64,000 bases of DNA from Candidatus Woesearchaeota archaeon. Its GTDB lineage: Archaea; Nanobdellota; Nanobdellia; Woesearchaeales; JAGVZT01. This document shows, in pieces, positions 1 through 64,000 of this stretch. A program made the translations under genes and the position numbers. The first letter of the stretch is position 1; each line of letters opens with the position of its first letter. The stretch is taken from assembly GCA_018263355.1 (NCBI GenBank), contig JAANXH010000043.1:443-64442 (forward strand), in the 5' to 3' direction. The notes under the pieces were generated by a model. The model saw only the letters and a list, made by a program, of their open reading frames with translations, was not told where the DNA came from and searched no databases.

Positions 1-590
1 TGGTGTTGCCATTTTTTACGTAATGTATAATAAATTAATGAAAGAGGAATAAAGGCAAATGAATCAATTGCACTTTTCAAATCATTCAAATATCTAATAA
101 GATCATCATCTGCATTTAGGGTTATCATCAGTGCCATAAAGTAAAGCAGTGCTTTTATCCAATGGTTATTTACTTTTTTCCACGCTACAAAACAAAGTAG
201 TGCAACTACTCCAAATACCAATAATAAATAAATCCAAATCAACCAATTACCTATTAATTTAAACATAAAACTTCTCTGAAAGTTAATTAAGATTACAACC
301 ATGGTAGCCAAAATTACGGCTATTACTGTTCTTTGCCTTTGATTGGCCTGGTCAAAACCAATGCCAAGTCCAACAAAAAATATTGTAACTAATAACACCC
401 AGATTAAAAATAAAAGAAAACCAAAAGCTCCTTTTGGAGTCCTAAACATAGGCAGAGTAAATATTTTTCCTATGAATTGAAATACATCTTCTAAAAGATC
501 AATTACCTCTTGAAATTGATTTTGGGCATATACTACTGAAGAACATAATACTAGTACAAACAGTACAACTAATACAAATCTCTTTTTCAT
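1..590 (-). CDS. Multi-pass membrane protein, hypothetical (runs off window edge)
   Basis: Not in ORF track. Manual translation from ATG at 590 (MKKRFVLVVLFVLVLCSSVVYAQ...) stays open to base 1 and has several hydrophobic segments. Confidence 0.7.
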   Translation of the reverse strand, partial: MKKRFVLVVLFVLVLCSSVVYAQNQFQEVIDLLEDVFQFIGKIFTLPMFRTPKGAFGFLLFLIWVLLVTIFFVGLGIGFDQANQRQRTVIAVILATMVVILINFQRSFMFKLIGNWLIWIYLLLVFGVVALLCFVAWKKVNNHWIKALLYFMALMITLNADDDLIRYLNDLKSAIDSFAFIPLSLIYYTLRKKWQH

Positions 591-718
591 CTATGTTTAA
601 TTTTATTTGTTATATATATAAAATTTTCTGTTTATTGACTAGATTGTGTCCAAAGATCAAAGGATTTGTTACTGTAAAGGAAAAAATATTTATATGCTTT
701 ATTAATACAATATGTGTA

Positions 719-1309
719 ATGAAAAAACTACAAACAATTATGGAGGATATCCAGAAATCAGGCACAGAAGATACTGAGTCTAATGATAACCTGACATTAT
801 TTAGAAGAATAAAGGAATTCTTTGGATTGGATGCTGAAAGTAATATTGATAGATTCATAGACATGAGATTTATCCATAAAAGATCAATTGAAATTTCTCC
901 TAAGTATTTACAAAGATTACAGCAAGATAGAGGTTATAGAAAGATTGTCAAACAATATTTAATTAGATTTCCTGGCTATGAACATGTTGATGATTGTTTG
1001 CATTATGCAGCTGAAACTTTGGAATGTATTGAAGATTTTGGAGGGATTTATCAAGATGCAGTAAAGATGCTAAAATCTGTTCAGAAGTTTATCTTTTATA
1101 TAAAACCAAGTCCCTATAGGGCTTATAAAGCACTTTTTTCAGATATTGCAAAAAGATGCAATTCAAGAAATGACTATTTTGGATTTATTAATTATGCAAA
1201 TATTATGTATAAAAAAAAGCGCAAGAAACTTAATTATCGTGATTATCATCTTCTCTCATTGAGGTCTTTTAATTTATTTGAAGATTTTGATAAATATGAA
1301 TATGGGTAG
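719..1309 (+). CDS. Hypothetical protein, paralog of 2743..3351
   Basis: Track ORF 593..1309. Start moved to ATG 719 (MKKLQTIME), about 30 nt after a TTTATAT box at 689 and clear of the divergent gene. Shares the DMRF..KRSIEISPKYLQRL block with 2743. Confidence 0.7.
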   Translation: MKKLQTIMEDIQKSGTEDTESNDNLTLFRRIKEFFGLDAESNIDRFIDMRFIHKRSIEISPKYLQRLQQDRGYRKIVKQYLIRFPGYEHVDDCLHYAAETLECIEDFGGIYQDAVKMLKSVQKFIFYIKPSPYRAYKALFSDIAKRCNSRNDYFGFINYANIMYKKKRKKLNYRDYHLLSLRSFNLFEDFDKYEYG

Positions 1310-1403
1310 TAATCTTCACTACAACATAACCTTTTATGGAAAATCCCCACATAGATATGTAGAAGATTCAAAGAGGACAGAATTATTCTGTTTTTGTTGA
1401 ATT

Positions 1404-1814
1404 GTAAAGAAAATCTGCTGTTCAGAGCTAATCTCACTCCCCTTTGGTCCGTTCCTGAGTTGCTCTGGCAACCATACTCACTTCATTACATTTCGTTCCA
1501 GGGTTGCTCTGGCAACTTATCTCCCACCTAAATGTCGGAAAACAAAGTTTTCTGATCATCATCAGAAATTTAAAATTTCTGAGAGGTGGGAGCTTTTACG
1601 CTCTTCACTTTGATAAGCAGATATACTCACTAACGTTCCAGACATTTAGCTGTGCTAAATGTAAGTTCACTTCGTTCGTTACCTTTAGCAAGCTAAAGGT
1701 TTTCAGACTCCAGAAGCGAGGCTTATGGATGCCGAACAAAACACGAATGTGTGGAGTGACTGCATCATAATGCTACGGGCTAAAGCCCGGGGATTTAGAC
1801 CCATCGCATTCTGA
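1404..1814 (-). mobile_element. Non-autonomous palindromic element copy A (411 bp), IS200/IS605-like ends
   Basis: Shares terminal and core blocks with 8180-8317 and, inverted, with 31281-31802. Subterminal hairpin CGGGCTAAAGCCCG; GTAAAGA at both junctions; no transposase ORF. Confidence 0.7.
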
Positions 1815-1870
1815 GTAAAGATTATTTTATAAAATGTGGGTCATGGAATAAATATTGCAGGTGAGTAAAA

Positions 1871-2197
1871 ATGAAAAAACTACAAACAATTATGGAGCAG
1901 ATCTCAGGTAATTCTGTTAGATTTGATAAAATTTTACAAGATATAGTTAAGTTTGGACAATCTTTTGACAATCCTGTGATCTGGTACAGAGGTCATGGAA
2001 TAAATATTGCTAGTGAGGAAAATGGTTATTTCAACTCAGGAGGTGTTGGATTTGAAGGGTTGGCACCTTTAGTTGCTGCTCATGGCAAAAAGCACGATAA
2101 TGCAATTCAAACTGAAATTTGCAAAGTCAAGGAAGAATCTAATCTATTAATAGAATTTAGAGAAGAATGGGCAAGAGGCAACTCAGGAAGAGATTGA
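1871..2197 (+). CDS. Hypothetical protein
   Basis: GGTGA RBS at 1860; first 27 nt identical to the start of the gene at 719. Confidence 0.65.
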   Translation: MKKLQTIMEQISGNSVRFDKILQDIVKFGQSFDNPVIWYRGHGINIASEENGYFNSGGVGFEGLAPLVAAHGKKHDNAIQTEICKVKEESNLLIEFREEWARGNSGRD

Positions 2198-2198
2198 T

Positions 2199-2636
2199 TT
2201 GAGATATCATGAATTACTGCTCTCAAAAGTCAGAAATACACTATCCTACAATCCAAATCAAGAAGATTATGGATTTCCAATTTCTTTTCAATCACGGCTT
2301 GAAAAAAATTATTCACGTTTTGATCATGATGAAAAAAATAAACCCAAGCAATCTGCAACAATCACTTTAGGTGTAAGTTCAAGTAATAGGCAAGAGCAAA
2401 AAATTCTTATTAGAAAGGTTCTGCAATATCTTAACAAAGTCCACAAGATTCCACAAGAAAATATGAGTAAACCAGAATTATATAGAATAGAACCAGAGAT
2501 TACATTAACATTATACAACACAAAAGATATGGCCCTTGAAGAGAGAATTGCTGCATTTGATGAAAAGATTGAATTTATTAAATCTTGTTTGGATAAAGGA
2601 GGCCAATTCTGTTTAACTAAATATTATGGCAAGTAA
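2199..2636 (+). CDS. Hypothetical protein
   Basis: 145 aa ORF abutting the previous gene; TTG start. Confidence 0.6.
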   Translation: MRYHELLLSKVRNTLSYNPNQEDYGFPISFQSRLEKNYSRFDHDEKNKPKQSATITLGVSSSNRQEQKILIRKVLQYLNKVHKIPQENMSKPELYRIEPEITLTLYNTKDMALEERIAAFDEKIEFIKSCLDKGGQFCLTKYYGK

Positions 2637-2742
2637 ATAATTTTTCTTTTTCTGAAAATCTTTCGAACTTTCCAGAAACTTTCCGGAAAAACCACCAAAA
2701 TGTCTTTTAAACCAAAAAAAAGAGTTATATTTGGTGAGCGGG

Positions 2743-3351
2743 ATGACAGTTGCACTTGAAAGTATTATGGGAGACATTGCAGATTATAAAACAAGTTCAA
2801 ATAGATTAGAACAAAAAATACTGAGTATAGAAAATATTATTGATTCTATTGATAGATCCATAGATATGAGATTTATCAATAAAAGATCAATTGAAATTTC
2901 TCCTAAGTATTTACAAAGATTAAAGCAAGATAGAGGATATAGAAAACTAGTAAAGAAATTTATGAAATACTGCCCAGGTTATGAACATATGGATGGCTGC
3001 TTGGAATATTCAGCAAAAACACTAGAACTCATTGCAGAGTTTAATGGTAAGTCAGAAGATGCTGTAAGTCTGTTAGATACGCTTCGCAGTTTTAGTTTTG
3101 AGGAACAGTTAGTACCATTTAAAGTATTTCATATCTTTGAAGAGCTAAGTGAGACCTGTGGATCAAGAAATGACTTCAATGGTGGGATAAATTACTTTAA
3201 AGAAGTATATTCAAGAAGTGATAAAAAGGAGGGACACCATATTCTCCCTGGTTACTCAAACCTCCCACTAGATCACGAGAATATTTTCCATAGTTATAGT
3301 AGATACAAAAAAGGTGAAAAATGGTTGGGTTACAAACTGGGTTACATATAA
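2743..3351 (+). CDS. Hypothetical protein, paralog of 719..1309
   Basis: Track ORF 2731..3351; ATG 2743 follows a GGTGA RBS; shared core with 719..1309. Confidence 0.7.
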   Translation: MTVALESIMGDIADYKTSSNRLEQKILSIENIIDSIDRSIDMRFINKRSIEISPKYLQRLKQDRGYRKLVKKFMKYCPGYEHMDGCLEYSAKTLELIAEFNGKSEDAVSLLDTLRSFSFEEQLVPFKVFHIFEELSETCGSRNDFNGGINYFKEVYSRSDKKEGHHILPGYSNLPLDHENIFHSYSRYKKGEKWLGYKLGYI

Positions 3352-3493
3352 TGTGTAATCTTCACTACAACATAACCTTATATAGAAAATCATCTAAATA
3401 AACAGTAAGAAATTCAAAATAAGCAGAAGTATTCTGCTTTAAGGGGATGATTTAGATCTTTATAATTAGCGATAGCTTTAGAGGTGGAAAAAA

Positions 3494-3907
3494 GTGGATA
3501 AAAAAATGAAAATATTAGGAAATTTAAGAAATGATGCAAGACAAAGTCTTGTAAGTATTTCAAAAAAAACAGATATTCCAGTAAGCACAATTTATGAGAA
3601 AATAAAAAAACAAGAAGACTCTACAATTAAAAGGTACACTTCTTTGCTTGATTTTCCTGCTTTGGGTTTTAACATAAGAGCAATGGTTTTAGTCAAAGGT
3701 GATTTAGAAGAATATCTAACAAATCACGAAAATGTAAATTCTGTTTTTCAGTTGAGTGAAGAGTTTGATTTCATAGCAGATTGTATTTTCAAACATATGT
3801 CAGACTATACTGAATTTATTCAGAAACTGGAAAACAAAAAGGTGTTTTTTGTAACAAACGAACTGAAAAGAGAGGAATTTCTTAGTATAAGGAGGGAGAA
3901 AAAATGA
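3494..3907 (+). CDS. Lrp/AsnC family transcriptional regulator
   Basis: N-terminal HTH (LRNDARQSLVSISKKTDIPVSTIYEKIKK), LDFPALGF linker and C-terminal RAM-like domain. Confidence 0.85.
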   Translation: MDKKMKILGNLRNDARQSLVSISKKTDIPVSTIYEKIKKQEDSTIKRYTSLLDFPALGFNIRAMVLVKGDLEEYLTNHENVNSVFQLSEEFDFIADCIFKHMSDYTEFIQKLENKKVFFVTNELKREEFLSIRREKK

Positions 3908-4431
3908 AAAAATTAAATGCAAGACAGAAATTGGTTGCACAACTTGCAGGTGCAGTTATTGTTGGTGGCGTGATAGTTGGAGGAGTAAATTATGCAATAA
4001 ATAACTCAGATAATGCACTAGCAAAACCTGCTATGGCATTGGAGACCAAACTAATTGGGGTTGAGCCTGGGAATTATGTTGATGTAGCAACAGCATATAT
4101 TGCTCAAAACCCACAAGATATGGAGCAGTATGCAGAAAATCTTACAACTTTTTTGTATGCAGCTAATGAAGCTGATCTTCTGACTGAAGATGCGAAAACA
4201 TATTTTTTTACTGATGCTGCACAAGATATTCCAGCAGATTTAGCAGGAAGAGTTTGCAGTGAAAATGTTCTGCCAAGAATAAGTGAAGAACAACAATTAG
4301 AATATGTAATGGCAGGGATGATGGAATTAGACAGCAAAGAGTATGGTCCATTGCTAAAACAAATGGGTATTAGTCTAAAAGACGATGTCTTAGAGGATAT
4401 CAAAGGGTGGTGGGAATCTTATGGGAATTAG
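3904..4431 (+). CDS. Membrane-anchored hypothetical protein
   Basis: N-terminal hydrophobic helix (LAGAVIVGGVIVGGV); ATGA overlap with the Lrp gene. Confidence 0.7.
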   Translation: MKKLNARQKLVAQLAGAVIVGGVIVGGVNYAINNSDNALAKPAMALETKLIGVEPGNYVDVATAYIAQNPQDMEQYAENLTTFLYAANEADLLTEDAKTYFFTDAAQDIPADLAGRVCSENVLPRISEEQQLEYVMAGMMELDSKEYGPLLKQMGISLKDDVLEDIKGWWESYGN

Positions 4432-4630
4432 GAAAAGATTGTTGACATATGCAGTTGTTCTTGCAATTGGTTACAATATAGGTAGCTGCATTACAAAAGC
4501 TGAATATAATCAGCATACTCAAAGTGCAGAAACTACATACATAACAACTGATGTTGAAAATATTCAGTCTTTAGACAATCTGACAAAATTACCACAAGCA
4601 GAGAGGAGAATAGAGGATCTTATTCCATGA
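4421..4630 (+). CDS. Small membrane protein
   Basis: 69 aa, N-terminal TM helix, translationally coupled on both sides. Confidence 0.6.
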   Translation: MGIRKRLLTYAVVLAIGYNIGSCITKAEYNQHTQSAETTYITTDVENIQSLDNLTKLPQAERRIEDLIP

Positions 4631-5127
4631 ACACAACCAAGAAAGGAGCAATGCTTGAAATTTATGTTAAGCAATTGTTCAAAGACTTGTGTAAGCTAAA
4701 GGTTAGGAGAAATGTGCAGTATAGATGCAAGGGAGTTTTGACTAACAAAAACAAAAGAGCTCAGATTGATGTTGAATTTTGGGATCTTAAGGGTAAAACC
4801 ATTGTGGAATGTAAGTATTATGGTTCAAGTAAGGTTTCAGTAACTGATGTTGATGAGTTTTACCAGAGGTCAAAACTTGTCAGACATACTAGAAAAATAA
4901 TGGTTACTAACACATGTTATACACAAGGAGCAGTGAACACAGCAAAAGAACATGGAATAAGACTGATTGATGCAGACCAATTAAAGAAAATGGATTATGA
5001 ACGATTAAGTTTAGTAGGAATGATAAAAGACAGACTTGGCAAAAGAAAAAGTCTTGATGAACAGATAAAGGATGCTGACCTAAGGAATTATGGAGAATAC
5101 TACTCAGCAAAACAATATTTAGTGTGA
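4627..5127 (+). CDS. Mrr-like (PD-(D/E)xK) restriction endonuclease domain protein
   Basis: QIDV...IVECKYY catalytic motif; downstream V...DV..F, IMVTN, YT..A..A..GI.LID pattern typical of Mrr_cat. Confidence 0.75.
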   Translation: MNTTKKGAMLEIYVKQLFKDLCKLKVRRNVQYRCKGVLTNKNKRAQIDVEFWDLKGKTIVECKYYGSSKVSVTDVDEFYQRSKLVRHTRKIMVTNTCYTQGAVNTAKEHGIRLIDADQLKKMDYERLSLVGMIKDRLGKRKSLDEQIKDADLRNYGEYYSAKQYLV

Positions 5128-6170
5128 GGAGGATGAAAATGCAAGAAGAATTAGTTCAAGAAACAATGGTTCATGGAACAGATTTTGATTTAGATAGATT
5201 TGAACAAGCTAATAGTGAAGTTGAACGTCATGTTATGCATGGCGCATCTGAAAGCTCAACAATAAGAGCTGAGGTTGATGAATTAAATCAAGAAACAATA
5301 CAAACTGCAGCTGAGCAAAGAACAGAGAGTCCAATAGTTCAATGGTTTTTGAAAACATATTGGACTCTAACAAATACTGATGCTGTCCAGCTAACAAAAA
5401 AACTATCTAAGGACATAGAGGGAGTTTTAAAGCAGAGCAAAAAAGACCTAAGTTCAATTGTTACTGACATAAACAGAAGCAGAAGGGAGGAGGAAAAGCA
5501 TTTGGAAGATCTTGGAGATCTTGCACAAACTCATAGAACTTTTAAGTATGCAAAACAAGGGTATAGGCAACAGATAGATGAAATTGATTCTTTAGTTGCA
5601 GCCAGATCTAATGGTGGAAATACTCAATCCCTTGAATTAAAAACCTTACCTGAGAAATTCTATGAATTTAGTTTAAGGGAGCTTAAAAGGACAAGAGGAG
5701 AAATTGAAACAAAAATGATGACAACAGACATTGAACTGCAATCTATATATAGTGATATCAGAATTATTGGGGGACAAATCAAAGCAGCTGAAAAGACTAC
5801 TTTGAGACATATTTCACAGTATAATCAAGCATTGTCAAATAGAAATAGGACATTAGAGCATCATATAAAAGTGTATGAGCCTCAATATGTTAAATTAATA
5901 GAAAGACAAGCAAAAATTGCTGAAACAGAAGAACAATCTGAGATTGTAATTAACCAATACCTAAAGGTTTGCGAGTCTTTAGTAAAAGGAGTGGATGAGA
6001 GAAGACACTTATTGTTGTCCTCCTACCAGGCACAATTTGATGATACAAGAGATGCAGAAAGAGCAAGAAAAAGTATTGACAAAGCATTTGATACTCAGAT
6101 TGAAAATGGGAGAATTGGTGGAGAAAAACTACAAAGTGATGCTGAAGCTGTCATGAATCAATATTTGTAG
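5124..6170 (+). CDS. Coiled-coil hypothetical protein
   Basis: 348 aa, E/K/Q-rich helical composition; likely start ATG about 5133 after GGAGG. Confidence 0.7.
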   Translation: MRRMKMQEELVQETMVHGTDFDLDRFEQANSEVERHVMHGASESSTIRAEVDELNQETIQTAAEQRTESPIVQWFLKTYWTLTNTDAVQLTKKLSKDIEGVLKQSKKDLSSIVTDINRSRREEEKHLEDLGDLAQTHRTFKYAKQGYRQQIDEIDSLVAARSNGGNTQSLELKTLPEKFYEFSLRELKRTRGEIETKMMTTDIELQSIYSDIRIIGGQIKAAEKTTLRHISQYNQALSNRNRTLEHHIKVYEPQYVKLIERQAKIAETEEQSEIVINQYLKVCESLVKGVDERRHLLLSSYQAQFDDTRDAERARKSIDKAFDTQIENGRIGGEKLQSDAEAVMNQYL

Positions 6171-6202
6171 TTTTTTATTTTTTTATTTTTTTTGGAGGAA
6201 AA

Positions 6203-7621
6203 ATGATAAAACTAGAATTAACTCAAGAGCAAATTGAAAAAAGATCATTTGATTTGGAAAGCAGGATTAATGGGTTTTCTTTTAAAATAAAAGATAAGTT
6301 AATTTCAGCTGGAAAAAAGCTAGAGGACTCAAGTTCTGAAAGCGCAGTCTCAGCTATTTATTCTGGTTTCTCCATATTGGATTTGATTTGGCATTCAGTT
6401 GTAAAAACCCATAGAAAAGAAAGTATTGTTGGCATATTAACTGCTGCATATATCGGGGCTGATTATGGTCTGTACAATCTTACTGCCAAAAAAACAGGTC
6501 GAATTAAATCAATGTCAAGAAATGTTTTTTCTGGTAAACAAATTGATTTTAATCAAACTTATCCTTATCCACTAGATGATTTACTTGATATATATTCCAA
6601 TGGAGTTGACGAGTACAAAAATGCTGGGCTGTCAAATATCACAGAACAATTCTTTAACTGGGTTAAAAATAGAGTTATTGTAGAGAGTAGCAAGTATCCT
6701 GAAATAAAAGAGCAACTACAAGATGTTAGAGGTAATATTGACCAGATTTATTCTTTTAGAGGTATTTCTTCAAAAGTAAAAAGGAGTGTTGATAAGTCAA
6801 ACAAACTTATCTGGAATAAATTTGGAGGATATCATAATGTGGTTGATTACCTTAAAACACAGGCAAAATTTATTCAAAATTTTGATTATTTGATCTCTTT
6901 GGATGTTTTAGATCATGGAGATCTTTTACCCAAAGCTACTATTTTACATGGTCCTCCAGGTACTGGAAAAACAACCTTATTAAGGATATTTTGCAATGAA
7001 GCAGGTCTTCCATATGAGATGTTTAGCTGCAGTGAAATAGGAAGCCAGTATGTTTTTGGAAGCTCAATAAATATTCAAAATTATTTTGATGAAGCTGCTA
7101 GTTATATTAAAAGAAAAGAAAGTAAATTTGCATTAGTTGTTATTGATGAACTTGATGCACTTGGAAGAAAACGTGCCTATAAATCAAATGGAAGCAATGA
7201 AGACAATAAACTTGTAACAACAATATGTGAGAATTTAGATGGTCATCTTGCAGTAGATGGAGTTTTAGTGTATGGATTAACAAATATGGGAGATGTGCTT
7301 GATCCTGCCTTAACTCGACCTGGAAGGTTTGAAACATGGCTTGAGATGGGTTTTCCAAATAGAAAAGAGCTTAATGAGATATTCAGTATATATCTTGCGG
7401 GTAGGGGAGTTGGAAAAGTTGATGTTGAACATATAATCAACAAATATGTGGATTTAAAGTGGACTGGAGCTCTTGTTGAGAAAGTTGTAATTGATGCAAA
7501 AAGAGCAAAACTAGATAATCATCTGGATGGACAAGAACAATATTTGATTAATACTGATGATGTTTGCAAGCAGATTGAATTATATCAAAGAAGAGATCTT
7601 AATAAAAAATGGCTGGAATAA
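6203..7621 (+). CDS. AAA+ ATPase (classical CDC48/FtsH/Vps4-type single module) with unknown N-terminal domain
   Basis: Walker A GPPGTGKT, Walker B VVIDELD, SRH TN...LDPALTRPGRF. Confidence 0.85.
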   Translation: MIKLELTQEQIEKRSFDLESRINGFSFKIKDKLISAGKKLEDSSSESAVSAIYSGFSILDLIWHSVVKTHRKESIVGILTAAYIGADYGLYNLTAKKTGRIKSMSRNVFSGKQIDFNQTYPYPLDDLLDIYSNGVDEYKNAGLSNITEQFFNWVKNRVIVESSKYPEIKEQLQDVRGNIDQIYSFRGISSKVKRSVDKSNKLIWNKFGGYHNVVDYLKTQAKFIQNFDYLISLDVLDHGDLLPKATILHGPPGTGKTTLLRIFCNEAGLPYEMFSCSEIGSQYVFGSSINIQNYFDEAASYIKRKESKFALVVIDELDALGRKRAYKSNGSNEDNKLVTTICENLDGHLAVDGVLVYGLTNMGDVLDPALTRPGRFETWLEMGFPNRKELNEIFSIYLAGRGVGKVDVEHIINKYVDLKWTGALVEKVVIDAKRAKLDNHLDGQEQYLINTDDVCKQIELYQRRDLNKKWLE

Positions 7622-9456
7622 AACAAAAGAATTGGTTTGAAGTTCAGAGTATGCTAGCTAATGATGATGACCTTATTAAAAAAGTATGTAGTGGGTTTTC
7701 TTCTTACTCTGAGCAGATAAATAGTATAAAAGATCAACCTCTAAGTAAATCGTCTGTTGACAAGATTGTATATCTCACACAAGAGTTAGACGAGTGTTTT
7801 GCAATTCCAGAAAAGTACAGCTGGGTTTATAACCTGGACGATATTGTATTAGGAGCATCTGAAAAAATAAATAAGATTGGTCAACTAAAAGATGAGTTTT
7901 TCAATTCTTTGGATTATTTTTTTGATGAGTTGTCACAGGGATGGGATTCTGCAAAAAAAAGGGTTGAATCTTGGGAGAGAAAATATGGGATAGAAGATCT
8001 ATTAGATTCAAGAGATAAACTAAATTCATTTGCAGAAACATATGATTTATTATTTACACGATTAGGTCAGGATCATCCTATTCTTAATGCACGAATGATC
8101 AGTCAAATTCAAGATTATGTTCAATTTTTAGATGATTTTTCAAATGTGGATGTAGTTTACTTTGAGTTTAAAAACAAATGTAAAGAAAATCTGCTGTTCA
8201 GAGCTGATCCCCCACATAAAGGTGGGAGCTTTTACGCTCTTCACTTCGACACGCAGATTTTCAGACTCAAAAGTCCTCGCCCTAAAGGGCGGGGCTTTAG
8301 ACCCACGGACATTTTGAGTAAAGAACTTGATTCTAAAACAAAACAAGAGCTAAATGTATTAGGCAGAGAATTGAAAAAAATTAGAAAGACCTATGACAAA
8401 ACTTGTGCAAAACATAGGCCTTTTTTTGACAAGCTTAAGCAAAACTCAATATTTGCATATAAGGAGAGATTTATTGATATGCAAGAGCTTGACAAAAGGA
8501 TTGATTATCTTAAGAAAAATGTACAAAATATAGATATTGCACAACAGGATTTAGATGAATGGATTGATTATTATCAACAAACTCTGGATTATTTATCTGA
8601 AGAAAATGAAATTGAAAAAAGTCACATTGAATGGGTTGCTGACTGCAGTACAACAACTCCAAAGATAGTAGAGGATTGGGAAAATAATATATATGTTGCA
8701 GAAAAGATTGGACAAGTAAGTGCATTAAGAAAAGTTGTACATAATAGAGTAGAACAAGAATTAAATAGAATTAAAACTTATTTGGATTCAAGTTTAGATG
8801 ATTTTTCTGACTTGCCTAGTGATACAATTGATCTTGAAGAAAGACTAGAAGAATTACATCAATTCAAAATAATGTACAAACTTATTGGTGAGCCTACACT
8901 TGAGTGTGAAAAAGTACATGAGAAAATCGAGGCCAAGATCAGACAGTCCAAAATTCCCAAAACAATTGCTCAAACTACAAAAAAACCAAGCTCAGTACAA
9001 CAAGATAATATGCCCTATTGGAAACCAATTATTAGAAATCAGAGTGGATATTTTGATATTGCAACCCATTTATTAACAATTGGTTTTCCATCAGGCACAT
9101 ACATGAATATTATGAATACTATGCTTGGAAAAAACAATCAAGGTAGCTGGGCAGAAAAACTTAGAACAGTAAGCCAAGATCTGGAAGATTTACCTATTGC
9201 AGGTTCTCTTCAAGATTTAGATTATATGTATCATTTAGAATATGCTCTTAGGGAAAGTATGAATAGAGGAAATATGGATCATTTAGTTAGCAGAAATAGT
9301 CAAGGATGGAAATTAGCACATCAAGTTTTAAATCAATTAAATAAATACATTTCCATAAGTGAGGACAACATAGGGTTATCTGCAAAACAAATTGAGCTTA
9401 GAAAGCCTGTAACTGGTCCAGAAAACACATACAACCCCAGTTTGGCACTGTATTAG
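7609..9456 (+). CDS. Helical/coiled-coil hypothetical protein carrying a 46-aa in-frame element insertion
   Basis: 615 aa ORF; codons at 8180-8317 derive from the repeat element. Confidence 0.7.
   Translation: MAGIKQKNWFEVQSMLANDDDLIKKVCSGFSSYSEQINSIKDQPLSKSSVDKIVYLTQELDECFAIPEKYSWVYNLDDIVLGASEKINKIGQLKDEFFNSLDYFFDELSQGWDSAKKRVESWERKYGIEDLLDSRDKLNSFAETYDLLFTRLGQDHPILNARMISQIQDYVQFLDDFSNVDVVYFEFKNKCKENLLFRADPPHKGGSFYALHFDTQIFRLKSPRPKGRGFRPTDILSKELDSKTKQELNVLGRELKKIRKTYDKTCAKHRPFFDKLKQNSIFAYKERFIDMQELDKRIDYLKKNVQNIDIAQQDLDEWIDYYQQTLDYLSEENEIEKSHIEWVADCSTTTPKIVEDWENNIYVAEKIGQVSALRKVVHNRVEQELNRIKTYLDSSLDDFSDLPSDTIDLEERLEELHQFKIMYKLIGEPTLECEKVHEKIEAKIRQSKIPKTIAQTTKKPSSVQQDNMPYWKPIIRNQSGYFDIATHLLTIGFPSGTYMNIMNTMLGKNNQGSWAEKLRTVSQDLEDLPIAGSLQDLDYMYHLEYALRESMNRGNMDHLVSRNSQGWKLAHQVLNQLNKYISISEDNIGLSAKQIELRKPVTGPENTYNPSLALY
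8180..8317 (-). mobile_element. Minimal element copy C (138 bp), in frame within a CDS
   Basis: Same core as copies A and B; hairpin CTCGCCCTAAAGGGCGGG; GTAAAGA at 8180 and 8318; removal restores ...NKCKELDSK.... Confidence 0.75.
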
Positions 9457-9765
9457 TGTGACTGATGGTGTTCAGAATTCGTCTGTGCCGTGAATGACAT
9501 GAAATGACCTTTTTTGTTATGAATCCATGGCCAGGCGTAGTTTTTCTGCAGGAAAAAAGGAGTAGGATTTTGGACATCATCAGTTTGTAGCACTGCCCTC
9601 AGTTTACATGGCAACCAGTTTTATCACTAAAAAAGAAAAACATATATATATGTAATATATATCTCTAAATATAAGAGGTGTATATGTTTTTGGTGAATAT
9701 ATGCCAACAAAAATTGTTCATAACAAGACTTATTCTACCAAAAAGAATGGCGCAAGGGGAGGGGT

Positions 9766-11004
9766 ATGAGACAAGAAGATTTAATTGGTAAAGTTATAAG
9801 TGAATACAAAGTAGAGGACAGGTTGACGTCATCTACTCATTCTGCAATATTCCTTGTGAGACATATTAGAATGGATCATTGGCGTAGAGTTATGAAAACT
9901 CTAAATAAACATTTGACAAGAGATCAAAGATTCATGAGGCAAATGAAAAATGAACAAAATATTGTTGGTGAGTTTTCTGATTCTGCTTTAGAATTTAATG
10001 TAAGACCTTATGATGTTGGAGTAATTAAAAATACAGAAACTCACTGGGACAATAGCCCATATATTATTATGGAATATGTTGAGGACGGAAGTTTAAAAGA
10101 AAATTCTCAGATTAGTTTGGAACAAAAAGTTTTTTGTATTGCTCAGGCTACTAGAGGTCTAGACGCTGCTCATGACGAGGGTGTGATTCACAAGGATTTT
10201 CACGACGGAAATGTTTTACTTGTGATGAAAAAGAATCAGATTATTAGTGTTAAAGTTTGTGATTATGGTGTTGGAGCAAATATGGATGATACTGGTTATT
10301 ATGGAGGATATTCTAAGGCTCCAATTTTATACAAAGCACCTGAACAAACAACTGGGGGTAAAGAGAAGGGATTAAGAGAAGGAAAACACACTGATGTATA
10401 TCAGGTTGGAGCAACTTTGTTGAACATTACCAGTGGTCTGCAAATCACAGAAGGAGTAATTCAAGAGTTATACAATGGGTATAAAGATGTGCCAGAGCCA
10501 TTAAAAGATATTATTAAACAATGCATTAGTTTTAATCCAAAAAATCGTCCAAGTCTTAAACAAGTAAGAAAAACTCTACTTAATTTAGATGAATTAGAAA
10601 AGGAAACTAAATTTGCTTCATTAATTGAAAAAGCATCACAAGAATTACATGGCATTGGAAATAGGTATAAAAGAAGATCTTGTAATACCTTAACTGGTAA
10701 AGATATTGATAATTTGTTTAAAATCAGAAATAGATATTACAAAAAATGGGGAAGAATGGATTATACTATTCCAGTAGGCTCAATTGAAGCAATTATTAAT
10801 AGGCTTTTAGAAAGAGATACAATTATAATGGGTGAGTTTGCAGCTCCTTATTGCAATGAAAAATTAAAAGTTGTACATGCACCAAAAAGTAAGAAACAAA
10901 GAGAGAAAGCTGAGCAATATAGTAAGGCACTACAGAATTGGCAAAAACATCTTAATAGAACCATTTATGTTGATCCAGCATCTTGGAAAATGAATATAAA
11001 ATGA
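9766..11004 (+). CDS. Hanks-type Ser/Thr protein kinase
   Basis: VMK lysine, alphaC Glu, HKDFHDGN catalytic loop, DYG, YKAPE, TDVYQVG. The glycine-rich loop is degenerate. Confidence 0.85.
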   Translation: MRQEDLIGKVISEYKVEDRLTSSTHSAIFLVRHIRMDHWRRVMKTLNKHLTRDQRFMRQMKNEQNIVGEFSDSALEFNVRPYDVGVIKNTETHWDNSPYIIMEYVEDGSLKENSQISLEQKVFCIAQATRGLDAAHDEGVIHKDFHDGNVLLVMKKNQIISVKVCDYGVGANMDDTGYYGGYSKAPILYKAPEQTTGGKEKGLREGKHTDVYQVGATLLNITSGLQITEGVIQELYNGYKDVPEPLKDIIKQCISFNPKNRPSLKQVRKTLLNLDELEKETKFASLIEKASQELHGIGNRYKRRSCNTLTGKDIDNLFKIRNRYYKKWGRMDYTIPVGSIEAIINRLLERDTIIMGEFAAPYCNEKLKVVHAPKSKKQREKAEQYSKALQNWQKHLNRTIYVDPASWKMNIK

Positions 11005-13049
11005 AAAAAACTTTTGAGGATATAAGTCAGATTATTCAAGACCAAAAGAGAAGTTTGAAGGGCAAACCTCTTGAGTATTGTATTGGCATAGTTGGTCTTG
11101 GAAAAGTTGGCAGAGAGGTTTATACCCAGATGCTTAACACACGCAGAGTAAATGAAATTCAACTTTTTACAACAAAACCCGATAGAACTGGACAGTTTTT
11201 AGAACGGCAAAATATCGCGCACACACATACTTCTGTAATTGTAAATGATTTTACTGAACTTAAACATCAACATGAAAATTTAGATATTGCAATACTTACT
11301 GTTGATCAAAGTAATTACTTAAATAGATTTCCAGACATATCAAGAGATGATGTTTTGGAAAGTAATGTTGATTTACTTGTTAAAACAGGAAATTTGCTTA
11401 AAGATTATAAGTCTTCAGTTATTGTAGTTACAAATCCTGTTGATTTGGCTGCATATATTGTCTGTGCTAATGCTGGAATTTATCCCGAGCAAGTAACTGG
11501 GCTCAGCCACACAGACCTGGCTAGATTCAGAAAAAATATTAGGGATGTATTTATTGGCAATGGTTTGGACCCAAAATTTGTAAATATGATTGATGTTGAT
11601 GTGTATGGTCCACACTCCACAGAAGCTACATACGTATTTCAAAATTTTGCTAATTTACCTAGACAGGTTTTTACATTTTTATCAAACGAAAACATATATT
11701 CCAAACTAAAAGAAGCAGCAGCACAATATGCTAATACTCAGTTTGAATTAGGCTCTGCACTAAAAGAAGGTACAGAGAGAGAAACTGCTGTTTCAATAAG
11801 AGAGGTAGTTGAAGCAATTATCCAAGAAGATAAGAGAGTTGGAGCTTCTGTTTATATAAACCCAGCAGAGATTGGTGTTAAAGGAATTATCCCTGGTTTA
11901 TTTATGGGCTATCCCACCAGATTTGTGAGTGGCGTAGCTTCTCCAATTCTTGGTAACTTTATTGATGAATCTGATCAGGCAAGAGTAATAAAAGGATATC
12001 ATACTCTTGAGTCAAAAATAATTAGATTACATGAATCAGGAATAATACCAGATTATGTTGAAAGGAGTTTTGATGTTGTAGACATTTATGAAACTAAACA
12101 GACAAAAGTTAATTTACCTAAGTTAAATATTCAGTTTCAAGTTATTGGAGCATGTGCTAATCAGGTTATTAAATGGCCAGATATGGATAATCCAAATTTA
12201 AAAGAACCTATTGATCTTGAACAGAGAGTTACTGCGTTTAGCTGTGCTGATATTGATGAAGAATTAAATTTTATTGTAGGCCATAGGAGAGGAATAACTA
12301 TACTGAGTAAATCAAAAAAAACAGATTATAAATATGAATCTAATCATCGGGTTAGAAAAGTAGGTTTGATAAAAACAGATAGAACTTATTTAGTAGGTGC
12401 GAATTCAAGTAGTGTTTTTGTGTTTGATAAGGATAACCCAGATAGTCCTGTATTTGATATCAATGGATTTAATCATAAATTAGAAAGTTTTGAATTAGGA
12501 TATTACAAAGATAGACCATATTTATGGGTTGTAGGAGATGGAGTTAGTGAATATAGTTTTTTGGAATCAGAAAAATTAAACTTTTATGAGGTTGGAGGTG
12601 TTGAAAAAAAGATCAAAGCACTATTAAAAATAAGATCAAAATTATATGGTGCGAACTTAAATAAAGTGGTTAGATGGAATTTGAATTCTCCTGGTTTGCC
12701 AAGATGGGAATCTGATGAACTTCCAAGTATATCTGTAAGTTGTATTGAATATGCTGAGATTAATGGTTGTAAATCTTTATTTGTTGGGACAGGTAATCCT
12801 GAAGTTTATAGAATTGATGCAAATTCTGGGGAATTAATTAAAGTTTATCAGAAAAAACAAAGTAATCTTAATGGTACTGGACAAGTTAAAGTTTTGGATA
12901 ACAGATACTTACTAACTGCTGATAGAAATATGACTGGTCATACATATGAGTCCGCAATTAATATTTGGGATATTCATGATAAAAAACCAAGTATTGTTTT
13001 GCCAACAGGTTTTAATTCTGGCATAAAGGGTTTGAAGGTCTTAAAATGA
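11001..13049 (+). CDS. LDH/MDH-like dehydrogenase fused to a C-terminal beta-propeller (WD40-like)
   Basis: GIVGLGKVG, SRDD..N, VTNPVD, TDLARF, GPHS in the N-terminal half; beta-rich repeats ending ..RW, ..IWD in the C-terminal half. ATG 11001 overlaps the kinase stop (track start 10983). Confidence 0.75.
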   Translation: MKKTFEDISQIIQDQKRSLKGKPLEYCIGIVGLGKVGREVYTQMLNTRRVNEIQLFTTKPDRTGQFLERQNIAHTHTSVIVNDFTELKHQHENLDIAILTVDQSNYLNRFPDISRDDVLESNVDLLVKTGNLLKDYKSSVIVVTNPVDLAAYIVCANAGIYPEQVTGLSHTDLARFRKNIRDVFIGNGLDPKFVNMIDVDVYGPHSTEATYVFQNFANLPRQVFTFLSNENIYSKLKEAAAQYANTQFELGSALKEGTERETAVSIREVVEAIIQEDKRVGASVYINPAEIGVKGIIPGLFMGYPTRFVSGVASPILGNFIDESDQARVIKGYHTLESKIIRLHESGIIPDYVERSFDVVDIYETKQTKVNLPKLNIQFQVIGACANQVIKWPDMDNPNLKEPIDLEQRVTAFSCADIDEELNFIVGHRRGITILSKSKKTDYKYESNHRVRKVGLIKTDRTYLVGANSSSVFVFDKDNPDSPVFDINGFNHKLESFELGYYKDRPYLWVVGDGVSEYSFLESEKLNFYEVGGVEKKIKALLKIRSKLYGANLNKVVRWNLNSPGLPRWESDELPSISVSCIEYAEINGCKSLFVGTGNPEVYRIDANSGELIKVYQKKQSNLNGTGQVKVLDNRYLLTADRNMTGHTYESAINIWDIHDKKPSIVLPTGFNSGIKGLKVLK

Positions 13050-13312
13050 GCGAAAAAGATGAAGGAAAAAGGCTTGATGACATTATGCTGGGTATCCAAC
13101 ATTATTCCCCTACTCAAATTAAAGCTAATAATATGAGAAAAAAATCTGTACCAATTGTAAAGTGGGCTTTAGCAGGGATTGCTTCAATTGCATTGGTTAT
13201 TAGCGGGTTTTTTATTGAAAAAAATTATGATGTTCTTAGCAACTTAGCTAAAGAGCCAGTTTTAGAGACTACACCTGCTAGGGGTGAACCAACACGGACT
13301 CTATTGTTTTAG
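13046..13312 (+). CDS. Small single-TM protein
   Basis: Central TM helix WALAGIASIALVISGFFI; coupled to the previous gene. Confidence 0.65.
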   Translation: MSEKDEGKRLDDIMLGIQHYSPTQIKANNMRKKSVPIVKWALAGIASIALVISGFFIEKNYDVLSNLAKEPVLETTPARGEPTRTLLF

Positions 13313-13360
13313 AGGAAATTGTCAGTAGTGCTGACAAATCCCAGTAAATATTGATTAAAA

Positions 13361-14743
13361 ATGAAAAATAATAATAAAGAAATGAAAAGATTAGACCAGA
13401 TAATTGGAGATATTGAAGGCCAAAGACCTTTGGCTGATATCTTAGAGGAAATCAAAAATAAACCTACTCCAAAAAAAGAGGAATCTAAAAGTAAAAAATT
13501 AACTGAAAAAATTGCTATTGCTATAATTGGTGGATTAGCCGGCCTTACAGCTATTTTTGGATTAGGTTCATATATCTCTAACCAATATTCTGCCACCCCT
13601 CAAGTGGTTACTAAAACTCCTATTGAAGAAACTCAGCCTAAACCGAGTTTTACTGCAGAACAAGAGATTTTGCCAAGCTTAACTCCACAAAGTCAGCAAC
13701 TCTCTTTAGCAACACAAGAGCCAGTTCTAGATGAGTCTTCAGAAAGTGTTTCACAAGAAGATTTTAGCTCAGTCAATTGGCTTACTGAGAGGATTGGTCA
13801 AAATACAATTGAATCAGAATATGTTTCTGCAGGTAGGTTTTTTTATATTTCAGCAGGTTTTTTCAAGATTGGAGATTTACAATGTTATGCACATGAAGGG
13901 CAGGTTTGTGTTTATATTACCCAACCTTCTCAAGATAAAGAGATTATTATTGAAGGATTAGACCCAGGTGCTTCTTGGATTGCTATAAGTGAAGCAAATT
14001 CTGCAATGCAAGTTTTAGAAGATAGATCTCCTTTTTTCTGGACACAAGACAATTGTGATATTAATGGATGTGATTATGCTAGAGTTTTTATTGATAAAGA
14101 AAATTGTGTTGAAAAATTATTAGTTTATCCCGAGTTCCAATTAGAATATTTAGAAAGATGTGAAACAGGTTCTAGTTTTGTTCCAATTTCTTTGAAAAGT
14201 TATTCTGAAATTAGTTCTCCAGAAACAAATCTTGGAATGGAGCCAGGATTTCACAATATTCAAGGTATAGATTTTGAAAATGGCTGGAGGATTTCAACAA
14301 AGTGTAATGACAACCTGTATAAAGATGTGTATGATTCTTATAATATAAGTGCAGGAGTTGAAAATGTTAAATCTGTATATTTCCTGATTCAGGCTGGATG
14401 GGCATTTAATGAGGATATGGATAAACATATTGGGAGTATCCAGTTAGATTTTGCTGATGGTTCTAAGCTCGTGGAAGAATTGATTTTAGGAAATAATATC
14501 AGAGATTGGACACGAGATAAGTCAATATCAGCTACAACTGTGAGCGCAGACAATATTTTTGAAGCTTGGAGAGGCACAGCTCATGGATATACTGGTGGAG
14601 TTGATATTTTAAGATTAGATATACCCAATTCTATGCAAAAGGGTTATTTAGATAATATTCTTATTCAAGACCTTACCCAGGAAAATCTTGAAAATATTGA
14701 TCCCTGTATCTATGTGCTTGGAATAACTTTAGAAACACAATGA
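13361..14743 (+). CDS. Membrane-anchored surface protein with P/T/E/S linker and extracellular domains
   Basis: TM helix IAIAIIGGLAGLTAIFGLG, low-complexity linker, Cys-containing beta-rich domains. Confidence 0.7.
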   Translation: MKNNNKEMKRLDQIIGDIEGQRPLADILEEIKNKPTPKKEESKSKKLTEKIAIAIIGGLAGLTAIFGLGSYISNQYSATPQVVTKTPIEETQPKPSFTAEQEILPSLTPQSQQLSLATQEPVLDESSESVSQEDFSSVNWLTERIGQNTIESEYVSAGRFFYISAGFFKIGDLQCYAHEGQVCVYITQPSQDKEIIIEGLDPGASWIAISEANSAMQVLEDRSPFFWTQDNCDINGCDYARVFIDKENCVEKLLVYPEFQLEYLERCETGSSFVPISLKSYSEISSPETNLGMEPGFHNIQGIDFENGWRISTKCNDNLYKDVYDSYNISAGVENVKSVYFLIQAGWAFNEDMDKHIGSIQLDFADGSKLVEELILGNNIRDWTRDKSISATTVSADNIFEAWRGTAHGYTGGVDILRLDIPNSMQKGYLDNILIQDLTQENLENIDPCIYVLGITLETQ

Positions 14744-15351
14744 AAAGATTAGATGAAATACTAAAGGAAATTGAAAGTAAACCTACTCCAAAAGTAACTA
14801 CAAAGAAAACTATTTATCAACCTAAATTTAGTAGAAAAATACTTTTATTAGGTATTTTAACAGGAGCCACAATAACAACTATTTGTGGGGGACTTTTTTT
14901 TATTATTTCTCAAGAGACAACTCTTTTACAACAAAAACAAGTATATCCTACGTTGGAAAACCCAGTTGTGAGTTCTCAAGTGGTTGAAGCTAAGCACACA
15001 ATGCAAAATCAGGAATTTTTAACAAATACTCCAGAGACTGTTGATAGTGAGCCAAGTGCAACAAACACTCCAGAATTTACTGCTACAGTCCAACCTACTT
15101 ATACAGCACTTCCTACATATAAAACATATCCTACAAATACTCCTATTCCAACAATCCCATTACCTACAAATACCCTGATCCCCACTAATACTCCCAAACC
15201 AGATCCATACTCAATTTCATTGCACTTAGATGAGGGACATAGTGCATATGAATATTGTGGAAGTGCTAAACTTATTGCTAATCTTCCGCCTAACCGTAAT
15301 GTAGATGTTTTACTCAATGTTGTTCAAGGAGATTCCAGTATGTTCTTATGA
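14740..15351 (+). CDS. Membrane-anchored protein with Pro/Thr-rich linker, possibly truncated
   Basis: TM helix then PT repeats (PTNTPIPTIPLPTNTLIPTNTP); only about 45 aa follow the linker. Confidence 0.65.
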   Translation: MKRLDEILKEIESKPTPKVTTKKTIYQPKFSRKILLLGILTGATITTICGGLFFIISQETTLLQQKQVYPTLENPVVSSQVVEAKHTMQNQEFLTNTPETVDSEPSATNTPEFTATVQPTYTALPTYKTYPTNTPIPTIPLPTNTLIPTNTPKPDPYSISLHLDEGHSAYEYCGSAKLIANLPPNRNVDVLLNVVQGDSSMFL

Positions 15352-15429
15352 TTCAAATGCTGTGATAGATGTCAATATTTCACATGGGGTTTAGGGCTTA
15401 GAATATTATGATGGCAAGGTGAACAGATA

Positions 15430-16500
15430 ATGAGAAAATTAGAAGATATACTTATTGATATCGAGAGTTCATACCGTAATGAACCTATTCCTGTTTACCT
15501 AGAAGGATTGCAGGAGGAGTTACAGAGTATTGACAGTCACAAAGTGTTAAAAAAAGGGATATATGATATCGATTTTCAGATTGTTGTTGAGGAAAAAGGA
15601 GTTTTAGAAATTAAGCCTGGTGCTAAATTATTTTTTAGAGAAAATGCAGGGATTTTATCGTATGGCAAGCTGATAGCCAAAGGCACAAAAGGCAAAGAAA
15701 TTATTTTTACAGCTACGAAGGATAAATGGAAGAATATTACTATAGCAGGAAGTTATACTGATGGCAGTATATTAGAGTATTGTGAAATAAGCAGGGGTTC
15801 AGGCAGGAGGATTATCCCTAGTACTGACCACTTTAATTTAACAAAACATATTTCAAATTATGGAGGAGGTTTAGGCATATACAAAGCAAATCCAACTTTA
15901 AAAAACAACACTATTCAGAGAAATAGCGCCAAAGGAGGTGGAGGAGGAATATATATTCATAAATCTACGTTAGCTTTAATCAATTGTATAGTCAAAAACA
16001 ATACAGCTGGTGGTGGAGGTATACATACTTTAGAAGGAGATGTAACATTATATAACAATACCATTCAGAATAATATTGTAAAGCATTGTGGAGGAGGATT
16101 AAATTCATTTTCAACAAATCTGAGATTAGAAAATAATAGAATTGGAAGCAATTATGCAAAAGAAGGAGGAGGATTGTATTTGAACCACAGTACTGGTTTG
16201 CTAATAAAGAACAAGATATTGGATAACAAGGCAAGAGAAGGTGGGGGATTAAAGCTTTGTCATTCAGATGTTGTTTTAGAAGATAATATATTACAAGGGA
16301 ATATTTCCCGCTCTGGTGCAGGCTTATATGTTTGGCATTCTAGCCCACTATTACACAAAGATAAAATAATTCATAATATAGCCGAAAATCAAGGTGGAGG
16401 ATTATGGATTTATCTAATCTCTGATGTACAATTAAGAAATAATACAATCAAAAACAACATACCAGATGACATTTATGATCAAGCTAAACACAAGTCCTAA
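15430..16500 (+). CDS. Right-handed parallel beta-helix repeat protein
   Basis: Repeated N.A..GGG(I/L)Y and N..I..N motifs. Confidence 0.8.
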   Translation: MRKLEDILIDIESSYRNEPIPVYLEGLQEELQSIDSHKVLKKGIYDIDFQIVVEEKGVLEIKPGAKLFFRENAGILSYGKLIAKGTKGKEIIFTATKDKWKNITIAGSYTDGSILEYCEISRGSGRRIIPSTDHFNLTKHISNYGGGLGIYKANPTLKNNTIQRNSAKGGGGGIYIHKSTLALINCIVKNNTAGGGGIHTLEGDVTLYNNTIQNNIVKHCGGGLNSFSTNLRLENNRIGSNYAKEGGGLYLNHSTGLLIKNKILDNKAREGGGLKLCHSDVVLEDNILQGNISRSGAGLYVWHSSPLLHKDKIIHNIAENQGGGLWIYLISDVQLRNNTIKNNIPDDIYDQAKHKS

Positions 16501-16503
16501 AGA

Positions 16504-17241
16504 TCACTTCTTAGCCAGACTCCATAACAACTTGAAATATTTCCTGTATGATTCTGCCATCCTCTCACTTTCAATAAGAATGGCAAGAGGTGGTTTTGAC
16601 CAGATAAAAAATGCTACCTTGTTTGCATAAACTGTGGTTGCAGCTGGACTATCATATTCTTTTGGCAAATAACCAGCATCTGTATAGGGCATAGACCTTA
16701 GATGCTCTAATCTTTGTTTTGCATCAGCATTATATATATGGATTTGCTCTATTTTTTTTGCAATTCTTCTTTTATGGTATATTTTTATGAAATTTTTCAT
16801 TAAATCGGGTGTGTTTTTTGGATTCCCAAATGTAAGTACTTTATCATTTTCTTTGCAGCTAATCAGAATATCTTCTGTTATTGACTTGATTCCAGCAATT
16901 CCTTCAAATACCATTGCTTTATCTTTGGATTTTGCAAGATTATCACTTAGTTTTAACTGAGGAATTATTTGTTTTAATTTTTCCTGCTTTTGTTTAACAA
17001 TTCCTATTAAACTTTCTGGATTACTTGCTTGAAAATACTTAACATTATTTTTTTCTATATGAGATACTACTCCTTTTTGCATTAGTCTGTCTAATGCATC
17101 ATATACAGTTGTTCTGTGAATTTTAGAAGAATCTGCAATTGTAGATGCAGTTGAGGATCCAATGTTATTTAGTGTAAGGTAAACTTTTGCTTCGTTTTTA
17201 CTAAACCCAATATTTTCCAGTATTTTCAGAAGTTCTTCCAT
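16504..17241 (-). CDS. TrmB family transcriptional regulator
   Basis: LENIGFSKNEAKVYLTL...IHRTTVYDALDRLMQKG wHTH, VFEG linker, C-terminal sensor-like domain. Confidence 0.85.
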   Translation of the reverse strand: MEELLKILENIGFSKNEAKVYLTLNNIGSSTASTIADSSKIHRTTVYDALDRLMQKGVVSHIEKNNVKYFQASNPESLIGIVKQKQEKLKQIIPQLKLSDNLAKSKDKAMVFEGIAGIKSITEDILISCKENDKVLTFGNPKNTPDLMKNFIKIYHKRRIAKKIEQIHIYNADAKQRLEHLRSMPYTDAGYLPKEYDSPAATTVYANKVAFFIWSKPPLAILIESERMAESYRKYFKLLWSLAKK

Positions 17242-17324
17242 AAATATTAGAAAAGTTTCTGAAAATATAAATATTTGTTATTTTCTCAATATATTTTTAT
17301 ATATATTCCCAATACCAGTGAAAT

Positions 17325-17915
17325 ATGAGAATTTTATGTTTTGTTGATCTTCATGGAGATTTTGGAGCTATTAAAAAACTAAAAAATAAATCCAAAAGAG
17401 CAGATTTGTTAGTTTGTGCTGGAGATATTACCAGATTTGAAACAGATATTGACCATATTTTGCAAAAAATCAACAATATTGGGAAAAAAACTCTTATGAT
17501 TCATGGAAATCATGAATGTTCAGATTTTTTAAAAGAAAAATGCGAAAATTATCCAAATATTTACTTTTTTCACAAAAAAGCCCAATTTATCAATAATATC
17601 TTATTTATGGGATTTGGAGGTGGAGGTTTTGAACAATCTTGTCCTGAAATGGAAGAATTCTTTAAAAAACATAAGAATTTGTTAAATAATGCTAAAAAAA
17701 AGGTTTTTATTACACATGCTCCTCCTTTTAAGACAAATTTAGATGTTCTTGGCAAAGATTACCATGGAAATAATACTTTAAAAAATCTAATTATAAAATT
17801 CCAACCAAATTTTGCTATTTCTGGACATTTTCATGAGAATTGGGGTAAGTTTGACACTATTGGAATGTGTAAAGTGCTTAATCCTGGCCAAAAGGGGCGT
17901 TTTTTTGAAATTTAG
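17325..17915 (+). CDS. Metallophosphoesterase (calcineurin-like)
   Basis: DLHG, GD, GNHE, THAPP, GHFHE motifs. Confidence 0.85.
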   Translation: MRILCFVDLHGDFGAIKKLKNKSKRADLLVCAGDITRFETDIDHILQKINNIGKKTLMIHGNHECSDFLKEKCENYPNIYFFHKKAQFINNILFMGFGGGGFEQSCPEMEEFFKKHKNLLNNAKKKVFITHAPPFKTNLDVLGKDYHGNNTLKNLIIKFQPNFAISGHFHENWGKFDTIGMCKVLNPGQKGRFFEI

Positions 17916-18075
17916 TCTCAATCTTGTCTTGAGACTGTCTCAAGACTGTCTCACTAAGTTCCACATGAAACCAAGGAGTATACTCTCCACATGAAATCAA
18001 GGGGTTCTAGCTCCAGTGGAAATCAAGGGGTGTCTCAATCTTGTCTCAAGACTATCTTGATTCTGTCTCATGAGA
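17915..18075. promoter_or_regulatory. Putative replication origin: three ORB-like boxes flanked by GTCTCAAG/TGTCTCA repeats
   Basis: TCCACATGAAACCAAGG (17960), TCCACATGAAATCAAGGGG (17986), TCCAGTGGAAATCAAGGGG (18012), spaced exactly 26 bp apart. They match the archaeal ORB pattern TCCAxxGAAA...GGGG. Confidence 0.65.
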
Positions 18076-18531
18076 CAAAGTTTTAAATACTACTTAATTA
18101 ATTGGATGATTATGGGGGATGAATTAGAAGAATTAAAGTATAATCTGAAAGTTTCTTTTTCCAGGATGAAAAATGATATTCAGGATAATAAGGAAAAGAT
18201 TTCTAAGCTTCTAGAAATAAACCAACAGTTAACTAATGAGATTCAAAAATTACACAAATCCTTAGATAAAGGCTCTGATTCCAAGTCAGAGCTTGCCAGA
18301 CAGTTTAATAGAAACAAAAAATCAATAATACAACAGAGGATTATAGATTTAGTCCAAAAAGCTGAGTATAATCTCCCAGATCTTAAAAGAATTATTGTTG
18401 ACCAGAAGAGATACTGCTCAAAAGCCACATTCTATAGATATATTAATGAATTAGAAGAATCTAAGTTATTAAATACAGCTGAAGTTAATGGAGAGAACAT
18501 TGTTGTTGGTACAAATAGCAAGATACAATAG
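18070..18531 (+). CDS. Coiled-coil plus winged-HTH protein next to the putative origin
   Basis: N-terminal coiled coil; C-terminal CSKATFYRYINELEE HTH. True start probably 18106 or 18112. Confidence 0.7.
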   Translation: MRQSFKYYLINWMIMGDELEELKYNLKVSFSRMKNDIQDNKEKISKLLEINQQLTNEIQKLHKSLDKGSDSKSELARQFNRNKKSIIQQRIIDLVQKAEYNLPDLKRIIVDQKRYCSKATFYRYINELEESKLLNTAEVNGENIVVGTNSKIQ

Positions 18532-18581
18532 ATTAAATTTTTCCAAAACTATTTTAATATAAGTTAATTTTTGGTATAAAC

Positions 18582-20333
18582 ATGACTCGAATTGCAGTTG
18601 TTGAAAAGGAGAAATGCAACCCTAAAAAATGCGGGGATTGGCTTTGTGTTAGATTATGCCCTGTTAACAGAACTGGAGAAGAATGCATTGTTAAAGGTAA
18701 TGATCAAAAGGCGAAGATTGATGAAAAACTATGTACTGGTTGTGGAATCTGTCCTCAGCGCTGTCCTTTTGGTGCAATTCATATTATTAATCTGCCTGAA
18801 CAGTTAACTCAAGAACCAATTCATAGATTTGGTGAAAATTCTTTTGCTTTGTATTCTCTGCCAACACCTATGTTTGGAAAGGTTGTGGGGATTTTAGGAA
18901 GAAATGGAATTGGTAAGTCTACAGCTGTAGAGATTCTTTCAGGATTGCTAAAACCAAATTTAGGTAATATTGGACAAAAAGCAGATATTGATAATCTTAT
19001 TGAGTATTTTAAAGGTAGTGAAGCACAAAAGTTTTTTGAAAATATTAGAGATGAAAAGATTGTAGTTAGTTTCAAACCCCAAAAAGTAGATGCTATTCCT
19101 GACCAGTATCAAGGTAAGGTAAAAGATCTTTTGGAACGTGTTGATGAAAAAAACGAGTTAGATAAGGTGGCTGTAAAACTTGATCTTACAAAAATATTAG
19201 ATAATGATATTGGCAATATTTCTGGGGGTGAACTACAGAGAGTTGCGATTGCGGCAGCTGTATTGAAAAAAGCTAATCTTTATGTTTTTGATGAGCCAAC
19301 TTCTTATCTTGATATTAAGCAAAGAATCAAAGTTAGTAAGTTTATTAAAGAGCTAGCAGATGATGATACTGCTGTTTTGGTTGTTGAACATGACCTTATA
19401 ATTCTTGATTATATGACTGATCTTGTGCATATTATGTATGGTAAGCAGGCAGTTTATGGTATTGTAAGTAAGCCAATGACTACAAAAGCTGGGATTAATA
19501 TTTATCTTGAAGGCTATTTAAAAGAAGAAAACATCAGATTTAGGGATTCAAAAATCAAGTTTATTGAGAAAGCTCCAACTAAACAAGCTAAACAAAACTC
19601 TTTAGTTAAGTGGGATGATATTTACAAAAGACTAGGTAAATTTGAGCTTACTGCAAAATCTGGAGAATTAGAAAATAAAAAGGTTATTGGTGTTGTTGGA
19701 GAAAATGCTATTGGTAAGACTAGTTTTGTCAAGATCTTGGCTGGAGCTCTTGAATCTGATAAAGGAAATATTCTTGGAGATATTAAAGTGAGTTATAAGC
19801 CCCAGTATTTGGAATCCACAGACCAGCTTGTTGCTGTGGTTTTAAGAGATGCTATGAAGCACAAAGCACAGTTAATTACTCCTTTGGATATTGAACCATT
19901 AATGCAAAAAAAACTTTCAGAACTTTCTGGAGGTGAACTGCAAAGAGTTGCTATTTGTGCTTGCCTAGCAAAAGATGCAGATTTATACCTACTTGATGAG
20001 CCTTCTGCTTATCTGGATGTTGAGCAAAGATTAAACGTGTCTAAAGTTTTAGGTAATGTTATTTCTAAAAGAGAAAAATCAGCTTTAGTTGTTGATCATG
20101 ATTTACTATTTATTGATTATATTTCAGAGCAGCTTTTGGTTTTTGATGGTGTTCCTGCTGAAAAAGGAGTTGTAAATGGACCATTTTCAATGCAAAAAGG
20201 TATGAATATGTTTTTAAAAGACCTAGGGATTACCTTTAGGCGAGATCCAGAAAGTAAAAGACCTAGAGCAAATAAACCAGAATCTGTTATGGATAGAAAA
20301 CAAAAATCAGAAAATAAGTTGTATTATACTTAA
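18582..20333 (+). CDS. rli1: ABCE1/Rli1 ribosome recycling ATPase
   Basis: N-terminal 2x4Fe-4S Cys motifs, two ABC domains with LSGGELQRVAI signatures, C-terminal TFRRD...RPRANK. Confidence 0.95.
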   Translation: MTRIAVVEKEKCNPKKCGDWLCVRLCPVNRTGEECIVKGNDQKAKIDEKLCTGCGICPQRCPFGAIHIINLPEQLTQEPIHRFGENSFALYSLPTPMFGKVVGILGRNGIGKSTAVEILSGLLKPNLGNIGQKADIDNLIEYFKGSEAQKFFENIRDEKIVVSFKPQKVDAIPDQYQGKVKDLLERVDEKNELDKVAVKLDLTKILDNDIGNISGGELQRVAIAAAVLKKANLYVFDEPTSYLDIKQRIKVSKFIKELADDDTAVLVVEHDLIILDYMTDLVHIMYGKQAVYGIVSKPMTTKAGINIYLEGYLKEENIRFRDSKIKFIEKAPTKQAKQNSLVKWDDIYKRLGKFELTAKSGELENKKVIGVVGENAIGKTSFVKILAGALESDKGNILGDIKVSYKPQYLESTDQLVAVVLRDAMKHKAQLITPLDIEPLMQKKLSELSGGELQRVAICACLAKDADLYLLDEPSAYLDVEQRLNVSKVLGNVISKREKSALVVDHDLLFIDYISEQLLVFDGVPAEKGVVNGPFSMQKGMNMFLKDLGITFRRDPESKRPRANKPESVMDRKQKSENKLYYT

Positions 20334-21419
20334 AATCTGTTTCCTGTAGAAAACAATAACTCCAGTTACGACTATAAAAAAGGAGATTAAAAATCCCATT
20401 ATTTTGTTAGATTTTTTCACTATAAATTGTTTATTAATTATATTTGAAGATTCTCCATTGTACAAGATAGAACCAACCAGATGATATTTTCCTGATGAAG
20501 GTACTTCATAGTTTAGGGTTAGGTACTTTTCTTGACTGGGTGCAAGCAATAACAAATCACTTTCAATTATGTCTAATGGTTGATTGTTTCTATTTAACTT
20601 ACCCTGAAATCTTGCTTTTAATGGAACTTTTCCAGTATTTTTGACAATTGAGTTTATTTGAATTTTTTCTTTGTTTTGGATGATTTGCATATCTTTTATT
20701 CTTCCCTCTTTAGAAAAGTATCCCAGAGGATAAACATTGAACACTAGCTCTTGATATTTTATTGGTTTATCTAGACTTACTTGCACTTTTGCAGTGTGGC
20801 TGCCAAGAAAAAGCTTATCTGTGCTCCGGTTTATTCTTATTTGCTGTCTGGAATTTGGCAGGATGTAATCTGTTTCAAATCTAAATTCATCTATTGTTAT
20901 ATTATTTTTTTGCAGTAGAAAATAGATGTCTGGTTTAACTTTCACATTCCCTTTATTATACAGTTGAATACCAAAGATTAACAGATTATTTTGCTCAGCA
21001 TCATTGACATTGATTTTTTCAACCAGTAAGTTGATTAGCTGCTTTCCACTAATTTTGATTTTTGATTTTATTGAGATTCCAGTGTTAAAACTAACTCCTT
21101 TTTTATCTGGATTGTCAAAGGAGACTGTAATAAATTTTATATATTCTCCATTTGGAGCATCTGTGCTTACAATAGCTTCAATTTCTTTTGTCTGTTTTGA
21201 TTTAATTACTCCTTTTGGCTCTGAAAATTCAAACCAATCTCCTTGAATATAATAACTAACTTGATAATTCGAAGGATTAATTATTCTAAAGTATGTTTTT
21301 GCTTTTTGTCCCCTGTGTAGATTAATTTCCAGTTTTGAGGGAGATACTCCTATTGACTGACCAAAAACACCTGGCAAAATTGCCAGGCTAAGCAACAGCA
21401 TTAAGATATATTTCTCCAT
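20307..21419 (-). CDS. Secreted/membrane-anchored Ig-like surface protein
   Basis: Signal peptide, GVSPS motif, C-terminal TM plus basic tail; start moved from 21440 to MEKYIL. Confidence 0.7.
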   Translation of the reverse strand: MEKYILMLLLSLAILPGVFGQSIGVSPSKLEINLHRGQKAKTYFRIINPSNYQVSYYIQGDWFEFSEPKGVIKSKQTKEIEAIVSTDAPNGEYIKFITVSFDNPDKKGVSFNTGISIKSKIKISGKQLINLLVEKINVNDAEQNNLLIFGIQLYNKGNVKVKPDIYFLLQKNNITIDEFRFETDYILPNSRQQIRINRSTDKLFLGSHTAKVQVSLDKPIKYQELVFNVYPLGYFSKEGRIKDMQIIQNKEKIQINSIVKNTGKVPLKARFQGKLNRNNQPLDIIESDLLLLAPSQEKYLTLNYEVPSSGKYHLVGSILYNGESSNIINKQFIVKKSNKIMGFLISFFIVVTGVIVFYRKQILSIIQLIF

Positions 21420-22665
21420 TGTAATTGCCTGTTGTTGCACTTTGAGGTATTTGTAAACCTATGCTTAACTCTCGCAGTGAAGATAATCCATAATTAAGTC
21501 CTAAATTGACTCTTTGGGAATTTTTACTCAAAACTCCAGCATACTCTGATTCAAAGTCATTGTCCAAAAAAGAATATTTCATATTTTCAACTGCTATTGT
21601 GTCAAATATTGAATTAAGATCAGTAGCCCTTATCTCAAAGTCAAGCTGTGTATTTCCTATGTTTCTGATTGTTGGGTTAGGTGTTGTCATGTTGTGGTCT
21701 CCCAGCACCTCAAGATAAGAACCAGATTTCCCGCTGAAGTTGATTTCAGGAGTGTCAATTTCAAAAGCAGCTATCTCTAAATATTCAAAATGTTTTTCTT
21801 CTGTTATGTTATTTCCTGCTGCATCTTCCACTGAAAGGCTAACTGAGTAATTATCAGAACTCAAATAATAATTTAGAGGAATTTGTAAACTGTATTGGGC
21901 AGTAGTTGTGTTTATTTCCTGCTGCATTTGCATCTGATATTGACTTTGATCAAACCAGATTTCAGGTGTTTCCATGTCCTGGTCAAAATCAGTAATATTT
22001 GCTTGTGCTGTCAGATATTTTGTATTTCCAGGATTTGGAAGAATTTGAATTCCCAGGTTAGCAGACTCATCAGGATAAATTAAAAATTGTTCTATTTTTG
22101 GAGGATTGCTTTCAACATTAATATTAAGTTCTATTTTTGTTCCTAATCTTGCTCTAGAATTTTGTGGAATTGGTAATTGCTCAGAAAAATCAAAACTATT
22201 ATTGTCTGTATCAATAAGGTTATTTCTTGCAAGACTATAACCTTCATCAACATCAATAGCAGGACCTGCTTCAAATATTAATGAATTACCCCATCCAACT
22301 GCATCAACAATATTATTGAAGTTATCTAATAACTGGACTCCTGAATCTGTATTTGGCAGGCTGATTTCTTCTGTATGATCTGGCGCTGGCCATTCCTCAA
22401 GCCATACCTGTGTATCATCTTCATCAGCTATCAGAAAAGAAGTGTTAGAGTCTAAAAAAGTATTTTCAGGAATCTCAGCCTGCACTCTTGTGGTGTTAAG
22501 TTTCCAGTCGCTTATATTTACAGATTCTCCAGGATTATAGATTTCTACAAATTCAGTATCTGATTCTGACAGTTCTGGATCATAATGAACTTCAGTTATT
22601 ATTATGTTTGCCGACGCAAAAGGTATTATCAGCAGTATTATTAAGATTATTTTTTTCATACACAA
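21388..22665 (-). CDS. Lamin-tail-domain surface protein
   Basis: Signal peptide then IIITEVHYDP....EFVEIYN, L.N..D.V.L, and S.AR motifs. Confidence 0.75.
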   Translation of the reverse strand: MCMKKIILIILLIIPFASANIIITEVHYDPELSESDTEFVEIYNPGESVNISDWKLNTTRVQAEIPENTFLDSNTSFLIADEDDTQVWLEEWPAPDHTEEISLPNTDSGVQLLDNFNNIVDAVGWGNSLIFEAGPAIDVDEGYSLARNNLIDTDNNSFDFSEQLPIPQNSRARLGTKIELNINVESNPPKIEQFLIYPDESANLGIQILPNPGNTKYLTAQANITDFDQDMETPEIWFDQSQYQMQMQQEINTTTAQYSLQIPLNYYLSSDNYSVSLSVEDAAGNNITEEKHFEYLEIAAFEIDTPEINFSGKSGSYLEVLGDHNMTTPNPTIRNIGNTQLDFEIRATDLNSIFDTIAVENMKYSFLDNDFESEYAGVLSKNSQRVNLGLNYGLSSLRELSIGLQIPQSATTGNYNGEIYLNAVA

Positions 22666-22882
22666 AATTGTTATATAGAATTTAAAATGATTTATGGTAA
22701 CTTTACCGGAAGATTTACGAGTTGTACTTATGATTTAAAAATCTAGCTTTTCAAATTCAATTAATACAAATCTTTTAATAAAATTCATAACATTTATAAC
22801 TAATAACTAAATAAAAACTAATAGAAATATATTAATATTAGAATTACTATTGGAAGAATAACTAAAAAGGGGTGTTATTAAA

Positions 22883-24154
22883 ATGAATAAAATAATTTTG
22901 TGCTTCTTACTTTTTTCAATATTATTTATGGTTGGATGTAAAACAGGGAATATAGTTGTTGCTAGAACACGGGGAGTTAATGCTGAAAAAATAGAAGAAG
23001 TTGTTAGCGGCAACAATAAATTTGCTTTTGATTTGTATGATGAATATAAATCTAGTGATGAAAATATTTTATTCTCACCTTATGTTATCTCAAATGCTTT
23101 AGCTATGACTCACGAAGGTGCTCGAGGACAAACTGCTCAAGAAATACAATCTGTTTTGTATCTCCCAAAAAAAGATATAAGAAGACCTGCTTATGCTAAA
23201 ATATTTAATTCTTTGAGAAAAAGAAAGAAATATGAAATTTCTACTGCGAATGCTATATGGGTTCAAAAGGATTATACTTTGACTAATGAATATTCTAAAG
23301 TATCTGTTAGATATTATGGAGGTAGAACTGAGAATGTTAATTTTGCTGAAAATAACACAAAGAGAAAGTTAGATAGATTTATTGAAGGAGAAACAAGTGG
23401 GTACATAAAAGAAATTATTCCTGAAAAATCTATTGGACCAAAAACCAAAATGGTATTAACCAATGCTATTTACTTTAATTTTATTTTGTCTGATAATATC
23501 TATAGAAAAAATACATCAAAAAAAGAATTTGTAACCCTAGATAACTCAAAAGTAGATGTTCCAATGATGAGCTTGACTGGAATTGAAGCTAATCTTAAAT
23601 TTGGAGAGAATAAAGATATTCAGATAATTAAACTACCATATAAAAATAAAGTAGTACTTACCTACTTTGCACCAAATATGCAGATATTTGAACTACCTTA
23701 TGGAAATAAAACATTATCCACATATATAATCTTACCTAAACAGGGCTTAGCTGAAGTTGAGTCTAAACTAAATCCTAAAAACTTTAAATTATGGAAACAG
23801 ATGATGAAAAAACAAGATATAAACATATATATTCCCAGATTTGAATTAGAATCTGACCAATCTATGATTCCAGCTTTGAAAAATATGGGTATGTCTAATG
23901 CATTATCAGAAAATGCAGATTTTTCTGGAATTGATGGTTCAAAAAACCTTTTTATTAATGATATTTTTCATAAAGTTTTAATTAATTTCAATGAAACAGG
24001 AATCACACCAGTTAAATTTGCTCCAATACAATCAAATACAACATCAAACAGGTCAGTAACTACATTTAATGCAGATCATGCTTTTTTATTTATTATACAA
24101 GATGAAAAGACTGGTCTAATATTACTTATGGGAAGAGTATCTGATCCTAGCTAA
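22883..24154 (+). CDS. Serpin family protein with lipoprotein-type signal
   Basis: NNKFAFDLY, NILFSPY, LTNAIYF, LPY, F.ADHAFLFII...ILLMGRV motifs; lipobox-like VGC. Confidence 0.9.
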   Translation: MNKIILCFLLFSILFMVGCKTGNIVVARTRGVNAEKIEEVVSGNNKFAFDLYDEYKSSDENILFSPYVISNALAMTHEGARGQTAQEIQSVLYLPKKDIRRPAYAKIFNSLRKRKKYEISTANAIWVQKDYTLTNEYSKVSVRYYGGRTENVNFAENNTKRKLDRFIEGETSGYIKEIIPEKSIGPKTKMVLTNAIYFNFILSDNIYRKNTSKKEFVTLDNSKVDVPMMSLTGIEANLKFGENKDIQIIKLPYKNKVVLTYFAPNMQIFELPYGNKTLSTYIILPKQGLAEVESKLNPKNFKLWKQMMKKQDINIYIPRFELESDQSMIPALKNMGMSNALSENADFSGIDGSKNLFINDIFHKVLINFNETGITPVKFAPIQSNTTSNRSVTTFNADHAFLFIIQDEKTGLILLMGRVSDPS

Positions 24155-24165
24155 GGAAGGGTTTA

Positions 24166-25071
24166 TTATTTTTTTAAAGAAGCTAGATATCTGGCTGCTT
24201 TAATTAATGCCATTGCACCTTGGCCTGCAGAAATGACATATTGATATTCATGACCTGATGCACAATCCCCTGCTGCATAAATTCCAGGAACAGAAGTCTG
24301 AGTTTGACAGTCTATTTGTATATGGCCATGTTTGTCTAATTTCAAAAACCCTTTAACAAAATCTGTGCTGGGATTTCTTCCAATTTCTATTATCACACCT
24401 TGAACATTAATTGATTTTTCCTTGCCTTGTTTTTTATATTTTAAACCATTAACTAGTTTACTTCCTATTATCTCTGTTGTTTGTGCATTGTAGATAATTT
24501 TTACTTTGTCATTTGATTTGATATTCTCAATTAAATACTCATGACCTTTTAATTTATCAGCTTTAACAATTAAGTAGATTTTGGATGCAATATCTTTTAA
24601 AAAATCAACTGCTTCCATTGCAGAATCTCCCCCTCCAATAACTGCAACATCCATTCCTGAAAATAATGGTCCATCACAAATAGAGCAGTATGTTACTCCC
24701 TTATTTGTAAATTCTTTTTCTCCAGGCACATTTAGCTTTCTTGGTCTTGAGCCTGTTGCAATTATCACTGTTTTTGTTTCATATTGCTGATTTTCACCAA
24801 TAACAATAAAATGATTGTCTTGTTTTTTTATTTGCTTAACATATTCTTCTTTGACTTTTATGTTATTTACCTGCATTTGTTTTTGCATGGTTTTACTAAG
24901 CTCTGTACCTGTAGTTTCAACAATACCTGGATAATTAAGAATCTCACCACTAATCATGAACTGGCCACCAAATTCTTTTGCCAGTATTTCATACTTCATT
25001 CTCTTTCTGGAAGCATATATGGCTGCAGTCATTCCAGCCATACCAGCCCCAATTATTATTGTGTCATACAT
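24166..25071 (-). CDS. trxB: Thioredoxin reductase
   Basis: GAGMAG, GVTYCSICDG, GGGDSA, TSVPGIYAAGD. Confidence 0.9.
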   Translation of the reverse strand: MYDTIIIGAGMAGMTAAIYASRKRMKYEILAKEFGGQFMISGEILNYPGIVETTGTELSKTMQKQMQVNNIKVKEEYVKQIKKQDNHFIVIGENQQYETKTVIIATGSRPRKLNVPGEKEFTNKGVTYCSICDGPLFSGMDVAVIGGGDSAMEAVDFLKDIASKIYLIVKADKLKGHEYLIENIKSNDKVKIIYNAQTTEIIGSKLVNGLKYKKQGKEKSINVQGVIIEIGRNPSTDFVKGFLKLDKHGHIQIDCQTQTSVPGIYAAGDCASGHEYQYVISAGQGAMALIKAARYLASLKK

Positions 25072-25076
25072 TTGTC

Positions 25077-25313
25077 TTAATCAAGTTTAAGCAGCTGGTC
25101 GATTTTGGATTTATTAAAACCAACTATTACTTCATCATCTATCATAATAACTGGAACTCCCATTTGTCCTGATTTTTCAACCATTTCTTTTCTAGCTTCT
25201 AGATCTTCTGCCACATTCTTTGCTTCAAATTCTATTTTTTTTTCTTTGAAGTAATCTTTTGCTTTAGTGCACCAAGGACAGGTTGGTGTTGAAAAAACTT
25301 TAACTTTTGCCAT
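25077..25313 (-). CDS. Glutaredoxin (NrdH/YruB-like)
   Basis: CPWC active site, GVPVI, VGF. Confidence 0.9.
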   Translation of the reverse strand: MAKVKVFSTPTCPWCTKAKDYFKEKKIEFEAKNVAEDLEARKEMVEKSGQMGVPVIMIDDEVIVGFNKSKIDQLLKLD

Positions 25314-25315
25314 TT

Positions 25316-25414
25316 TTACCTCCTTGTGAATACTTCACATTCACACTTCTCTTCATTACATTTACATACTGTACATATTAATTTTTCCCCTACTTTTGTG
25401 CATGCTTCCTTCAT
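25316..25414 (-). CDS. Small Cys-rich peptide (32 aa)
   Basis: Not in track. MKEACTKVGEKLICTVCKCNEEKCECEVFTRR, six Cys, GGGGTGA RBS 4 nt upstream, stop overlaps the glutaredoxin RBS. Confidence 0.6.
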   Translation of the reverse strand: MKEACTKVGEKLICTVCKCNEEKCECEVFTRR

Positions 25415-25424
25415 GATTTCACCC

Positions 25425-25512
25425 CATTACATTCAGTTCCTGAGTTGCTCTAGCAACTAATCTCACTTCGCTTTGCTTCGTTCGTGAGTTGCTCTAGCAA
25501 CTAATCTCACTT
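25425..25512. repeat. Stand-alone tandem 44-bp-period hairpin module
   Basis: TGAGTTGCTCTAGCAACTAATCTCACTT at 25441 and 25485; the same module at the same period lies inside elements A (1459/1503) and B (31639/31683). Confidence 0.8.
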
Positions 25513-25992
25513 TCTTTTACTTAATCTCCTATCTAAAACCATTAATGCAGGTTTCGTCTGTCCAACCATTTTTAATTTTTGCACTATCTCATCTGCAGAA
25601 GCTTCTTCTTCAACTTGTTCTTCTACAAACCATTGCAAAAAGTTTTCAGTTGCATGGTCTTTTTGTTCTCGTGCTAAATCAACTAGAAAATTAATTCTTT
25701 TTGAAATATGCAGCTCATGATTATAAGCAGCTTTCATTGTCTCTAATGGATTATCCCATTTGAAATTTGGTTTTTTTATCTCTGCAAGTTTCACTCTGGC
25801 TCCTCTCTCATTAATATAACTGAATATTTTCATTGCATGCTCTATTTCTTCATCTGCTTGTTTTCTCATCCAGTGTCCAAATCCACTTAAACTAAGGGAT
25901 TCAAAATAAGCAGACATGGATAGATAAATATAAGCTGATGCTAATTCTTCGTTTATCTGATTGTTTAACTCTTCTAATACTTTTTTGTTCAT
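25507..25992 (-). CDS. ftn: Non-heme ferritin
   Basis: QINEELASAYIYLSMS, EE.EHA, FLQWFVEEQVEEE ferroxidase motifs. Confidence 0.92.
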   Translation of the reverse strand: MNKKVLEELNNQINEELASAYIYLSMSAYFESLSLSGFGHWMRKQADEEIEHAMKIFSYINERGARVKLAEIKKPNFKWDNPLETMKAAYNHELHISKRINFLVDLAREQKDHATENFLQWFVEEQVEEEASADEIVQKLKMVGQTKPALMVLDRRLSKRK

Positions 25993-26003
25993 TTTGACCT
26001 CCT

Positions 26004-26555
26004 TTAATCAGTTTTTATTGTATCTTGTCCTGGCTCCCAATTTACAGGGCATACAGATCCTGAATGTTTGCTAATGAATTTTGCAGCTTTTATTTTCCTA
26101 AGAATCTCTGGTATGCTCCTTCCCATACCATTATCATGAAACTCAAATGCTCTTATATTCTGCTCAGGGTCTATAATAAATGTTGCTCTAATACTTAAAC
26201 CCTCATTTTGAATTAATGTGTCATACGCTTTTGTGACCCTTGTTGCTGGGTCTGCAAGCATAGGATATTTTATCTTGGCTATAGCCTCTGAATTTTCATG
26301 CCATGCTTTGTGTACAAAGGCTGTATCTGTACTTACACTTATGACTTCTGCATCTAATTTTTTGAAATCTTCATATCTGTTTGCTAATTCTTCTAATTCT
26401 GTTGGACAAACAAATGTAAAGTCAGCTGGATAAAAAAACAATACTATCCATTTACCTTTGTAATCATCTAAGCCAATTTTTTTTATTTTTCCATTTACAA
26501 AAGCATCCTCTCTAAATTGCGGCGCTTTATCTCCTATTTTAATCATTTTTTCCAC
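26004..26555 (-). CDS. ahpC: 2-Cys peroxiredoxin
   Basis: FYPADFTFVCPTE and VCP motifs. Confidence 0.92.
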   Translation of the reverse strand: MEKMIKIGDKAPQFREDAFVNGKIKKIGLDDYKGKWIVLFFYPADFTFVCPTELEELANRYEDFKKLDAEVISVSTDTAFVHKAWHENSEAIAKIKYPMLADPATRVTKAYDTLIQNEGLSIRATFIIDPEQNIRAFEFHDNGMGRSIPEILRKIKAAKFISKHSGSVCPVNWEPGQDTIKTD

Positions 26556-26556
26556 C

Positions 26557-26805
26557 TCAAAATTCTATCTTAATCTTTCCTTGTTTTATTTTGCATTGAC
26601 ATGCTAATCTTTGGTTATTATCCATATCCATTTCTTTTTTTGTTAATTTATTTAGGTTTTCTGCTCCCTCAAGCACATTGATTTTACATGAGCCATAAAA
26701 ACCTGAGTAGCAGCCAAAGACAACTCCCAATTTTTCACAAACTGGGGTGATTTTACTGTTATCTTTGACTTCTATCTCTTTTTCGTTTGCAATTATTGTT
26801 GCCAT
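26557..26805 (-). CDS. 2Fe-2S ferredoxin-like protein (one Cys ligand replaced by Tyr)
   Basis: FGCYSGFYGSC and RLACQ motifs. Confidence 0.75.
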   Translation of the reverse strand: MATIIANEKEIEVKDNSKITPVCEKLGVVFGCYSGFYGSCKINVLEGAENLNKLTKKEMDMDNNQRLACQCKIKQGKIKIEF

Positions 26806-27395
26806 TTTTCAAGATTTTTATCAACTGCTTGCCAGTTGATTATCTTAAAGAAATTCTCAACATATTCTGCTCTTTTGTTTTGATAGTTAAGGTAATATGC
26901 ATGTTCCCAAACATCAAGCAATAACAAAGGTTTTAGCCCTTTTGTTAATGGATTGTCTTGGTTTGGAGTGTTCATTACCTTTAGCTTATCTTTATCTAAA
27001 ACAAGCCATGCCCACCCACTTCCAAATCTGCTTAGTGCTACCTTTGTAAACTCTTGTTTGAATTTATCAAAACTACCAAACTGATCTTTAATCATTTCAG
27101 CGGTTTTTCCTGTAAATTCCTGATCTTTTTTTAGAATTTTCCAGAACATAGAGTGGTTTAAATGTCCTCCTCCTGCTCTTCTCACAGTTGTTTTAATCTC
27201 TTGTGGAACCTGATCTAGATTTTTTATTAATTCCACCACTTCTTTTTTTTGCAGTTCAGGATTGTTTTCCAAAGCTTTGTTAAACTTGTTGAAATAACCC
27301 TGGTGATGCTTAGAATGATGTATCCTCATTGTTTTCTCATCTATATATGGTTCTAATGCATCGTATGCATAATCTAATTTTTTTATTTTAGCCAT
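26793..27395 (-). CDS. sod: Fe/Mn superoxide dismutase
   Basis: YDALEP, HHSKHH, NHSMFW, FGSGW.WL, DVWEHAYY; ATG 27395 follows GGAGGTGA. Confidence 0.95.
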   Translation of the reverse strand: MAKIKKLDYAYDALEPYIDEKTMRIHHSKHHQGYFNKFNKALENNPELQKKEVVELIKNLDQVPQEIKTTVRRAGGGHLNHSMFWKILKKDQEFTGKTAEMIKDQFGSFDKFKQEFTKVALSRFGSGWAWLVLDKDKLKVMNTPNQDNPLTKGLKPLLLLDVWEHAYYLNYQNKRAEYVENFFKIINWQAVDKNLEKWQQ

Positions 27396-27470
27396 TTGAT
27401 TCACCTCCACATAAAAGTCCTGCAGGAAAAAGGTGCTAACCTACAGATACTTTTACTTATCTAATATTAT

Positions 27471-27611
27471 TTAATAATATACCATTTTTTGAAATAACTC
27501 TTTGTCAATTTCATTTATTATTGGATCTCTGTCAAATACTTTGTCCATTTTTGTTATTATCTCTGTTTGATCTATACATTTTCCTTTATTGCATTGAATT
27601 TTTTGTTTCAT
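27471..27611 (-). CDS. Small hypothetical protein (46 aa)
   Basis: Not in track. MKQKIQCNKGKCIDQTEII...MVYY with a GAGGTGA RBS; fills the gap between the DUF1858-like gene and sod. Confidence 0.45.
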   Translation of the reverse strand: MKQKIQCNKGKCIDQTEIITKMDKVFDRDPIINEIDKELFQKMVYY

Positions 27612-27840
27612 TTATAATCACCTCAAAGTTTGTTTTATGTATTAATGTTGATAGTTCAGTTGTTAATTTGTCAATATCAATTTCATATGATTTTGCGCAT
27701 TGCTCAACTGTTTCCCATGTTGCAATACAACAGCCCATACATGGAATACCATATTCAGATAGTATTTGCACAGACTTAGGATATTTTTTTATCAGATCTG
27801 CCATAATCATATTTTTTATCATCTTATGATATATTAACAA
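27586..27840 (-). CDS. DUF1858-like (hybrid-cluster-associated disulfide domain) protein
   Basis: ADLIKKYP.....L..YGIPCMGC..A..ET.E pattern. Confidence 0.75.
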   Translation of the reverse strand: MLIYHKMIKNMIMADLIKKYPKSVQILSEYGIPCMGCCIATWETVEQCAKSYEIDIDKLTTELSTLIHKTNFEVIINETKNSMQ

Positions 27841-27944
27841 TGAAAGATATATAAAAGTAACCCAGATATAATATAAGTTTAGTTCGTTATTGACCTATTA
27901 AATATAGGTAAAATATTTATATGAGAAGCTTTTTTATATAAATT

Positions 27945-28508
27945 ATGGTCAAAAAAAATAAAACTTTTTTAAGAATTCAAGAATTTGACAAAAAAATAGG
28001 GCTCAAAAAAAAACTGAATTTAGATAAGAGAGATAATGTAATTATATCAATGCTGCAGCAAAACCCAAATGTTTCACAAGAAGAGATAGGTAAAAAAATA
28101 AAACTTTCACAGCCTTCTGTTGGTGCAAGATTAAAAAAACTTGAAAACAAGGGAATTCTTCAAAGTATTAATGGAGTGAATTTCAGGGTTGTTGATTTAA
28201 GCCTTGGTTTGGTACAGGTAAATAGTACAGATACAGCTGCTATTATCAGTGAGTTTAAGGATTGTCCTTTTTTTCTTAATGCCCTAATTACTTCTGGTCA
28301 ACATAATTTAACATTATTGTTTATGGCTACTGACCTGAAAAGATTAGAAGGAATAGTAAATCATCATTTAAGGGGAAATTCCAAGGTAAAAGATGTACAG
28401 TTAAATATTGTGATTTCAACTGCTAAAGATTTTGTACTCCCACTTAATATTGATTATGAAAACAAGGATCAGTTAGAATGTAATCAGGACTGTGAGCATT
28501 GTATATAA
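27945..28508 (+). CDS. Lrp/AsnC regulator with Cys-rich tail, divergent from the redox operon
   Basis: LDKRD..II..L, LSQPSVGARLKKLE HTH; C-terminal CNQDCEHC. Confidence 0.85.
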   Translation: MVKKNKTFLRIQEFDKKIGLKKKLNLDKRDNVIISMLQQNPNVSQEEIGKKIKLSQPSVGARLKKLENKGILQSINGVNFRVVDLSLGLVQVNSTDTAAIISEFKDCPFFLNALITSGQHNLTLLFMATDLKRLEGIVNHHLRGNSKVKDVQLNIVISTAKDFVLPLNIDYENKDQLECNQDCEHCI

Positions 28509-28509
28509 G

Positions 28510-30543
28510 CTATTTCCTATAGCACTCCAATTCTTTTTCCTCATCCCCTATATAAGTGCAGTATTTTTTTGTAAAATTAGAATACTTCAGACGACAAGAT
28601 TCATCTCTACAATAATGAGGGTATCTTGTAATCTTAACTATTTGCTTACTGACCCTTTTGGCTTCAGTTGGTTTTAGATCCCGAGCCTTTCTCCCTATTT
28701 TTTCAGCTAAATACAGCTCATAACACTTTAGTCTCAAGGTTCTGCTAATTCTGTTTTCATTGTTATTGAATTTAAAAAAATCATTAGATATTTTTTCTTC
28801 ATTTGCATTCCACCAGGAGTTAGAACTAAATTCTTCCCATAATTGGACTCGCTTTAAACCACGCAGGATTCTATTTTGCATTTTTTCATTTAGTGAATCT
28901 CCTTTTCTATAATCAGTGAAAAAACCTGAATATCTTTTGTCATCTGTTTTTAAACTTGCATCGATTTCTGATAATAGCTTAATATTTAATTCAAGCTGTT
29001 TTTTGTGATCTTTCAAATTAGAGTGTCCATCATAAAAAATTGAATTGTTATTCTGATTAAAGATTATAGCACGATGCTCAAGCAGTGCAATATCTGTGTT
29101 TGTATGAGCAAACCGAGTTTTTATAGTATTTTTTTGTGCTTTTCTTGCAATAGCAATAATATTCTGTTCCAGTTCTCCAGTAAAAAAATATACAATTTTA
29201 TCATAAGCATTTAGATTTCTAAATAATTTAGCTTCTTGTTCATATACCATAAATCCTTTCAAACCTTCTTTATGAAGATTATTAAGCTCCTTTACAACCA
29301 ACAGATTCCGCAAGTCTGGTGTTTCAATCATATCACGTGATAGAATTTCTTCTTTGGTTAATTGTGGTAAAATAAATAAATCTATCTTTGTGTTATTTTC
29401 AATATAACTAAATGCAACAATAATATTCCCTTCTTTTTTTTTGGGTAGTTGTGAATACAGTGGAAGATTCTTGTTGAATTCAATTTTTTGACATTCTAAG
29501 TTAACATTGCAATTACCATAAATACTGCCCAGTTTGTCATTACTAAATTCTGGTAACATGCCTGACACAGAGTATGACTGAACAGTATATTTGTCAAATT
29601 TAACATAACCTTTTTGTTGCAGGATATAGTCATATCTGTGTAGATACAAGTAATCACCATTATTCTCAGATAAACGTGAAAGTTCTTGAGCATAATACAT
29701 TCCAAAAATTGCTAATGCCACAACGGCTGCAACAAAAAGAATTAGACCCAATCCAAAAGTACTGATATTTATTGATTTATGAACATTTGGTTTTTTACTT
29801 GAAAATATGTTCAAAATTCTAAATGGAAAATGTTTGAACCTAAAGTAAGCATTATAATCTAGCTTGCCAAAGACTCTTTTTAGCAGTTTTGTTGATATGA
29901 ATAAGTAGGAAAATGCAAGTAGCAAGAAGACAGGTATTGAGATCAAAATTAATGTAATCAAGGTATAAGGACTAATTAAAGGAACAATTACATATGAAAA
30001 GAATAATAAAATCAAGAGAATAACCATTTCGGTCAAGACAACAGATATAAAAAATACTAAATACACAGATTCAAACAAATAGCTTTTGTTTGATTTAAAA
30101 TAATAAAATGCTACAGGAATCAGTGCAATTAAAAAAAAAGGAACAAATAAAAGAAATACTAATTTGAATTGTACCCAAATTAATATCATAAAAGAGATTA
30201 TACTCCAAATCAGTACCAAAGACCTATGATGCCTGTTTAGAATGTCAAATATTACCACACATAACAAAGATAAGATTAAAACAATTATCCCATTAGTCAA
30301 TTGATTAAACGAGTAAGATATGAATAAAAACGAAATCAAAAAAGCAAACATAACAGGTAAGGATAAACTTTTAATAAATTTTAAAAGAGAAAAGTGTATC
30401 AAGCCAGAATCTGATTTTTTCATTGCTTTTCTGACATAATCCTTTGGATAACCTTTTTCTAACAAATACTTTTTTAATTGCTTATCTGAATAACCTTGAC
30501 TCTCTTCCCATTTTATCCAGTCCACCAGCTTTTTTAGTTTCAC
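28510..30543 (-). CDS. Multi-pass membrane protein with large soluble C-terminal domain
   Basis: 677 aa; about 7 hydrophobic helices in the N-terminal half. Confidence 0.7.
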   Translation of the reverse strand: MKLKKLVDWIKWEESQGYSDKQLKKYLLEKGYPKDYVRKAMKKSDSGLIHFSLLKFIKSLSLPVMFAFLISFLFISYSFNQLTNGIIVLILSLLCVVIFDILNRHHRSLVLIWSIISFMILIWVQFKLVFLLFVPFFLIALIPVAFYYFKSNKSYLFESVYLVFFISVVLTEMVILLILLFFSYVIVPLISPYTLITLILISIPVFLLLAFSYLFISTKLLKRVFGKLDYNAYFRFKHFPFRILNIFSSKKPNVHKSINISTFGLGLILFVAAVVALAIFGMYYAQELSRLSENNGDYLYLHRYDYILQQKGYVKFDKYTVQSYSVSGMLPEFSNDKLGSIYGNCNVNLECQKIEFNKNLPLYSQLPKKKEGNIIVAFSYIENNTKIDLFILPQLTKEEILSRDMIETPDLRNLLVVKELNNLHKEGLKGFMVYEQEAKLFRNLNAYDKIVYFFTGELEQNIIAIARKAQKNTIKTRFAHTNTDIALLEHRAIIFNQNNNSIFYDGHSNLKDHKKQLELNIKLLSEIDASLKTDDKRYSGFFTDYRKGDSLNEKMQNRILRGLKRVQLWEEFSSNSWWNANEEKISNDFFKFNNNENRISRTLRLKCYELYLAEKIGRKARDLKPTEAKRVSKQIVKITRYPHYCRDESCRLKYSNFTKKYCTYIGDEEKELECYRK

Positions 30544-30621
30544 AAATCCTTTTTTAATAAACTGACTTATAAGTTTTATGATTAAGTTTTATTTTTACAA
30601 GATAAAAAAGAGGTTTGGGTA

Positions 30622-31101
30622 TTATTTTGATGCTTTCTCTTTCCAGGAAGTATTTACTTTTTTTACTATTTTTACAAATTTAGGATCTAACTTATTGTTC
30701 CACAAATCTACTGCATCATCTATAAACTGTGCTTCTAGTTTTTTATCCTTTGTTAAACCTATAAGTGTGTTTCGAGAAACCAGTTCCATTATATCATTTA
30801 ATAAATTAATAATCTTCTGTTTTTCCTCATCTTCAAATATCTTGCTTTCTTTGACACTCATCATTGAGTTTGGGTTTGGGATTACTAAACCATGCAAATA
30901 TGACGTCCAGGAATTAAATGTTTTTGAGATTCTATGACATATCATTCTTGAAAGATTAGTGCTGACATATCCTTCATTTTGAATAAAATCTTTTAAAAAA
31001 AATATTTTCTCAAGATCTTGAAAACTAGATTTAAAGCCAAGTTCTTTTTTCATTTTATCAAATTCCTGCTCAAATTCATCCAATAACTTGCTGTTTGTCA
31101 T
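30622..31101 (-). CDS. Hypothetical protein
   Basis: Track ORF to 31227; real start probably ATG 31101 (MTNSK), about 31 nt from a TTTATATA box at 31133. Confidence 0.7.
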   Translation of the reverse strand: MTNSKLLDEFEQEFDKMKKELGFKSSFQDLEKIFFLKDFIQNEGYVSTNLSRMICHRISKTFNSWTSYLHGLVIPNPNSMMSVKESKIFEDEEKQKIINLLNDIMELVSRNTLIGLTKDKKLEAQFIDDAVDLWNNKLDPKFVKIVKKVNTSWKEKASK

Positions 31102-31143
31102 TATACTAATGGGAACTAAACTGAATATATAAATAATTCCCTT

Positions 31144-31851
31144 ATGGAAAGTCAAATTTGATGAGGAGAGCCAAAAGCAATACCTGATTGGTGAGCGAGA
31201 CCTCAACAATCGTAAGAAGCTATGCAAAACAGTTTGTCTTCTCTAAATTGGTATTAAAATTTGCTTGCTAACAATTTCACTCAGAATGCGTTGGGTCTAA
31301 ATGTCAGGACTGTTCGTCCTGATCATGCTCAGGAAGCTACGCTTCCCGACAGCCCCTGGCTTATCTCACTAGCGTTCCTAACACATAAATCCTAGATTTC
31401 TGGCTTTAGTCAGTAGCATTATAATGCAGTCACTTTACATATTCGTGCTATGTTCGGCATCCATAAGCTTTGCTTCTGGAGTCTGAAAAGCTATCGCAAG
31501 ATAGCTGCCGAGTGAACAAAGTGAACGAATGCATCTGCTTGTCAAAGTGAAGAGCGTAAAAGCTCCCACCTCTCAGAAATTTTAAATTTCTGATGATGAT
31601 CAGAAAACTTTGTTTTCCGACATTTAGGTGGGAGATAAGTTGCCAGAGCAACCCAGGAACGAAATGTAATGAAGTGAGTATGGTTGCCAGAGCAACTCAG
31701 GAACGGACCAAAGGGGAGTGAGATTAGTTAGAAGTGTAGCTTATAACCTTGGAATGTAGCGAAGCGGAATGAGTACGGCTCTGAACAGCAGATTTTCTTT
31801 ACAAACTGGCAAGCGAACAATATATTTTGGCAAACACATCAAACTTAACTC
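31144..31851 (-). ncRNA. Candidate structured RNA (about 185 nt) interrupted by element B; identity unknown
   Basis: TTTAAATA box about 30 nt upstream of G31851; a 15-bp terminal helix with three G-U pairs (31837-31851 with 31149-31163); nested helices across the insertion. Confidence 0.4.
31281..31802 (+). mobile_element. Element copy B (522 bp), inverted relative to A and C
   Basis: About 170 bp nearly identical to the reverse complement of copy A, plus shared termini (TCAGAATGCG.TGGGTCTAAA ... GCTCTGAACAGCAGATTTTCTTTAC) and extra hairpin inserts. Confidence 0.75.
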
Positions 31852-31984
31852 AACCCCCTTATGGTGTGTGTTGGTATTTAAAGCCCAAAACAGTGGTTTT
31901 TTGTATTGTTTGTTATTTTAAAGTAGTAAAAATAGAAAGATTTATATACTTGAAGTTTTACTTTACTACTTAGAGGTGGTTTTA

Positions 31985-32224
31985 ATGACAGAGTTGTCAG
32001 AACTGGTAAAATCAAGAACTGTCAGAAAGTATGAAGAAAAAGGAGCTGAAAAGGTTAAAACTGACTATAATCCAGATTAAAAGGTGAAGAATGTGTTTGA
32101 TGAACAAACTGACCGAGATGTTCTTAAGGCAATAAGAAGCCGAAAGAAAACATTTGAAGAAGTTGTAAACCAGAAAAATATAACTAATGACGAATTGGAT
32201 GAAGTAATGCAAGAAGATTTTTGA
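31985..32224 (+). pseudogene. 79-codon frame split by one in-frame TAA (or two small genes)
   Basis: MTELSELVKSR...DYNPD*KVKNVFDEQ...MQEDF; RBS GAGGTGG before ATG 31985 and AGGTGA before GTG 32093. Confidence 0.45.
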
Positions 32225-32259
32225 AAAGCTTTTTAAAAAAGCACTTGTTCTAATATATT

Positions 32260-32511
32260 ATGGAGTATGAATTTGAGATTGAAAAGATTATTAAGCAGAT
32301 TAACAAACAAAATGCTAAGATTGTCTGTTTGCAGCTTTCAGATGGTTTAAAACCTAAAGCTAAGACCTTACAAGAAGAAATTGAAAAAAATACCAGAGCA
32401 CAAGTTATATTATGGGCTGGAACCTGTTTTGGAGCATGTGATATTCCTGTGGAATTAAAAAATATGAATGCGGATTTATTAGTACAGTTTGGACATAGTG
32501 AGTGGAAATGA
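32260..32511 (+). CDS. dph2: Diphthamide synthesis Dph2 N-terminal fragment
   Basis: LQL.DGLK, FGACD, QFGHS motifs; only 83 aa. Confidence 0.8.
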   Translation: MEYEFEIEKIIKQINKQNAKIVCLQLSDGLKPKAKTLQEEIEKNTRAQVILWAGTCFGACDIPVELKNMNADLLVQFGHSEWK

Positions 32512-33662
32512 AATATTTAATTGAATCAGAGACTTTGAAAAAATTAGACCATAGAATAAAAAAGGCAGTGAAATTGATTAAAGAAAGTATTGGAAATAAT
32601 CCTATTATTATCAGGCATCATTCAGATTGTGATGGTTATACTGGTGCTGTTGCTATTGAGACTGCAATAGATAATAAACTAATTAGCAGGAAAAAATGGC
32701 ATTACTTAAAAAGATCTCCTTCTAGAGCCCCATATTATGAATACAGAGACGCTTTCTGGGATATTTCTAATCACTTAAAAGATATTTCACATGAAAAGAT
32801 ACCTTTGTTACTTATTATGGATCTTGGAAGTACAGATCAAAGTCTGTTTGCTATTAAACTAGCAAAACTTTATGGGTTTAAGGTTATTGTTATTGATCAT
32901 CACCAGCCTACTTTTGAAAATGGAAAGGCGATTATTGAGAAGCATACTGATGTTTTTATTAATCCTTACGTGGTAGGAGGAGATTCTAACCTTACTGCTG
33001 GAATGATTGGAGCTGAGATTTCAAGGTTTATAAAAAAGCAACCAGTTCATCATTTACCAGCTATTGCAGGTATTGCTGATATGGCAGAAGGAAAGGATAT
33101 TGAAGGCTATCTTAATGTTGCAAAACAAAAAGGTTATTCAAAAAAGCTTATTACTTCTATTGCAAGGTGTATTGATTTTCAAGCTTATTATATTAATGCT
33201 AATTCTAAAATGACACATGATTTATTACTTTCAGACCTAAAGGAGCAAAAAGTCAAAGCTTTTTTAATTGAAAATGAGATTAAAAAACTGGAAAATGAAG
33301 CAGTTGAGAAGCTAAAAGCATTAAGTAAGATTTCTGGAAGTCAAAAAAAAATTATTCAAATTGATGTAAGTAACATCTATAGGGGATCTTATCCTCCTCA
33401 AGGCAAATCTACAGGATTAATGTTTAGATATTATGAAAAACAGTTTGAAGAAAAAATCCTAGTTTTAGGAGTGAATGATTCATCAATAACAATTAGAACA
33501 AATTTTAATGATTTTGATGTTAATGAACTAATTGAAAAACTAAGACAAAAACTCAAACACGGAGCTATAGATGGTGGTGGTCATGAGGTTGCTGGGACTA
33601 TTCAATTTGCAGCTTCTGTTAAAAATGATGTGCTTAGGTTAATTAAACAATACGCAAAATGA
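32502..33662 (+). CDS. DHH family phosphoesterase (archaeal RecJ-like)
   Basis: HHSDCDG, DLGS, IDHH, GGGH motifs. Confidence 0.85.
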   Translation: MEMKYLIESETLKKLDHRIKKAVKLIKESIGNNPIIIRHHSDCDGYTGAVAIETAIDNKLISRKKWHYLKRSPSRAPYYEYRDAFWDISNHLKDISHEKIPLLLIMDLGSTDQSLFAIKLAKLYGFKVIVIDHHQPTFENGKAIIEKHTDVFINPYVVGGDSNLTAGMIGAEISRFIKKQPVHHLPAIAGIADMAEGKDIEGYLNVAKQKGYSKKLITSIARCIDFQAYYINANSKMTHDLLLSDLKEQKVKAFLIENEIKKLENEAVEKLKALSKISGSQKKIIQIDVSNIYRGSYPPQGKSTGLMFRYYEKQFEEKILVLGVNDSSITIRTNFNDFDVNELIEKLRQKLKHGAIDGGGHEVAGTIQFAASVKNDVLRLIKQYAK

Positions 33663-34129
33663 TTCAATTCATATTAGTATCAATATTGTGTTTTTTAGGA
33701 TTATTTTTAGGTGTGATTCTTGCATTTATTGCAAAAGAAATTGAGCTTAAACCTGGGAAAAAATATTTTATTATTATTCGAAGATTTGTTTTTAGTTTAA
33801 TTATTGCAGCTGTCTTATATCACCTAAATATGGTTCTTGCATTTTTACTGGGTGGTTTTTGTTATTTTATTTTAAAAAAAATTGAAAAGCAAAAAATTTC
33901 TTATTGGTTACTTGGATTGTTCTTATTTTTTGGCTCATTTAGCCCACAATTTCTGATTATTGCAAGTTTAGTTTTATTTTACGGTTTTGTGCAAGGCACA
34001 CTAGACTCAGATAAACTTCTTAAAAAAAGCATATGGAATGTATTGGTTTTAGAACTAAAAAACCATTATTTGTTTTTAGGTTTTTCATTAATACCTAAAA
34101 TCGTTTTAAACTTGGTCCAGAGCCTTTGA
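33659..34129 (+). CDS. Integral membrane protein
   Basis: Highly hydrophobic 156 aa; coupled to the DHH gene. Confidence 0.7.
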   Translation: MIQFILVSILCFLGLFLGVILAFIAKEIELKPGKKYFIIIRRFVFSLIIAAVLYHLNMVLAFLLGGFCYFILKKIEKQKISYWLLGLFLFFGSFSPQFLIIASLVLFYGFVQGTLDSDKLLKKSIWNVLVLELKNHYLFLGFSLIPKIVLNLVQSL

Positions 34130-36078
34130 ATATTTTGCTTGACAGTTAATTTTTTAAGTTCAATATTTATTTTTTCTTCTTCATAGTATTCAATATTATT
34201 TTTATCATAATATAGAACCATTATTTCAACAGTGTTATTTTGGGGTTTTAAATCCTTACTATTGAATTCTAATATCAGTTCTTTGTTGTTTTCAAATTTA
34301 TTATAATTGTATTTTCTTTTAAATCCCCCAATTAGTACTACTTGTACATCTTGAGGATTAGAAGACGAATTCTTTGTCAAATGTATATTTATTTTATGAT
34401 TAGTATCAAAACTAACATTTGAAGGGTATTTAATTTTTTGAATGTTGATTTTTGGTCTGTCAAGGATAGTGTAGTTGATATTAGTTGTTTTGGTTATTTG
34501 AGTATTTTCAGCCACAATTGTTTGTTCGATAAATCCTGGTTTTTCTGGGGTTATTGTAAAATTTAATTGAGCTGATCTTCCAATGCCCATATCAAATGAG
34601 TGACATTTACCAATGCACACTTTAAGATTCTTTAAGATTACATTCCCTGTATTTTTTAAGTTACAAAATCCAGAGACTTTTTCATAAACATAGTACTGGT
34701 CATTATCTGTTCTACATTTAAAGTTTACATCTTTTGAGTATTCTAGTGAGTCTTCCTGCTGTAATTCCTCAATCATATGGTTAATCTCTCCTAGTGAATA
34801 ATATGTATAGTGTTGTGAGGATTCAAATGAACTGTATACTGTGGTGCCTCGTGATGAGGTAATTCCTATTGGCATCTCATACAAATAATTGTTTTTAAGG
34901 TTTTTATCCACCTTAAGTGTCCAATAAACATTTGTTTCAGAATTTGGCTTTACTAACACATATTTATTAGGTGTGCTTATCAATTTTGTTCCTGATGAAC
35001 CTGTAAATAATAGCCTTGTTGCAACATAATAATCCTTATTATTTACAACTCTTACTTTGATAAGATTGTATGAACCAAAGCCCACTTGATGCCTTAATGG
35101 TTTTAGCTCAAATTTTAATTCTTCTTCTGCTGCCTTTGATCTAGATATTAAGGTTGTTTCTATGTTAAGCTGATTTGAACTCATTTGAACATCACGGCCT
35201 GTCCACATTATAAAGCTAGAACTTTTATTAGAGTCCGGATTTTTCCCAAATACTACATGGCTTGGATCTACAAAGCCAAATTCACCATAGGTTACATCAA
35301 ATGGGACCCATCCATATTCTGGAAAATACAATTCTGCCCAACCATGCGATTGCCACCCATCCATATCATGATAATTAGTATAAGCAACACCACTAACATA
35401 TCTTGCTGGAATCCCAAGGCTTCTTGAGAGAGCCATAAACAGTGTTGTAATTTCATCACATACTCCGTATTTGTTTTTAAGTACCCATGATGCTGGCTGG
35501 GATGCTGAAGCTGTGATTGTACTCATATTGTACTGTACATTGTGATCTACCCATTTAAACAGTTCAAAAGCTACATAAGTTAAATCATCTTGTCCTGAGG
35601 CTAATCTAGAGGCTAATTCAACGATTTCTTGATCATCTGAATCAATATTTTCAGTTGCAACAAGATACTTGTCAAGAGAAGGATCAAGCTTATCTAGAGG
35701 AAAACTGACTTTGGTTTTTATTTGAGGATTATATTCTCTTACTCTAACTCTTGAATCAACATTAGTTGTAAAAACTAAATCATCAAAACTATTCCACTTA
35801 AAGGTAATCTCATCATCAACAGATTCTGGTTTAGGGAATATATCTTGCTTTAAAACAGTTTGTTGGACTGTATCTTTTGGAAATATTACTAATTTGTATT
35901 GAAGCTCTGAGAGCCTAGCTGAGCTACTTGTTTCAACTGCCTCTAGTTTGGAATCTATTGAAATATCCAAGGTCATCTGACTAGATTCTCTTCCCAGATT
36001 TGCTTGTACTATCTGCATGTGTAAAATAGTAATAAAAAATATAATTAGTGTACATACAAATAGTGCACCTCTTTTCAT
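34066..36078 (-). CDS. Secreted transglutaminase-like domain protein
   Basis: GVCDE, LGIPARYVSG, HGWAE, WVPFD triad motifs. Confidence 0.85.
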   Translation of the reverse strand: MKRGALFVCTLIIFFITILHMQIVQANLGRESSQMTLDISIDSKLEAVETSSSARLSELQYKLVIFPKDTVQQTVLKQDIFPKPESVDDEITFKWNSFDDLVFTTNVDSRVRVREYNPQIKTKVSFPLDKLDPSLDKYLVATENIDSDDQEIVELASRLASGQDDLTYVAFELFKWVDHNVQYNMSTITASASQPASWVLKNKYGVCDEITTLFMALSRSLGIPARYVSGVAYTNYHDMDGWQSHGWAELYFPEYGWVPFDVTYGEFGFVDPSHVVFGKNPDSNKSSSFIMWTGRDVQMSSNQLNIETTLISRSKAAEEELKFELKPLRHQVGFGSYNLIKVRVVNNKDYYVATRLLFTGSSGTKLISTPNKYVLVKPNSETNVYWTLKVDKNLKNNYLYEMPIGITSSRGTTVYSSFESSQHYTYYSLGEINHMIEELQQEDSLEYSKDVNFKCRTDNDQYYVYEKVSGFCNLKNTGNVILKNLKVCIGKCHSFDMGIGRSAQLNFTITPEKPGFIEQTIVAENTQITKTTNINYTILDRPKINIQKIKYPSNVSFDTNHKINIHLTKNSSSNPQDVQVVLIGGFKRKYNYNKFENNKELILEFNSKDLKPQNNTVEIMVLYYDKNNIEYYEEEKINIELKKLTVKQNIQRLWTKFKTILGINEKPKNK

Positions 36079-36192
36079 ACACTTGTTTTTATTTGGTTAA
36101 TATATAAGGTTTTTGTAAAAATGAATAAGATTATTTGATTTTTCAATTTATTAATCAAAAACCTTAAAAACTTTGGTTAATTATGTAAATAT

Positions 36193-37260
36193 ATGGGAAT
36201 GTTTGATGATATGCTAAAAGCTGATGAGTCTTTGTTTAAGAATCCTGTTGCTCTTGATTATGATTATCTACCAAAATTACTTCCTTTTAGAGAAGGTGAA
36301 CAGCGTAAAATTGCTGCCTGTATCAAGCCACTTTTTCAAAGAAGAAATGGTCGCAATATTTTGATTTATGGTAAGTCTGGAGTTGGTAAAACTGCTGCTT
36401 GCAAACATGTTTTAAAAGAACTCGAAGAACAAACTGACAAGATCACACCTATTTTTATTAATTGCTGGCAAAAAAATACTTCTTATAAAATTTTAACCCA
36501 GATATGTGAATTAATAGGTTATAGACTAACTCATAATAAAAAAACAGATGAGCTACTAAAAGTTGTTGTGAAACTTTTAAACAAGGAATCTGCAGTTTTG
36601 GTTTTTGATGAGATTGATAAGGTTGAGGACTATGATTTTCTTTATTATTTTCTAGAAAGCATTTACAGAAAGAGTGTGATTCTAGTCACTAACCATAAAA
36701 AATGGTATAATGAACTTGATTCTAGGATTAAGTCCAGATTAGTTGCAGAAATGCAAGAGTTTGAACCTTATGATTTAAAAGAAACTGCTGGAATACTTCG
36801 ACAAAGGATTTTACATGGTTTTTATGAGGGTGTTTTTAATGAGGAGTCAATAAATCTAATCACAAATAAAACCTATCAGTTAAAAGATATTAGATCTGGA
36901 CTTTATCTGTTAAAAGAGGCTGCAAATATTGCAGAGGAAAACGCTAGTAGAAAAGTAGAGCTTGAGCATGTTAAAAAGGCAATAGGTAAGCTTGATGATT
37001 TTAAGATTAAGAATAGTGAAGATCTTGATGAGGATACACGAAAGATTCTTCATATTATAAAAAATAATTCTGGAAAAAAGATTGGGGACTTATTTAAAGT
37101 TTACCAGGAAGATGGGGGAGAGCTTGTATACAAGACTTTTCAAAGAAAAGTCAAAAAGCTTGAGAAAGGAAAATATATTTCTGTAAATAAAAAAACTGGA
37201 GGCAAGGACGGCACTACCTCTATACTTAATTATGATAATACTAAGCTGACTGATTTTTAG
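36193..37260 (+). CDS. cdc6: Orc1/Cdc6 replication initiator
   Basis: Y.P..LPFRE, GKSGVGKT, FINC, FDEID, G..R sensor region. Confidence 0.88.
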   Translation: MGMFDDMLKADESLFKNPVALDYDYLPKLLPFREGEQRKIAACIKPLFQRRNGRNILIYGKSGVGKTAACKHVLKELEEQTDKITPIFINCWQKNTSYKILTQICELIGYRLTHNKKTDELLKVVVKLLNKESAVLVFDEIDKVEDYDFLYYFLESIYRKSVILVTNHKKWYNELDSRIKSRLVAEMQEFEPYDLKETAGILRQRILHGFYEGVFNEESINLITNKTYQLKDIRSGLYLLKEAANIAEENASRKVELEHVKKAIGKLDDFKIKNSEDLDEDTRKILHIIKNNSGKKIGDLFKVYQEDGGELVYKTFQRKVKKLEKGKYISVNKKTGGKDGTTSILNYDNTKLTDF

Positions 37261-37529
37261 AACACTACCTGAAAGTCATCATAATCCTTAGTTGGTTTTT
37301 CATATTTAATATCAAGATTATCAACTCTTGCCAAGAACGAACCTTTTCTTGCCTCATGAATCAATTTTTCAATTTGTTTTTCTTCACCTTCTGCAATTAT
37401 CTGAACAGAGCCATCTGATTTGTTTCTTACTGTTCCTTTTAATCCTAATTTATTGGCCTTTTTTTTAATGTATAACCTGTATGAGACTCCCTGCACCTTG
37501 CCTTTAGCTGTTATTTTTGCTCTTTTCAT
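37257..37529 (-). CDS. acyP: Acylphosphatase
   Basis: GKVQGV.YR, G.VRN..DG.V.I.AEG. Confidence 0.92.
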   Translation of the reverse strand: MKRAKITAKGKVQGVSYRLYIKKKANKLGLKGTVRNKSDGSVQIIAEGEEKQIEKLIHEARKGSFLARVDNLDIKYEKPTKDYDDFQVVF

Positions 37530-37676
37530 TCTTTATTACACTTCAATTTCGGATTTATATATCTTTTGTTCAAGTTATAATATTTTAGACAACAATAATA
37601 ATGGCACTGGACACTGGACATTATCGTGTGAGATATTTAAACAAACCTGATTCAACTTATTCTAAGAGGTGATTTC

Positions 37677-37757
37677 ATGGAAAACATGAACAATATTTCA
37701 GAACTATTTTTTGAGCAAATTAAAAATATGTCTTTAAAGGGTGGTCCAAATGCATGA
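37677..37757 (+). CDS. Very small ORF (26 aa)
   Basis: Not in track; GAGGTGA RBS; MENMNNISELFFEQIKNMSLKGGPNA. Confidence 0.4.
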   Translation: MENMNNISELFFEQIKNMSLKGGPNA

Positions 37758-37854
37758 TGTTTATTCAAAACAAGGACTAAAGACAGTATTTGATGATGAT
37801 AGTCTGTCAGCTGGAGAATATGCTTTTATGAGAGGGTATTTAGATGCAGCCTGA
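37750..37854 (+). CDS. Small acidic protein (34 aa)
   Basis: Not in track; GGTGG RBS; MHDVYSKQGLKTVFDDDSLSAGEYAFMRGYLDAA. Confidence 0.55.
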   Translation: MHDVYSKQGLKTVFDDDSLSAGEYAFMRGYLDAA

Positions 37855-37977
37855 ATATATTGATTGGAAAAAGTACTCAAAAAAAGCTAATTTTTTTAAT
37901 TTATTTTATTTTCAGCAGCAGGTTAGAAAGCAAAATTGTCATAATTTATTTAAATAGAGCCTGATTCCCATATATGT

Positions 37978-38553
37978 ATGAATGTTATTACAAAAGATGA
38001 AGTAATGCTTAACAAAAAGAAAATTGTAAAGCAGATAAAACAAGGTGCTGTTTTTATTCATCCTACAGATACCATATATGGGATCGGATGTAGTGTTATT
38101 GATAAAGATGCTGTTAAAACTGTAAGAAATGTGAAAAAAAGGAATTTTATGCCTTTTTCAGTATTTGCACCATCTAAAGACTGGATTTTTGAAAATTGTA
38201 AGGTTAGCAATAAAGCAGAGGAATGGATAGAGAAACTGCCTGGGCCATATACTTTAATACTAGCGCTTAAAAATAAAGATGCTGTTGTCCCAGAAGTAAA
38301 TAATAATTTAAACACAATAGGAGTTAGAATTCCTGACCACTGGTTTAGAGAAGTAGTTAGTGAGCTTGACACCCCAATTGTTACAACAAGTGCAAATATT
38401 AAAGGAGATAATTTTATGACCTGCTTGGATAATCTTAACCCAAAGATTAAATCTACAATGAGTTTTATTGTTTATGAAGGTGAAAAACAGGGTAAACCTT
38501 CTACACTAGTTGATCTTTCTAAAAAAGAACCCAAAATAATTCACAGATCTTAA
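37978..38553 (+). CDS. tsaC: L-threonylcarbamoyladenylate synthase (TsaC/Sua5 YrdC domain)
   Basis: PTDTIYGIG, K.R, LPGPYT, GVRIPDH, TTSAN. Confidence 0.9.
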   Translation: MNVITKDEVMLNKKKIVKQIKQGAVFIHPTDTIYGIGCSVIDKDAVKTVRNVKKRNFMPFSVFAPSKDWIFENCKVSNKAEEWIEKLPGPYTLILALKNKDAVVPEVNNNLNTIGVRIPDHWFREVVSELDTPIVTTSANIKGDNFMTCLDNLNPKIKSTMSFIVYEGEKQGKPSTLVDLSKKEPKIIHRS

Positions 38554-38591
38554 TAAGATTTTTAAATAAAGCCAGATTTAAGTGGTTTAAG

Positions 38592-39194
38592 ATGAAAATA
38601 CTAGCATTTGGGGATATTCATGGTGATTCCAGATTAGCTTTAAAACTAGCTGAAAGGGCTGAAAAAGAAAATGTGGACTTAGTTGTTTTATGTGGAGATA
38701 TTACTTATAATGACCAATCCACAGACAATCTTATTGGACCTTTTGTTAAAAAAAACAAAAAGATTTTACTTGTACCTGGGAACCATGAAAGTGTTGCAAC
38801 TACTGATTTTTTAGCTAGACTATATGGTGCTACAAATTTACATGGTTATTCTATTACTGCAGGAGATGTTGGGTTTTTTGGATGTGGTGGAGCTAATATT
38901 GGAATTCATCAGTTAGAAGAAAAAGAGATATTTAATTTGCTCAAAAAAAGTCATGAGAGTATTGAAAAAGTTAAAAAGAAGATTATGGTTACTCATGTAC
39001 ATCCGTCTGGTTCAACAATGGAAAAGATGACAAAGTTCTTTCCTGGATCAAAAGGTGTGAAAAAAGCTATTGATGAGTTTAAACCAGATTTACTGCTTTG
39101 CTCACATGTGCATGAAGCAGAAGGCCTTGAAGAGATGATAGGCAAGACAAAAGTAATTAATGTAGGCAAAGAAGGAAAAATAATTGAACTATAA
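38592..39194 (+). CDS. Metallophosphoesterase
   Basis: GDIHG, GD, PGNHE, THVHP, HVHE. Confidence 0.85.
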   Translation: MKILAFGDIHGDSRLALKLAERAEKENVDLVVLCGDITYNDQSTDNLIGPFVKKNKKILLVPGNHESVATTDFLARLYGATNLHGYSITAGDVGFFGCGGANIGIHQLEEKEIFNLLKKSHESIEKVKKKIMVTHVHPSGSTMEKMTKFFPGSKGVKKAIDEFKPDLLLCSHVHEAEGLEEMIGKTKVINVGKEGKIIEL

Positions 39195-39213
39195 GAAAAA
39201 TAAATTTCTAAGA

Positions 39214-40671
39214 TTAACCTTTTATACTAATCAAAGGCTTTACCCTAACTACTTTTCTTGCAACATTTGAGTTGTGCATTACATTTACAACCATATTTAC
39301 TGCTTTGTATGCTCCTGGTGCTTCTTCTGCAACCCCTTTTAGACTATGGCCTCTGATAATAATTCCTTTTTCTGCTAGTTTTCTTACTAGCTCTCTTCCT
39401 CTCCACTGTCTTTTAGCCTGATTTCTTGACATTACTCTTCCTGCACCATGAATAGCGCTTCCAAAAGTCTCCCTCATCCCTGTATCTGTTCCATGAAGTA
39501 TGTAAGAAGATGTTCCCATTGTTCCTCCAACTAATACTGGCTGACCAATTTGTCTGTATGCTTTTGGGATTTCCTCTCTGCCCGGACCAAATGCACGGGT
39601 TGCTCCTTTTCTGTGCACTAATAATTCTTTTTGTTTTGATTTAACTGTGTGCTTTTCTATTTTCACATTATTGTGGCCAATTTCATAAAAAGTTTGAATT
39701 TCATCTGGATTTACATTGATTGCTTTGAATGCTTTTCTTGTTAGATGAGTTATCATTTGTCTGTTTGCAAATGCACAATTGATTCCTGCTTTAACTGCAG
39801 AAAAATATGCTCTTCCTTCATCACTTTGAATCGGAGCGCATACAAGTTCCTTTTCTCTTATTGGAATATTGTATTTTTTGCTTGCTGCTTCTAATTTTTT
39901 TAAGTAGTCTGTTCCAATTTGATGGCCAAGTGCTCTTGAGCCACAATGAATACTTACAAGAATTTGGTCTTTAAACAAACCATAAGCGTTAGCAGCTTTT
40001 TCATCATAAATCTCATCCACATATTGGACTTCTAGATAATGATTACCTGAGCCCAAGGTTCCTACTTGCCTAAATTGTCTTTGTTTAGCTTTGTTACTTA
40101 CTTTTGAAGGATCTGCTCCTTTAACCCTACCGTTTTCTTCCATATACTCAAGATCATTTTTATTTCCATATCCCCTACCAACAACATATTCAGCTCCCTG
40201 CATTAATACCTGATCAATTTGCTTCATATCTAATTTTAAATTTCCTTTTGAGCCTATTCCTGCTGGAACTGTGTTAAATAGTGAGTCAGCTAACTTTTTC
40301 TTTACTTTTTCAACATCCTTTTTAGTAAGTTGTGTTTTTAAGGTTCTAACACCACAATTAATATCAAAACCAACTCCTGCAACACTTATTACTCCTTCTT
40401 GCATGTCAAATGCACCAACACCACCAATTGGAAAACCATATCCTGGATGAACATCAGACATAGCCAGTGAAAATTCCTGGATTCCTGGTAAGCTTGCAAC
40501 ATTTTTAATTTGATTAAAGGCATTCCATTTTTTGCCTGCTTTAACATCTGCTAAAAGATGATCAATTATCTGCCTGTTAGCATATATTCTACCCGGAACT
40601 CTCATATCACCTTGTTTTGGGATTTCCCACACATAATCTTTAACTTTTTTTACCTCTTGCATTTTTATCAC
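39214..40671 (-). CDS. rtcB: RtcB tRNA-splicing ligase
   Basis: DVHPGYGFPIG, DINCG, GSGNHYLE, HN, HRKGAT, HGAGR. Confidence 0.96.
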   Translation of the reverse strand: MIKMQEVKKVKDYVWEIPKQGDMRVPGRIYANRQIIDHLLADVKAGKKWNAFNQIKNVASLPGIQEFSLAMSDVHPGYGFPIGGVGAFDMQEGVISVAGVGFDINCGVRTLKTQLTKKDVEKVKKKLADSLFNTVPAGIGSKGNLKLDMKQIDQVLMQGAEYVVGRGYGNKNDLEYMEENGRVKGADPSKVSNKAKQRQFRQVGTLGSGNHYLEVQYVDEIYDEKAANAYGLFKDQILVSIHCGSRALGHQIGTDYLKKLEAASKKYNIPIREKELVCAPIQSDEGRAYFSAVKAGINCAFANRQMITHLTRKAFKAINVNPDEIQTFYEIGHNNVKIEKHTVKSKQKELLVHRKGATRAFGPGREEIPKAYRQIGQPVLVGGTMGTSSYILHGTDTGMRETFGSAIHGAGRVMSRNQAKRQWRGRELVRKLAEKGIIIRGHSLKGVAEEAPGAYKAVNMVVNVMHNSNVARKVVRVKPLISIKG

Positions 40672-41091
40672 CTACACATCTAGTAAACATTCAAAATAAT
40701 GTTGTTTGCCTTCATATTTATAATCTAAACCTGAGTATGTCGCTGCCTTGACTTCTGTTTTAGTCTCGTGCTTGTCAAGATTAATTTTCTCTCCTATTGC
40801 TTGTCCAATTAAAGAAAATCCTTTGTCTTCTATTATTTTTACTTTAAAATCTGAAAAAAACATAATACTAATATCCATTTGAGCTAGTAATTCATTTAAC
40901 CATTCAATAAACAAGGCAGGGAGATTGTCTGCTTTGCAGTTTATTTCTACTTCTTTTTTGTGTTCTACTTGGTCTAAATCAATCATCACATTAAACATTG
41001 CCTTGGCTCCATCCTCAAATGCCTTCTTTACTGTGTTTCCAAAGGCTTGGATTCCAACATCTGCTTCATGTTCTAAGTATTTGTAACCCAT
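40672..41091 (-). CDS. Archease
   Basis: YKYLEHEADVG and EVKAATY motifs; immediately upstream of rtcB. Confidence 0.92.
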   Translation of the reverse strand: MGYKYLEHEADVGIQAFGNTVKKAFEDGAKAMFNVMIDLDQVEHKKEVEINCKADNLPALFIEWLNELLAQMDISIMFFSDFKVKIIEDKGFSLIGQAIGEKINLDKHETKTEVKAATYSGLDYKYEGKQHYFECLLDV

Positions 41092-41170
41092 AATCTAAAG
41101 TATTGCATATGTGTTTAAAAGGTTTGTGTACAATATCAGATAGGACTTATCAAAGAAAAACTTTTTATAT

Positions 41171-42700
41171 GTGTATATACTCCATATAAATATGGCTGTA
41201 ATGTCTTTGGTTTGGGGTATATTTAGTAGTGGGACTACAAAACAGTTAATTATAACTTTTTTAATTCTGTTAATTGGGTTTATATTTGCTAGATTTTCAA
41301 CTAAAATTATCCATGCACTGTACAGGGCAATCAGAGGAAAGGAGTCTATTAAATTACACGAGGAAAAAGAGCCTTTACTAAAGTTTATCAAATATGTTAT
41401 TATGAGTCTAACTATTATTTCTGCTTTAGTATATCTTAGAGTTTCGATTGTTGAACATCTTAAGTTAACTTATGACTTAGTTCCAGAGATTTTGTCGGTT
41501 ATTTTAGTTTTAGTCCTAGGGGTGACCATTATTGAGTTTTTTATTTTTATCTTAAAGTCATTTTTCAAATCAGTGGGTCTTGATAAGTATATGGATTTGT
41601 ATAATTTAGGGCACTTGCTTGGAGTAATAATATGGATTGTTAAGATTACACTTCATTTAGTTCTGCTTGAGATCCTGCTTAGAATGGTAGGTATTGACTT
41701 TACACCTTTTACTACTTTTCTTAGGATTGTTTTGTATGCATCATTTATTTTATTAGTGTTATTTATTTTTATTGGTCTAAAATGGTTTGTAGAAAATCTT
41801 TTTGCAGGTTTGTTTTTGAGAAGTATTCCTTTTTTTAAGGTTGGAAGAAGCATTAAGTATAAAAAATTTAAAGGAGAAATTGAAAACATTACCAAGGCAG
41901 CAACCACAATAAAAAAAGGTAAAAAAGTCCTTTGGATACCTAATAAATTAATGACACATGCTGAACTTGAGTTTGAAGAAAAAATCCCAGAGTTAAAATC
42001 TCTGCCAAAAATAAAAAAGTATTTTGTTGAACAGCGTCCGAGTTATTGCGGTCCTGCTTCTGCAGAGATTATCTTAAATATTTTTGGCCACAAAGCTGAC
42101 CAATTAAAAATTGGTGAGATGTGTAAAACAAAAACAGGTGTTGGAACCCACCCTAAAACATTGATCAAAGTTTTAGAAAAACTCACTAAAAATAAAGTAA
42201 AGGGAAAATGGATTGACTACAATTATATACTGGATTTACATAGAGAAATTAAAACCTGGCTTGATCAGGGTGCATTAGTTATTATTGACTATAAGAAAAA
42301 CTTTTTATTTCCAAAAGCAAAAACTGCCCATTATTCTGTGGTTGTAGCTGTTGAAGGAAATGAATTATTAGTTGTTGACCCAAGTATGCATACTGGAGGA
42401 GTATATTATGTTAATCCAAAAAGGGTTTTTAAGGGAATGAATACTTACTCAAATCTTATTCAAGGAAAAAGGGGATATATTGTACTTGCCCCTTCAGGTA
42501 CTAATGCATTTTGGAGAATTGAAAATGATCTTGTTTATGCTGATCTTAGTATTTACAAGGATCTTAGTAAAAAATTAAGAAATAAGTTAAACAAACTTAT
42601 CAATACAACTACAAATGGTACAATATTTCCAAAAAAGGTCAAAAAGTTTCTTAATACATGGGAAAAAAAGGAAAAAGTAAATCGGGTTTGGAAACCTTAG
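41171..42700 (+). CDS. MscS-like membrane domain fused to a C39-like cysteine peptidase
   Basis: Multiple TMs, EN.FAGLFL...F..G..I...GEI beta-domain, then Q...CGPAS, HY.VV, DP. Confidence 0.7.
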   Translation: MYILHINMAVMSLVWGIFSSGTTKQLIITFLILLIGFIFARFSTKIIHALYRAIRGKESIKLHEEKEPLLKFIKYVIMSLTIISALVYLRVSIVEHLKLTYDLVPEILSVILVLVLGVTIIEFFIFILKSFFKSVGLDKYMDLYNLGHLLGVIIWIVKITLHLVLLEILLRMVGIDFTPFTTFLRIVLYASFILLVLFIFIGLKWFVENLFAGLFLRSIPFFKVGRSIKYKKFKGEIENITKAATTIKKGKKVLWIPNKLMTHAELEFEEKIPELKSLPKIKKYFVEQRPSYCGPASAEIILNIFGHKADQLKIGEMCKTKTGVGTHPKTLIKVLEKLTKNKVKGKWIDYNYILDLHREIKTWLDQGALVIIDYKKNFLFPKAKTAHYSVVVAVEGNELLVVDPSMHTGGVYYVNPKRVFKGMNTYSNLIQGKRGYIVLAPSGTNAFWRIENDLVYADLSIYKDLSKKLRNKLNKLINTTTNGTIFPKKVKKFLNTWEKKEKVNRVWKP

Positions 42701-43524
42701 AATTCCTTTGTCCTTTTAATTTCAACATCAATCTTTTTCATTAATCTTTTTATCTTGTCTTTGTGACCACTAAGACCTTTCCAATCTAGAATAATCAGCT
42801 CTGATTTAGGAATAGTTCTGTCCATTGCCTGTTTTATCATTTCAAGAGTAAGGTTTTTGACCATATACTTTGGGCATACATGACCAATGGCAATATCTGA
42901 ATCTAGAATTATTTTTTTAAAGTTTGGTGTGTGGTGCAAGCCACCTATTCCTACTGCAGTTCTGTATTTAGGAATATCTGAGGTGATAATAGAATGAATA
43001 GTTTCTGCAATTATGTTTGATGCATTTTTGTCAGTCCATCTTTGTTTTGAAGAGCCAATCTCAATAAACATAGAAGGTTTTTGCAAGTATGGCCCGTGAT
43101 GCGTACATTCTTGGATTATGTCATAATCTGTGTTCTTTGCAAGATTTTGCAGTTTTATCAGCCCTTTTTTCAAATAATTTGCAGGACTCACCGCTAATTG
43201 AGATTTTTTTCCACCAAAATCTGCACTTCCCCAATTACCCTGTGTGTGCACACTTAAGCTAGGAATACCTGATTTAGATTCATGTTTTGTTGCAAAAATA
43301 AACATATCTGCTTTGATTTGCATATCCATATTTTCACAATATACAGAATCTTTTTGTGTAGTATATAACTTGGTATTTTCTAGTTCATAAACAGGTTCTG
43401 ATTCAAATACTCCTTTTTTTTCAAATGAATAAAGATCTAGTAATGTTTTTTTTATATTCATTCCTGCTAAGTCTTTTTCAGATACAATTATTGCATATTT
43501 CATCTTGTTAATACTCTTGTACAT
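42697..43524 (-). CDS. dtdA: Archaeal D-aminoacyl-tRNA deacylase
   Basis: FATKH.S.SG..SLSVH, ECTHHGP, FIEIGS, GGLHH, HVCPKY. Confidence 0.88.
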   Translation of the reverse strand: MYKSINKMKYAIIVSEKDLAGMNIKKTLLDLYSFEKKGVFESEPVYELENTKLYTTQKDSVYCENMDMQIKADMFIFATKHESKSGIPSLSVHTQGNWGSADFGGKKSQLAVSPANYLKKGLIKLQNLAKNTDYDIIQECTHHGPYLQKPSMFIEIGSSKQRWTDKNASNIIAETIHSIITSDIPKYRTAVGIGGLHHTPNFKKIILDSDIAIGHVCPKYMVKNLTLEMIKQAMDRTIPKSELIILDWKGLSGHKDKIKRLMKKIDVEIKRTKEF

Positions 43525-43528
43525 TTCA

Positions 43529-44137
43529 TTATAGTAAATTATCTAACCTTTGTTTAAACTTTTTGATTACAGGTTTTCTTAATATTTCCATTTTTATATT
43601 TGTGGGGATCTGAGCAAATGATTTTCCTTGATACTTTTTTGCCACAAGCTTAGGAACAAAGATACAATCCCAGTCAAATCCGTATACTCCATTTTTTGGT
43701 TTTTTGGGAATACTACCTATAACTTTATGGTCCACTATAACTTTTTTGCTATGTTGCGTTTTTCCAGCTATAATCACTTGGATATGAGCATCTCTTTTTT
43801 TATCTGGATTAAGGTAATCACACCAACCTGCAAAATCACCATTAAATTTTCTGTTTGTATATCTTTTTATTAATCCTCCCGGCTTTCCATTCAATTGATT
43901 AATGTAAAATCCCACATCAGTTACAAAAAAGAAACCACTCTTATCTGCAAATTGTTTAACTGCTTTATTTAGTTTATCTACCACAACCTTTTGAACAGAC
44001 TTAGATTCTAATTCTTTTATGGGTTTAACAGGAGTGATGGGAACTACTTCATAATTTGGATTTAAAACCTCTTGAAAAATCCTTACTTTATTTTTGTTTC
44101 CAGTGACAAAATATATTCTCTTTTTTTCCTTTGCCAA
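43529..44137 (-). CDS. HAM1/ITPase-like NTP pyrophosphatase (divergent)
   Basis: FVTGN.NK, D.G....LNG.PG, GVYGFDWD.IF; the C-terminal SHR motif is absent. Confidence 0.7.
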   Translation of the reverse strand: MAKEKKRIYFVTGNKNKVRIFQEVLNPNYEVVPITPVKPIKELESKSVQKVVVDKLNKAVKQFADKSGFFFVTDVGFYINQLNGKPGGLIKRYTNRKFNGDFAGWCDYLNPDKKRDAHIQVIIAGKTQHSKKVIVDHKVIGSIPKKPKNGVYGFDWDCIFVPKLVAKKYQGKSFAQIPTNIKMEILRKPVIKKFKQRLDNLL

Positions 44138-44313
44138 TTAAATCACCAATCAAATATTATTATTAGATCTTTGAATTTATAAACCATTAAAAACTTTTTG
44201 ATAACCAAAACCCTCTTTAAAGATTCAATACAGAAAAGATACAATAGATAAGTGTAAAACTAAATGGGATTTATATTTTTGTTTGGTTTAAAATATTATT
44301 TTTATCTGACTAA

Positions 44314-45516
44314 TCACAACCTATTATATAGTGTTTTTCTAAACATAGGATTATTAACTATGTTTTCTAATAGACTGTCTGCTCTAACTAGTCCTGCTCC
44401 AAAAATCCATTTATTTTCATAATTTCTATCTGACTCTAAATGATCTGCACACCCTTGCATAATCTGCTCTAGATCCCCTGTTTTGTTCAAAGCAAGTGCC
44501 AAAGCCAAGGTTCCCGTTATATGAGGAGTTGCCATGGAAGTTCCACTCAATATTGCTGATCCTCCTCCTGGATAACAAGACATTATATCAACTCCTGGAG
44601 CTGAAATGTCATTAGTTTCCCAAATATTGCTAAATTGTGCATGTTTATTTGCTTGGTCAACTGCAGCAACTGCAATTACTGATTCATCAAAAGATGCTGG
44701 GTATGAAGGACCATAACTTTCATTGCCTGCTGCTGCTACTAAGAAATGCCCGTTATTATAAGCTAAAGCACAGATTTCTTCATATGCTAAGGATGCATTT
44801 CTTGATCCCAGACTCATGTTCATAACATCAATATTGTTTTTAATACCCCACTCAACACCTGCTATAACATCTGCTTCTGATCCAAATCCCATATCATCTA
44901 AAACTCTAACTGCATATAGTCTTGAGTCCAGACTGACCCCATAGCTTTGAGAGCAGCTGGTTGCAGCAACATGAGTTCCATGTCCTTCTTCATCCATAGG
45001 GTTTGTACCAGGAATTACTATGTCTACACCTTTTGATTTTCCAAATCTTGAGCTTAGTTCCGGATGATTATAATCAATTCCTGTGTCAATAATACCTATT
45101 GATACATTTGCACCAGTACTTATTTTATGTGCTTGATACACACCAATATTATTTAAGTTCCACAAACTGCTAAATTCAAGGCTATGGTAGATATCCGGTT
45201 TGTGAGATTTGGCAGGAACTTTTGAAACTTTTGCTACAACATCTAATGAGGTTATTGATGAAAGATCTTTTTTTAGATTCTGTGAATTAAGTTGAGAGGA
45301 TATTTGTCTAACATGTCCGGCAGATAGTGTGACACTCACATAAGGAATTAATTCATATATGTGGTCTATTTTACCATAGTTGTCTAATACTTGAGCAATT
45401 TTTTCTTGGTGTCCGTTTTTTACTCTGATTAGTACACTAAAATCATCATCTTTATGTGATCTTGCTAGTCTTGATTCAAGGTGATCTTTTCTTCTGATTT
45501 GTCTTAGAATTTTCAT
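44314..45516 (-). CDS. S8 subtilisin-like protease with propeptide
   Basis: IIDTGID, GHGTHVA, AAGN, GTSMATPH. Confidence 0.92.
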   Translation of the reverse strand: MKILRQIRRKDHLESRLARSHKDDDFSVLIRVKNGHQEKIAQVLDNYGKIDHIYELIPYVSVTLSAGHVRQISSQLNSQNLKKDLSSITSLDVVAKVSKVPAKSHKPDIYHSLEFSSLWNLNNIGVYQAHKISTGANVSIGIIDTGIDYNHPELSSRFGKSKGVDIVIPGTNPMDEEGHGTHVAATSCSQSYGVSLDSRLYAVRVLDDMGFGSEADVIAGVEWGIKNNIDVMNMSLGSRNASLAYEEICALAYNNGHFLVAAAGNESYGPSYPASFDESVIAVAAVDQANKHAQFSNIWETNDISAPGVDIMSCYPGGGSAILSGTSMATPHITGTLALALALNKTGDLEQIMQGCADHLESDRNYENKWIFGAGLVRADSLLENIVNNPMFRKTLYNRL

Positions 45517-45655
45517 AAGATAGTTTTCACATTTATGTTAAAAATATCTTAAGGTCTTTTTTCCGAAAAGTTTTCGAAAAATACGAAAAAAATTATTTTT
45601 CACATTATAGTGTACAGTAAACTTTTTAAAACCCCACGGATTCTGCAGATTAAAG

Positions 45656-45973
45656 ATGATTGTAATTTACATTACTTTTCCTGATAAAAAAGAGGCTCAA
45701 TCTGTTTCTAGGGTGCTTCTTGAAAAAAAATTAATTGCATGTTCTAATATTTACAGTTTTGACTCAAGTTATTGGTGGAAAAACCAGATTAAGACAAAAC
45801 AGGAATTTGCTATGATTGCAAAGACCACACAAGAAAAATATGAATCTGTAAAACAAGAAGTTGAAAGATCACACAGTTATGATATTCCTTGTATTACTTA
45901 CTGGAAAGCTAACGCAAACAAAAAATACATTGATTGGATGAAGCGATGCGTGAATGAAGGATCATTTGATTAA
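45656..45973 (+). CDS. cutA: CutA divalent-cation tolerance protein
   Basis: LIACSN, S.YWW, HSYDIPCI. Confidence 0.9.
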   Translation: MIVIYITFPDKKEAQSVSRVLLEKKLIACSNIYSFDSSYWWKNQIKTKQEFAMIAKTTQEKYESVKQEVERSHSYDIPCITYWKANANKKYIDWMKRCVNEGSFD

Positions 45974-46172
45974 ACAGAATATGGAATGCCTATATTGTAG
46001 TGAAGAGGCAGAGAAGAGATGGGTCTCTGAATGGAACTGTGAACATCATTATAAGTCATTTTGCTGCAAGAATTGTGGTAAGAAAAATTTTGTCAGAGTA
46101 AATTTTCAGGGTTCTGGACATGATTCTTGGGGACTTGAAGATAAGATTAATTCTGACAAGAAAATCTTATAA
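45954..46172 (+). CDS. Small zinc-ribbon protein
   Basis: CxxC...CxxC plus GSGHD. Confidence 0.65.
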   Translation: MKDHLIKQNMECLYCSEEAEKRWVSEWNCEHHYKSFCCKNCGKKNFVRVNFQGSGHDSWGLEDKINSDKKIL

Positions 46173-47303
46173 GATTTGTTTTAATGTATCTACAGCTGTA
46201 TCAACATGTTCTTTTTCAATTATCAATGGAGGTAGAAACCTAACAACTGTTGAGGCAGCAGGTATTGCTAAAATTCCAAATTCCTGCAATTTCTTCAGAT
46301 AAGCAGAATGTCTCTTTCTAAGATCCAAAGCAATCATCAACCCTCTTCCTCTTGCCTCTCTTATTGTTGGACTTTCAATCTGTGATAATTGTTCTATAAA
46401 ATAATCTCCCATTTGTTTTGAATGCTCCAGCAGATTATTCTCTTCAATAAAATTAATGGTTGCAGATCCTGCTGCACATGCTAATGGATTTCCTCCAAAA
46501 GTGCATGAGTGCATTCCTTTTGATAATTTTTCCGAAACTTTTTGTGAGATTAATGTAACTCCAATTGGAACACCATTTGCAAGACTTTTTGCCATGCACA
46601 TTATATCTGGTTTAATGCCATATAGTTGGGAAGCAGTCCAGTTTCCAGTTCTAAGTCCTGTTTGTACCTCATCAAAAACCAGTAAAGCATCATTATCATC
46701 ACATAAATCCCTGGCGCATTTCAAAAACTCTTTGGTTGCAGGTCTAATTCCCGACTCTCCCTGAATTGGTTCTAATAATACTGCTGCTGTTTTTTTGTTT
46801 ACAGCCAGTTTTAGTTGCTCAATATTGTTGTAAGATATTGGTTCAAATTCTGTAAATAATGGTTTGAAAGGTTTTTGATATTTTGGACTTGAAGTTGTTG
46901 CTGAAAGTGCTCCTAAAGTCTTACCATGATATCCAAGTTTTGCTGTAATAATCTTTCTATTTTTTGAGTAAGCCCACACAAACTTTATTGCAGCTTCAAC
47001 TGACTCAGTACCTGAATTTGAAAGATATACCTTTGTTAAATTTTTGGGAGTAATCTCTATTAATTTTTGTGCAAATTTCTGCCTAGTTTTATTTTCAAAA
47101 CTGCAATGCAGGCTTGTTAGATTTTGAATCTGTGTATTTACTGCCTTATTAACTGCATTGTTTGCATGTCCAATGATATTTACACCATAATTAGTCATTA
47201 AGTCTAAATATTTTTTCCCCTGTGTGTCATATACATAAATTCCTTTCCCCCTTTCAATATCAAGACCTCTAGTCATATAAGTTGGAGCCATATTTTCATT
47301 CAT
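46167..47303 (-). CDS. lysJ: [LysW]-aminoadipate semialdehyde transaminase
   Basis: Class III PLP: NSGTES.E, YHG.T, EPIQGE.G, DEVQTG, AK.L; operon context. Confidence 0.85.
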   Translation of the reverse strand: MNENMAPTYMTRGLDIERGKGIYVYDTQGKKYLDLMTNYGVNIIGHANNAVNKAVNTQIQNLTSLHCSFENKTRQKFAQKLIEITPKNLTKVYLSNSGTESVEAAIKFVWAYSKNRKIITAKLGYHGKTLGALSATTSSPKYQKPFKPLFTEFEPISYNNIEQLKLAVNKKTAAVLLEPIQGESGIRPATKEFLKCARDLCDDNDALLVFDEVQTGLRTGNWTASQLYGIKPDIMCMAKSLANGVPIGVTLISQKVSEKLSKGMHSCTFGGNPLACAAGSATINFIEENNLLEHSKQMGDYFIEQLSQIESPTIREARGRGLMIALDLRKRHSAYLKKLQEFGILAIPAASTVVRFLPPLIIEKEHVDTAVDTLKQIL

Positions 47304-48082
47304 CTTATCACCGTCCCATTTGCATTTGTTATTGGATTTTCAATCCTACCATCTGTAATAATAACTTCTGTCGGAGCTGATTCAAATAGTTTTTTGATAG
47401 CCAAAATTTTCCTTTTCATTCTTCCTTTTACCTGCTCTAATCTTTGATCTAGTTCCTTTGCACAAATCTCTTCTACTAGGGAACTTGGATCATTTAGATC
47501 ATCTAAAAATCCTGGTGCTTCAATTAACTGAATAATTTTGTCAGCTCTAATCTCATTATGAATAACCCTTACAATATTGTCATTTTCAGAATTTATTGCA
47601 AATGCCTTTTCATCAATTATTGGAACAGTAATTACAGGAACAAAACCATTATTAAGCAGAAGTTCTAGCAATTTTTTGTTTGCTTTCCTTGGTTTTCCTG
47701 AAAAATCTCTTACAATCTTCAATTTATTGTCTTTTTTTACTCTTATGCCTCTGTTTCTTTTACCTTGAATTAGTTTTCCGTCCAGACCAGTTAATCCTAT
47801 TGCATTGATATTGTTTTGCTGGCATAACTCTACAATTCTTTTATTTCTCAGGCCAGAGTAAGCCATCATCATTACATCCAAAGCATCTTTATCTGAAAAA
47901 ACACTTGAGTAACCAGATGCAGAGGTAATTGTTTTTTTAGGCTTTCCAAGCTGCTCCCCAATCTCATCTCTAAGTGCATTTGCTCCGTGTACAATTATGA
48001 ATTTTTCATCTAACTTAGCAAGATCTTTTATTGTTCCTTCTATGTTTATTTTATCTCCTCCTCCAATTTTGACAATTATCAT
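47300..48082 (-). CDS. lysZ: [LysW]-aminoadipate kinase
   Basis: VKIGG, VHGAN, GRMKRK; operon context. Confidence 0.88.
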   Translation of the reverse strand: MIIVKIGGGDKINIEGTIKDLAKLDEKFIIVHGANALRDEIGEQLGKPKKTITSASGYSSVFSDKDALDVMMMAYSGLRNKRIVELCQQNNINAIGLTGLDGKLIQGKRNRGIRVKKDNKLKIVRDFSGKPRKANKKLLELLLNNGFVPVITVPIIDEKAFAINSENDNIVRVIHNEIRADKIIQLIEAPGFLDDLNDPSSLVEEICAKELDQRLEQVKGRMKRKILAIKKLFESAPTEVIITDGRIENPITNANGTVIR

Positions 48083-48711
48083 TTATAGCACCTCACAAGA
48101 TTATTTGGTATTTTATCAAAACTGTCATCAAGTTTGATTGAGCATAATTGCAATCCATTTTCTTTGCTCTCATACATTGTAAAATATTCTGGTCTTTCAT
48201 TAAAGTTTACTGACAAGTAAATATTGTCGTCTGTTTTGTCAAGTATGATAAAGTTCATTGCCTTTACATATTTTGTTCTCTTTCTAATTATCTTTACTGC
48301 TTTAGATATTGCTTGTTTTAGGTCTCCTTTATGAAATCGTTGGATATAGTTAAATATTTTTTCTGCACCAATTCTCCCCTTTTGTCTAATTCTTACTCCT
48401 TGTAATTCTCCGTTAAAGATAAATATTTGATTGTGGTTTTGAAATGGCATATTGTTTTCAATTACTATATCTTTATCCTCAAATGCACTTCTTGCATGTG
48501 CCAGCAAAATTTTTGTTGATCCAAATTTTTCAAAATCTTCTTCCCAGATTGGATTAATGTTTTTATAAGATCTCCAACCATTGTCTAAATAAGCACATCC
48601 CCAGCCATGACCCTGATATTCTTTGCTTTGCCTGCATTTATCTGCAAATCTAGTTAGAGCAGAAGAAATCTCAATTTCTTTTTCTGATTTTATTACTAGT
48701 AATCTGCACAT
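48079..48711 (-). CDS. Class II glutamine amidotransferase/Ntn-hydrolase (YafJ/Dug3/EgtC-like)
   Basis: N-terminal MCRL nucleophile, GWG, AHAR, N.PF, NG motifs. Confidence 0.8.
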   Translation of the reverse strand: MCRLLVIKSEKEIEISSALTRFADKCRQSKEYQGHGWGCAYLDNGWRSYKNINPIWEEDFEKFGSTKILLAHARSAFEDKDIVIENNMPFQNHNQIFIFNGELQGVRIRQKGRIGAEKIFNYIQRFHKGDLKQAISKAVKIIRKRTKYVKAMNFIILDKTDDNIYLSVNFNERPEYFTMYESKENGLQLCSIKLDDSFDKIPNNLVRCYK

Positions 48712-48718
48712 TTTAAAC

Positions 48719-49750
48719 CTATACTGGATGTAATCCTAAAAATTCTAATCCTGTTGTTTCCTCAAACCCACACATTATATTCATTGACTGAACTGCTTGT
48801 CCTGCTCCTCCTTTCATTAAATTGTCTATTGCACTCATCACAACTAATCTGTTAGAGTTAGGATCTAGTTCAAATCCTACTTCCACAAAATTAGTGCCTG
48901 CAAGAATTTTTGGCTCAGGATATCTATAAACTCCTCTTGATTTTTTTACAATTCTAACAAATGGCTCATCATTATATTCCTGTCTGTATATTCTCCAGAT
49001 ATCTTTTTTTGTAAATCCTTTTTTTAGAAAAACATGAGATGTTGCTAAAATACCTCTTACTAGTTCAACTGCTGTTCCAGAAAAATGTACTTGAGGTTTA
49101 CTATTAAAACTTAACTCCTGAATTATCTCTGCAGTATGTCTGTGTCCTGTTGGCTTAAATGACCTTATCACATTAGATCTTTCTGAATGATGTGTTGACA
49201 AGTTAGGTTTGTTTCCTGATGCTGAGCTTCCAACTTTTGCTTCTACTATCACTTGATCTTTAACAAGATTGTTCTTAAATAAGGGATATAAGCCCATAAT
49301 TGTTGCAGTTGCAAGGCAACCTGTTCCAGCAACAAGATTAGATTCCCTAATCTCTTTTCTGTGCAGTTCTGCATTCCCATACACAAATCTCTTAAGATAT
49401 TCAGGATTTGGGTGAGGATGTTTATACCATTTTTTATAATCTTCTGGATCTCTGAGTCTGAAATCCCCGCTCAAATCAATTATTTTACCAGCTTTTTTTT
49501 CCAGGTCTTTTATTTTTTCCATAGAGACTCCATGAGGAAGAGCCAAAAATAAAACATCAGTTTCTTCAAGGTCATTTATACTTGAAAATTTTAGACTTGA
49601 GCCTCTTAAATTAGGATGTACTGCTTGCACAAATTTACCTGCAAATCTTTCTGATGTGATTTGATTAGGCTGAACTTTTGGATGTGTCATTAATAACCTT
49701 ACTGCTTCTCCTCCAATATAACCTGATGCTCCAACAACACTTACTTTCAT
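48719..49750 (-). CDS. lysY: [LysW]-aminoadipyl-phosphate reductase
   Basis: GASGY.G, ALPHG, DLSGDFRL, GC.AT, DNLMKGGAGQA. Confidence 0.9.
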   Translation of the reverse strand: MKVSVVGASGYIGGEAVRLLMTHPKVQPNQITSERFAGKFVQAVHPNLRGSSLKFSSINDLEETDVLFLALPHGVSMEKIKDLEKKAGKIIDLSGDFRLRDPEDYKKWYKHPHPNPEYLKRFVYGNAELHRKEIRESNLVAGTGCLATATIMGLYPLFKNNLVKDQVIVEAKVGSSASGNKPNLSTHHSERSNVIRSFKPTGHRHTAEIIQELSFNSKPQVHFSGTAVELVRGILATSHVFLKKGFTKKDIWRIYRQEYNDEPFVRIVKKSRGVYRYPEPKILAGTNFVEVGFELDPNSNRLVVMSAIDNLMKGGAGQAVQSMNIMCGFEETTGLEFLGLHPV

Positions 49751-50589
49751 TTTTTTGCCTCCTCTACCAGATATTCAATCATTTTTTCTGGAATGTTTAC
49801 TCCGGTTGTTTTAATACTATTTCTAAATTCCATTGTGTGATTTACTTCATTTACTATTAAACCTTTATCTGTTTCAAATAGATCTAAAGCCAATATCCCC
49901 CCACCTAAGGCTTTTGCTGTTTTTAAACAGATTTCATTTATTTCATCTGTTACTGGGCAATTAGTAGCTCTGCCTCCTCTTGCAGTATTTGTTATCCAAT
50001 GCTTTGATGATCTGTATATAGCACCTATTGTTTCATCACCCACCACAAACGCCCTAATATCTCTGCCCGGTTTTTCAACAAACTCATTGATAAAAAAGAC
50101 TGAATGGTGGTATGAACCTAATACCTGCTTGTGCTCAAGAATTGTTTCTGCTGCAGATTTATTATCTATTTTTGATAAGAGTCTACCCCAAGAACCTACT
50201 GCAGGTTTTAGCACAACAGGATATCCAAATTGTTCAATAGCTTTCATTGCACTTTTTCTTGAAAAAGCAACTTTTACTTTTACTGTTGGAACATTATTTT
50301 TTTCAAGGGCCAGTGTTGTGAGAATTTTGTCTCCACATGTCCTAACTACTTCTGCTTTGTTAATTATGTTAATTGACCTGTCACACAAAATCTTTGTTAT
50401 ATGTCGTGACCTTGAAAAGTTAATACTTCTGTCAAGTAAGATGTCTGCTTCAAACTTAGGTGCATTTTCAAGTTCAAATATAAGATTACGATCATCATAT
50501 CTGACAAGTTCAAGATTTTTTTTTCTGACTGCTTGAAACAATAGTTTTTCTTCTGGTCTAACTCTAGAACAGATTATTCCTATTTTCAT
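49747..50589 (-). CDS. lysX: LysW-aminoadipate ligase
   Basis: RimK ATP-grasp: KP.VGSWGRL, WITNTARGG, EVNHTMEFRN. Confidence 0.9.
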   Translation of the reverse strand: MKIGIICSRVRPEEKLLFQAVRKKNLELVRYDDRNLIFELENAPKFEADILLDRSINFSRSRHITKILCDRSINIINKAEVVRTCGDKILTTLALEKNNVPTVKVKVAFSRKSAMKAIEQFGYPVVLKPAVGSWGRLLSKIDNKSAAETILEHKQVLGSYHHSVFFINEFVEKPGRDIRAFVVGDETIGAIYRSSKHWITNTARGGRATNCPVTDEINEICLKTAKALGGGILALDLFETDKGLIVNEVNHTMEFRNSIKTTGVNIPEKMIEYLVEEAKK

Positions 50590-51416
50590 TTTTGCACCTC
50601 TAAATAGTTAATAACATCATCAATAATTTTTTCATCTAAATGTGGAAAATATTGGCTAAACTCAGGAGTATAATCAACTTCAAGTACTTTTAACCCAGAT
50701 TTAGACTCTAATATATCCACACATACAAAATCTCCTCTGACTGCTTTTTTTGCGCTAAGTGCTAGTTTTCTTATTTTATCTGTTACTGGACATTTCTGTA
50801 TTTTTGCACCTTTGTTTATGTGAGTAATCCAATGGTCTGATTTTCTGTACACTGCATATACCTTATCCCCAATAACAAAGGCTCTAATATCACGCCCAGG
50901 TTTTTCAATATATTCCTGAATATAAAATACTGAATGATGATATGTACCAAGATTTTTTTTATGGTTTAATACTGCTTCAGCTGCTTGTCTGTCATTTACT
51001 TTTGCAAGTAGTTTTCCCCACGAACCTATTGCAGGTTTTAGCACAGCAGGATATCCCATTTTTTCTATTGCTTGTAAAGCTTTTTGCTCTGTAAATGCAA
51101 TCCTGACTTTGGGTGTTGGTATATTATTGGTTATTAGTGCTTCTGATACTAATAATTTACTTCCACAAATCTGTGCAGTTTCTCCTGAATTTATTGTACG
51201 CACACCAAAATTATTTAGTATTTTTAGTGCATACATGGCAGTTATATGGCTAATAGACCTTTCAAGCACAAGATCATAATCAAAACCATTTTTTTTAATG
51301 TCAAATAGTACTTTGCTGTCTTTGATTAAATCAAATTCCCAGCCTCTTGATTTTGCTGCTTTGATTAAGTGTTTTTCATCCTTTCTTATCCTATGGTGCA
51401 ATAATCCGATTTTCAT
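50586..51416 (-). CDS. Divergent LysX/ArgX paralog
   Basis: KP.IGSWG, PGRDIR, but WITHINKGA and EVDYTPEF. Confidence 0.8.
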   Translation of the reverse strand: MKIGLLHHRIRKDEKHLIKAAKSRGWEFDLIKDSKVLFDIKKNGFDYDLVLERSISHITAMYALKILNNFGVRTINSGETAQICGSKLLVSEALITNNIPTPKVRIAFTEQKALQAIEKMGYPAVLKPAIGSWGKLLAKVNDRQAAEAVLNHKKNLGTYHHSVFYIQEYIEKPGRDIRAFVIGDKVYAVYRKSDHWITHINKGAKIQKCPVTDKIRKLALSAKKAVRGDFVCVDILESKSGLKVLEVDYTPEFSQYFPHLDEKIIDDVINYLEVQK

Positions 51417-52423
51417 TTTATCAACTCTTGGATTTTTTCTATTACTTTATCTGTAACTTGATTTATGTTTAGATTTCCTCCTAAATCTTTTGTACTATAA
51501 CCCTTTTTAAGGTTTGATACTACTGATTTTTCAATTATAATTGCTTTGTTTTCTTCACCAAGATAATCCAGCATCATTTTTGCTGACATTATAGCTGCAA
51601 AAGGATTTGCAATATTTTTCCCGGAAATATCTGGTGCTGAACCATGGACTGGTTCAAATAATGCACCTGCTTTTCCTATGTTTGCAGATGCTGCTAATCC
51701 CAAACCACCAACAAGCATACATGCTTCGTCACTGAGTATGTCTCCAAATAGATTTGTAGTAACAATCACATCAAAACTTTCTGGTTTATTTATAAGTTGC
51801 ATTGCCATTGCATCAACAAGCATCTCTTCTGTTGTAATGTTTGGATATTCCTGTGATATTTCTTGTGCTATACTCCTAAAAAGACCGCATGTTTGCCTGA
51901 GTATGTTAGCCTTATGCACATAAGTTAATTTTTTTCTGTTTTGCTTTTTGGCCATTTCATATGCATATCTAATTATTCTTTCACATCCGTTATTGGTAAT
52001 TATTCTTTCTGTGATAGCTTTTTCACCACTTTGTTCTGTTCTTTCTACTCCAGAATAAAGACCTTCTGTGTTTTCTCTTACAATAACCAAATCCACATTC
52101 TCTCTAAAACCAGGTATTGGATAAGATTTATTGGGTCTAATATTTGCATATAGCTGCAAGTCCTGTCTTAGTTTAACAATAGGGCTGAAATAGTTTTCAA
52201 TATTTGGAGGAGTGGTTACTGCCCCAAAAAGAACTGCATCACAAGTTCTGGCTTGATCAATTGTTTTATCTGGCAGAGGAGTTTTGTGTCTTTTATAACA
52301 TTCATATCCAATCTCACCATAACTAAATTTAATATCAAGATCTAGTGCTTTCAAGACTCTAACTGCAGACTGTGTTACCTCAATTCCAATTCCATCTCCT
52401 GGCAAAACAAAAATATTATACAT
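51413..52423 (-). CDS. Homoisocitrate/isopropylmalate-family dehydrogenase
   Basis: PGDGIG.EV, VRENTEG.Y, HKANI, NLFGDILSD, EPVHGSAPDI; operon context favours homoisocitrate dehydrogenase. Confidence 0.88.
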   Translation of the reverse strand: MYNIFVLPGDGIGIEVTQSAVRVLKALDLDIKFSYGEIGYECYKRHKTPLPDKTIDQARTCDAVLFGAVTTPPNIENYFSPIVKLRQDLQLYANIRPNKSYPIPGFRENVDLVIVRENTEGLYSGVERTEQSGEKAITERIITNNGCERIIRYAYEMAKKQNRKKLTYVHKANILRQTCGLFRSIAQEISQEYPNITTEEMLVDAMAMQLINKPESFDVIVTTNLFGDILSDEACMLVGGLGLAASANIGKAGALFEPVHGSAPDISGKNIANPFAAIMSAKMMLDYLGEENKAIIIEKSVVSNLKKGYSTKDLGGNLNINQVTDKVIEKIQELIK

Positions 52424-52910
52424 TTTGCAGGTCTCCAAGATTATTCTCTCTTAAATATTGAACAATCCCTCTGTAAGATATTATTTTACTGACAAATTCA
52501 GGTAATGGTTTGGCTTTAAAAGTGGCCTTATTTAATATTATCTTACCACAGGAGAGTTGGACGTTTATTTCATGTCCTTGTTTAACTTTATTATGTAATT
52601 TTCTAGAGATTAATATTGGAAAACCTATATTAATACAATTCCTGTAAAATATTCTTGCAAAACTTTTTGCAATTACGCATTTTAAACCTGAATGTAAAAG
52701 TGCTAGTGCAGCATATTCTCTTGATGAACCGCAACCAAAATTATGGCCTGCAACTAAAATATCTCCTTGTTTTTTATTATTTGCAAATTCAGGATATGAA
52801 TCAATTAATGCATATCTCCCAAGTTCTTTATTATTGCTTCTAGGATAATAACTACATGGAATTATCTCGTCTGTATTTACATCATCTCCTATTTTCCATA
52901 CTTTTGCCAT
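52416..52910 (-). CDS. Homoaconitase/isopropylmalate isomerase small subunit
   Basis: DDVNTD.I, NFGCGSSRE, SFARIFYRN. Confidence 0.9.
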   Translation of the reverse strand: MAKVWKIGDDVNTDEIIPCSYYPRSNNKELGRYALIDSYPEFANNKKQGDILVAGHNFGCGSSREYAALALLHSGLKCVIAKSFARIFYRNCINIGFPILISRKLHNKVKQGHEINVQLSCGKIILNKATFKAKPLPEFVSKIISYRGIVQYLRENNLGDLQNV

Positions 52911-52923
52911 ATGAATTCCTTTC

Positions 52924-54165
52924 CTAGATAACCTTTCTTGGGTCTGTAATTTTTCCATTTATTGCAGTTGCTGCACAAGTTGCAGGGCTAGCCAGATAGA
53001 TCTCAGATTCAGGATTGCCCATTCTTCCCTTAAAATTGCGATTCATTGTTGTCAAAGCTCTTTCATTGTCTGCAAGTATACCTTGGTGGCGACCTACACA
53101 AGGACCACAGCCAGGGTTTCCAACTGTAACTCCTGCATCCAAGAAAATATCAATTAATCCATTAGACATTGCTTTTTTATATACTCCTACTGATGCTGGA
53201 ACAACAATTGTTTTGCAAAACCTGGCTACTTTTCTTTTCTTTAAAATATCTGCAGCAATTTTCAGATCATCATATCTTCCATTTGTACAAGTTCCTATAA
53301 AAACTTGATCAATATCTAAACCTGCAAATTCACCAATTGGTTTTACATTATCAACTCTTGAGGGGAATGCTATTTGTGGTTCAATGTTTGAAATATTGAA
53401 GTTATATGTTGACTCATACTTAGGATTATTAGACTTGATTTCTACAAACTCTGCCAGAGGATTTGCACCCAGAAAATTTGCTGTTTTTTCATCTGTTTGT
53501 ATTAGTCCTGTTTTTGCCCCTGCTTCAACTGCCATATTACTTAGAGTGAGTCTTTGGTGAATTTGCATATTTCTAATTGCATTTCCTGTAAATTCAATTG
53601 ATTTATATGTTGCACCATTTGCCCCTATTTTTCTTATTATATTCAATATTAGATCCTTTGCATAAACTCCATTCTGAAAATTACCACCAATCTCGATATT
53701 GATGGTTTCTGGTATTTTAAACCAATTTTTTCCTGTGGCCCAGCTAACACCTATGTCAGTGGATCCCATACCTGTGGAAAAGCAGCCTAGTGCTCCATAG
53801 GTACAAGTATGTGAATCACCACCAATAACTATTGAGCCTGGTTTAGCAAAACCTTTTTCAATCATTATCTGGTGACATACTCCTTTAAAAAAAATATTTT
53901 TAATACCTTGTTTTTTTGCAAATTTCATAATCTGCTTGTGTGTGTTAGATCCTTTTGAGTTTGGAGCAGGATAATAATGATCAAATACTATCACAATATT
54001 GTCTGGATTGTGCAAAGGCTTTCCAATCTCTTTCCATGCATCAATTGCAAGAGGAGTAGTTGTATCATGACTCATTATATAGTCAACATCGGTTATTACT
54101 GTCTCTCCAGCTTTTACTTCTCTTCCCAATTTTTTTGAAAATATCTCCTCAGCAAGAGTGCCCAT
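52924..54165 (-). CDS. Homoaconitase/isopropylmalate isomerase large subunit
   Basis: HD, FDH, GVCH, DSHT, GTCTNGR, GCGPC, NRNF.GR. Confidence 0.9.
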   Translation of the reverse strand: MGTLAEEIFSKKLGREVKAGETVITDVDYIMSHDTTTPLAIDAWKEIGKPLHNPDNIVIVFDHYYPAPNSKGSNTHKQIMKFAKKQGIKNIFFKGVCHQIMIEKGFAKPGSIVIGGDSHTCTYGALGCFSTGMGSTDIGVSWATGKNWFKIPETINIEIGGNFQNGVYAKDLILNIIRKIGANGATYKSIEFTGNAIRNMQIHQRLTLSNMAVEAGAKTGLIQTDEKTANFLGANPLAEFVEIKSNNPKYESTYNFNISNIEPQIAFPSRVDNVKPIGEFAGLDIDQVFIGTCTNGRYDDLKIAADILKKRKVARFCKTIVVPASVGVYKKAMSNGLIDIFLDAGVTVGNPGCGPCVGRHQGILADNERALTTMNRNFKGRMGNPESEIYLASPATCAATAINGKITDPRKVI

Positions 54166-54166
54166 T

Positions 54167-55330
54167 TTAGTTTTTTCCTCCACCATTACTATTATTCCAC
54201 TCTACAATATGTCTTAATTCTTCCTCATCAACTACTCTTCCTTTAGTTCCTATTTCTTTTACTTTCCTTAATATTGTCAATTTATCTTCCTCACTTGACT
54301 CCTCATGTCCAATCTTTGATAACATGTAGTGTACTGCTGCTCTTCCACTCATATGGTCAAGACATATTTTTTGCTCTTTGCCATACAAATCAGGAGGAAT
54401 ACTTTGATAATGAACAGGGTTCTGGATTGCTGCCTGGGAATGGACTCCAGCACAATGAGTAAAAGCATTATCCCCTATCAATGGTGTGTTTACTGGAATA
54501 GGTACACCAGAATACTGACTTACTAAGCAGTAGAGTTTATCAAGTAAACTCAAGTCCCATTTTTCTTCTCCAAAATCAAGATATAGTGTATTTAGTAATT
54601 GAGCTAGATCAACTATTCCCGCACGCTCTCCCAGGGAAAGTACTGAGGCGTCAATTATATCAACTCCTGCTCTATAAGCATCAATAGCATTTGCTAATGC
54701 AAATCCTCTATCATTGTGACAATGTACTGCAATTTTTGGATTTATCCCTTGTTTTTCAAATTCTGATTTTAGTCTCAATACATAATCATACATATTTCTG
54801 TCTGTTCCAGGTACCATATAACCCGTTGTATCTGCAATACTGATTATGTCTGCACCTGCTTTTACTGCTGCAACAGATGCTTTAACTACATTTTCAAATT
54901 CTGATCTTACTGTATCTTCTGGTGTGTATCTAATTATTACTTCTGAGTTTTTCCTCTTGGCATATGCAACAGTTTCTGATATCTGCTCGAGAACTTGATT
55001 TATGTCTTTTTTGTATACTCCATTTAATCTTTCTTCTGATACACAATAAAATATTCCAATGAACCCAACCCCTGTATCTAATGCTTCGTCAATATCTTTT
55101 TTTAATGTTCTTGAGTGTGCTGCAATTACTGAATTTAACTTTGAACTTGTCAACTCAGTTAAACCTTGTTTTATTTCTGGCCAAACAATTGGATGTCCTG
55201 CCTCAATAAAATCAATTCCAATTTTATCTAGTAAAGTGGCAATAGCAAGCATGATGTGAGTATCAAAATACACACCAGGTGTTTGCTCGCCTTCTCTTAA
55301 TGTACTATCTAAAATCTGAATCCGGCTCAT
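54167..55330 (-). CDS. Homocitrate synthase
   Basis: DSTLREGEQ, ADT.G, HCHND.G, H.AG.H; directly after lysW. Confidence 0.85.
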   Translation of the reverse strand: MSRIQILDSTLREGEQTPGVYFDTHIMLAIATLLDKIGIDFIEAGHPIVWPEIKQGLTELTSSKLNSVIAAHSRTLKKDIDEALDTGVGFIGIFYCVSEERLNGVYKKDINQVLEQISETVAYAKRKNSEVIIRYTPEDTVRSEFENVVKASVAAVKAGADIISIADTTGYMVPGTDRNMYDYVLRLKSEFEKQGINPKIAVHCHNDRGFALANAIDAYRAGVDIIDASVLSLGERAGIVDLAQLLNTLYLDFGEEKWDLSLLDKLYCLVSQYSGVPIPVNTPLIGDNAFTHCAGVHSQAAIQNPVHYQSIPPDLYGKEQKICLDHMSGRAAVHYMLSKIGHEESSEEDKLTILRKVKEIGTKGRVVDEEELRHIVEWNNSNGGGKN

Positions 55331-55488
55331 TCTCCCCAATCCTCATCCACTTCTGGTGCTAGTTCTAGCTCTATTGGATTAACTGACCTTACTTCAAGTT
55401 CTGCTCCACAGTCTTCACAATTTACTATTTCTGCTACTTCAACATCTTCTAATTCTATATTTGCTCCACATTCTGGACATTCAACCAT
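55327..55488 (-). CDS. lysW: Carrier protein LysW (53 aa)
   Basis: Not in track. MVECPECGANIELEDVEVAEIVNCEDCGAELEVRSVNPIELELAPEVDEDWGE: two CxxC motifs and the C-terminal EDWGE. Confidence 0.95.
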   Translation of the reverse strand: MVECPECGANIELEDVEVAEIVNCEDCGAELEVRSVNPIELELAPEVDEDWGE

Positions 55489-55564
55489 TTTATTTTCCTC
55501 CTATACTTTATCTGTTTTATTTTAGACAAACCAAACAATTCTCAAATCTTGTTGTGTTTGTATT

Positions 55565-55667
55565 AGAGAACTTTGAAATACGCTTCAAAAAATATATTAT
55601 GAAATAATAATATTTTATGATTTCAAAGTTCTCTCTGAGAATTTTGTTAGGTTTTTCAAAATTCTCA
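55565..55667. promoter_or_regulatory. Inverted repeats between the lys operon and the divergent regulator
   Basis: Perfect 15-bp IR (55565-79/55620-34) and 11-bp IR (55636-46/55657-67). Confidence 0.55.
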
Positions 55668-55797
55668 TTAGATTCTTCCAAATATTTGTATTAATATCAT
55701 ACAAATAATACTTGAAAAAAATAATTAGCACACATATATTAACTTATTGTTATCCCAATAACAAAATTTAAATAATATTGTTATTTTTGCCTAATTT

Positions 55798-56463
55798 ATG
55801 GTTTCCATAGCACATGTTGTTTCAGATAAACTATCAAAAAGACCATTTATAGAAGAAGCTTTATCTAGAGGACTTATCAATTATGGTGCCCTGGCAGATG
55901 AAATGATTCCTCTTGTTGAAGCTACTTTACAAAAAAAAGTAAAACACTCAGCAGTAATGATGGCTATTAGAAGACATACTGAGAAAATTAATCAACTCAA
56001 ATCAAACCAAATTGATTTTTTTAAAAACACAGATCTAAGTGTAAGATCTAATCTTTTTGAAGTAACATTTCAAAAATCTTCAGATGTACATAAAAAGATT
56101 ATACAATTATATGATATAATTAATCCAAGTCAAGGAGATATCTTAAATATTATTCAAGGAAATTATGAGATTACTATAATTTCAAATCAAGTGATCAAAA
56201 AAAAGATTATTGAAAAAGTAGGTAAGAGCAATATAATTAAAAGTTTTGATAATCTTTCTTCAGTGTCAATAAGATTTCCTATAAAACATATTAATACGCC
56301 AGGATTTATTTTTGCATGTGTTAAAGCAATATCCTGGGAACAAATAAATATTGTTGAGGTAGTATCAACAATGACTGAACTTACATTTATTTTAAATGAA
56401 AGGGATGTAATTCCTGCTTTTGAAATTCTAAAAAATCTGATCTCTGGTGGAAATGCCGTCTAA
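55798..56463 (+). CDS. ACT-like domain protein, probable amino-acid-responsive regulator
   Basis: N-terminal L..GLINY.ALA helix bundle; C-terminal TPG......L....INIVEVVST..E ACT-like pattern; divergent from the lys operon. Confidence 0.7.
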   Translation: MVSIAHVVSDKLSKRPFIEEALSRGLINYGALADEMIPLVEATLQKKVKHSAVMMAIRRHTEKINQLKSNQIDFFKNTDLSVRSNLFEVTFQKSSDVHKKIIQLYDIINPSQGDILNIIQGNYEITIISNQVIKKKIIEKVGKSNIIKSFDNLSSVSIRFPIKHINTPGFIFACVKAISWEQINIVEVVSTMTELTFILNERDVIPAFEILKNLISGGNAV

Positions 56464-56640
56464 GGCATAGTTTTATAAACAGTTAGGAATTAACCTAAGG
56501 CTAATATATGCTATTATATTGAAATATTTGATCATAACTATTTCATTAAAAAGTGGTAGTAAATTTACTGCATTTTAAAGTAACAAAAAATCAAAAACTT
56601 AATAAAGGAGATAGTTTTTATCAAAGTAAAGGGGATAAAT

Positions 56641-57147
56641 TTGAAAAAGTTAATTTTATTGGGATTAATACTATTGGTTACATGCATGGTTATTGCACAG
56701 CAAGACGCAGCACAGGAACCACAAGAGCCACAAGGACCACAAGAAGTTCCTGAAATTCAACATACACAAACTCAAGAATTAGATGTTGAGGTTGTTGAAG
56801 AGGAAAAAAATACAGGTATTACATTGATGAATCAAGTTAAATCAACGATTATTGGGTTTTTTAGTTATATTGCAACAAGAGATTATATCTCTACTGCAAA
56901 GAACTTCGGAAGATTTTTATTAGGATTAAATTTATGGGTAAAAATAGCTATATCTATTGTTATACTGATTATTGCCCTGATAATATGGAATTTATATTTT
57001 AAAGATTGCAGAAGAAATAACATGAGAAAAGCTCGAAAACTACACAAGAAAGCTAAAAAATCTCATGACAAAGGAGACGAGGGCAGAGCAGATATTTTGT
57101 ACCAAAGAGCAGCAGAATATAGGGAAAAAGCCCAGGAGCAATGGTAA
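56641..57147 (+). CDS. Membrane protein, hypothetical
   Basis: Signal peptide, QEP repeats, TM helix, basic helical tail. Confidence 0.7.
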   Translation: MKKLILLGLILLVTCMVIAQQDAAQEPQEPQGPQEVPEIQHTQTQELDVEVVEEEKNTGITLMNQVKSTIIGFFSYIATRDYISTAKNFGRFLLGLNLWVKIAISIVILIIALIIWNLYFKDCRRNNMRKARKLHKKAKKSHDKGDEGRADILYQRAAEYREKAQEQW

Positions 57148-57148
57148 G

Positions 57149-57856
57149 ATGGAATGGTTTGAAGAATTAGATTTTGATGAAAATCCTTTTGATACTAATC
57201 CAAAGAGACATCCTGAAAAACTAGTAGGATTAACAGAAATATCAAGTGAACTAATGTATAGGCTTGAATCTGGAGCCATGGTTTTTCTACAGGGCAAAAA
57301 AGGTTTTGGTAAAACTTCTTTACTTTGGAATGTTATTAGAAACAAGAGATGGAGAGGTAAAATAATCTATGTTGATTGCAAATCACTTAGTGAAGACTTA
57401 AATATTGAAAAACTACTCATAAACAAACAAGGTTTAAAAGGTATACTTTTCAAAGTTAAGCCAAAAGATATGGTCTTATTGCTTGACAATGTTGGAAAAC
57501 TAAGTAAAATAAACACAGAAAGAGTAAAATACTTTTTTGACCAAGGATATTTAAGATCTGTTGTGTTTACTGGTGAAGATTTTAAGAAAGCAGATTTTTC
57601 AAAAAGTCTTAAACAGAGAATAGGAAGTAGAATCTTAGAGATAGAGCCTGTAGACAAATACCAGGCAATTGCAATTATTAGAAACAGGATTCATGATTTA
57701 AACATGATTTCAGATGATCTTATTGAAGAAGTTTTTAAGAAATCTGATAAAAATCCAAAAAAATTGCTAGAAAACTGTGAACAACTGTTTAGCAGTGTTA
57801 TTGAGAGTAATGAAGACAAGATTACAAAAAAACATCTAAAATTAATAGAGGGATAA
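57149..57856 (+). CDS. ExeA-like P-loop ATPase
   Basis: W...L.F..NPF N-terminus, GKKGFGKT, LLLD; start moved from 57065. Confidence 0.7.
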   Translation: MEWFEELDFDENPFDTNPKRHPEKLVGLTEISSELMYRLESGAMVFLQGKKGFGKTSLLWNVIRNKRWRGKIIYVDCKSLSEDLNIEKLLINKQGLKGILFKVKPKDMVLLLDNVGKLSKINTERVKYFFDQGYLRSVVFTGEDFKKADFSKSLKQRIGSRILEIEPVDKYQAIAIIRNRIHDLNMISDDLIEEVFKKSDKNPKKLLENCEQLFSSVIESNEDKITKKHLKLIEG

Positions 57857-57857
57857 A

Positions 57858-58733
57858 ATGTTATGGTATAAAGAGTGGGGATTTCACAATAATCCGTTTA
57901 GTATTAAGCCTGCAGCTTTTAATGATAATGTTGTTGGTTATGACCTAACTGAAATTTTTGACAAGATATCTCAAGGCGAGATCTTATTTTTGGAAGGAAA
58001 ATTCGGATATGGTAAAACAACGATTTTAAAGCACATTATTAGTAGGTTTGGCGGTCAAAGAGAGGTTGCATATTATAACTGCAACAGAAAAAAAGGAGAT
58101 ATTGAAGTAGAGAGTGTCTTAAAAGGAAAGTTTGGTTTTTTTGGAAAACTGTTCCTTGGAACTCCAAATAACATGATTTTTTTACTGGATGAAGTTAAGG
58201 AATTATCAGAATTTGACCAACAAGAAATGCTTAGGCTTTTTTCAAACGGTAACTTAAAGTCTGTAGTATTGTTCGGACCAAAGTTTGAATTAGTTAATGC
58301 AACTCCAGACTTAAAAGAAAAACTGGTTGATAATGTAATTGAACTAACAAAGCTAACTGAAGAGGAAGCAATAGATTTGGTTAGAGAAAGAATAGGAGAT
58401 ATTAAACTAGTATCTGATGATATTATCAAAAAGGTATTTAAACACACTAAAAAGATTCCAAGAGTGCTTCTTGAGAATCTTGAGGATGTATGCAAATACG
58501 CTGCTGAGAATAATGAAGAAGAAGTAACAGAGGATCATTTAAAAGAAGTTTTAGGTATTAAAAAGTCAAAAAAGAAAAAGGCAAAACCTAAGAAGAAAAA
58601 GAAGAAAAAATCAAAAAAGAAAAAGGAAAAAGCTCAGGAAGAAAAAGAGAATGAGAAAGAAAAACCTAAGAAACCTAAAACTCCAAATGAAATTGCTGAA
58701 GAAAAAGAGGAAGCAGAATTCTTTTATTATTAA
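57858..58733 (+). CDS. ExeA-like P-loop ATPase, tandem paralog with Lys-rich tail
   Basis: WY..WGF..NPF, GKFGYGKTT, FLLDE, PR sensor. Confidence 0.7.
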   Translation: MLWYKEWGFHNNPFSIKPAAFNDNVVGYDLTEIFDKISQGEILFLEGKFGYGKTTILKHIISRFGGQREVAYYNCNRKKGDIEVESVLKGKFGFFGKLFLGTPNNMIFLLDEVKELSEFDQQEMLRLFSNGNLKSVVLFGPKFELVNATPDLKEKLVDNVIELTKLTEEEAIDLVRERIGDIKLVSDDIIKKVFKHTKKIPRVLLENLEDVCKYAAENNEEEVTEDHLKEVLGIKKSKKKKAKPKKKKKKKSKKKKEKAQEEKENEKEKPKKPKTPNEIAEEKEEAEFFYY

Positions 58734-58855
58734 GAATTGTTAATTCTCCTAAGCAGGGTTTTTTATTTGATTTTCTAAATCATTGAAAGAATTTCTGAAT
58801 AAGACTTGCTTTATTTGATAAAGTTTTTATATCACTTTCCATTTGTTATATTAAT

Positions 58856-60988
58856 ATGGAAGAAAATAAACTTGTTGAAGAGAGAAAAAGAAAACTAAAA
58901 AAGTTACGAGAACGAGGAATAGAACCTTATGCTTATAATTTTGATAAAAAACATAAAGCTGCTGAAGTCCAGGATAAATTTGAGAAGTTCAAAGATAAAT
59001 CTGTAAAAGTTGCAGGTAGAATTATGTCCATGAGAGATATGGGAAAGGTTGTTTTTATGGATATTTATGATTCAACTGCAAATATTCAACTATATTTTAG
59101 ACAAGAAAATCTTGGTAAAGACAAACTTGAGATTATCTCTTTGCTAGATATAGGAGATATAATTGGGTGTGAAGGCACTGTTTTTAAAACAAGAACAAAA
59201 GAGATAACTGTTAAAGTAAAAAAGTTTAAGCTTTTAACAAAATCATTAAAGCCTTTGCCTGAAAAATGGCACGGTCTCAAAGACAAGGAGCAAAAGTACA
59301 GACAAAGGTATGTCCATCTAATTATGGAGCCTGAGGAGAAAAAGACATTTCTAATTAGAGAGCAAATTATTCAAGGTATTAGAGAATATTTGACCAAAAG
59401 AGAATACGTTGAGGTGCAAACCCCTATTTTACAGCCACTTTATGGCGGAGCTTCTGCAAGGCCTTTCAAAGCTAATCTTCATGCACTGAATATGCCAGTT
59501 TATATGCGTATTTCAAATGAGATGTACTTGAAAAGACTTATTGTTGCGGGATTTGATAGGGTTTTTGAATTTTCAATTGATTTTAGAAATGAAGGCATTG
59601 ATAAAAATCACAATCCTGAGTTTTTATTGTTTGAAGCAATGACTGCTTACACAGATTACTTTGATGGTATGAAGCTAATTGAAAATATCACTGAGTATGT
59701 TGTTAAAAAAGTGAAAGGAACAACTAAAGTAAAATACCAAGGAAAAGAAATTGATTTTAAAGCTCCTTGGGATAGGATATCTGTAAGAGACTCGATTATT
59801 AAATATGCAGATATTGATATTGAGAAAACTGATGATGAAGAGATGAAAAAGATCCTTGCTAAACACAATATTAAACTCAAAGGGGAATATACTAGAGGAA
59901 ATGCTATTCTTACACTTGTTGAAGAGTTTTGTGAAGAGCATTTTGTACAACCAACTATTTTGTATGATTATCCAAGAGAAACAAGTCCTCTAGCAAAGCC
60001 AAAAAGGGATGATCCAAGGTATACTGAGAGATTTGAACAATTTGTTAACTGTTTTGAATTAGGTAATAATTATACTGAGGTTACCAATGCACAGATTTTA
60101 AGGGAGAACTGGGAAAAAGAAGAGGAGGCATTAAGCAAAGGAGATTATGAAGCTATGAGAATGGATTATGATTACCTGAATGCAATTGAGGTTGGAATGC
60201 CCCCTGTATGTGGGATTGCTATAGGAATTGACAGATTAATTATGATTCTTTCAGATAAGGCTTCAATAAGAGATGTTATCTTGTTTCCTTTTATGAAACC
60301 CAAATTTAGGAAAAAAGAACCACAGGTTAAAATTGATGAATTGCCATCAGAAAAAGTTATTGTATCAAAAGAAGCAAAAAAGCTTGGTCTTAAAACATCA
60401 TATGCAATTATTAAGGATGTTTCAATTGAAAAGTCTTCTGCTAAACTAAAAAAGATGAAAAAAGACATAAGTGCAAATCCAAATGAAAAAAGAATAAAGT
60501 GCATGCAAGATGCCTACAAATCTTTTGGGATTGATCCAACAAAAAGATTGCCAAGTTCAGTTGCACTAATCAAAAGAGTAGAAGAGGGTAAAGGGATTTA
60601 TAATGTCAATACATTAGTAGATGCGTACAATATTTCTTCTATTAGAGAAAGTTTGCCTATGGCTTGTTATGATCTTAGTAAAGTAGATTTTCCGATTAAA
60701 TTAAGAAAAGCAAAAGAAGGTGAAGAAATCACTTTGATTGGAGGAAAAATAAAATCTATTAACAAAGGTGAAATTGTGTATTCAGATAATTCCAGAGTCA
60801 TATGTTTAGATTTTAATTACAGAGATGCTGATTTTACAAAAGTAACAAGCAAAACAAAAAATGTTATAGTTTTTGTTGATGGATGCAAAGGTATTTCTAA
60901 CATGGAATTACTTAAAGCACTAGACAATAGTTGCGAACTTATTACTCAGCTTTGTGGTGGAGAAATCATTGAAAAAAGAATTGCTTAA
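58856..60988 (+). CDS. lysS: Class II lysyl-tRNA synthetase with C-terminal B3/4 domain
   Basis: OB fold, YRQRY, GGASARPF, FRNEG...HNPEF, ERFE, GIGIDRL; then Y..FGIDP.K..PS..AL, N.LVD.YN, DFNYRD. Confidence 0.92.
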   Translation: MEENKLVEERKRKLKKLRERGIEPYAYNFDKKHKAAEVQDKFEKFKDKSVKVAGRIMSMRDMGKVVFMDIYDSTANIQLYFRQENLGKDKLEIISLLDIGDIIGCEGTVFKTRTKEITVKVKKFKLLTKSLKPLPEKWHGLKDKEQKYRQRYVHLIMEPEEKKTFLIREQIIQGIREYLTKREYVEVQTPILQPLYGGASARPFKANLHALNMPVYMRISNEMYLKRLIVAGFDRVFEFSIDFRNEGIDKNHNPEFLLFEAMTAYTDYFDGMKLIENITEYVVKKVKGTTKVKYQGKEIDFKAPWDRISVRDSIIKYADIDIEKTDDEEMKKILAKHNIKLKGEYTRGNAILTLVEEFCEEHFVQPTILYDYPRETSPLAKPKRDDPRYTERFEQFVNCFELGNNYTEVTNAQILRENWEKEEEALSKGDYEAMRMDYDYLNAIEVGMPPVCGIAIGIDRLIMILSDKASIRDVILFPFMKPKFRKKEPQVKIDELPSEKVIVSKEAKKLGLKTSYAIIKDVSIEKSSAKLKKMKKDISANPNEKRIKCMQDAYKSFGIDPTKRLPSSVALIKRVEEGKGIYNVNTLVDAYNISSIRESLPMACYDLSKVDFPIKLRKAKEGEEITLIGGKIKSINKGEIVYSDNSRVICLDFNYRDADFTKVTSKTKNVIVFVDGCKGISNMELLKALDNSCELITQLCGGEIIEKRIA

Positions 60989-62994
60989 GTTTTTCGCTTA
61001 ATCTTTTCTTGAAGATTTACTATTTTATCAAATACTTCTTCTTTTTTCTTTTTTGGCAAAAGAGTGTATAACTCATTAATACTCAAATACAAGACATGAG
61101 CTCTTTTATAGTCTCTTATATTTATCATTTCTCTTGCCTCATCAAGTAGTACATCAATTTTTTTTACTGGATCTAGTTTTTTGCCTGCAGTATCGTCTAC
61201 TACTTTACCTATATTTTTTGGAGCAATTCTTAATACATATTTTCTGATTATGTGCTTTTTGATAAATGTATTTAGTATTATTATGATTAATGCAAACAGA
61301 CTAATGTAGATCAAAATCAAGAATAATGCTGAAACCTGACTAATAAAATAACTGTCTGAAGCAATTGTTTGCAGACTTGCATTAAACAATATACTTCTTC
61401 TGAGCAAAAATTGACTAATTACAAACGGATTGAATCTTGCTATGTCAATAAAATAAAGTGGCATTGATTCTAATGGAAGGATTACATCTGATAAAAATAA
61501 ACTAATGCTTGTGATGGATATTGCAGCCAATGTTCCGGTTTCAGCTGAGTTAAATGCAACACCTATTAAGATTCCAATTATAGAGAATAAGACTGTAATA
61601 AGGAGTAATATTACTGAAGTTGGAAGTATGTTTGTTAAAACATTAACATCAAACACAAAATAAGATACACTTAAGATTAAAATAAGCTGGAGGACTACCA
61701 AGATTAATGTGCTCAACAGATTTGCAACCAGATATAATATGTCTGGATTTGGAACTACTAGATTTCTAAAATACGCTTTTGAACGTTTTTCCATCATAAC
61801 AATTGTTGATGAAAACAAAATAGCAACCAGCATAATTACTAGTGCTACAATACTTGGAAACATATAATTTAGATATGTTTTTGAAACAACTTCTTCTTTT
61901 GTGATTTTAACAGGCTGAACAATAGTTTCTGAGTCTGTGACTTTAATCTGATTAATTTCCTTCTTAGCATCCTGAAGTTCTTTCATTATTAACATCATAG
62001 TATTTAAACTAGTCTCTAAATTCTGTTCATTATAACTTATTCCTCCAGAGACTTCTACTCTTTTATCTATAGCCAAGTCAAATTTTTCCTTTGTTGCTTG
62101 AATCTGAGTCTCTAAATTATCAACTGCTGTTTCCAAAGCATCTACTGTTTCTGTATTTAATTCTTCTAATTGTTCATCAATATCCACAATAGCTTCTTCA
62201 AGTTCTTCAAGATCCGTTTCAGTAGCTGAACCGTTCAATGCTGGATCTTCATTGAAATAAGATAGAATCTCTTCAATCAATAGCATGCTTTCATTAATTT
62301 TCTCATTAATTGAGCTATTCTCTGCCAAAATTGAAGAACTAAGAGTTGTTTCAACTTGTTTAATATCTCCCACTTTATATGTGTCCGCATTAAATTCAAA
62401 ATTCATCTCCCCTAGTGCTGATTTCAACTGACCTTGCTTAGATTGCATTTGATCATTCATATCAATGAGACTAACAAATCTTGGATCCTGCTTTTCTATT
62501 GTTGATTTTGAGTTATCCAAGGTAGTAAGGATCTCAGTAGTTAACTCAGCACTTATCTCTTGAGTTCTTGATGCCACTTTTGTAGAGATCATATCAATTA
62601 CACTATCAACCAAGTTCATTCTTGATGGATCTACATAGAACTTAATCTCATTACTAACATCTTTATTATCATTAGAAGCTATTTCAAAACTTTTTGGAAA
62701 TGTCATGCAAATATTTACAACACCTTGCTGAATATTATCAATACACAGTTCTTTTGACTCTGTTTTCAGCACTCTAAATTGTGCATCTTCGAGTTTTGTG
62801 ATAAATGAATTAACAAAATCATTGTATTCTGGAGAATAAACTCCAATATTAATACTATAGTTTGATGCATTATTAAAAGCTAGACCCACTAGTAGTGTAA
62901 TAAACAAAGGCCCAAATATTGTTATAAGTCCGGATATCTTAGACCTTATTATTAGCCTAAAGTTCTTTATAATTATTCTAATCAGTTTGTTCAT
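60985..62994 (-). CDS. ABC-2 type transporter permease with large extracellular coiled region
   Basis: N-terminal TM, long helical insert, six C-terminal TMs with LSD...P.E.MP. Confidence 0.8.
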   Translation of the reverse strand: MNKLIRIIIKNFRLIIRSKISGLITIFGPLFITLLVGLAFNNASNYSINIGVYSPEYNDFVNSFITKLEDAQFRVLKTESKELCIDNIQQGVVNICMTFPKSFEIASNDNKDVSNEIKFYVDPSRMNLVDSVIDMISTKVASRTQEISAELTTEILTTLDNSKSTIEKQDPRFVSLIDMNDQMQSKQGQLKSALGEMNFEFNADTYKVGDIKQVETTLSSSILAENSSINEKINESMLLIEEILSYFNEDPALNGSATETDLEELEEAIVDIDEQLEELNTETVDALETAVDNLETQIQATKEKFDLAIDKRVEVSGGISYNEQNLETSLNTMMLIMKELQDAKKEINQIKVTDSETIVQPVKITKEEVVSKTYLNYMFPSIVALVIMLVAILFSSTIVMMEKRSKAYFRNLVVPNPDILYLVANLLSTLILVVLQLILILSVSYFVFDVNVLTNILPTSVILLLITVLFSIIGILIGVAFNSAETGTLAAISITSISLFLSDVILPLESMPLYFIDIARFNPFVISQFLLRRSILFNASLQTIASDSYFISQVSALFLILIYISLFALIIIILNTFIKKHIIRKYVLRIAPKNIGKVVDDTAGKKLDPVKKIDVLLDEAREMINIRDYKRAHVLYLSINELYTLLPKKKKEEVFDKIVNLQEKIKRKT

Positions 62995-63982
62995 TTTTAC
63001 CTTTTACTAATGATTCAAAAACCTCTTTTAATGAAGGTTTTGCCACTTCAATATCTATTATGTGCTCTTTTTGCTTTTCTAAGATATGAAGTATATCATG
63101 AAGCACCTTTATTGAATCTGGTGAATATAGTATTAATTTATGTCCTTTATTAATTATCTCTGATACTTTGGATTTTTTGGATTTTTTGAGTTTTTTCAAT
63201 ATTTTGTCATACTTGCCAGGATATGTTTCTAAGTGGATTTCTTCATTTTTAGTATATAGGTTTTTTATATGATCCGGAGTACCAACTGTTCCAAGTTGTT
63301 TTTTATGTAAAACCCCTATTCTTGTGCAAAGTTTTTCCATATCTTTTAAAAAATGTGATGCAATTATAATTGTAGTTCCCTGACTATTGATTCTCTTGAT
63401 TAATTCTATCATTTGTGCTCTTAATAGTGGATCTAAATCTGAAGTTGGTTCATCCAAGATTAACACATCTGGATTATGAACCAGTGCGCAGGCAATATCA
63501 AGCCTTTTCATCATACCTCCAGATAATTGACCAGCAAGTGAGTTTTTGCAATGATCTAATCCCACTAATTCCAATACTTTAGCCATATTTTTTTCTCTCA
63601 GCTCTTTTTTTATACCATACATTGAACTAAAATATCTAAGATTTTCATCAACTGTAAGTTTTAAATAAAAAGATGGATCTTGAGCTGTAAATCCAAAAAT
63701 TTGTCTGACTTTTAATTGATTGCTTTGCACATAATTGTATTTAGATTTTTTATCTTTACTTTTTTTCCTAGTTTTTTCCAAAAACCTGTATTCGATTTTA
63801 CCAACAGTGGGATCAATCACACCCCCAAGAATATTTAAAAATGTGGTTTTTCCACTTCCACTTAATCCTACTATACCAAAGATTTCTCCTTGTTTAATAT
63901 CTAAATTAACATTATTTAAAACAAGTAATTTACCAAAAATTATTGTAAGATTTCTTACCTTTATTAGGGCATCTTTAGACAT
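62978..63982 (-). CDS. ABC transporter ATP-binding protein
   Basis: GLSGSGKTT, LSGGM.KR, LILDEPT, SH. Confidence 0.9.
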   Translation of the reverse strand: MSKDALIKVRNLTIIFGKLLVLNNVNLDIKQGEIFGIVGLSGSGKTTFLNILGGVIDPTVGKIEYRFLEKTRKKSKDKKSKYNYVQSNQLKVRQIFGFTAQDPSFYLKLTVDENLRYFSSMYGIKKELREKNMAKVLELVGLDHCKNSLAGQLSGGMMKRLDIACALVHNPDVLILDEPTSDLDPLLRAQMIELIKRINSQGTTIIIASHFLKDMEKLCTRIGVLHKKQLGTVGTPDHIKNLYTKNEEIHLETYPGKYDKILKKLKKSKKSKVSEIINKGHKLILYSPDSIKVLHDILHILEKQKEHIIDIEVAKPSLKEVFESLVKGKNEQTD

Positions 63983-64000
63983 AAGAACTTTTATTTATTA

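Follow-up and report, generated by a model that had tools for sequence, protein, structure and literature searches.

A well-folding intergenic island in a Woesearchaeota genome, probably a pair of nested non-coding repeats

Introduction

The Woesearchaeota genome studied here carries a non-coding island (31139–31882) between the leaderless minus-strand gene 30622–31101 and small plus-strand ORFs starting at 31985. Its G+C content is raised to 0.39–0.48, against ~0.27–0.30 in the surroundings. GC-rich islands in AT-rich archaea are familiar as Hgc RNAs, conserved single-copy small-RNA genes with covariation support. An earlier note on the same DNA had read the island as a structured RNA of ~185 nt, either a divergent housekeeping RNA or a new non-coding RNA, which tolerates or splices a large insert held in one of its loops. 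Is the island an RNA gene with an unusual interruption, or was it assembled at the DNA level? From the window, the whole 64,000-nucleotide stretch of DNA that was analysed, and from related metagenome contigs, we come down, with some reserve, on the side of the second answer: the 744-nt island is probably two nested non-coding repeats made by DNA-level insertion, a MITE-like outer unit and an IS608-like insert.

Results

Genomic setting

The genes around the island are ordinary chromosomal ones, comprising an Lrp-type regulator, a diphthamide-synthesis gene fragment and DHH/RecJ-like, transglutaminase-like and Cdc6 genes; the neighbouring gene is only 45% identical to its closest homologue. 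An 83-aa ORF (32260–32511), which overlaps the start of the DHH/RecJ-like gene, matches the Pfam diphthamide-synthesis model over only the first 56 of its 302 positions (E = 1e-12) and is either the remnant of a truncated dph2-like gene or a very short paralogue. GC skew in the window tracks gene orientation and is uninformative on replication direction. We aligned to the locus Logan contigs assembled from the source study's runs; further runs came from another study. Exact look-ups of the neighbouring proteins, with three alternative starts, gave no match, and one with the DHH protein returned four Logan contigs, all from the same locus and each ending within the insert at 31774.

Anatomy and fold of the outer unit

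The outer unit and its immediate borders comprise the following features:

31126–31133, minus strand: TATA box TTTATATA, ~30 nt ahead of the leaderless start codon of gene 30622–31101 (ATG at 31101) and 16–23 nt from the left edge of the outer unit
31139–31147, no strand assigned: left copy of the 9-bp direct repeat CCCTTATGG, a candidate target-site duplication of the outer unit
31149–31280, no strand assigned: left arm of the outer unit, with the terminal inverted repeat (31149–31163), GCCAAAA, AATACC, a hairpin (31186–31211), GGTATT and the left strand of the apical stem
31170–31176 with 31825–31831: inner helix GCCAAAA / TTTTGGC
31179–31184 with 31250–31255: helix AATACC / GGTATT, closing the branched domain
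31260–31270 with 31807–31817: apical stem TTTGCTTGCTA / TGGCAAGCGAA
31803–31855, no strand assigned: right arm of the outer unit, with the right strand of the apical stem (31807–31817), TTTTGGC, the terminal inverted repeat (31837–31851) and the unit edge at 31855
31856–31864, no strand assigned: right copy of the direct repeat CCCTTATGG
31875–31882, minus strand: TATA-like box TTTAAATA (plus strand TATTTAAA), beginning 27 nt beyond the unit edge and 31 nt before G31851, past the direct repeat and in host DNA

When 31281–31802 is removed, the flanks adopt the nested, branched fold that the earlier note had drawn, and the 15-bp terminal helix, the inner helices and the 11-bp apical stem are all found where it had placed them. 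The spliced 181 nt reach −43.3 kcal/mol (z −3.5) when folded as the plus strand and −52.6 kcal/mol (z −4.3) as the minus strand, and the energy of the real sequence is better than that of all 200 dinucleotide shuffles. Folded whole as the minus strand, the 744 nt reach their energy minimum with the outer frame retained and the insert nested within the apical hairpin. The arms of the unit are asymmetric (132 nt and 49 nt), and its interior is branched rather than a simple rod. The unit holds no conserved ORF.

The terminal helix spans 15 positions, 12 of which are Watson–Crick and three of which are transitions that read as G.U on the minus strand; the outer unit thus has terminal inverted repeats like those of MITEs, 12/15 complementary. 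An extension of the inverted repeat into the flanks was tested and is not significant. The apical stem has two G.U pairs, both on the plus strand, and the wobble asymmetry reported earlier, with the terminal helix and the inner stem favouring opposite strands, is confirmed. This opposite preference fits DNA palindromes with random transitions better than a single selected RNA strand.

The direct repeat CCCTTATGG also holds up: its only two matches in 64 kb lie at the outer ends of the island, where 0.23 are expected, and we put the chance of a 9-mer repeat adjoining both edges of the unit at ~2e-4. The minus-strand TATA-like box, previously placed about 30 nt before G31851, lies 31 nt from it. 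The left TATA box also suits the leaderless ATG at 31101 by its distance, and the right box stands outside the direct repeat. Within the window, the end sequence of the outer unit, AAGTCAAATTTGATG, has no further match, and no transposase was found among the 20 window ORFs scanned.

Copies of the outer unit in metagenome contigs

The outer unit is multi-copy, with sharp edges and differing flanks. Contig depth rises from ~42 to 200–400 at 31149 and falls from ~180 to 47 at 31855, and a 93-nt unitig (31157–31249) is invariant, with ~3x single-copy depth. About three copies, each at single-copy depth and with different flanks, are present in the same metagenome population, and the remaining copies part from the window sequence exactly at 31149 and 31855. 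Their flanks, L1, L2 and L3 on the left and R1 and others on the right, are unrelated or distantly similar (L1/L2, p ~0.001; L2/L3, p ~0.01), and the left flank of the window shows no significant homology to L1–L3. Several small, near-identical, ORF-less copies at unrelated sites are what a MITE family would present.

Copies of the outer unit free of the insert exist. At least two lack the 522-bp block and one has an altered apical hairpin; the empty copy is present in four runs of one study (X1–X3 and X7). In copy B, which is empty, single-copy-depth contigs fuse both arms and skip the 522 nt, reading ...AAAATTTGCTTACTAATAATTTTACAAACTGGCAAGTGAACAGTATATTTTG... across the junction. In copy C the apical hairpin is replaced (GTAAATTTGTTTGATAATAATGTC), with the stem and the GGTATT strand altered. 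A second empty variant, ...GCTAATAATTTC joined to ACAAACTGGCAAGCGAACGGTATATTTTGGCA, was found in run X6 of the other study. A 550-nt contig from sample X7 bears an empty copy, ~96% identical, together with both flanks. It is the sole copy outside the window for which both flanks were seen, and it has no flanking duplication (left ...ACAAAGATG, right TATGCAGAA...). No contig in the six runs across the locus fuses 31147 to 31856, as an empty site for the outer unit would read.

L1 and L2 share TTTATAAAT and AAAGATG and differ in between, while the unit itself is 96–100% identical. In a low-depth variant the terminal inverted repeat is lengthened to ~20 bp (GATGAAG / CTTCATC).

The same copies bear on a second reading, in which the outer unit would be a transcribed, multi-copy small-RNA cassette (promoter, helix-closed RNA of ~185 nt, T-rich tail) spread by some mobility mechanism, and the window copy would be a paralogue disrupted by, or tolerating, a transposon in its apical loop. 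The fold, better than shuffles on both strands, and the GC above background point this way, as do the terminal-helix imperfections, all G.U on the minus strand. Core identity between copies is 95–100%, against ~70% for the homologous flanks L1/L2, and RNA selection could also produce a core so far above its flanks. The 3' flank is T-rich in L1 and L2 (CATCTTTATT / CATCTTTGTTT). Two independent copies have TATA-like boxes 21–28 nt beyond both unit edges. On the minus strand the box is TTTAAAT, with its first base at −27 in one copy and −28 in the other, in flanks that are otherwise unrelated; in the window this heptamer is found at just 0.03% of strand positions. On the plus strand the box is TTTATAA or TATATAA, at −26 and −23.

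These boxes are also compatible with simple insertion between divergent promoters, and the box in the window lies beyond the direct repeat. Surviving elements in compact genomes usually lie between back-to-back divergent promoters, which leaves the TATA evidence ambiguous. The variation between copies argues against a selected RNA. Read as the minus strand, the apical stem contains A.C mismatches. The window copy and the empty paralogue, copy B, are separated by two stem substitutions, G31267A and C31814T, which hit different apical-stem pairs and are therefore not compensatory. The apical hairpin is moreover swapped in one copy and interrupted by 522 nt in another, so this part of the unit is not constrained. 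No Rfam family matched the unit, searched with the insert in place.

Two exact patterns, a 22-mer from the 93-nt stretch and a degenerate 30-mer that spans all known outer-unit variants, did not recover the outer-unit family from JGI metagenomes, GTDB representative genomes or IMG/VR; JGI and IMG/VR were each scanned with both. This too weighs against the small-RNA cassette, which we hold to be possible but doubtful. A match of the 22-mer in GTDB fell in an alphaproteobacterial coding region of 62% GC and was dismissed as chance; the genome of the window is outside that collection. A search for other copies with a 42-aa query from a spurious small ORF gave no candidates.

The 522-nt insert and its family

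The insert and the modules within it comprise the following features:

31276–31280, plus strand: target pentanucleotide TTCAC, abutting the 5' end of the insert; the other two copies have TTTAC and an empty paralogue has TTTTAC
31281–31802, plus strand: composite non-coding element of 522 nt from an IS608-like (IS200/IS605, PATE-type) repeat family, with the end CTTTAC at 31797–31802
31293–31322, plus strand: left-end module, with the conserved GGGTCTAAAT followed by the hairpin TCAGGAC/GTCCTGA, and AAAT/AAAG 5' of the hairpin foot
31558–31634, plus strand: right-end hairpin CTCCCACC...GGTGGGAG, with AAAG before the hairpin and joints from 31571 to 31683 and from 31571 to 31634
31639–31726, plus strand: two tandem 44-nt modules, each a hairpin GTTGCCAGAGCAAC plus an AGGAACG..AGTGAG box; a stand-alone pair lies at 25416–25512

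The boundaries of the insert are exact, as contigs in three runs link 31275/31277 to 31798/31801 and omit 522 nt, in support of the earlier proposal that the block is a separate element in the apical loop. Two more full copies of the family lie in the window in the opposite orientation, one intergenic (1404–1814, 411 nt) and one of 138 nt (8180–8317). All three obey the target and end rules. TTCAC, TTTAC and TTTAC immediately precede the three copies, each of which ends in CTTTAC. All start with TCA(G/A)AATG...GGGTCTAAA and end with ...GCTCTGAACAGCAGATTTTCTTTAC, and the end sequences of the family are TCAGAATGCG...GATTTTCTTTAC. The left end consists of GGGTCTAAA(T/G) and then a hairpin, and the right end of GTAAAAG followed by the hairpin CTCCCACC...GGTGGGAG. 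Neither a flanking duplication nor a terminal inverted repeat is present in the three full copies.

The empty paralogues read TTTTAC/AAAC and TTTCAC/AAAC (the slash marks the insertion point), with the target retained; the first corresponds to the sealed donor/target form. The insertion point TTT(C/T)AC/AAAC falls within the 14-nt apical loop of the fold, and the predicted loop is a plausible single-stranded insertion target. No tnpA or tnpB lies in the insert, and no tnpA was found among the 20 window ORFs scanned. Module depth in the insert reaches 10–30x single copy, and individual internal modules are missing from many contigs.

The family varies internally. After GGGTCTAAA the hairpin keeps its position, with a stem that differs in each copy (TCAGGAC/GTCCTGA at 31293–31322, CGGGC/GCCCG at 1793–1760 and CCCGCCC/GGGCGAG at 8305–8275), a pattern explained by modules having been swapped or by a recognition hairpin that covaries. 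The loop of the right-end hairpin (31558–31634) contains an extra nested palindromic module (TCAGAAATTTTAAATTTCTGA...), absent from the other copies, and hairpin loops appear to be a general nesting site in this repeat system. At 25416–25512 two tandem GTTGCTAGAGCAAC-plus-box modules stand alone, just downstream of the stop codon of a 161-aa gene (25507–25992) and antisense to the flanking genes. The top strands of the copies 1404–1814, 8180–8317 and 31281–31802 are minus, minus and plus, and the orientation thus flips across position ~18 kb. If a replication origin lay there, all three would sit on the lagging-strand template that IS608-type elements prefer, an arrangement to which GC skew lends no independent support. 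The 138-nt copy lies in frame and stop-free within a 615-aa ORF (7609–9456, plus strand), to which it adds 46 residues. In run X1, one contig (depth 15 versus 49) omits exactly the 138 nt, although the short side of the joint is only 22 nt; this contig may represent an empty-site allele.

An RNA-level explanation of the block must be set against this anatomy. If the 522 nt were intron-like and removed from the transcript, the window copy would still give a functional RNA of ~185 nt; the block does sit exactly in a terminal loop, its own ends are able to pair (UUCAGAG/UUCUGAG), and its 138-nt relative is in frame within an ORF. Such an intron is nevertheless very improbable. The TTAC target, the AAAG guide and the absence from paralogues are fully accounted for by DNA transposition, and the 138-nt copy is missing from one contig of DNA. 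The Rfam search matched neither group I nor group II introns. Junctions inspected by eye on both strands showed no archaeal bulge–helix–bulge motif, the 4 nt of the central helix being unpaired. The existence of uninterrupted paralogues means that the 522 nt entered one copy at the DNA level, with no need for splicing; the earlier suggestion of an RNA that tolerates or splices a large insert gives way to an insert with IS608-type target and end logic. We regard the 522-nt block as very probably a DNA-level insertion of the IS608 type (PATE).

Searches for a known RNA family

The Rfam 15 covariance models gave no gathering-level match in the window, searched as contiguous sequence with the insert in place, and over 30900–32100, again with the insert in place, only chance-level matches at E<=10. 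We dismissed as random a C/D-box snoRNA-like match in the insert (E = 0.08), whose 24.5 bits fall short of the gathering score of 48. The size and the branched fold of the unit would in principle suit a divergent housekeeping RNA, present in single copy (SRP, RNase P or 6S-like) and carrying an insert. Such an RNA is contradicted by a unit that is multi-copy with variable hairpins, by the lack of an Rfam match at E<=10 over 30900–32100 and by absence from all the other collections searched, and we consider it exceedingly improbable. Of the earlier claim, a discrete, well-folding unit of ~181–186 nt stands, and the housekeeping RNA gives way to a multi-copy repeat that matches no Rfam family.

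Discussion

Relation to known elements

Both element types are already known, and so is the nested insertion of palindromic repeats. In IS608, the left end inserts 3' of the tetranucleotide TTAC, and the left guide is AAAG (PMC5027513). For IS608 and the IS200/IS605 family more generally, the sealed donor joint keeps TTAC, and the cleavage site is recognised by a guide tetranucleotide located 5' to the foot of the hairpin (PMC5027513, PMC3201880). The insert family resembles these elements and PATEs, their derivatives without proteins, in its insertion 3' of a TTAC-type sequence with neither duplication nor terminal inverted repeats, and its empty site, as in IS608, keeps TTAC. Its subterminal hairpins carry AAAG/AAAT 5' of the foot, which, judged from sequence, would serve as guides. 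The right end of the family is TTAC, whereas that of IS608 is TCAA, and its hairpins stand farther from the cleavage sites (23 and 29 nt). It also differs from IS200/IS605 elements in a body that is a mosaic of nested hairpin modules without tnpA/tnpB, and in its DPANN archaeal host.

The outer unit resembles prokaryotic MITEs, among them Coxiella QMITE2, the Neisseria Correia elements and Sulfolobus SM1–SM4, in being ~185 nt long, non-coding and multi-copy, with terminal inverted repeats and a stable predicted fold. The window copy, with its 9-bp flanking direct repeat, sits in an AT-rich intergenic promoter region, as such elements do. QMITE2 has direct repeats of 7–9 bp and a core of 113–145 nt; stable folds are known in MITEs, and their flanking repeats decay over time (PMC10969869). 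The outer unit departs from MITEs in being branched and asymmetric, with just 15 bp of imperfect inverted repeat and GC above the host background. In addition, the second copy with both flanks has no duplication, and no parent IS or transposase was found among the 20 window ORFs.

REP/BIME clusters and the Rickettsia palindromic elements are modular, nesting palindromic repeats able to sit in frame in ORFs. The 138-nt copy at 8180–8317 is like them in its in-frame nesting palindromes and has no sequence similarity to them. With Hgc RNAs the outer unit shares raised GC, a good fold and an intergenic position, in a genome of ~30% GC; it differs from them in being a lineage-restricted repeat whose variation is non-compensatory.

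A proposed history of the island

In the favoured explanation, a MITE-like, non-autonomous outer unit would have inserted into the space that separates the back-to-back promoters of two divergent genes, an event that would also have created the CCCTTATGG duplication. Later, the 522-nt composite IS608-like element would have entered the single-stranded apical loop of this unit, 3' of TT(C/T)AC and with no duplication, by single-strand 'peel and paste' catalysed by a Y1/HUH transposase acting in trans. The TnpA gene presumably lies elsewhere in the genome. The outer unit itself would move by transposition, and its good fold would be a by-product of palindromic repeat architecture rather than a selected RNA function.

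We consider a MITE-like, mobile outer unit somewhat more probable than not. Several observations count against it: the flanking duplication occurs at the window copy only, the X7 copy having none; the core is far better conserved than the homologous flanks L1/L2; the interior is branched and asymmetric; TATA-like boxes lie outside both edges in two copies; and the 20 window ORFs scanned include neither tnpA nor a transposase with matching ends. A further variant of the cassette idea would make the outer unit a mobile small-RNA gene of DPANN archaea, with a TATA element ~27 nt outside its edge, paralogues kept by selection and an apical loop that serves as the preferred landing pad for TTAC transposons. 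We judge this variant unlikely. If it were true, the island would reveal two tiers of structured non-coding parasites or symbionts targeting one another's loops, and a transcribed mobile RNA cassette would be an unusual route for spreading archaeal small-RNA genes.

Implications

With the MITE-like unit and its IS608-like insert as the preferred reading, a candidate for a new structured or self-splicing RNA is replaced by a concrete nested-repeat anatomy. For archaeal genome annotation this is a caution, as a GC-rich island that folds well, set in an AT-rich archaeal genome, can be a stack of mobile palindromes rather than an RNA gene. For the organism, it means an IS608-type, TTAC-targeting family of miniature transposons active in a reduced DPANN genome, with copies that differ between paralogues and, in one case, possibly between alleles. 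The family enters the hairpin loops of other repeats and inserts even in frame in genes.

Follow-up and report, generated by a model that had tools for sequence, protein, structure and literature searches.

DPANN archaea are generally portrayed as unable to make amino acids. The locus studied here, located on a window of 64,000 nucleotides (the whole stretch of DNA that was analyzed), raises the question of whether a member of this group can produce its own lysine and, if so, how it came by the genes. A DPANN-wide survey covers just the aspartate route to lysine (PMC8407392), and no mention of the aminoadipate route in Woesearchaeales was found in the searchable literature. We consider it likely that the locus encodes, in one operon of a Woesearchaeales genome, a working LysW-carried alpha-aminoadipate pathway to lysine, in an inherited copy where an Ntn hydrolase stands in for LysK and the homocitrate synthase has been replaced.

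By reading the open reading frames together with profile models, 11 tightly packed genes were located on the minus strand of the window (46167-55488). Adjacent genes share 4 to 35 nt, except for lysY and the Ntn hydrolase gene, which are separated by a 7 nt gap; this is the spacing expected for a single operon. The components listed in the initial annotation, i.e., lysW, homocitrate synthase, both homoaconitase subunits, the dehydrogenase, two lysX-type genes, lysY, lysZ and lysJ in one operon with lysS nearby, were all present (Table 1). The gene for the Cys-Ntn hydrolase, the eleventh of the operon, had been absent from that list.

Table 1. Coordinates within the window and profile matches of the operon and its neighboring features.
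Feature	Position	Strand	Length	Matches and remarks
lysJ, [LysW]-aminoadipate semialdehyde aminotransferase	46167..47303	-	378 aa	TIGR00707 (argD subfamily), 431 bits (cut-off 410)
lysZ, [LysW]-aminoadipate kinase	47300..48082	-	260 aa	NF010659, 243.3 bits (cut-off 223)
Cys-Ntn hydrolase, class II amidotransferase fold	48079..48711	-	210 aa	Met-Cys start; between lysY and lysZ
lysY, [LysW]-aminoadipyl-phosphate reductase, ArgC family	48719..49750	-	343 aa	TIGR01850, 402.6 bits (cut-off 233.6)
lysX paralogue B	49747..50589	-	280 aa	TIGR02144, 335 bits (cut-off 275.6)
lysX paralogue A, divergent second ATP-grasp ligase	50586..51416	-	276 aa	TIGR02144, 274.1 bits (just below cut-off 275.6)
Homoisocitrate dehydrogenase-type (homoisocitrate/isopropylmalate dehydrogenase)	51413..52438	-	341 aa	TIGR02088, 425 bits (cut-off 410)
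hacB, homoaconitase small subunit	52416..52958	-	180 aa	TIGR02087, 179.7 bits (cut-off 109)
hacA, homoaconitase large subunit	52924..54186	-	420 aa	NF001614, 575 bits (cut-off 385); TIGR01343, 554 bits (above its cut-off)
Homocitrate synthase-like enzyme	54167..55339	-	390 aa	TIGR02146, 338.8 bits (below cut-off 413.6); Pfam HMGL-like and HCS_D2
lysW, carrier protein	55327..55488	-	53 aa	TIGR01206, 82.1 bits (cut-off 53.2); Pfam Zn_ribbon_LysW
Putative divergent promoter region, read from sequence	55489..55797		309 nt	Between lysW and the ACT-protein gene
Tandem-ACT protein gene	55798..56463	+	221 aa	Weak DUF7523 match; divergent, upstream of lysW
lysS, class II	58856-60988			Near the operon

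The predicted LysW shows the features of the carrier protein, a zinc ribbon and an acidic C-terminal tail that reads ...DEDWGE. Clustered with it, LysX-B, LysZ, LysY and LysJ each pass a curated cut-off, LysY and LysJ at the ArgC/ArgD family level only; with the LysJ_Th_th model, LysJ reached 392 bits, below the cut-off of that model. Both homoaconitase subunits and the dehydrogenase exceed subfamily cut-offs, the latter also giving 432 bits with the AksF2 homoisocitrate dehydrogenase model, under its cut-off of 540. Since the homocitrate synthase scored below every curated equivalog cut-off, its presumed substrate is deduced from the context of the gene.

From this gene content, we infer the following enzymatic steps. 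Homocitrate synthase, homoaconitase and homoisocitrate dehydrogenase would convert 2-oxoglutarate and acetyl-CoA to 2-oxoadipate; the acetyl-CoA could come from a 2-oxoacid:ferredoxin oxidoreductase, which was detected in the genome, along with a glutamate dehydrogenase, by a few family searches. Aminoadipate may then be made by one of the two general class I aminotransferases of the genome, neither of which was assigned to 2-oxoadipate. LysX would load LysW with aminoadipate at the carrier's C-terminal Glu, LysZ, LysY and LysJ would yield LysW-bound lysine, and the EgtC-like Cys-Ntn hydrolase, replacing the M20 enzyme LysK, would cleave the gamma-glutamyl-lysine bond. This scheme has in common with the LysW pathway known from Thermus thermophilus, Sulfolobus and Thermococcus a LysW ending in Glu and LysX, LysZ, LysY and LysJ, clustered with predicted homocitrate synthase, homoaconitase and homoisocitrate dehydrogenase. 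Unlike in those organisms, a LysK (M20) gene is missing here, the operon itself encodes an EgtC-like Cys-Ntn hydrolase, a second LysX is present that is not an ArgX orthologue, and the host is a DPANN archaeon with a 1.17-Mb genome.

With the LysK model (TIGR01902, M20), the best scores in this genome were 71.4 and 49 bits vs. a cut-off of 163, and none passed; its two M20 peptidases, scanned alone, gave 71.6 and 62.0 bits. The same model had zero matches in the closed Woesearchaeota genome GW2011_AR15 (AR15; CP010425.1) and three other Woesearchaeal genomes searched, and in the cultured Rosettibacter primus its only match reached 25 bits. Relatives that lack the operon also have the M20 gene of this genome, and it was not detected in the operon-bearing genome G035. 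Every one of the best 80 related loci has the Ntn gene between lysY and lysZ; an M20 gene lies within 10 kb in only one of them.

The Ntn protein is a class II (Ntn) amidotransferase-fold hydrolase, with an N-terminal Cys, an Asn-Gly motif, an Arg and an alpha-beta-beta-alpha fold. Its best match among solved folds is EgtC (PDB 4zfj, 4zfk, 4zfl; E 1e-10, TM 0.72), and those of PurF and GlmS also match. In an alignment of 14 sequences, Cys2, Arg74 and Asn100 are unchanged throughout and Gly101 almost throughout, and the NGE motif lines up with the one in AsnB from this genome. In such enzymes the Cys is the nucleophile, Asn-Gly the oxyanion motif, and the Arg serves the glutamyl carboxylate. 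EgtC, the gamma-glutamyl amidohydrolase of the ergothioneine pathway, cuts a gamma-glutamyl amide bond, the same type as the LysW-lysine link, and, like the Ntn protein, is a stand-alone hydrolase of this fold with an N-terminal Cys. However, the two share only approximately 16% identity, and the Ntn gene is always found in the context of a lysW operon. Orthology to EgtC was rejected despite the common fold (TIGR03442, 28.8 bits vs. a cut-off of 218.7). We regard the EgtC-like Ntn hydrolase as a candidate [LysW]-lysine hydrolase that most likely replaces LysK; the two M20 peptidases could, in principle, also release lysine. If confirmed, this exchange would fill what looks like a gap in the lysine synthesis of many uncultured lineages.

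The host belongs to the DPANN archaea, order Woesearchaeales, as had been supposed. Its genome, a metagenome bin, comprises 60 contigs and 1,167,524 bp, with an estimated completeness of 99.96% and a contamination given as 0.63%; listed members of the same order range from 0.6 to 2.1 Mb. Most named relatives of the flanking RtcB come from Woesearchaeota, and the same GTDB order contains AR15, which is listed as Woesearchaeota (PMC8407392). In line with the usual lack of such biosynthesis in DPANN, the operon marker was detected in just 15 of 401 sampled genomes of the order (~4%), and all 14 hits in a sample of the phylum belonged to this order; the positive genomes span 9 GTDB families. A nearly complete aminoadipate route has been available in a closed genome, AR15, public since 2015, and no mention of the AR15 operon was found in the searchable literature. 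That operon falls in the same clade of the concatenated tree and has the same gene order, including the divergent ACT-protein gene, but contains one lysX and a homocitrate synthase of another type (39% identical). In the same-genus relative, homoaconitase was not found with a hacA query and the dehydrogenase gene is missing from the operon locus. With the whole route present here, dependence on partners varies even inside a genus.

Relatives of the operon occur in at least 539 stretches of a species-genome collection. The best 80 loci were fetched, of which 69 are bacterial, from many phyla. The loci of Caldithrix abyssi, Melioribacter roseus and Rosettibacter primus are of the same operon type and share the order lysW-hcs-lysX-lysY-Ntn-lysZ-lysJ, with proteins 53-66% identical to those encoded here. 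The first is known as a LysWXZYJ and Hcs locus (Cabys_3146-3153), in a paper that names neither LysK nor the Ntn enzyme (PMC5317091). In contrast to the operon described here, the fetched bacterial loci have no hacA, hacB or dehydrogenase gene inside the cluster and no divergent ACT-protein gene.

The two LysX paralogues bear on which product is made. LysX-B is 53-63% identical to the lysX product of most related loci and is the orthologue of the single lysX that most of them have, a few loci having two lysX-like genes. LysX-A has orthologues in the same-genus genome (G001), in a same-family genome (G002), and in L025, G517 and G583. If the second paralogue loaded glutamate, like Sulfolobus ArgX, the module would yield ornithine or some other amine, either in place of lysine or in addition to it. 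The presence of two paralogues is in favor of this, as are several related loci without nearby homocitrate synthase and homoaconitase genes and the acceptance of glutamate-derived substrates by LysZ, LysY, LysJ and LysK of Thermus (PMC12998189). We nevertheless judge such a product improbable. The homocitrate synthase, homoaconitase and homoisocitrate dehydrogenase genes all lie within the operon, and both paralogues are more similar to LysX structures than to chain 3vpb, which we take to be ArgX (for LysX-A, 221 bits with 3vpd and 195 with 1uc8 vs. 145). Further, ornithine carbamoyltransferase was not found in the genome; as its sole carbamoyltransferase found was the PyrB-PyrI aspartate carbamoyltransferase, no route from ornithine to arginine is evident. 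The unusual autonomy initially proposed thus applies to lysine, with LysK absent and probably replaced and the aminoadipate aminotransferase not assigned, and does not extend beyond it.

The initial annotation had also described the operon as acquired, with mis-binning or mis-assembly as a caveat. That the contig is chimeric and the operon comes from another organism is extremely unlikely, even for a metagenome bin in 60 pieces with four related bins labeled 'uncultured Methanosarcinales archaeon' at NCBI. The closed AR15 chromosome carries the full operon, and an 81-kb contig of the same-genus genome has it at the same junctions. One flank there consists of RtcB, archease, C39 peptidase, DTD, subtilase and cutA genes, the other of DUF7523 and two AAA genes, and these flanking genes are 65-84% identical. 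The composition is also ordinary (GC of 33.8% vs. 32.4% in the genome; tetranucleotide distance within the genome's own range), and the low contamination and the Woesearchaeal RtcB agree with this. We conclude that the segment is neither mis-binned nor chimeric. The shared position and the composition equally oppose a recent uptake of the whole operon from a bacterium by this genome, as does a gene order that the same-family genome has as well. In addition, the phylogeny proposed as a check, run on the lysX-to-lysJ core, placed this copy in an all-Woesearchaeal clade of 10 (support 99-100) grouped by GTDB family. Several observations had pointed the other way: the 53-66% identity of the operon proteins to their counterparts in identically ordered operons of Ignavibacteriota, Bacteroidota and Desulfobacterota, the rarity of the operon in the order, and the higher scores of LysW, LysZ and LysJ on general or Thermus-type NCBIfam models than on archaeal or Sulfolobales ones. 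The homocitrate synthase, too, is of a type ('type A') found elsewhere mainly in bacterial operons. Recent uptake is very improbable on balance, and this copy was inherited within the Woesearchaeal clade. In the homocitrate synthase tree, however, the enzyme groups with bacterial and three other Woesearchaeal sequences rather than with that of its own family; it looks as if, within this genome, only this gene was replaced, in place, by another type.

What does hold of the acquisition claim concerns the operon type as a whole. A single Woesearchaeal clade was rejected (AU test, p = 3e-7), which indicates that transfers between domains occurred: this operon type, common to many bacterial phyla, crossed between archaea and bacteria several times, so that a whole biosynthetic operon moved between them more than once. 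The transfers may have gone in either direction. The operon might be old in Woesearchaeales or archaea, lost from most lineages and passed from these archaea to bacteria. When the tree is rooted with ArgC plus ArgB, the earliest branches are Woesearchaeal and every bacterial sequence falls among them; in the core tree, Woesearchaeal sequences lie on either side of the Desulfobacterota clade, and the positive genomes are spread over 9 families. However, long-branch attraction is likely, given an outgroup branch of approximately 4 substitutions per site and the length of the first-branching rows; the HMM affinities are bacterial, as are 69 of the best 80 related loci. We consider an old archaeal origin rather unlikely. 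Similarly tentative, and in our view doubtful, is a broader picture where the Ntn-type LysW operon is a module moving between domains, with Woesearchaeales as donors and recipients (the Desulfobacterota version, e.g., being Woesearchaeal-derived) and a minority of them being lysine prototrophs whose pathway ends with a cysteine hydrolase in place of LysK.

With regard to control of the inherited operon, the divergent ACT-like gene proposed earlier was confirmed, its role as a regulator being that of a candidate. The AlphaFold model of its product (pLDDT 83) shows four helices in the N-terminal 70 residues and predicts tandem ACT domains in the C-terminal part; in Foldseek, it matched the aspartokinase regulatory subunits 3ab4, 2re1 and 2zho (E ~3e-8, ~150 residues). 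For a transcription factor, a DNA-binding domain would be expected; profile searches gave no match to a helix-turn-helix family. The gene occupies this place in 9 further Woesearchaeal loci and in no bacterial locus. The protein is probably an amino-acid-sensing regulator of the operon. Within the putative promoter region, the ~60 nt adjoining the ACT-protein gene are conserved in the same-genus genome and contain a TTGTTAT / ATAACAA inverted repeat.

The gene identities of the operon were determined by employing NCBIfam and Pfam profiles with curated cut-offs. All lys genes that the initial annotation had placed in one operon were recovered in a single run of ORFs, together with a gene absent from that list, located between lysY and lysZ and encoding a Cys-Ntn hydrolase (the Ntn gene). 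Adjacent ORFs overlap by 4 to 35 nt, with lysY and the Ntn gene spaced by 7 nt. Both LysX paralogues were closer to LysX structures than to chain 3vpb, which we take to be ArgX. Scans of the 64-kb window for tRNAs and Rfam families gave no matches. The window spans positions 443-64442 of contig C38, which is 76 kb long, within a genome of 1,167,524 bp in 60 contigs whose completeness and contamination are estimated at 99.96% and 0.63%, respectively.

Features of the lysine operon and of the adjoining plus-strand genes (window coordinates)
Feature	Position	Strand	Evidence
Operon, eleven ORFs	46167-55488	minus	
lysW		minus	82 bits vs. cut-off 53; canonical C-terminus ...EDWGE
Homocitrate synthase-like, short HMGL-type		minus	339 bits, below cut-off 414; Pfam HCS_D2 domain present
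hacA		minus	above subfamily cut-off
hacB		minus	above subfamily cut-off
Homoisocitrate/isopropylmalate-type dehydrogenase		minus	above subfamily cut-off
LysX-type ligases (two)		minus	274 and 335 bits; cut-off 275.6
lysY		minus	403 bits
Ntn gene		minus	210 aa, Met-Cys start; matches to class II amidotransferases and EgtC are only weak
lysZ		minus	[LysW]-aminoadipate kinase model, 243 bits vs. 223
lysJ		minus	identified by NCBIfam/Pfam
15-nt inverted repeat	55565-55634		perfect; upstream of lysW
Conserved block, G000/G001	~55735-55790		adjoins the ACT-protein gene
ACT-protein gene	55798-56463	plus	221 aa; weak DUF7523 match
Tandem AAA_14 ATPase genes (two)	57065-58733	plus	~36% mutual identity
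lysS, class II lysyl-tRNA synthetase	58856-60988	plus	710 aa; C-terminal B3/4 domain (PF03483)

The initial assignment of the host to DPANN was borne out. The closed genome GW2011_AR15 (AR15), which has been placed in Candidatus Woesearchaeota (PMC8407392), fell into the same GTDB order in the order-level search, and the named relatives of the RtcB gene on the operon's contig (69-75% identical) are mostly labelled 'Candidatus Woesearchaeota archaeon'. The order sample comprises more than 130 family codes, with listed genomes of 0.6-2.1 Mb. Mis-binning or chimerism of the segment is refuted by three lines of evidence. On an 81-kb contig of G001, a genome of the same genus, the operon is flanked by the same genes as in the genome under study (G000) at 65-84% identity. 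One flank comprises RtcB, archease, a C39-like peptidase, D-aminoacyl-tRNA deacylase, a subtilase and cutA; the other comprises the DUF7523 gene plus two AAA genes. Further, the AR15 chromosome (CP010425.1; G396, one contig) carries the same operon and the same divergent neighbour, the species-genome scan locating its Ntn-family match at 704641-705276, precisely where the order-level search places the match in G396. Composition is also ordinary: GC content is 33.8% in the operon vs. 32.4% in the genome, and 23% of equally long genome windows deviate more in tetranucleotide use. Four third-party-assembled bins carrying operon loci (L024, L025, L080 and L086; CAYQPU01, CAZEKF01, CAYRXW01 and CAZJZJ01) bear the NCBI label 'uncultured Methanosarcinales archaeon', which appears to be wrong, as both their GTDB order and their genes identify them as Woesearchaeales.

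The final step of the canonical route, release of lysine from LysW, is performed by the M20 hydrolase LysK, and no protein of G000 exceeded the LysK cut-off of 163; the model matched only two M20 peptidases (71.6 and 62.0 bits), both encoded outside the operon. The one located beside serS does not track the operon, since orthologues occur in the operon-less relatives G003, G004 and G005, among others, and none was found in the operon-bearing G035. The other (L009; G000:C37:868-3336) lies beside an enolase-family gene resembling L-Ala-D/L-Glu epimerase, a pairing which suggests the use of bacterial murein peptides. The LysK model had no matches in AR15 or in three other operon-bearing Woesearchaeal genomes, and reached only 25 bits in the cultured Rosettibacter primus. 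The Ntn gene, in turn, is present in five of six lysW-bearing relatives and, among the 80 best loci from species genomes, lies inside a lysW-(hcs)-lysX-lysY-Ntn-lysZ-lysJ cluster in every one, with an M20 gene within 10 kb in a single locus and no further conserved neighbour emerging across the set.

The AlphaFold model of the Ntn protein (pLDDT 88.8) had EgtC as its top structural match (E 1e-10, TM 0.72), while a sequence search of solved structures with the family gave no significant match. Cys2, Arg74 and Asn100 are invariant in the family and Gly101 nearly so; profile comparison with the N-terminal domains of AsnB and GlmS from G000 aligned the NGE motif alone, or nothing useful. A candidate trait of the family would be, we assume, an invariant Gly in place of the Asp that binds the free glutamyl amino group in PurF/GlmS. 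EgtC cleaves a gamma-glutamyl amide bond, the same type of linkage by which lysine is attached to LysW, and on the strength of this analogy and of the modelled fold we infer that the Ntn hydrolase would release lysine from LysW. No paper describing such a replacement of LysK was found in the literature searched; the Caldithrix genome paper reports 'LysWXZYJ and Hcs', with no release enzyme among the genes given (PMC5317091). Separately, in 16 of 66 Ntn-type operons (among loci L024-L116), comprising 5/15 Woesearchaeal and 11/51 bacterial ones, LysW has an encoded C-terminal Gln, not the Glu needed for ligation.

A strong Ntn match was employed as marker of this operon type. It was detected in 15 of the 401 genomes in the order sample and in 14 of the 401 in the phylum sample, all 14 belonging to the order of G000, and the positives of both samples combined span nine family codes. 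Among the seven other genomes of its own family, lysW is present in four and the Ntn gene in three, with the unpublished G006 contributing only one positive genome to these two counts and underpinning no further conclusion.

The history of the operon was analyzed with a concatenated LysX-LysY-Ntn-LysZ-LysJ tree (FastTree and IQ-TREE). G000 grouped with G001, then with G002 from its own family, in an all-Woesearchaeal clade of ten that also includes families f67 (AR15 and relatives) and f94, with support of 98-100, while the remaining seven Woesearchaeal operons fell among bacterial clades. A constraint uniting all 17 was 332 log-likelihood units worse (AU p = 3e-7). These tree positions and the AU test indicate that the operon type moved between domains on more than one occasion, and that the G000 copy was inherited within its Woesearchaeal clade. 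The proposal of an acquired operon is thus valid for the operon type on a deep time scale, whereas a recent import by G000 is ruled out by synteny, tree position and composition; the phylogeny confirmed transfers between domains, but placed the G000 core inside the all-Woesearchaeal clade and not among bacteria. In a LysY plus LysZ tree rooted on canonical ArgC plus ArgB, Woesearchaeal sequences took the basal positions, but these basal sequences were long and the outgroup branch measured about 4 substitutions per site, so that transfer may have run in either direction. The LysZ-only tree rooted on ArgB showed no clear branching order, and NCBIfam scores leaned to general or Thermus-type models over archaeal ones.

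The G000 homocitrate synthase shares 59-66% identity with its counterparts in bacterial operons and in the Woesearchaeal loci L031 and L086, and 58% with the enzyme of genome G328, but only 35-43% with those of G001, G002, G007 and AR15. Its tree comprises two deeply split types, G000 falling in the one otherwise made up mainly of bacterial operons, a pattern that fits a replacement in place. The G001 enzyme is very divergent, on a very long branch. At the G001 locus (lysW-hcs-lysX-lysX-lysY-Ntn-lysZ-lysJ), hacA, hacB and the dehydrogenase are missing, and hacA was not found anywhere in this 99% complete genome; therefore, possession of the complete route varies between these two congeneric genomes. 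G001 LysW ends in Gln. The G001 route may be decaying or else be fed with external aminoadipate.

With regard to precursors, G000 encodes two class I aminotransferases, AspAT-like and AlaAT-like, either of which could be a candidate for making aminoadipate. Since glutamate dehydrogenase and the alpha subunit of a 2-oxoacid:ferredoxin oxidoreductase are also present, supply of the lysine-route precursors is plausible. Among carbamoyltransferases, family searches of G000 revealed solely a PyrB-PyrI fusion and not the ornithine enzyme. These searches yielded no LysA either: the sole LysA-family match (85 bits vs. a cut-off of 298) adjoins a deoxyhypusine synthase gene, which dismisses the DAP pathway. 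Thus, the operon would supply lysine at most, and autonomy depends on two putative steps; by these searches, the unusual autonomy proposed initially is limited to lysine. Elsewhere in the genome (G000:C31; L105), genes for an archaeal-type PEP carboxylase, an AlaAT-like aminotransferase and a bacterial-type AspRS are adjacent, a gene set comprising more central metabolism than a typical DPANN genome would lead one to expect.

The gene divergent from lysW had been described as an ACT-like regulator. The ACT fold was supported, as the model contains an N-terminal part of four helices and a pair of ACT domains, this pair resembling the lysine- or threonine-binding regulatory subunits of aspartokinases; the regulator role is putative. 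Nine other Woesearchaeal loci, but no bacterial locus, keep the gene in this position. The arms of the inverted repeat upstream of lysW (AGAGAACTTTGAAAT / ATTTCAAAGTTCTCT) lie 40 nt apart, and the repeat was dropped as a candidate operator for lack of conservation in G001. The tandem AAA_14 pair beside the ACT-protein gene is also kept in G001 and G006. The B3/4 domain of LysS is familiar from PheRS beta; this extension was not found after lysS of G002 and L080, nor as a second copy within G000. Proximity of lysS to the lys operon, whether directly adjoining or close by, is also seen in G001, G002 and L080.
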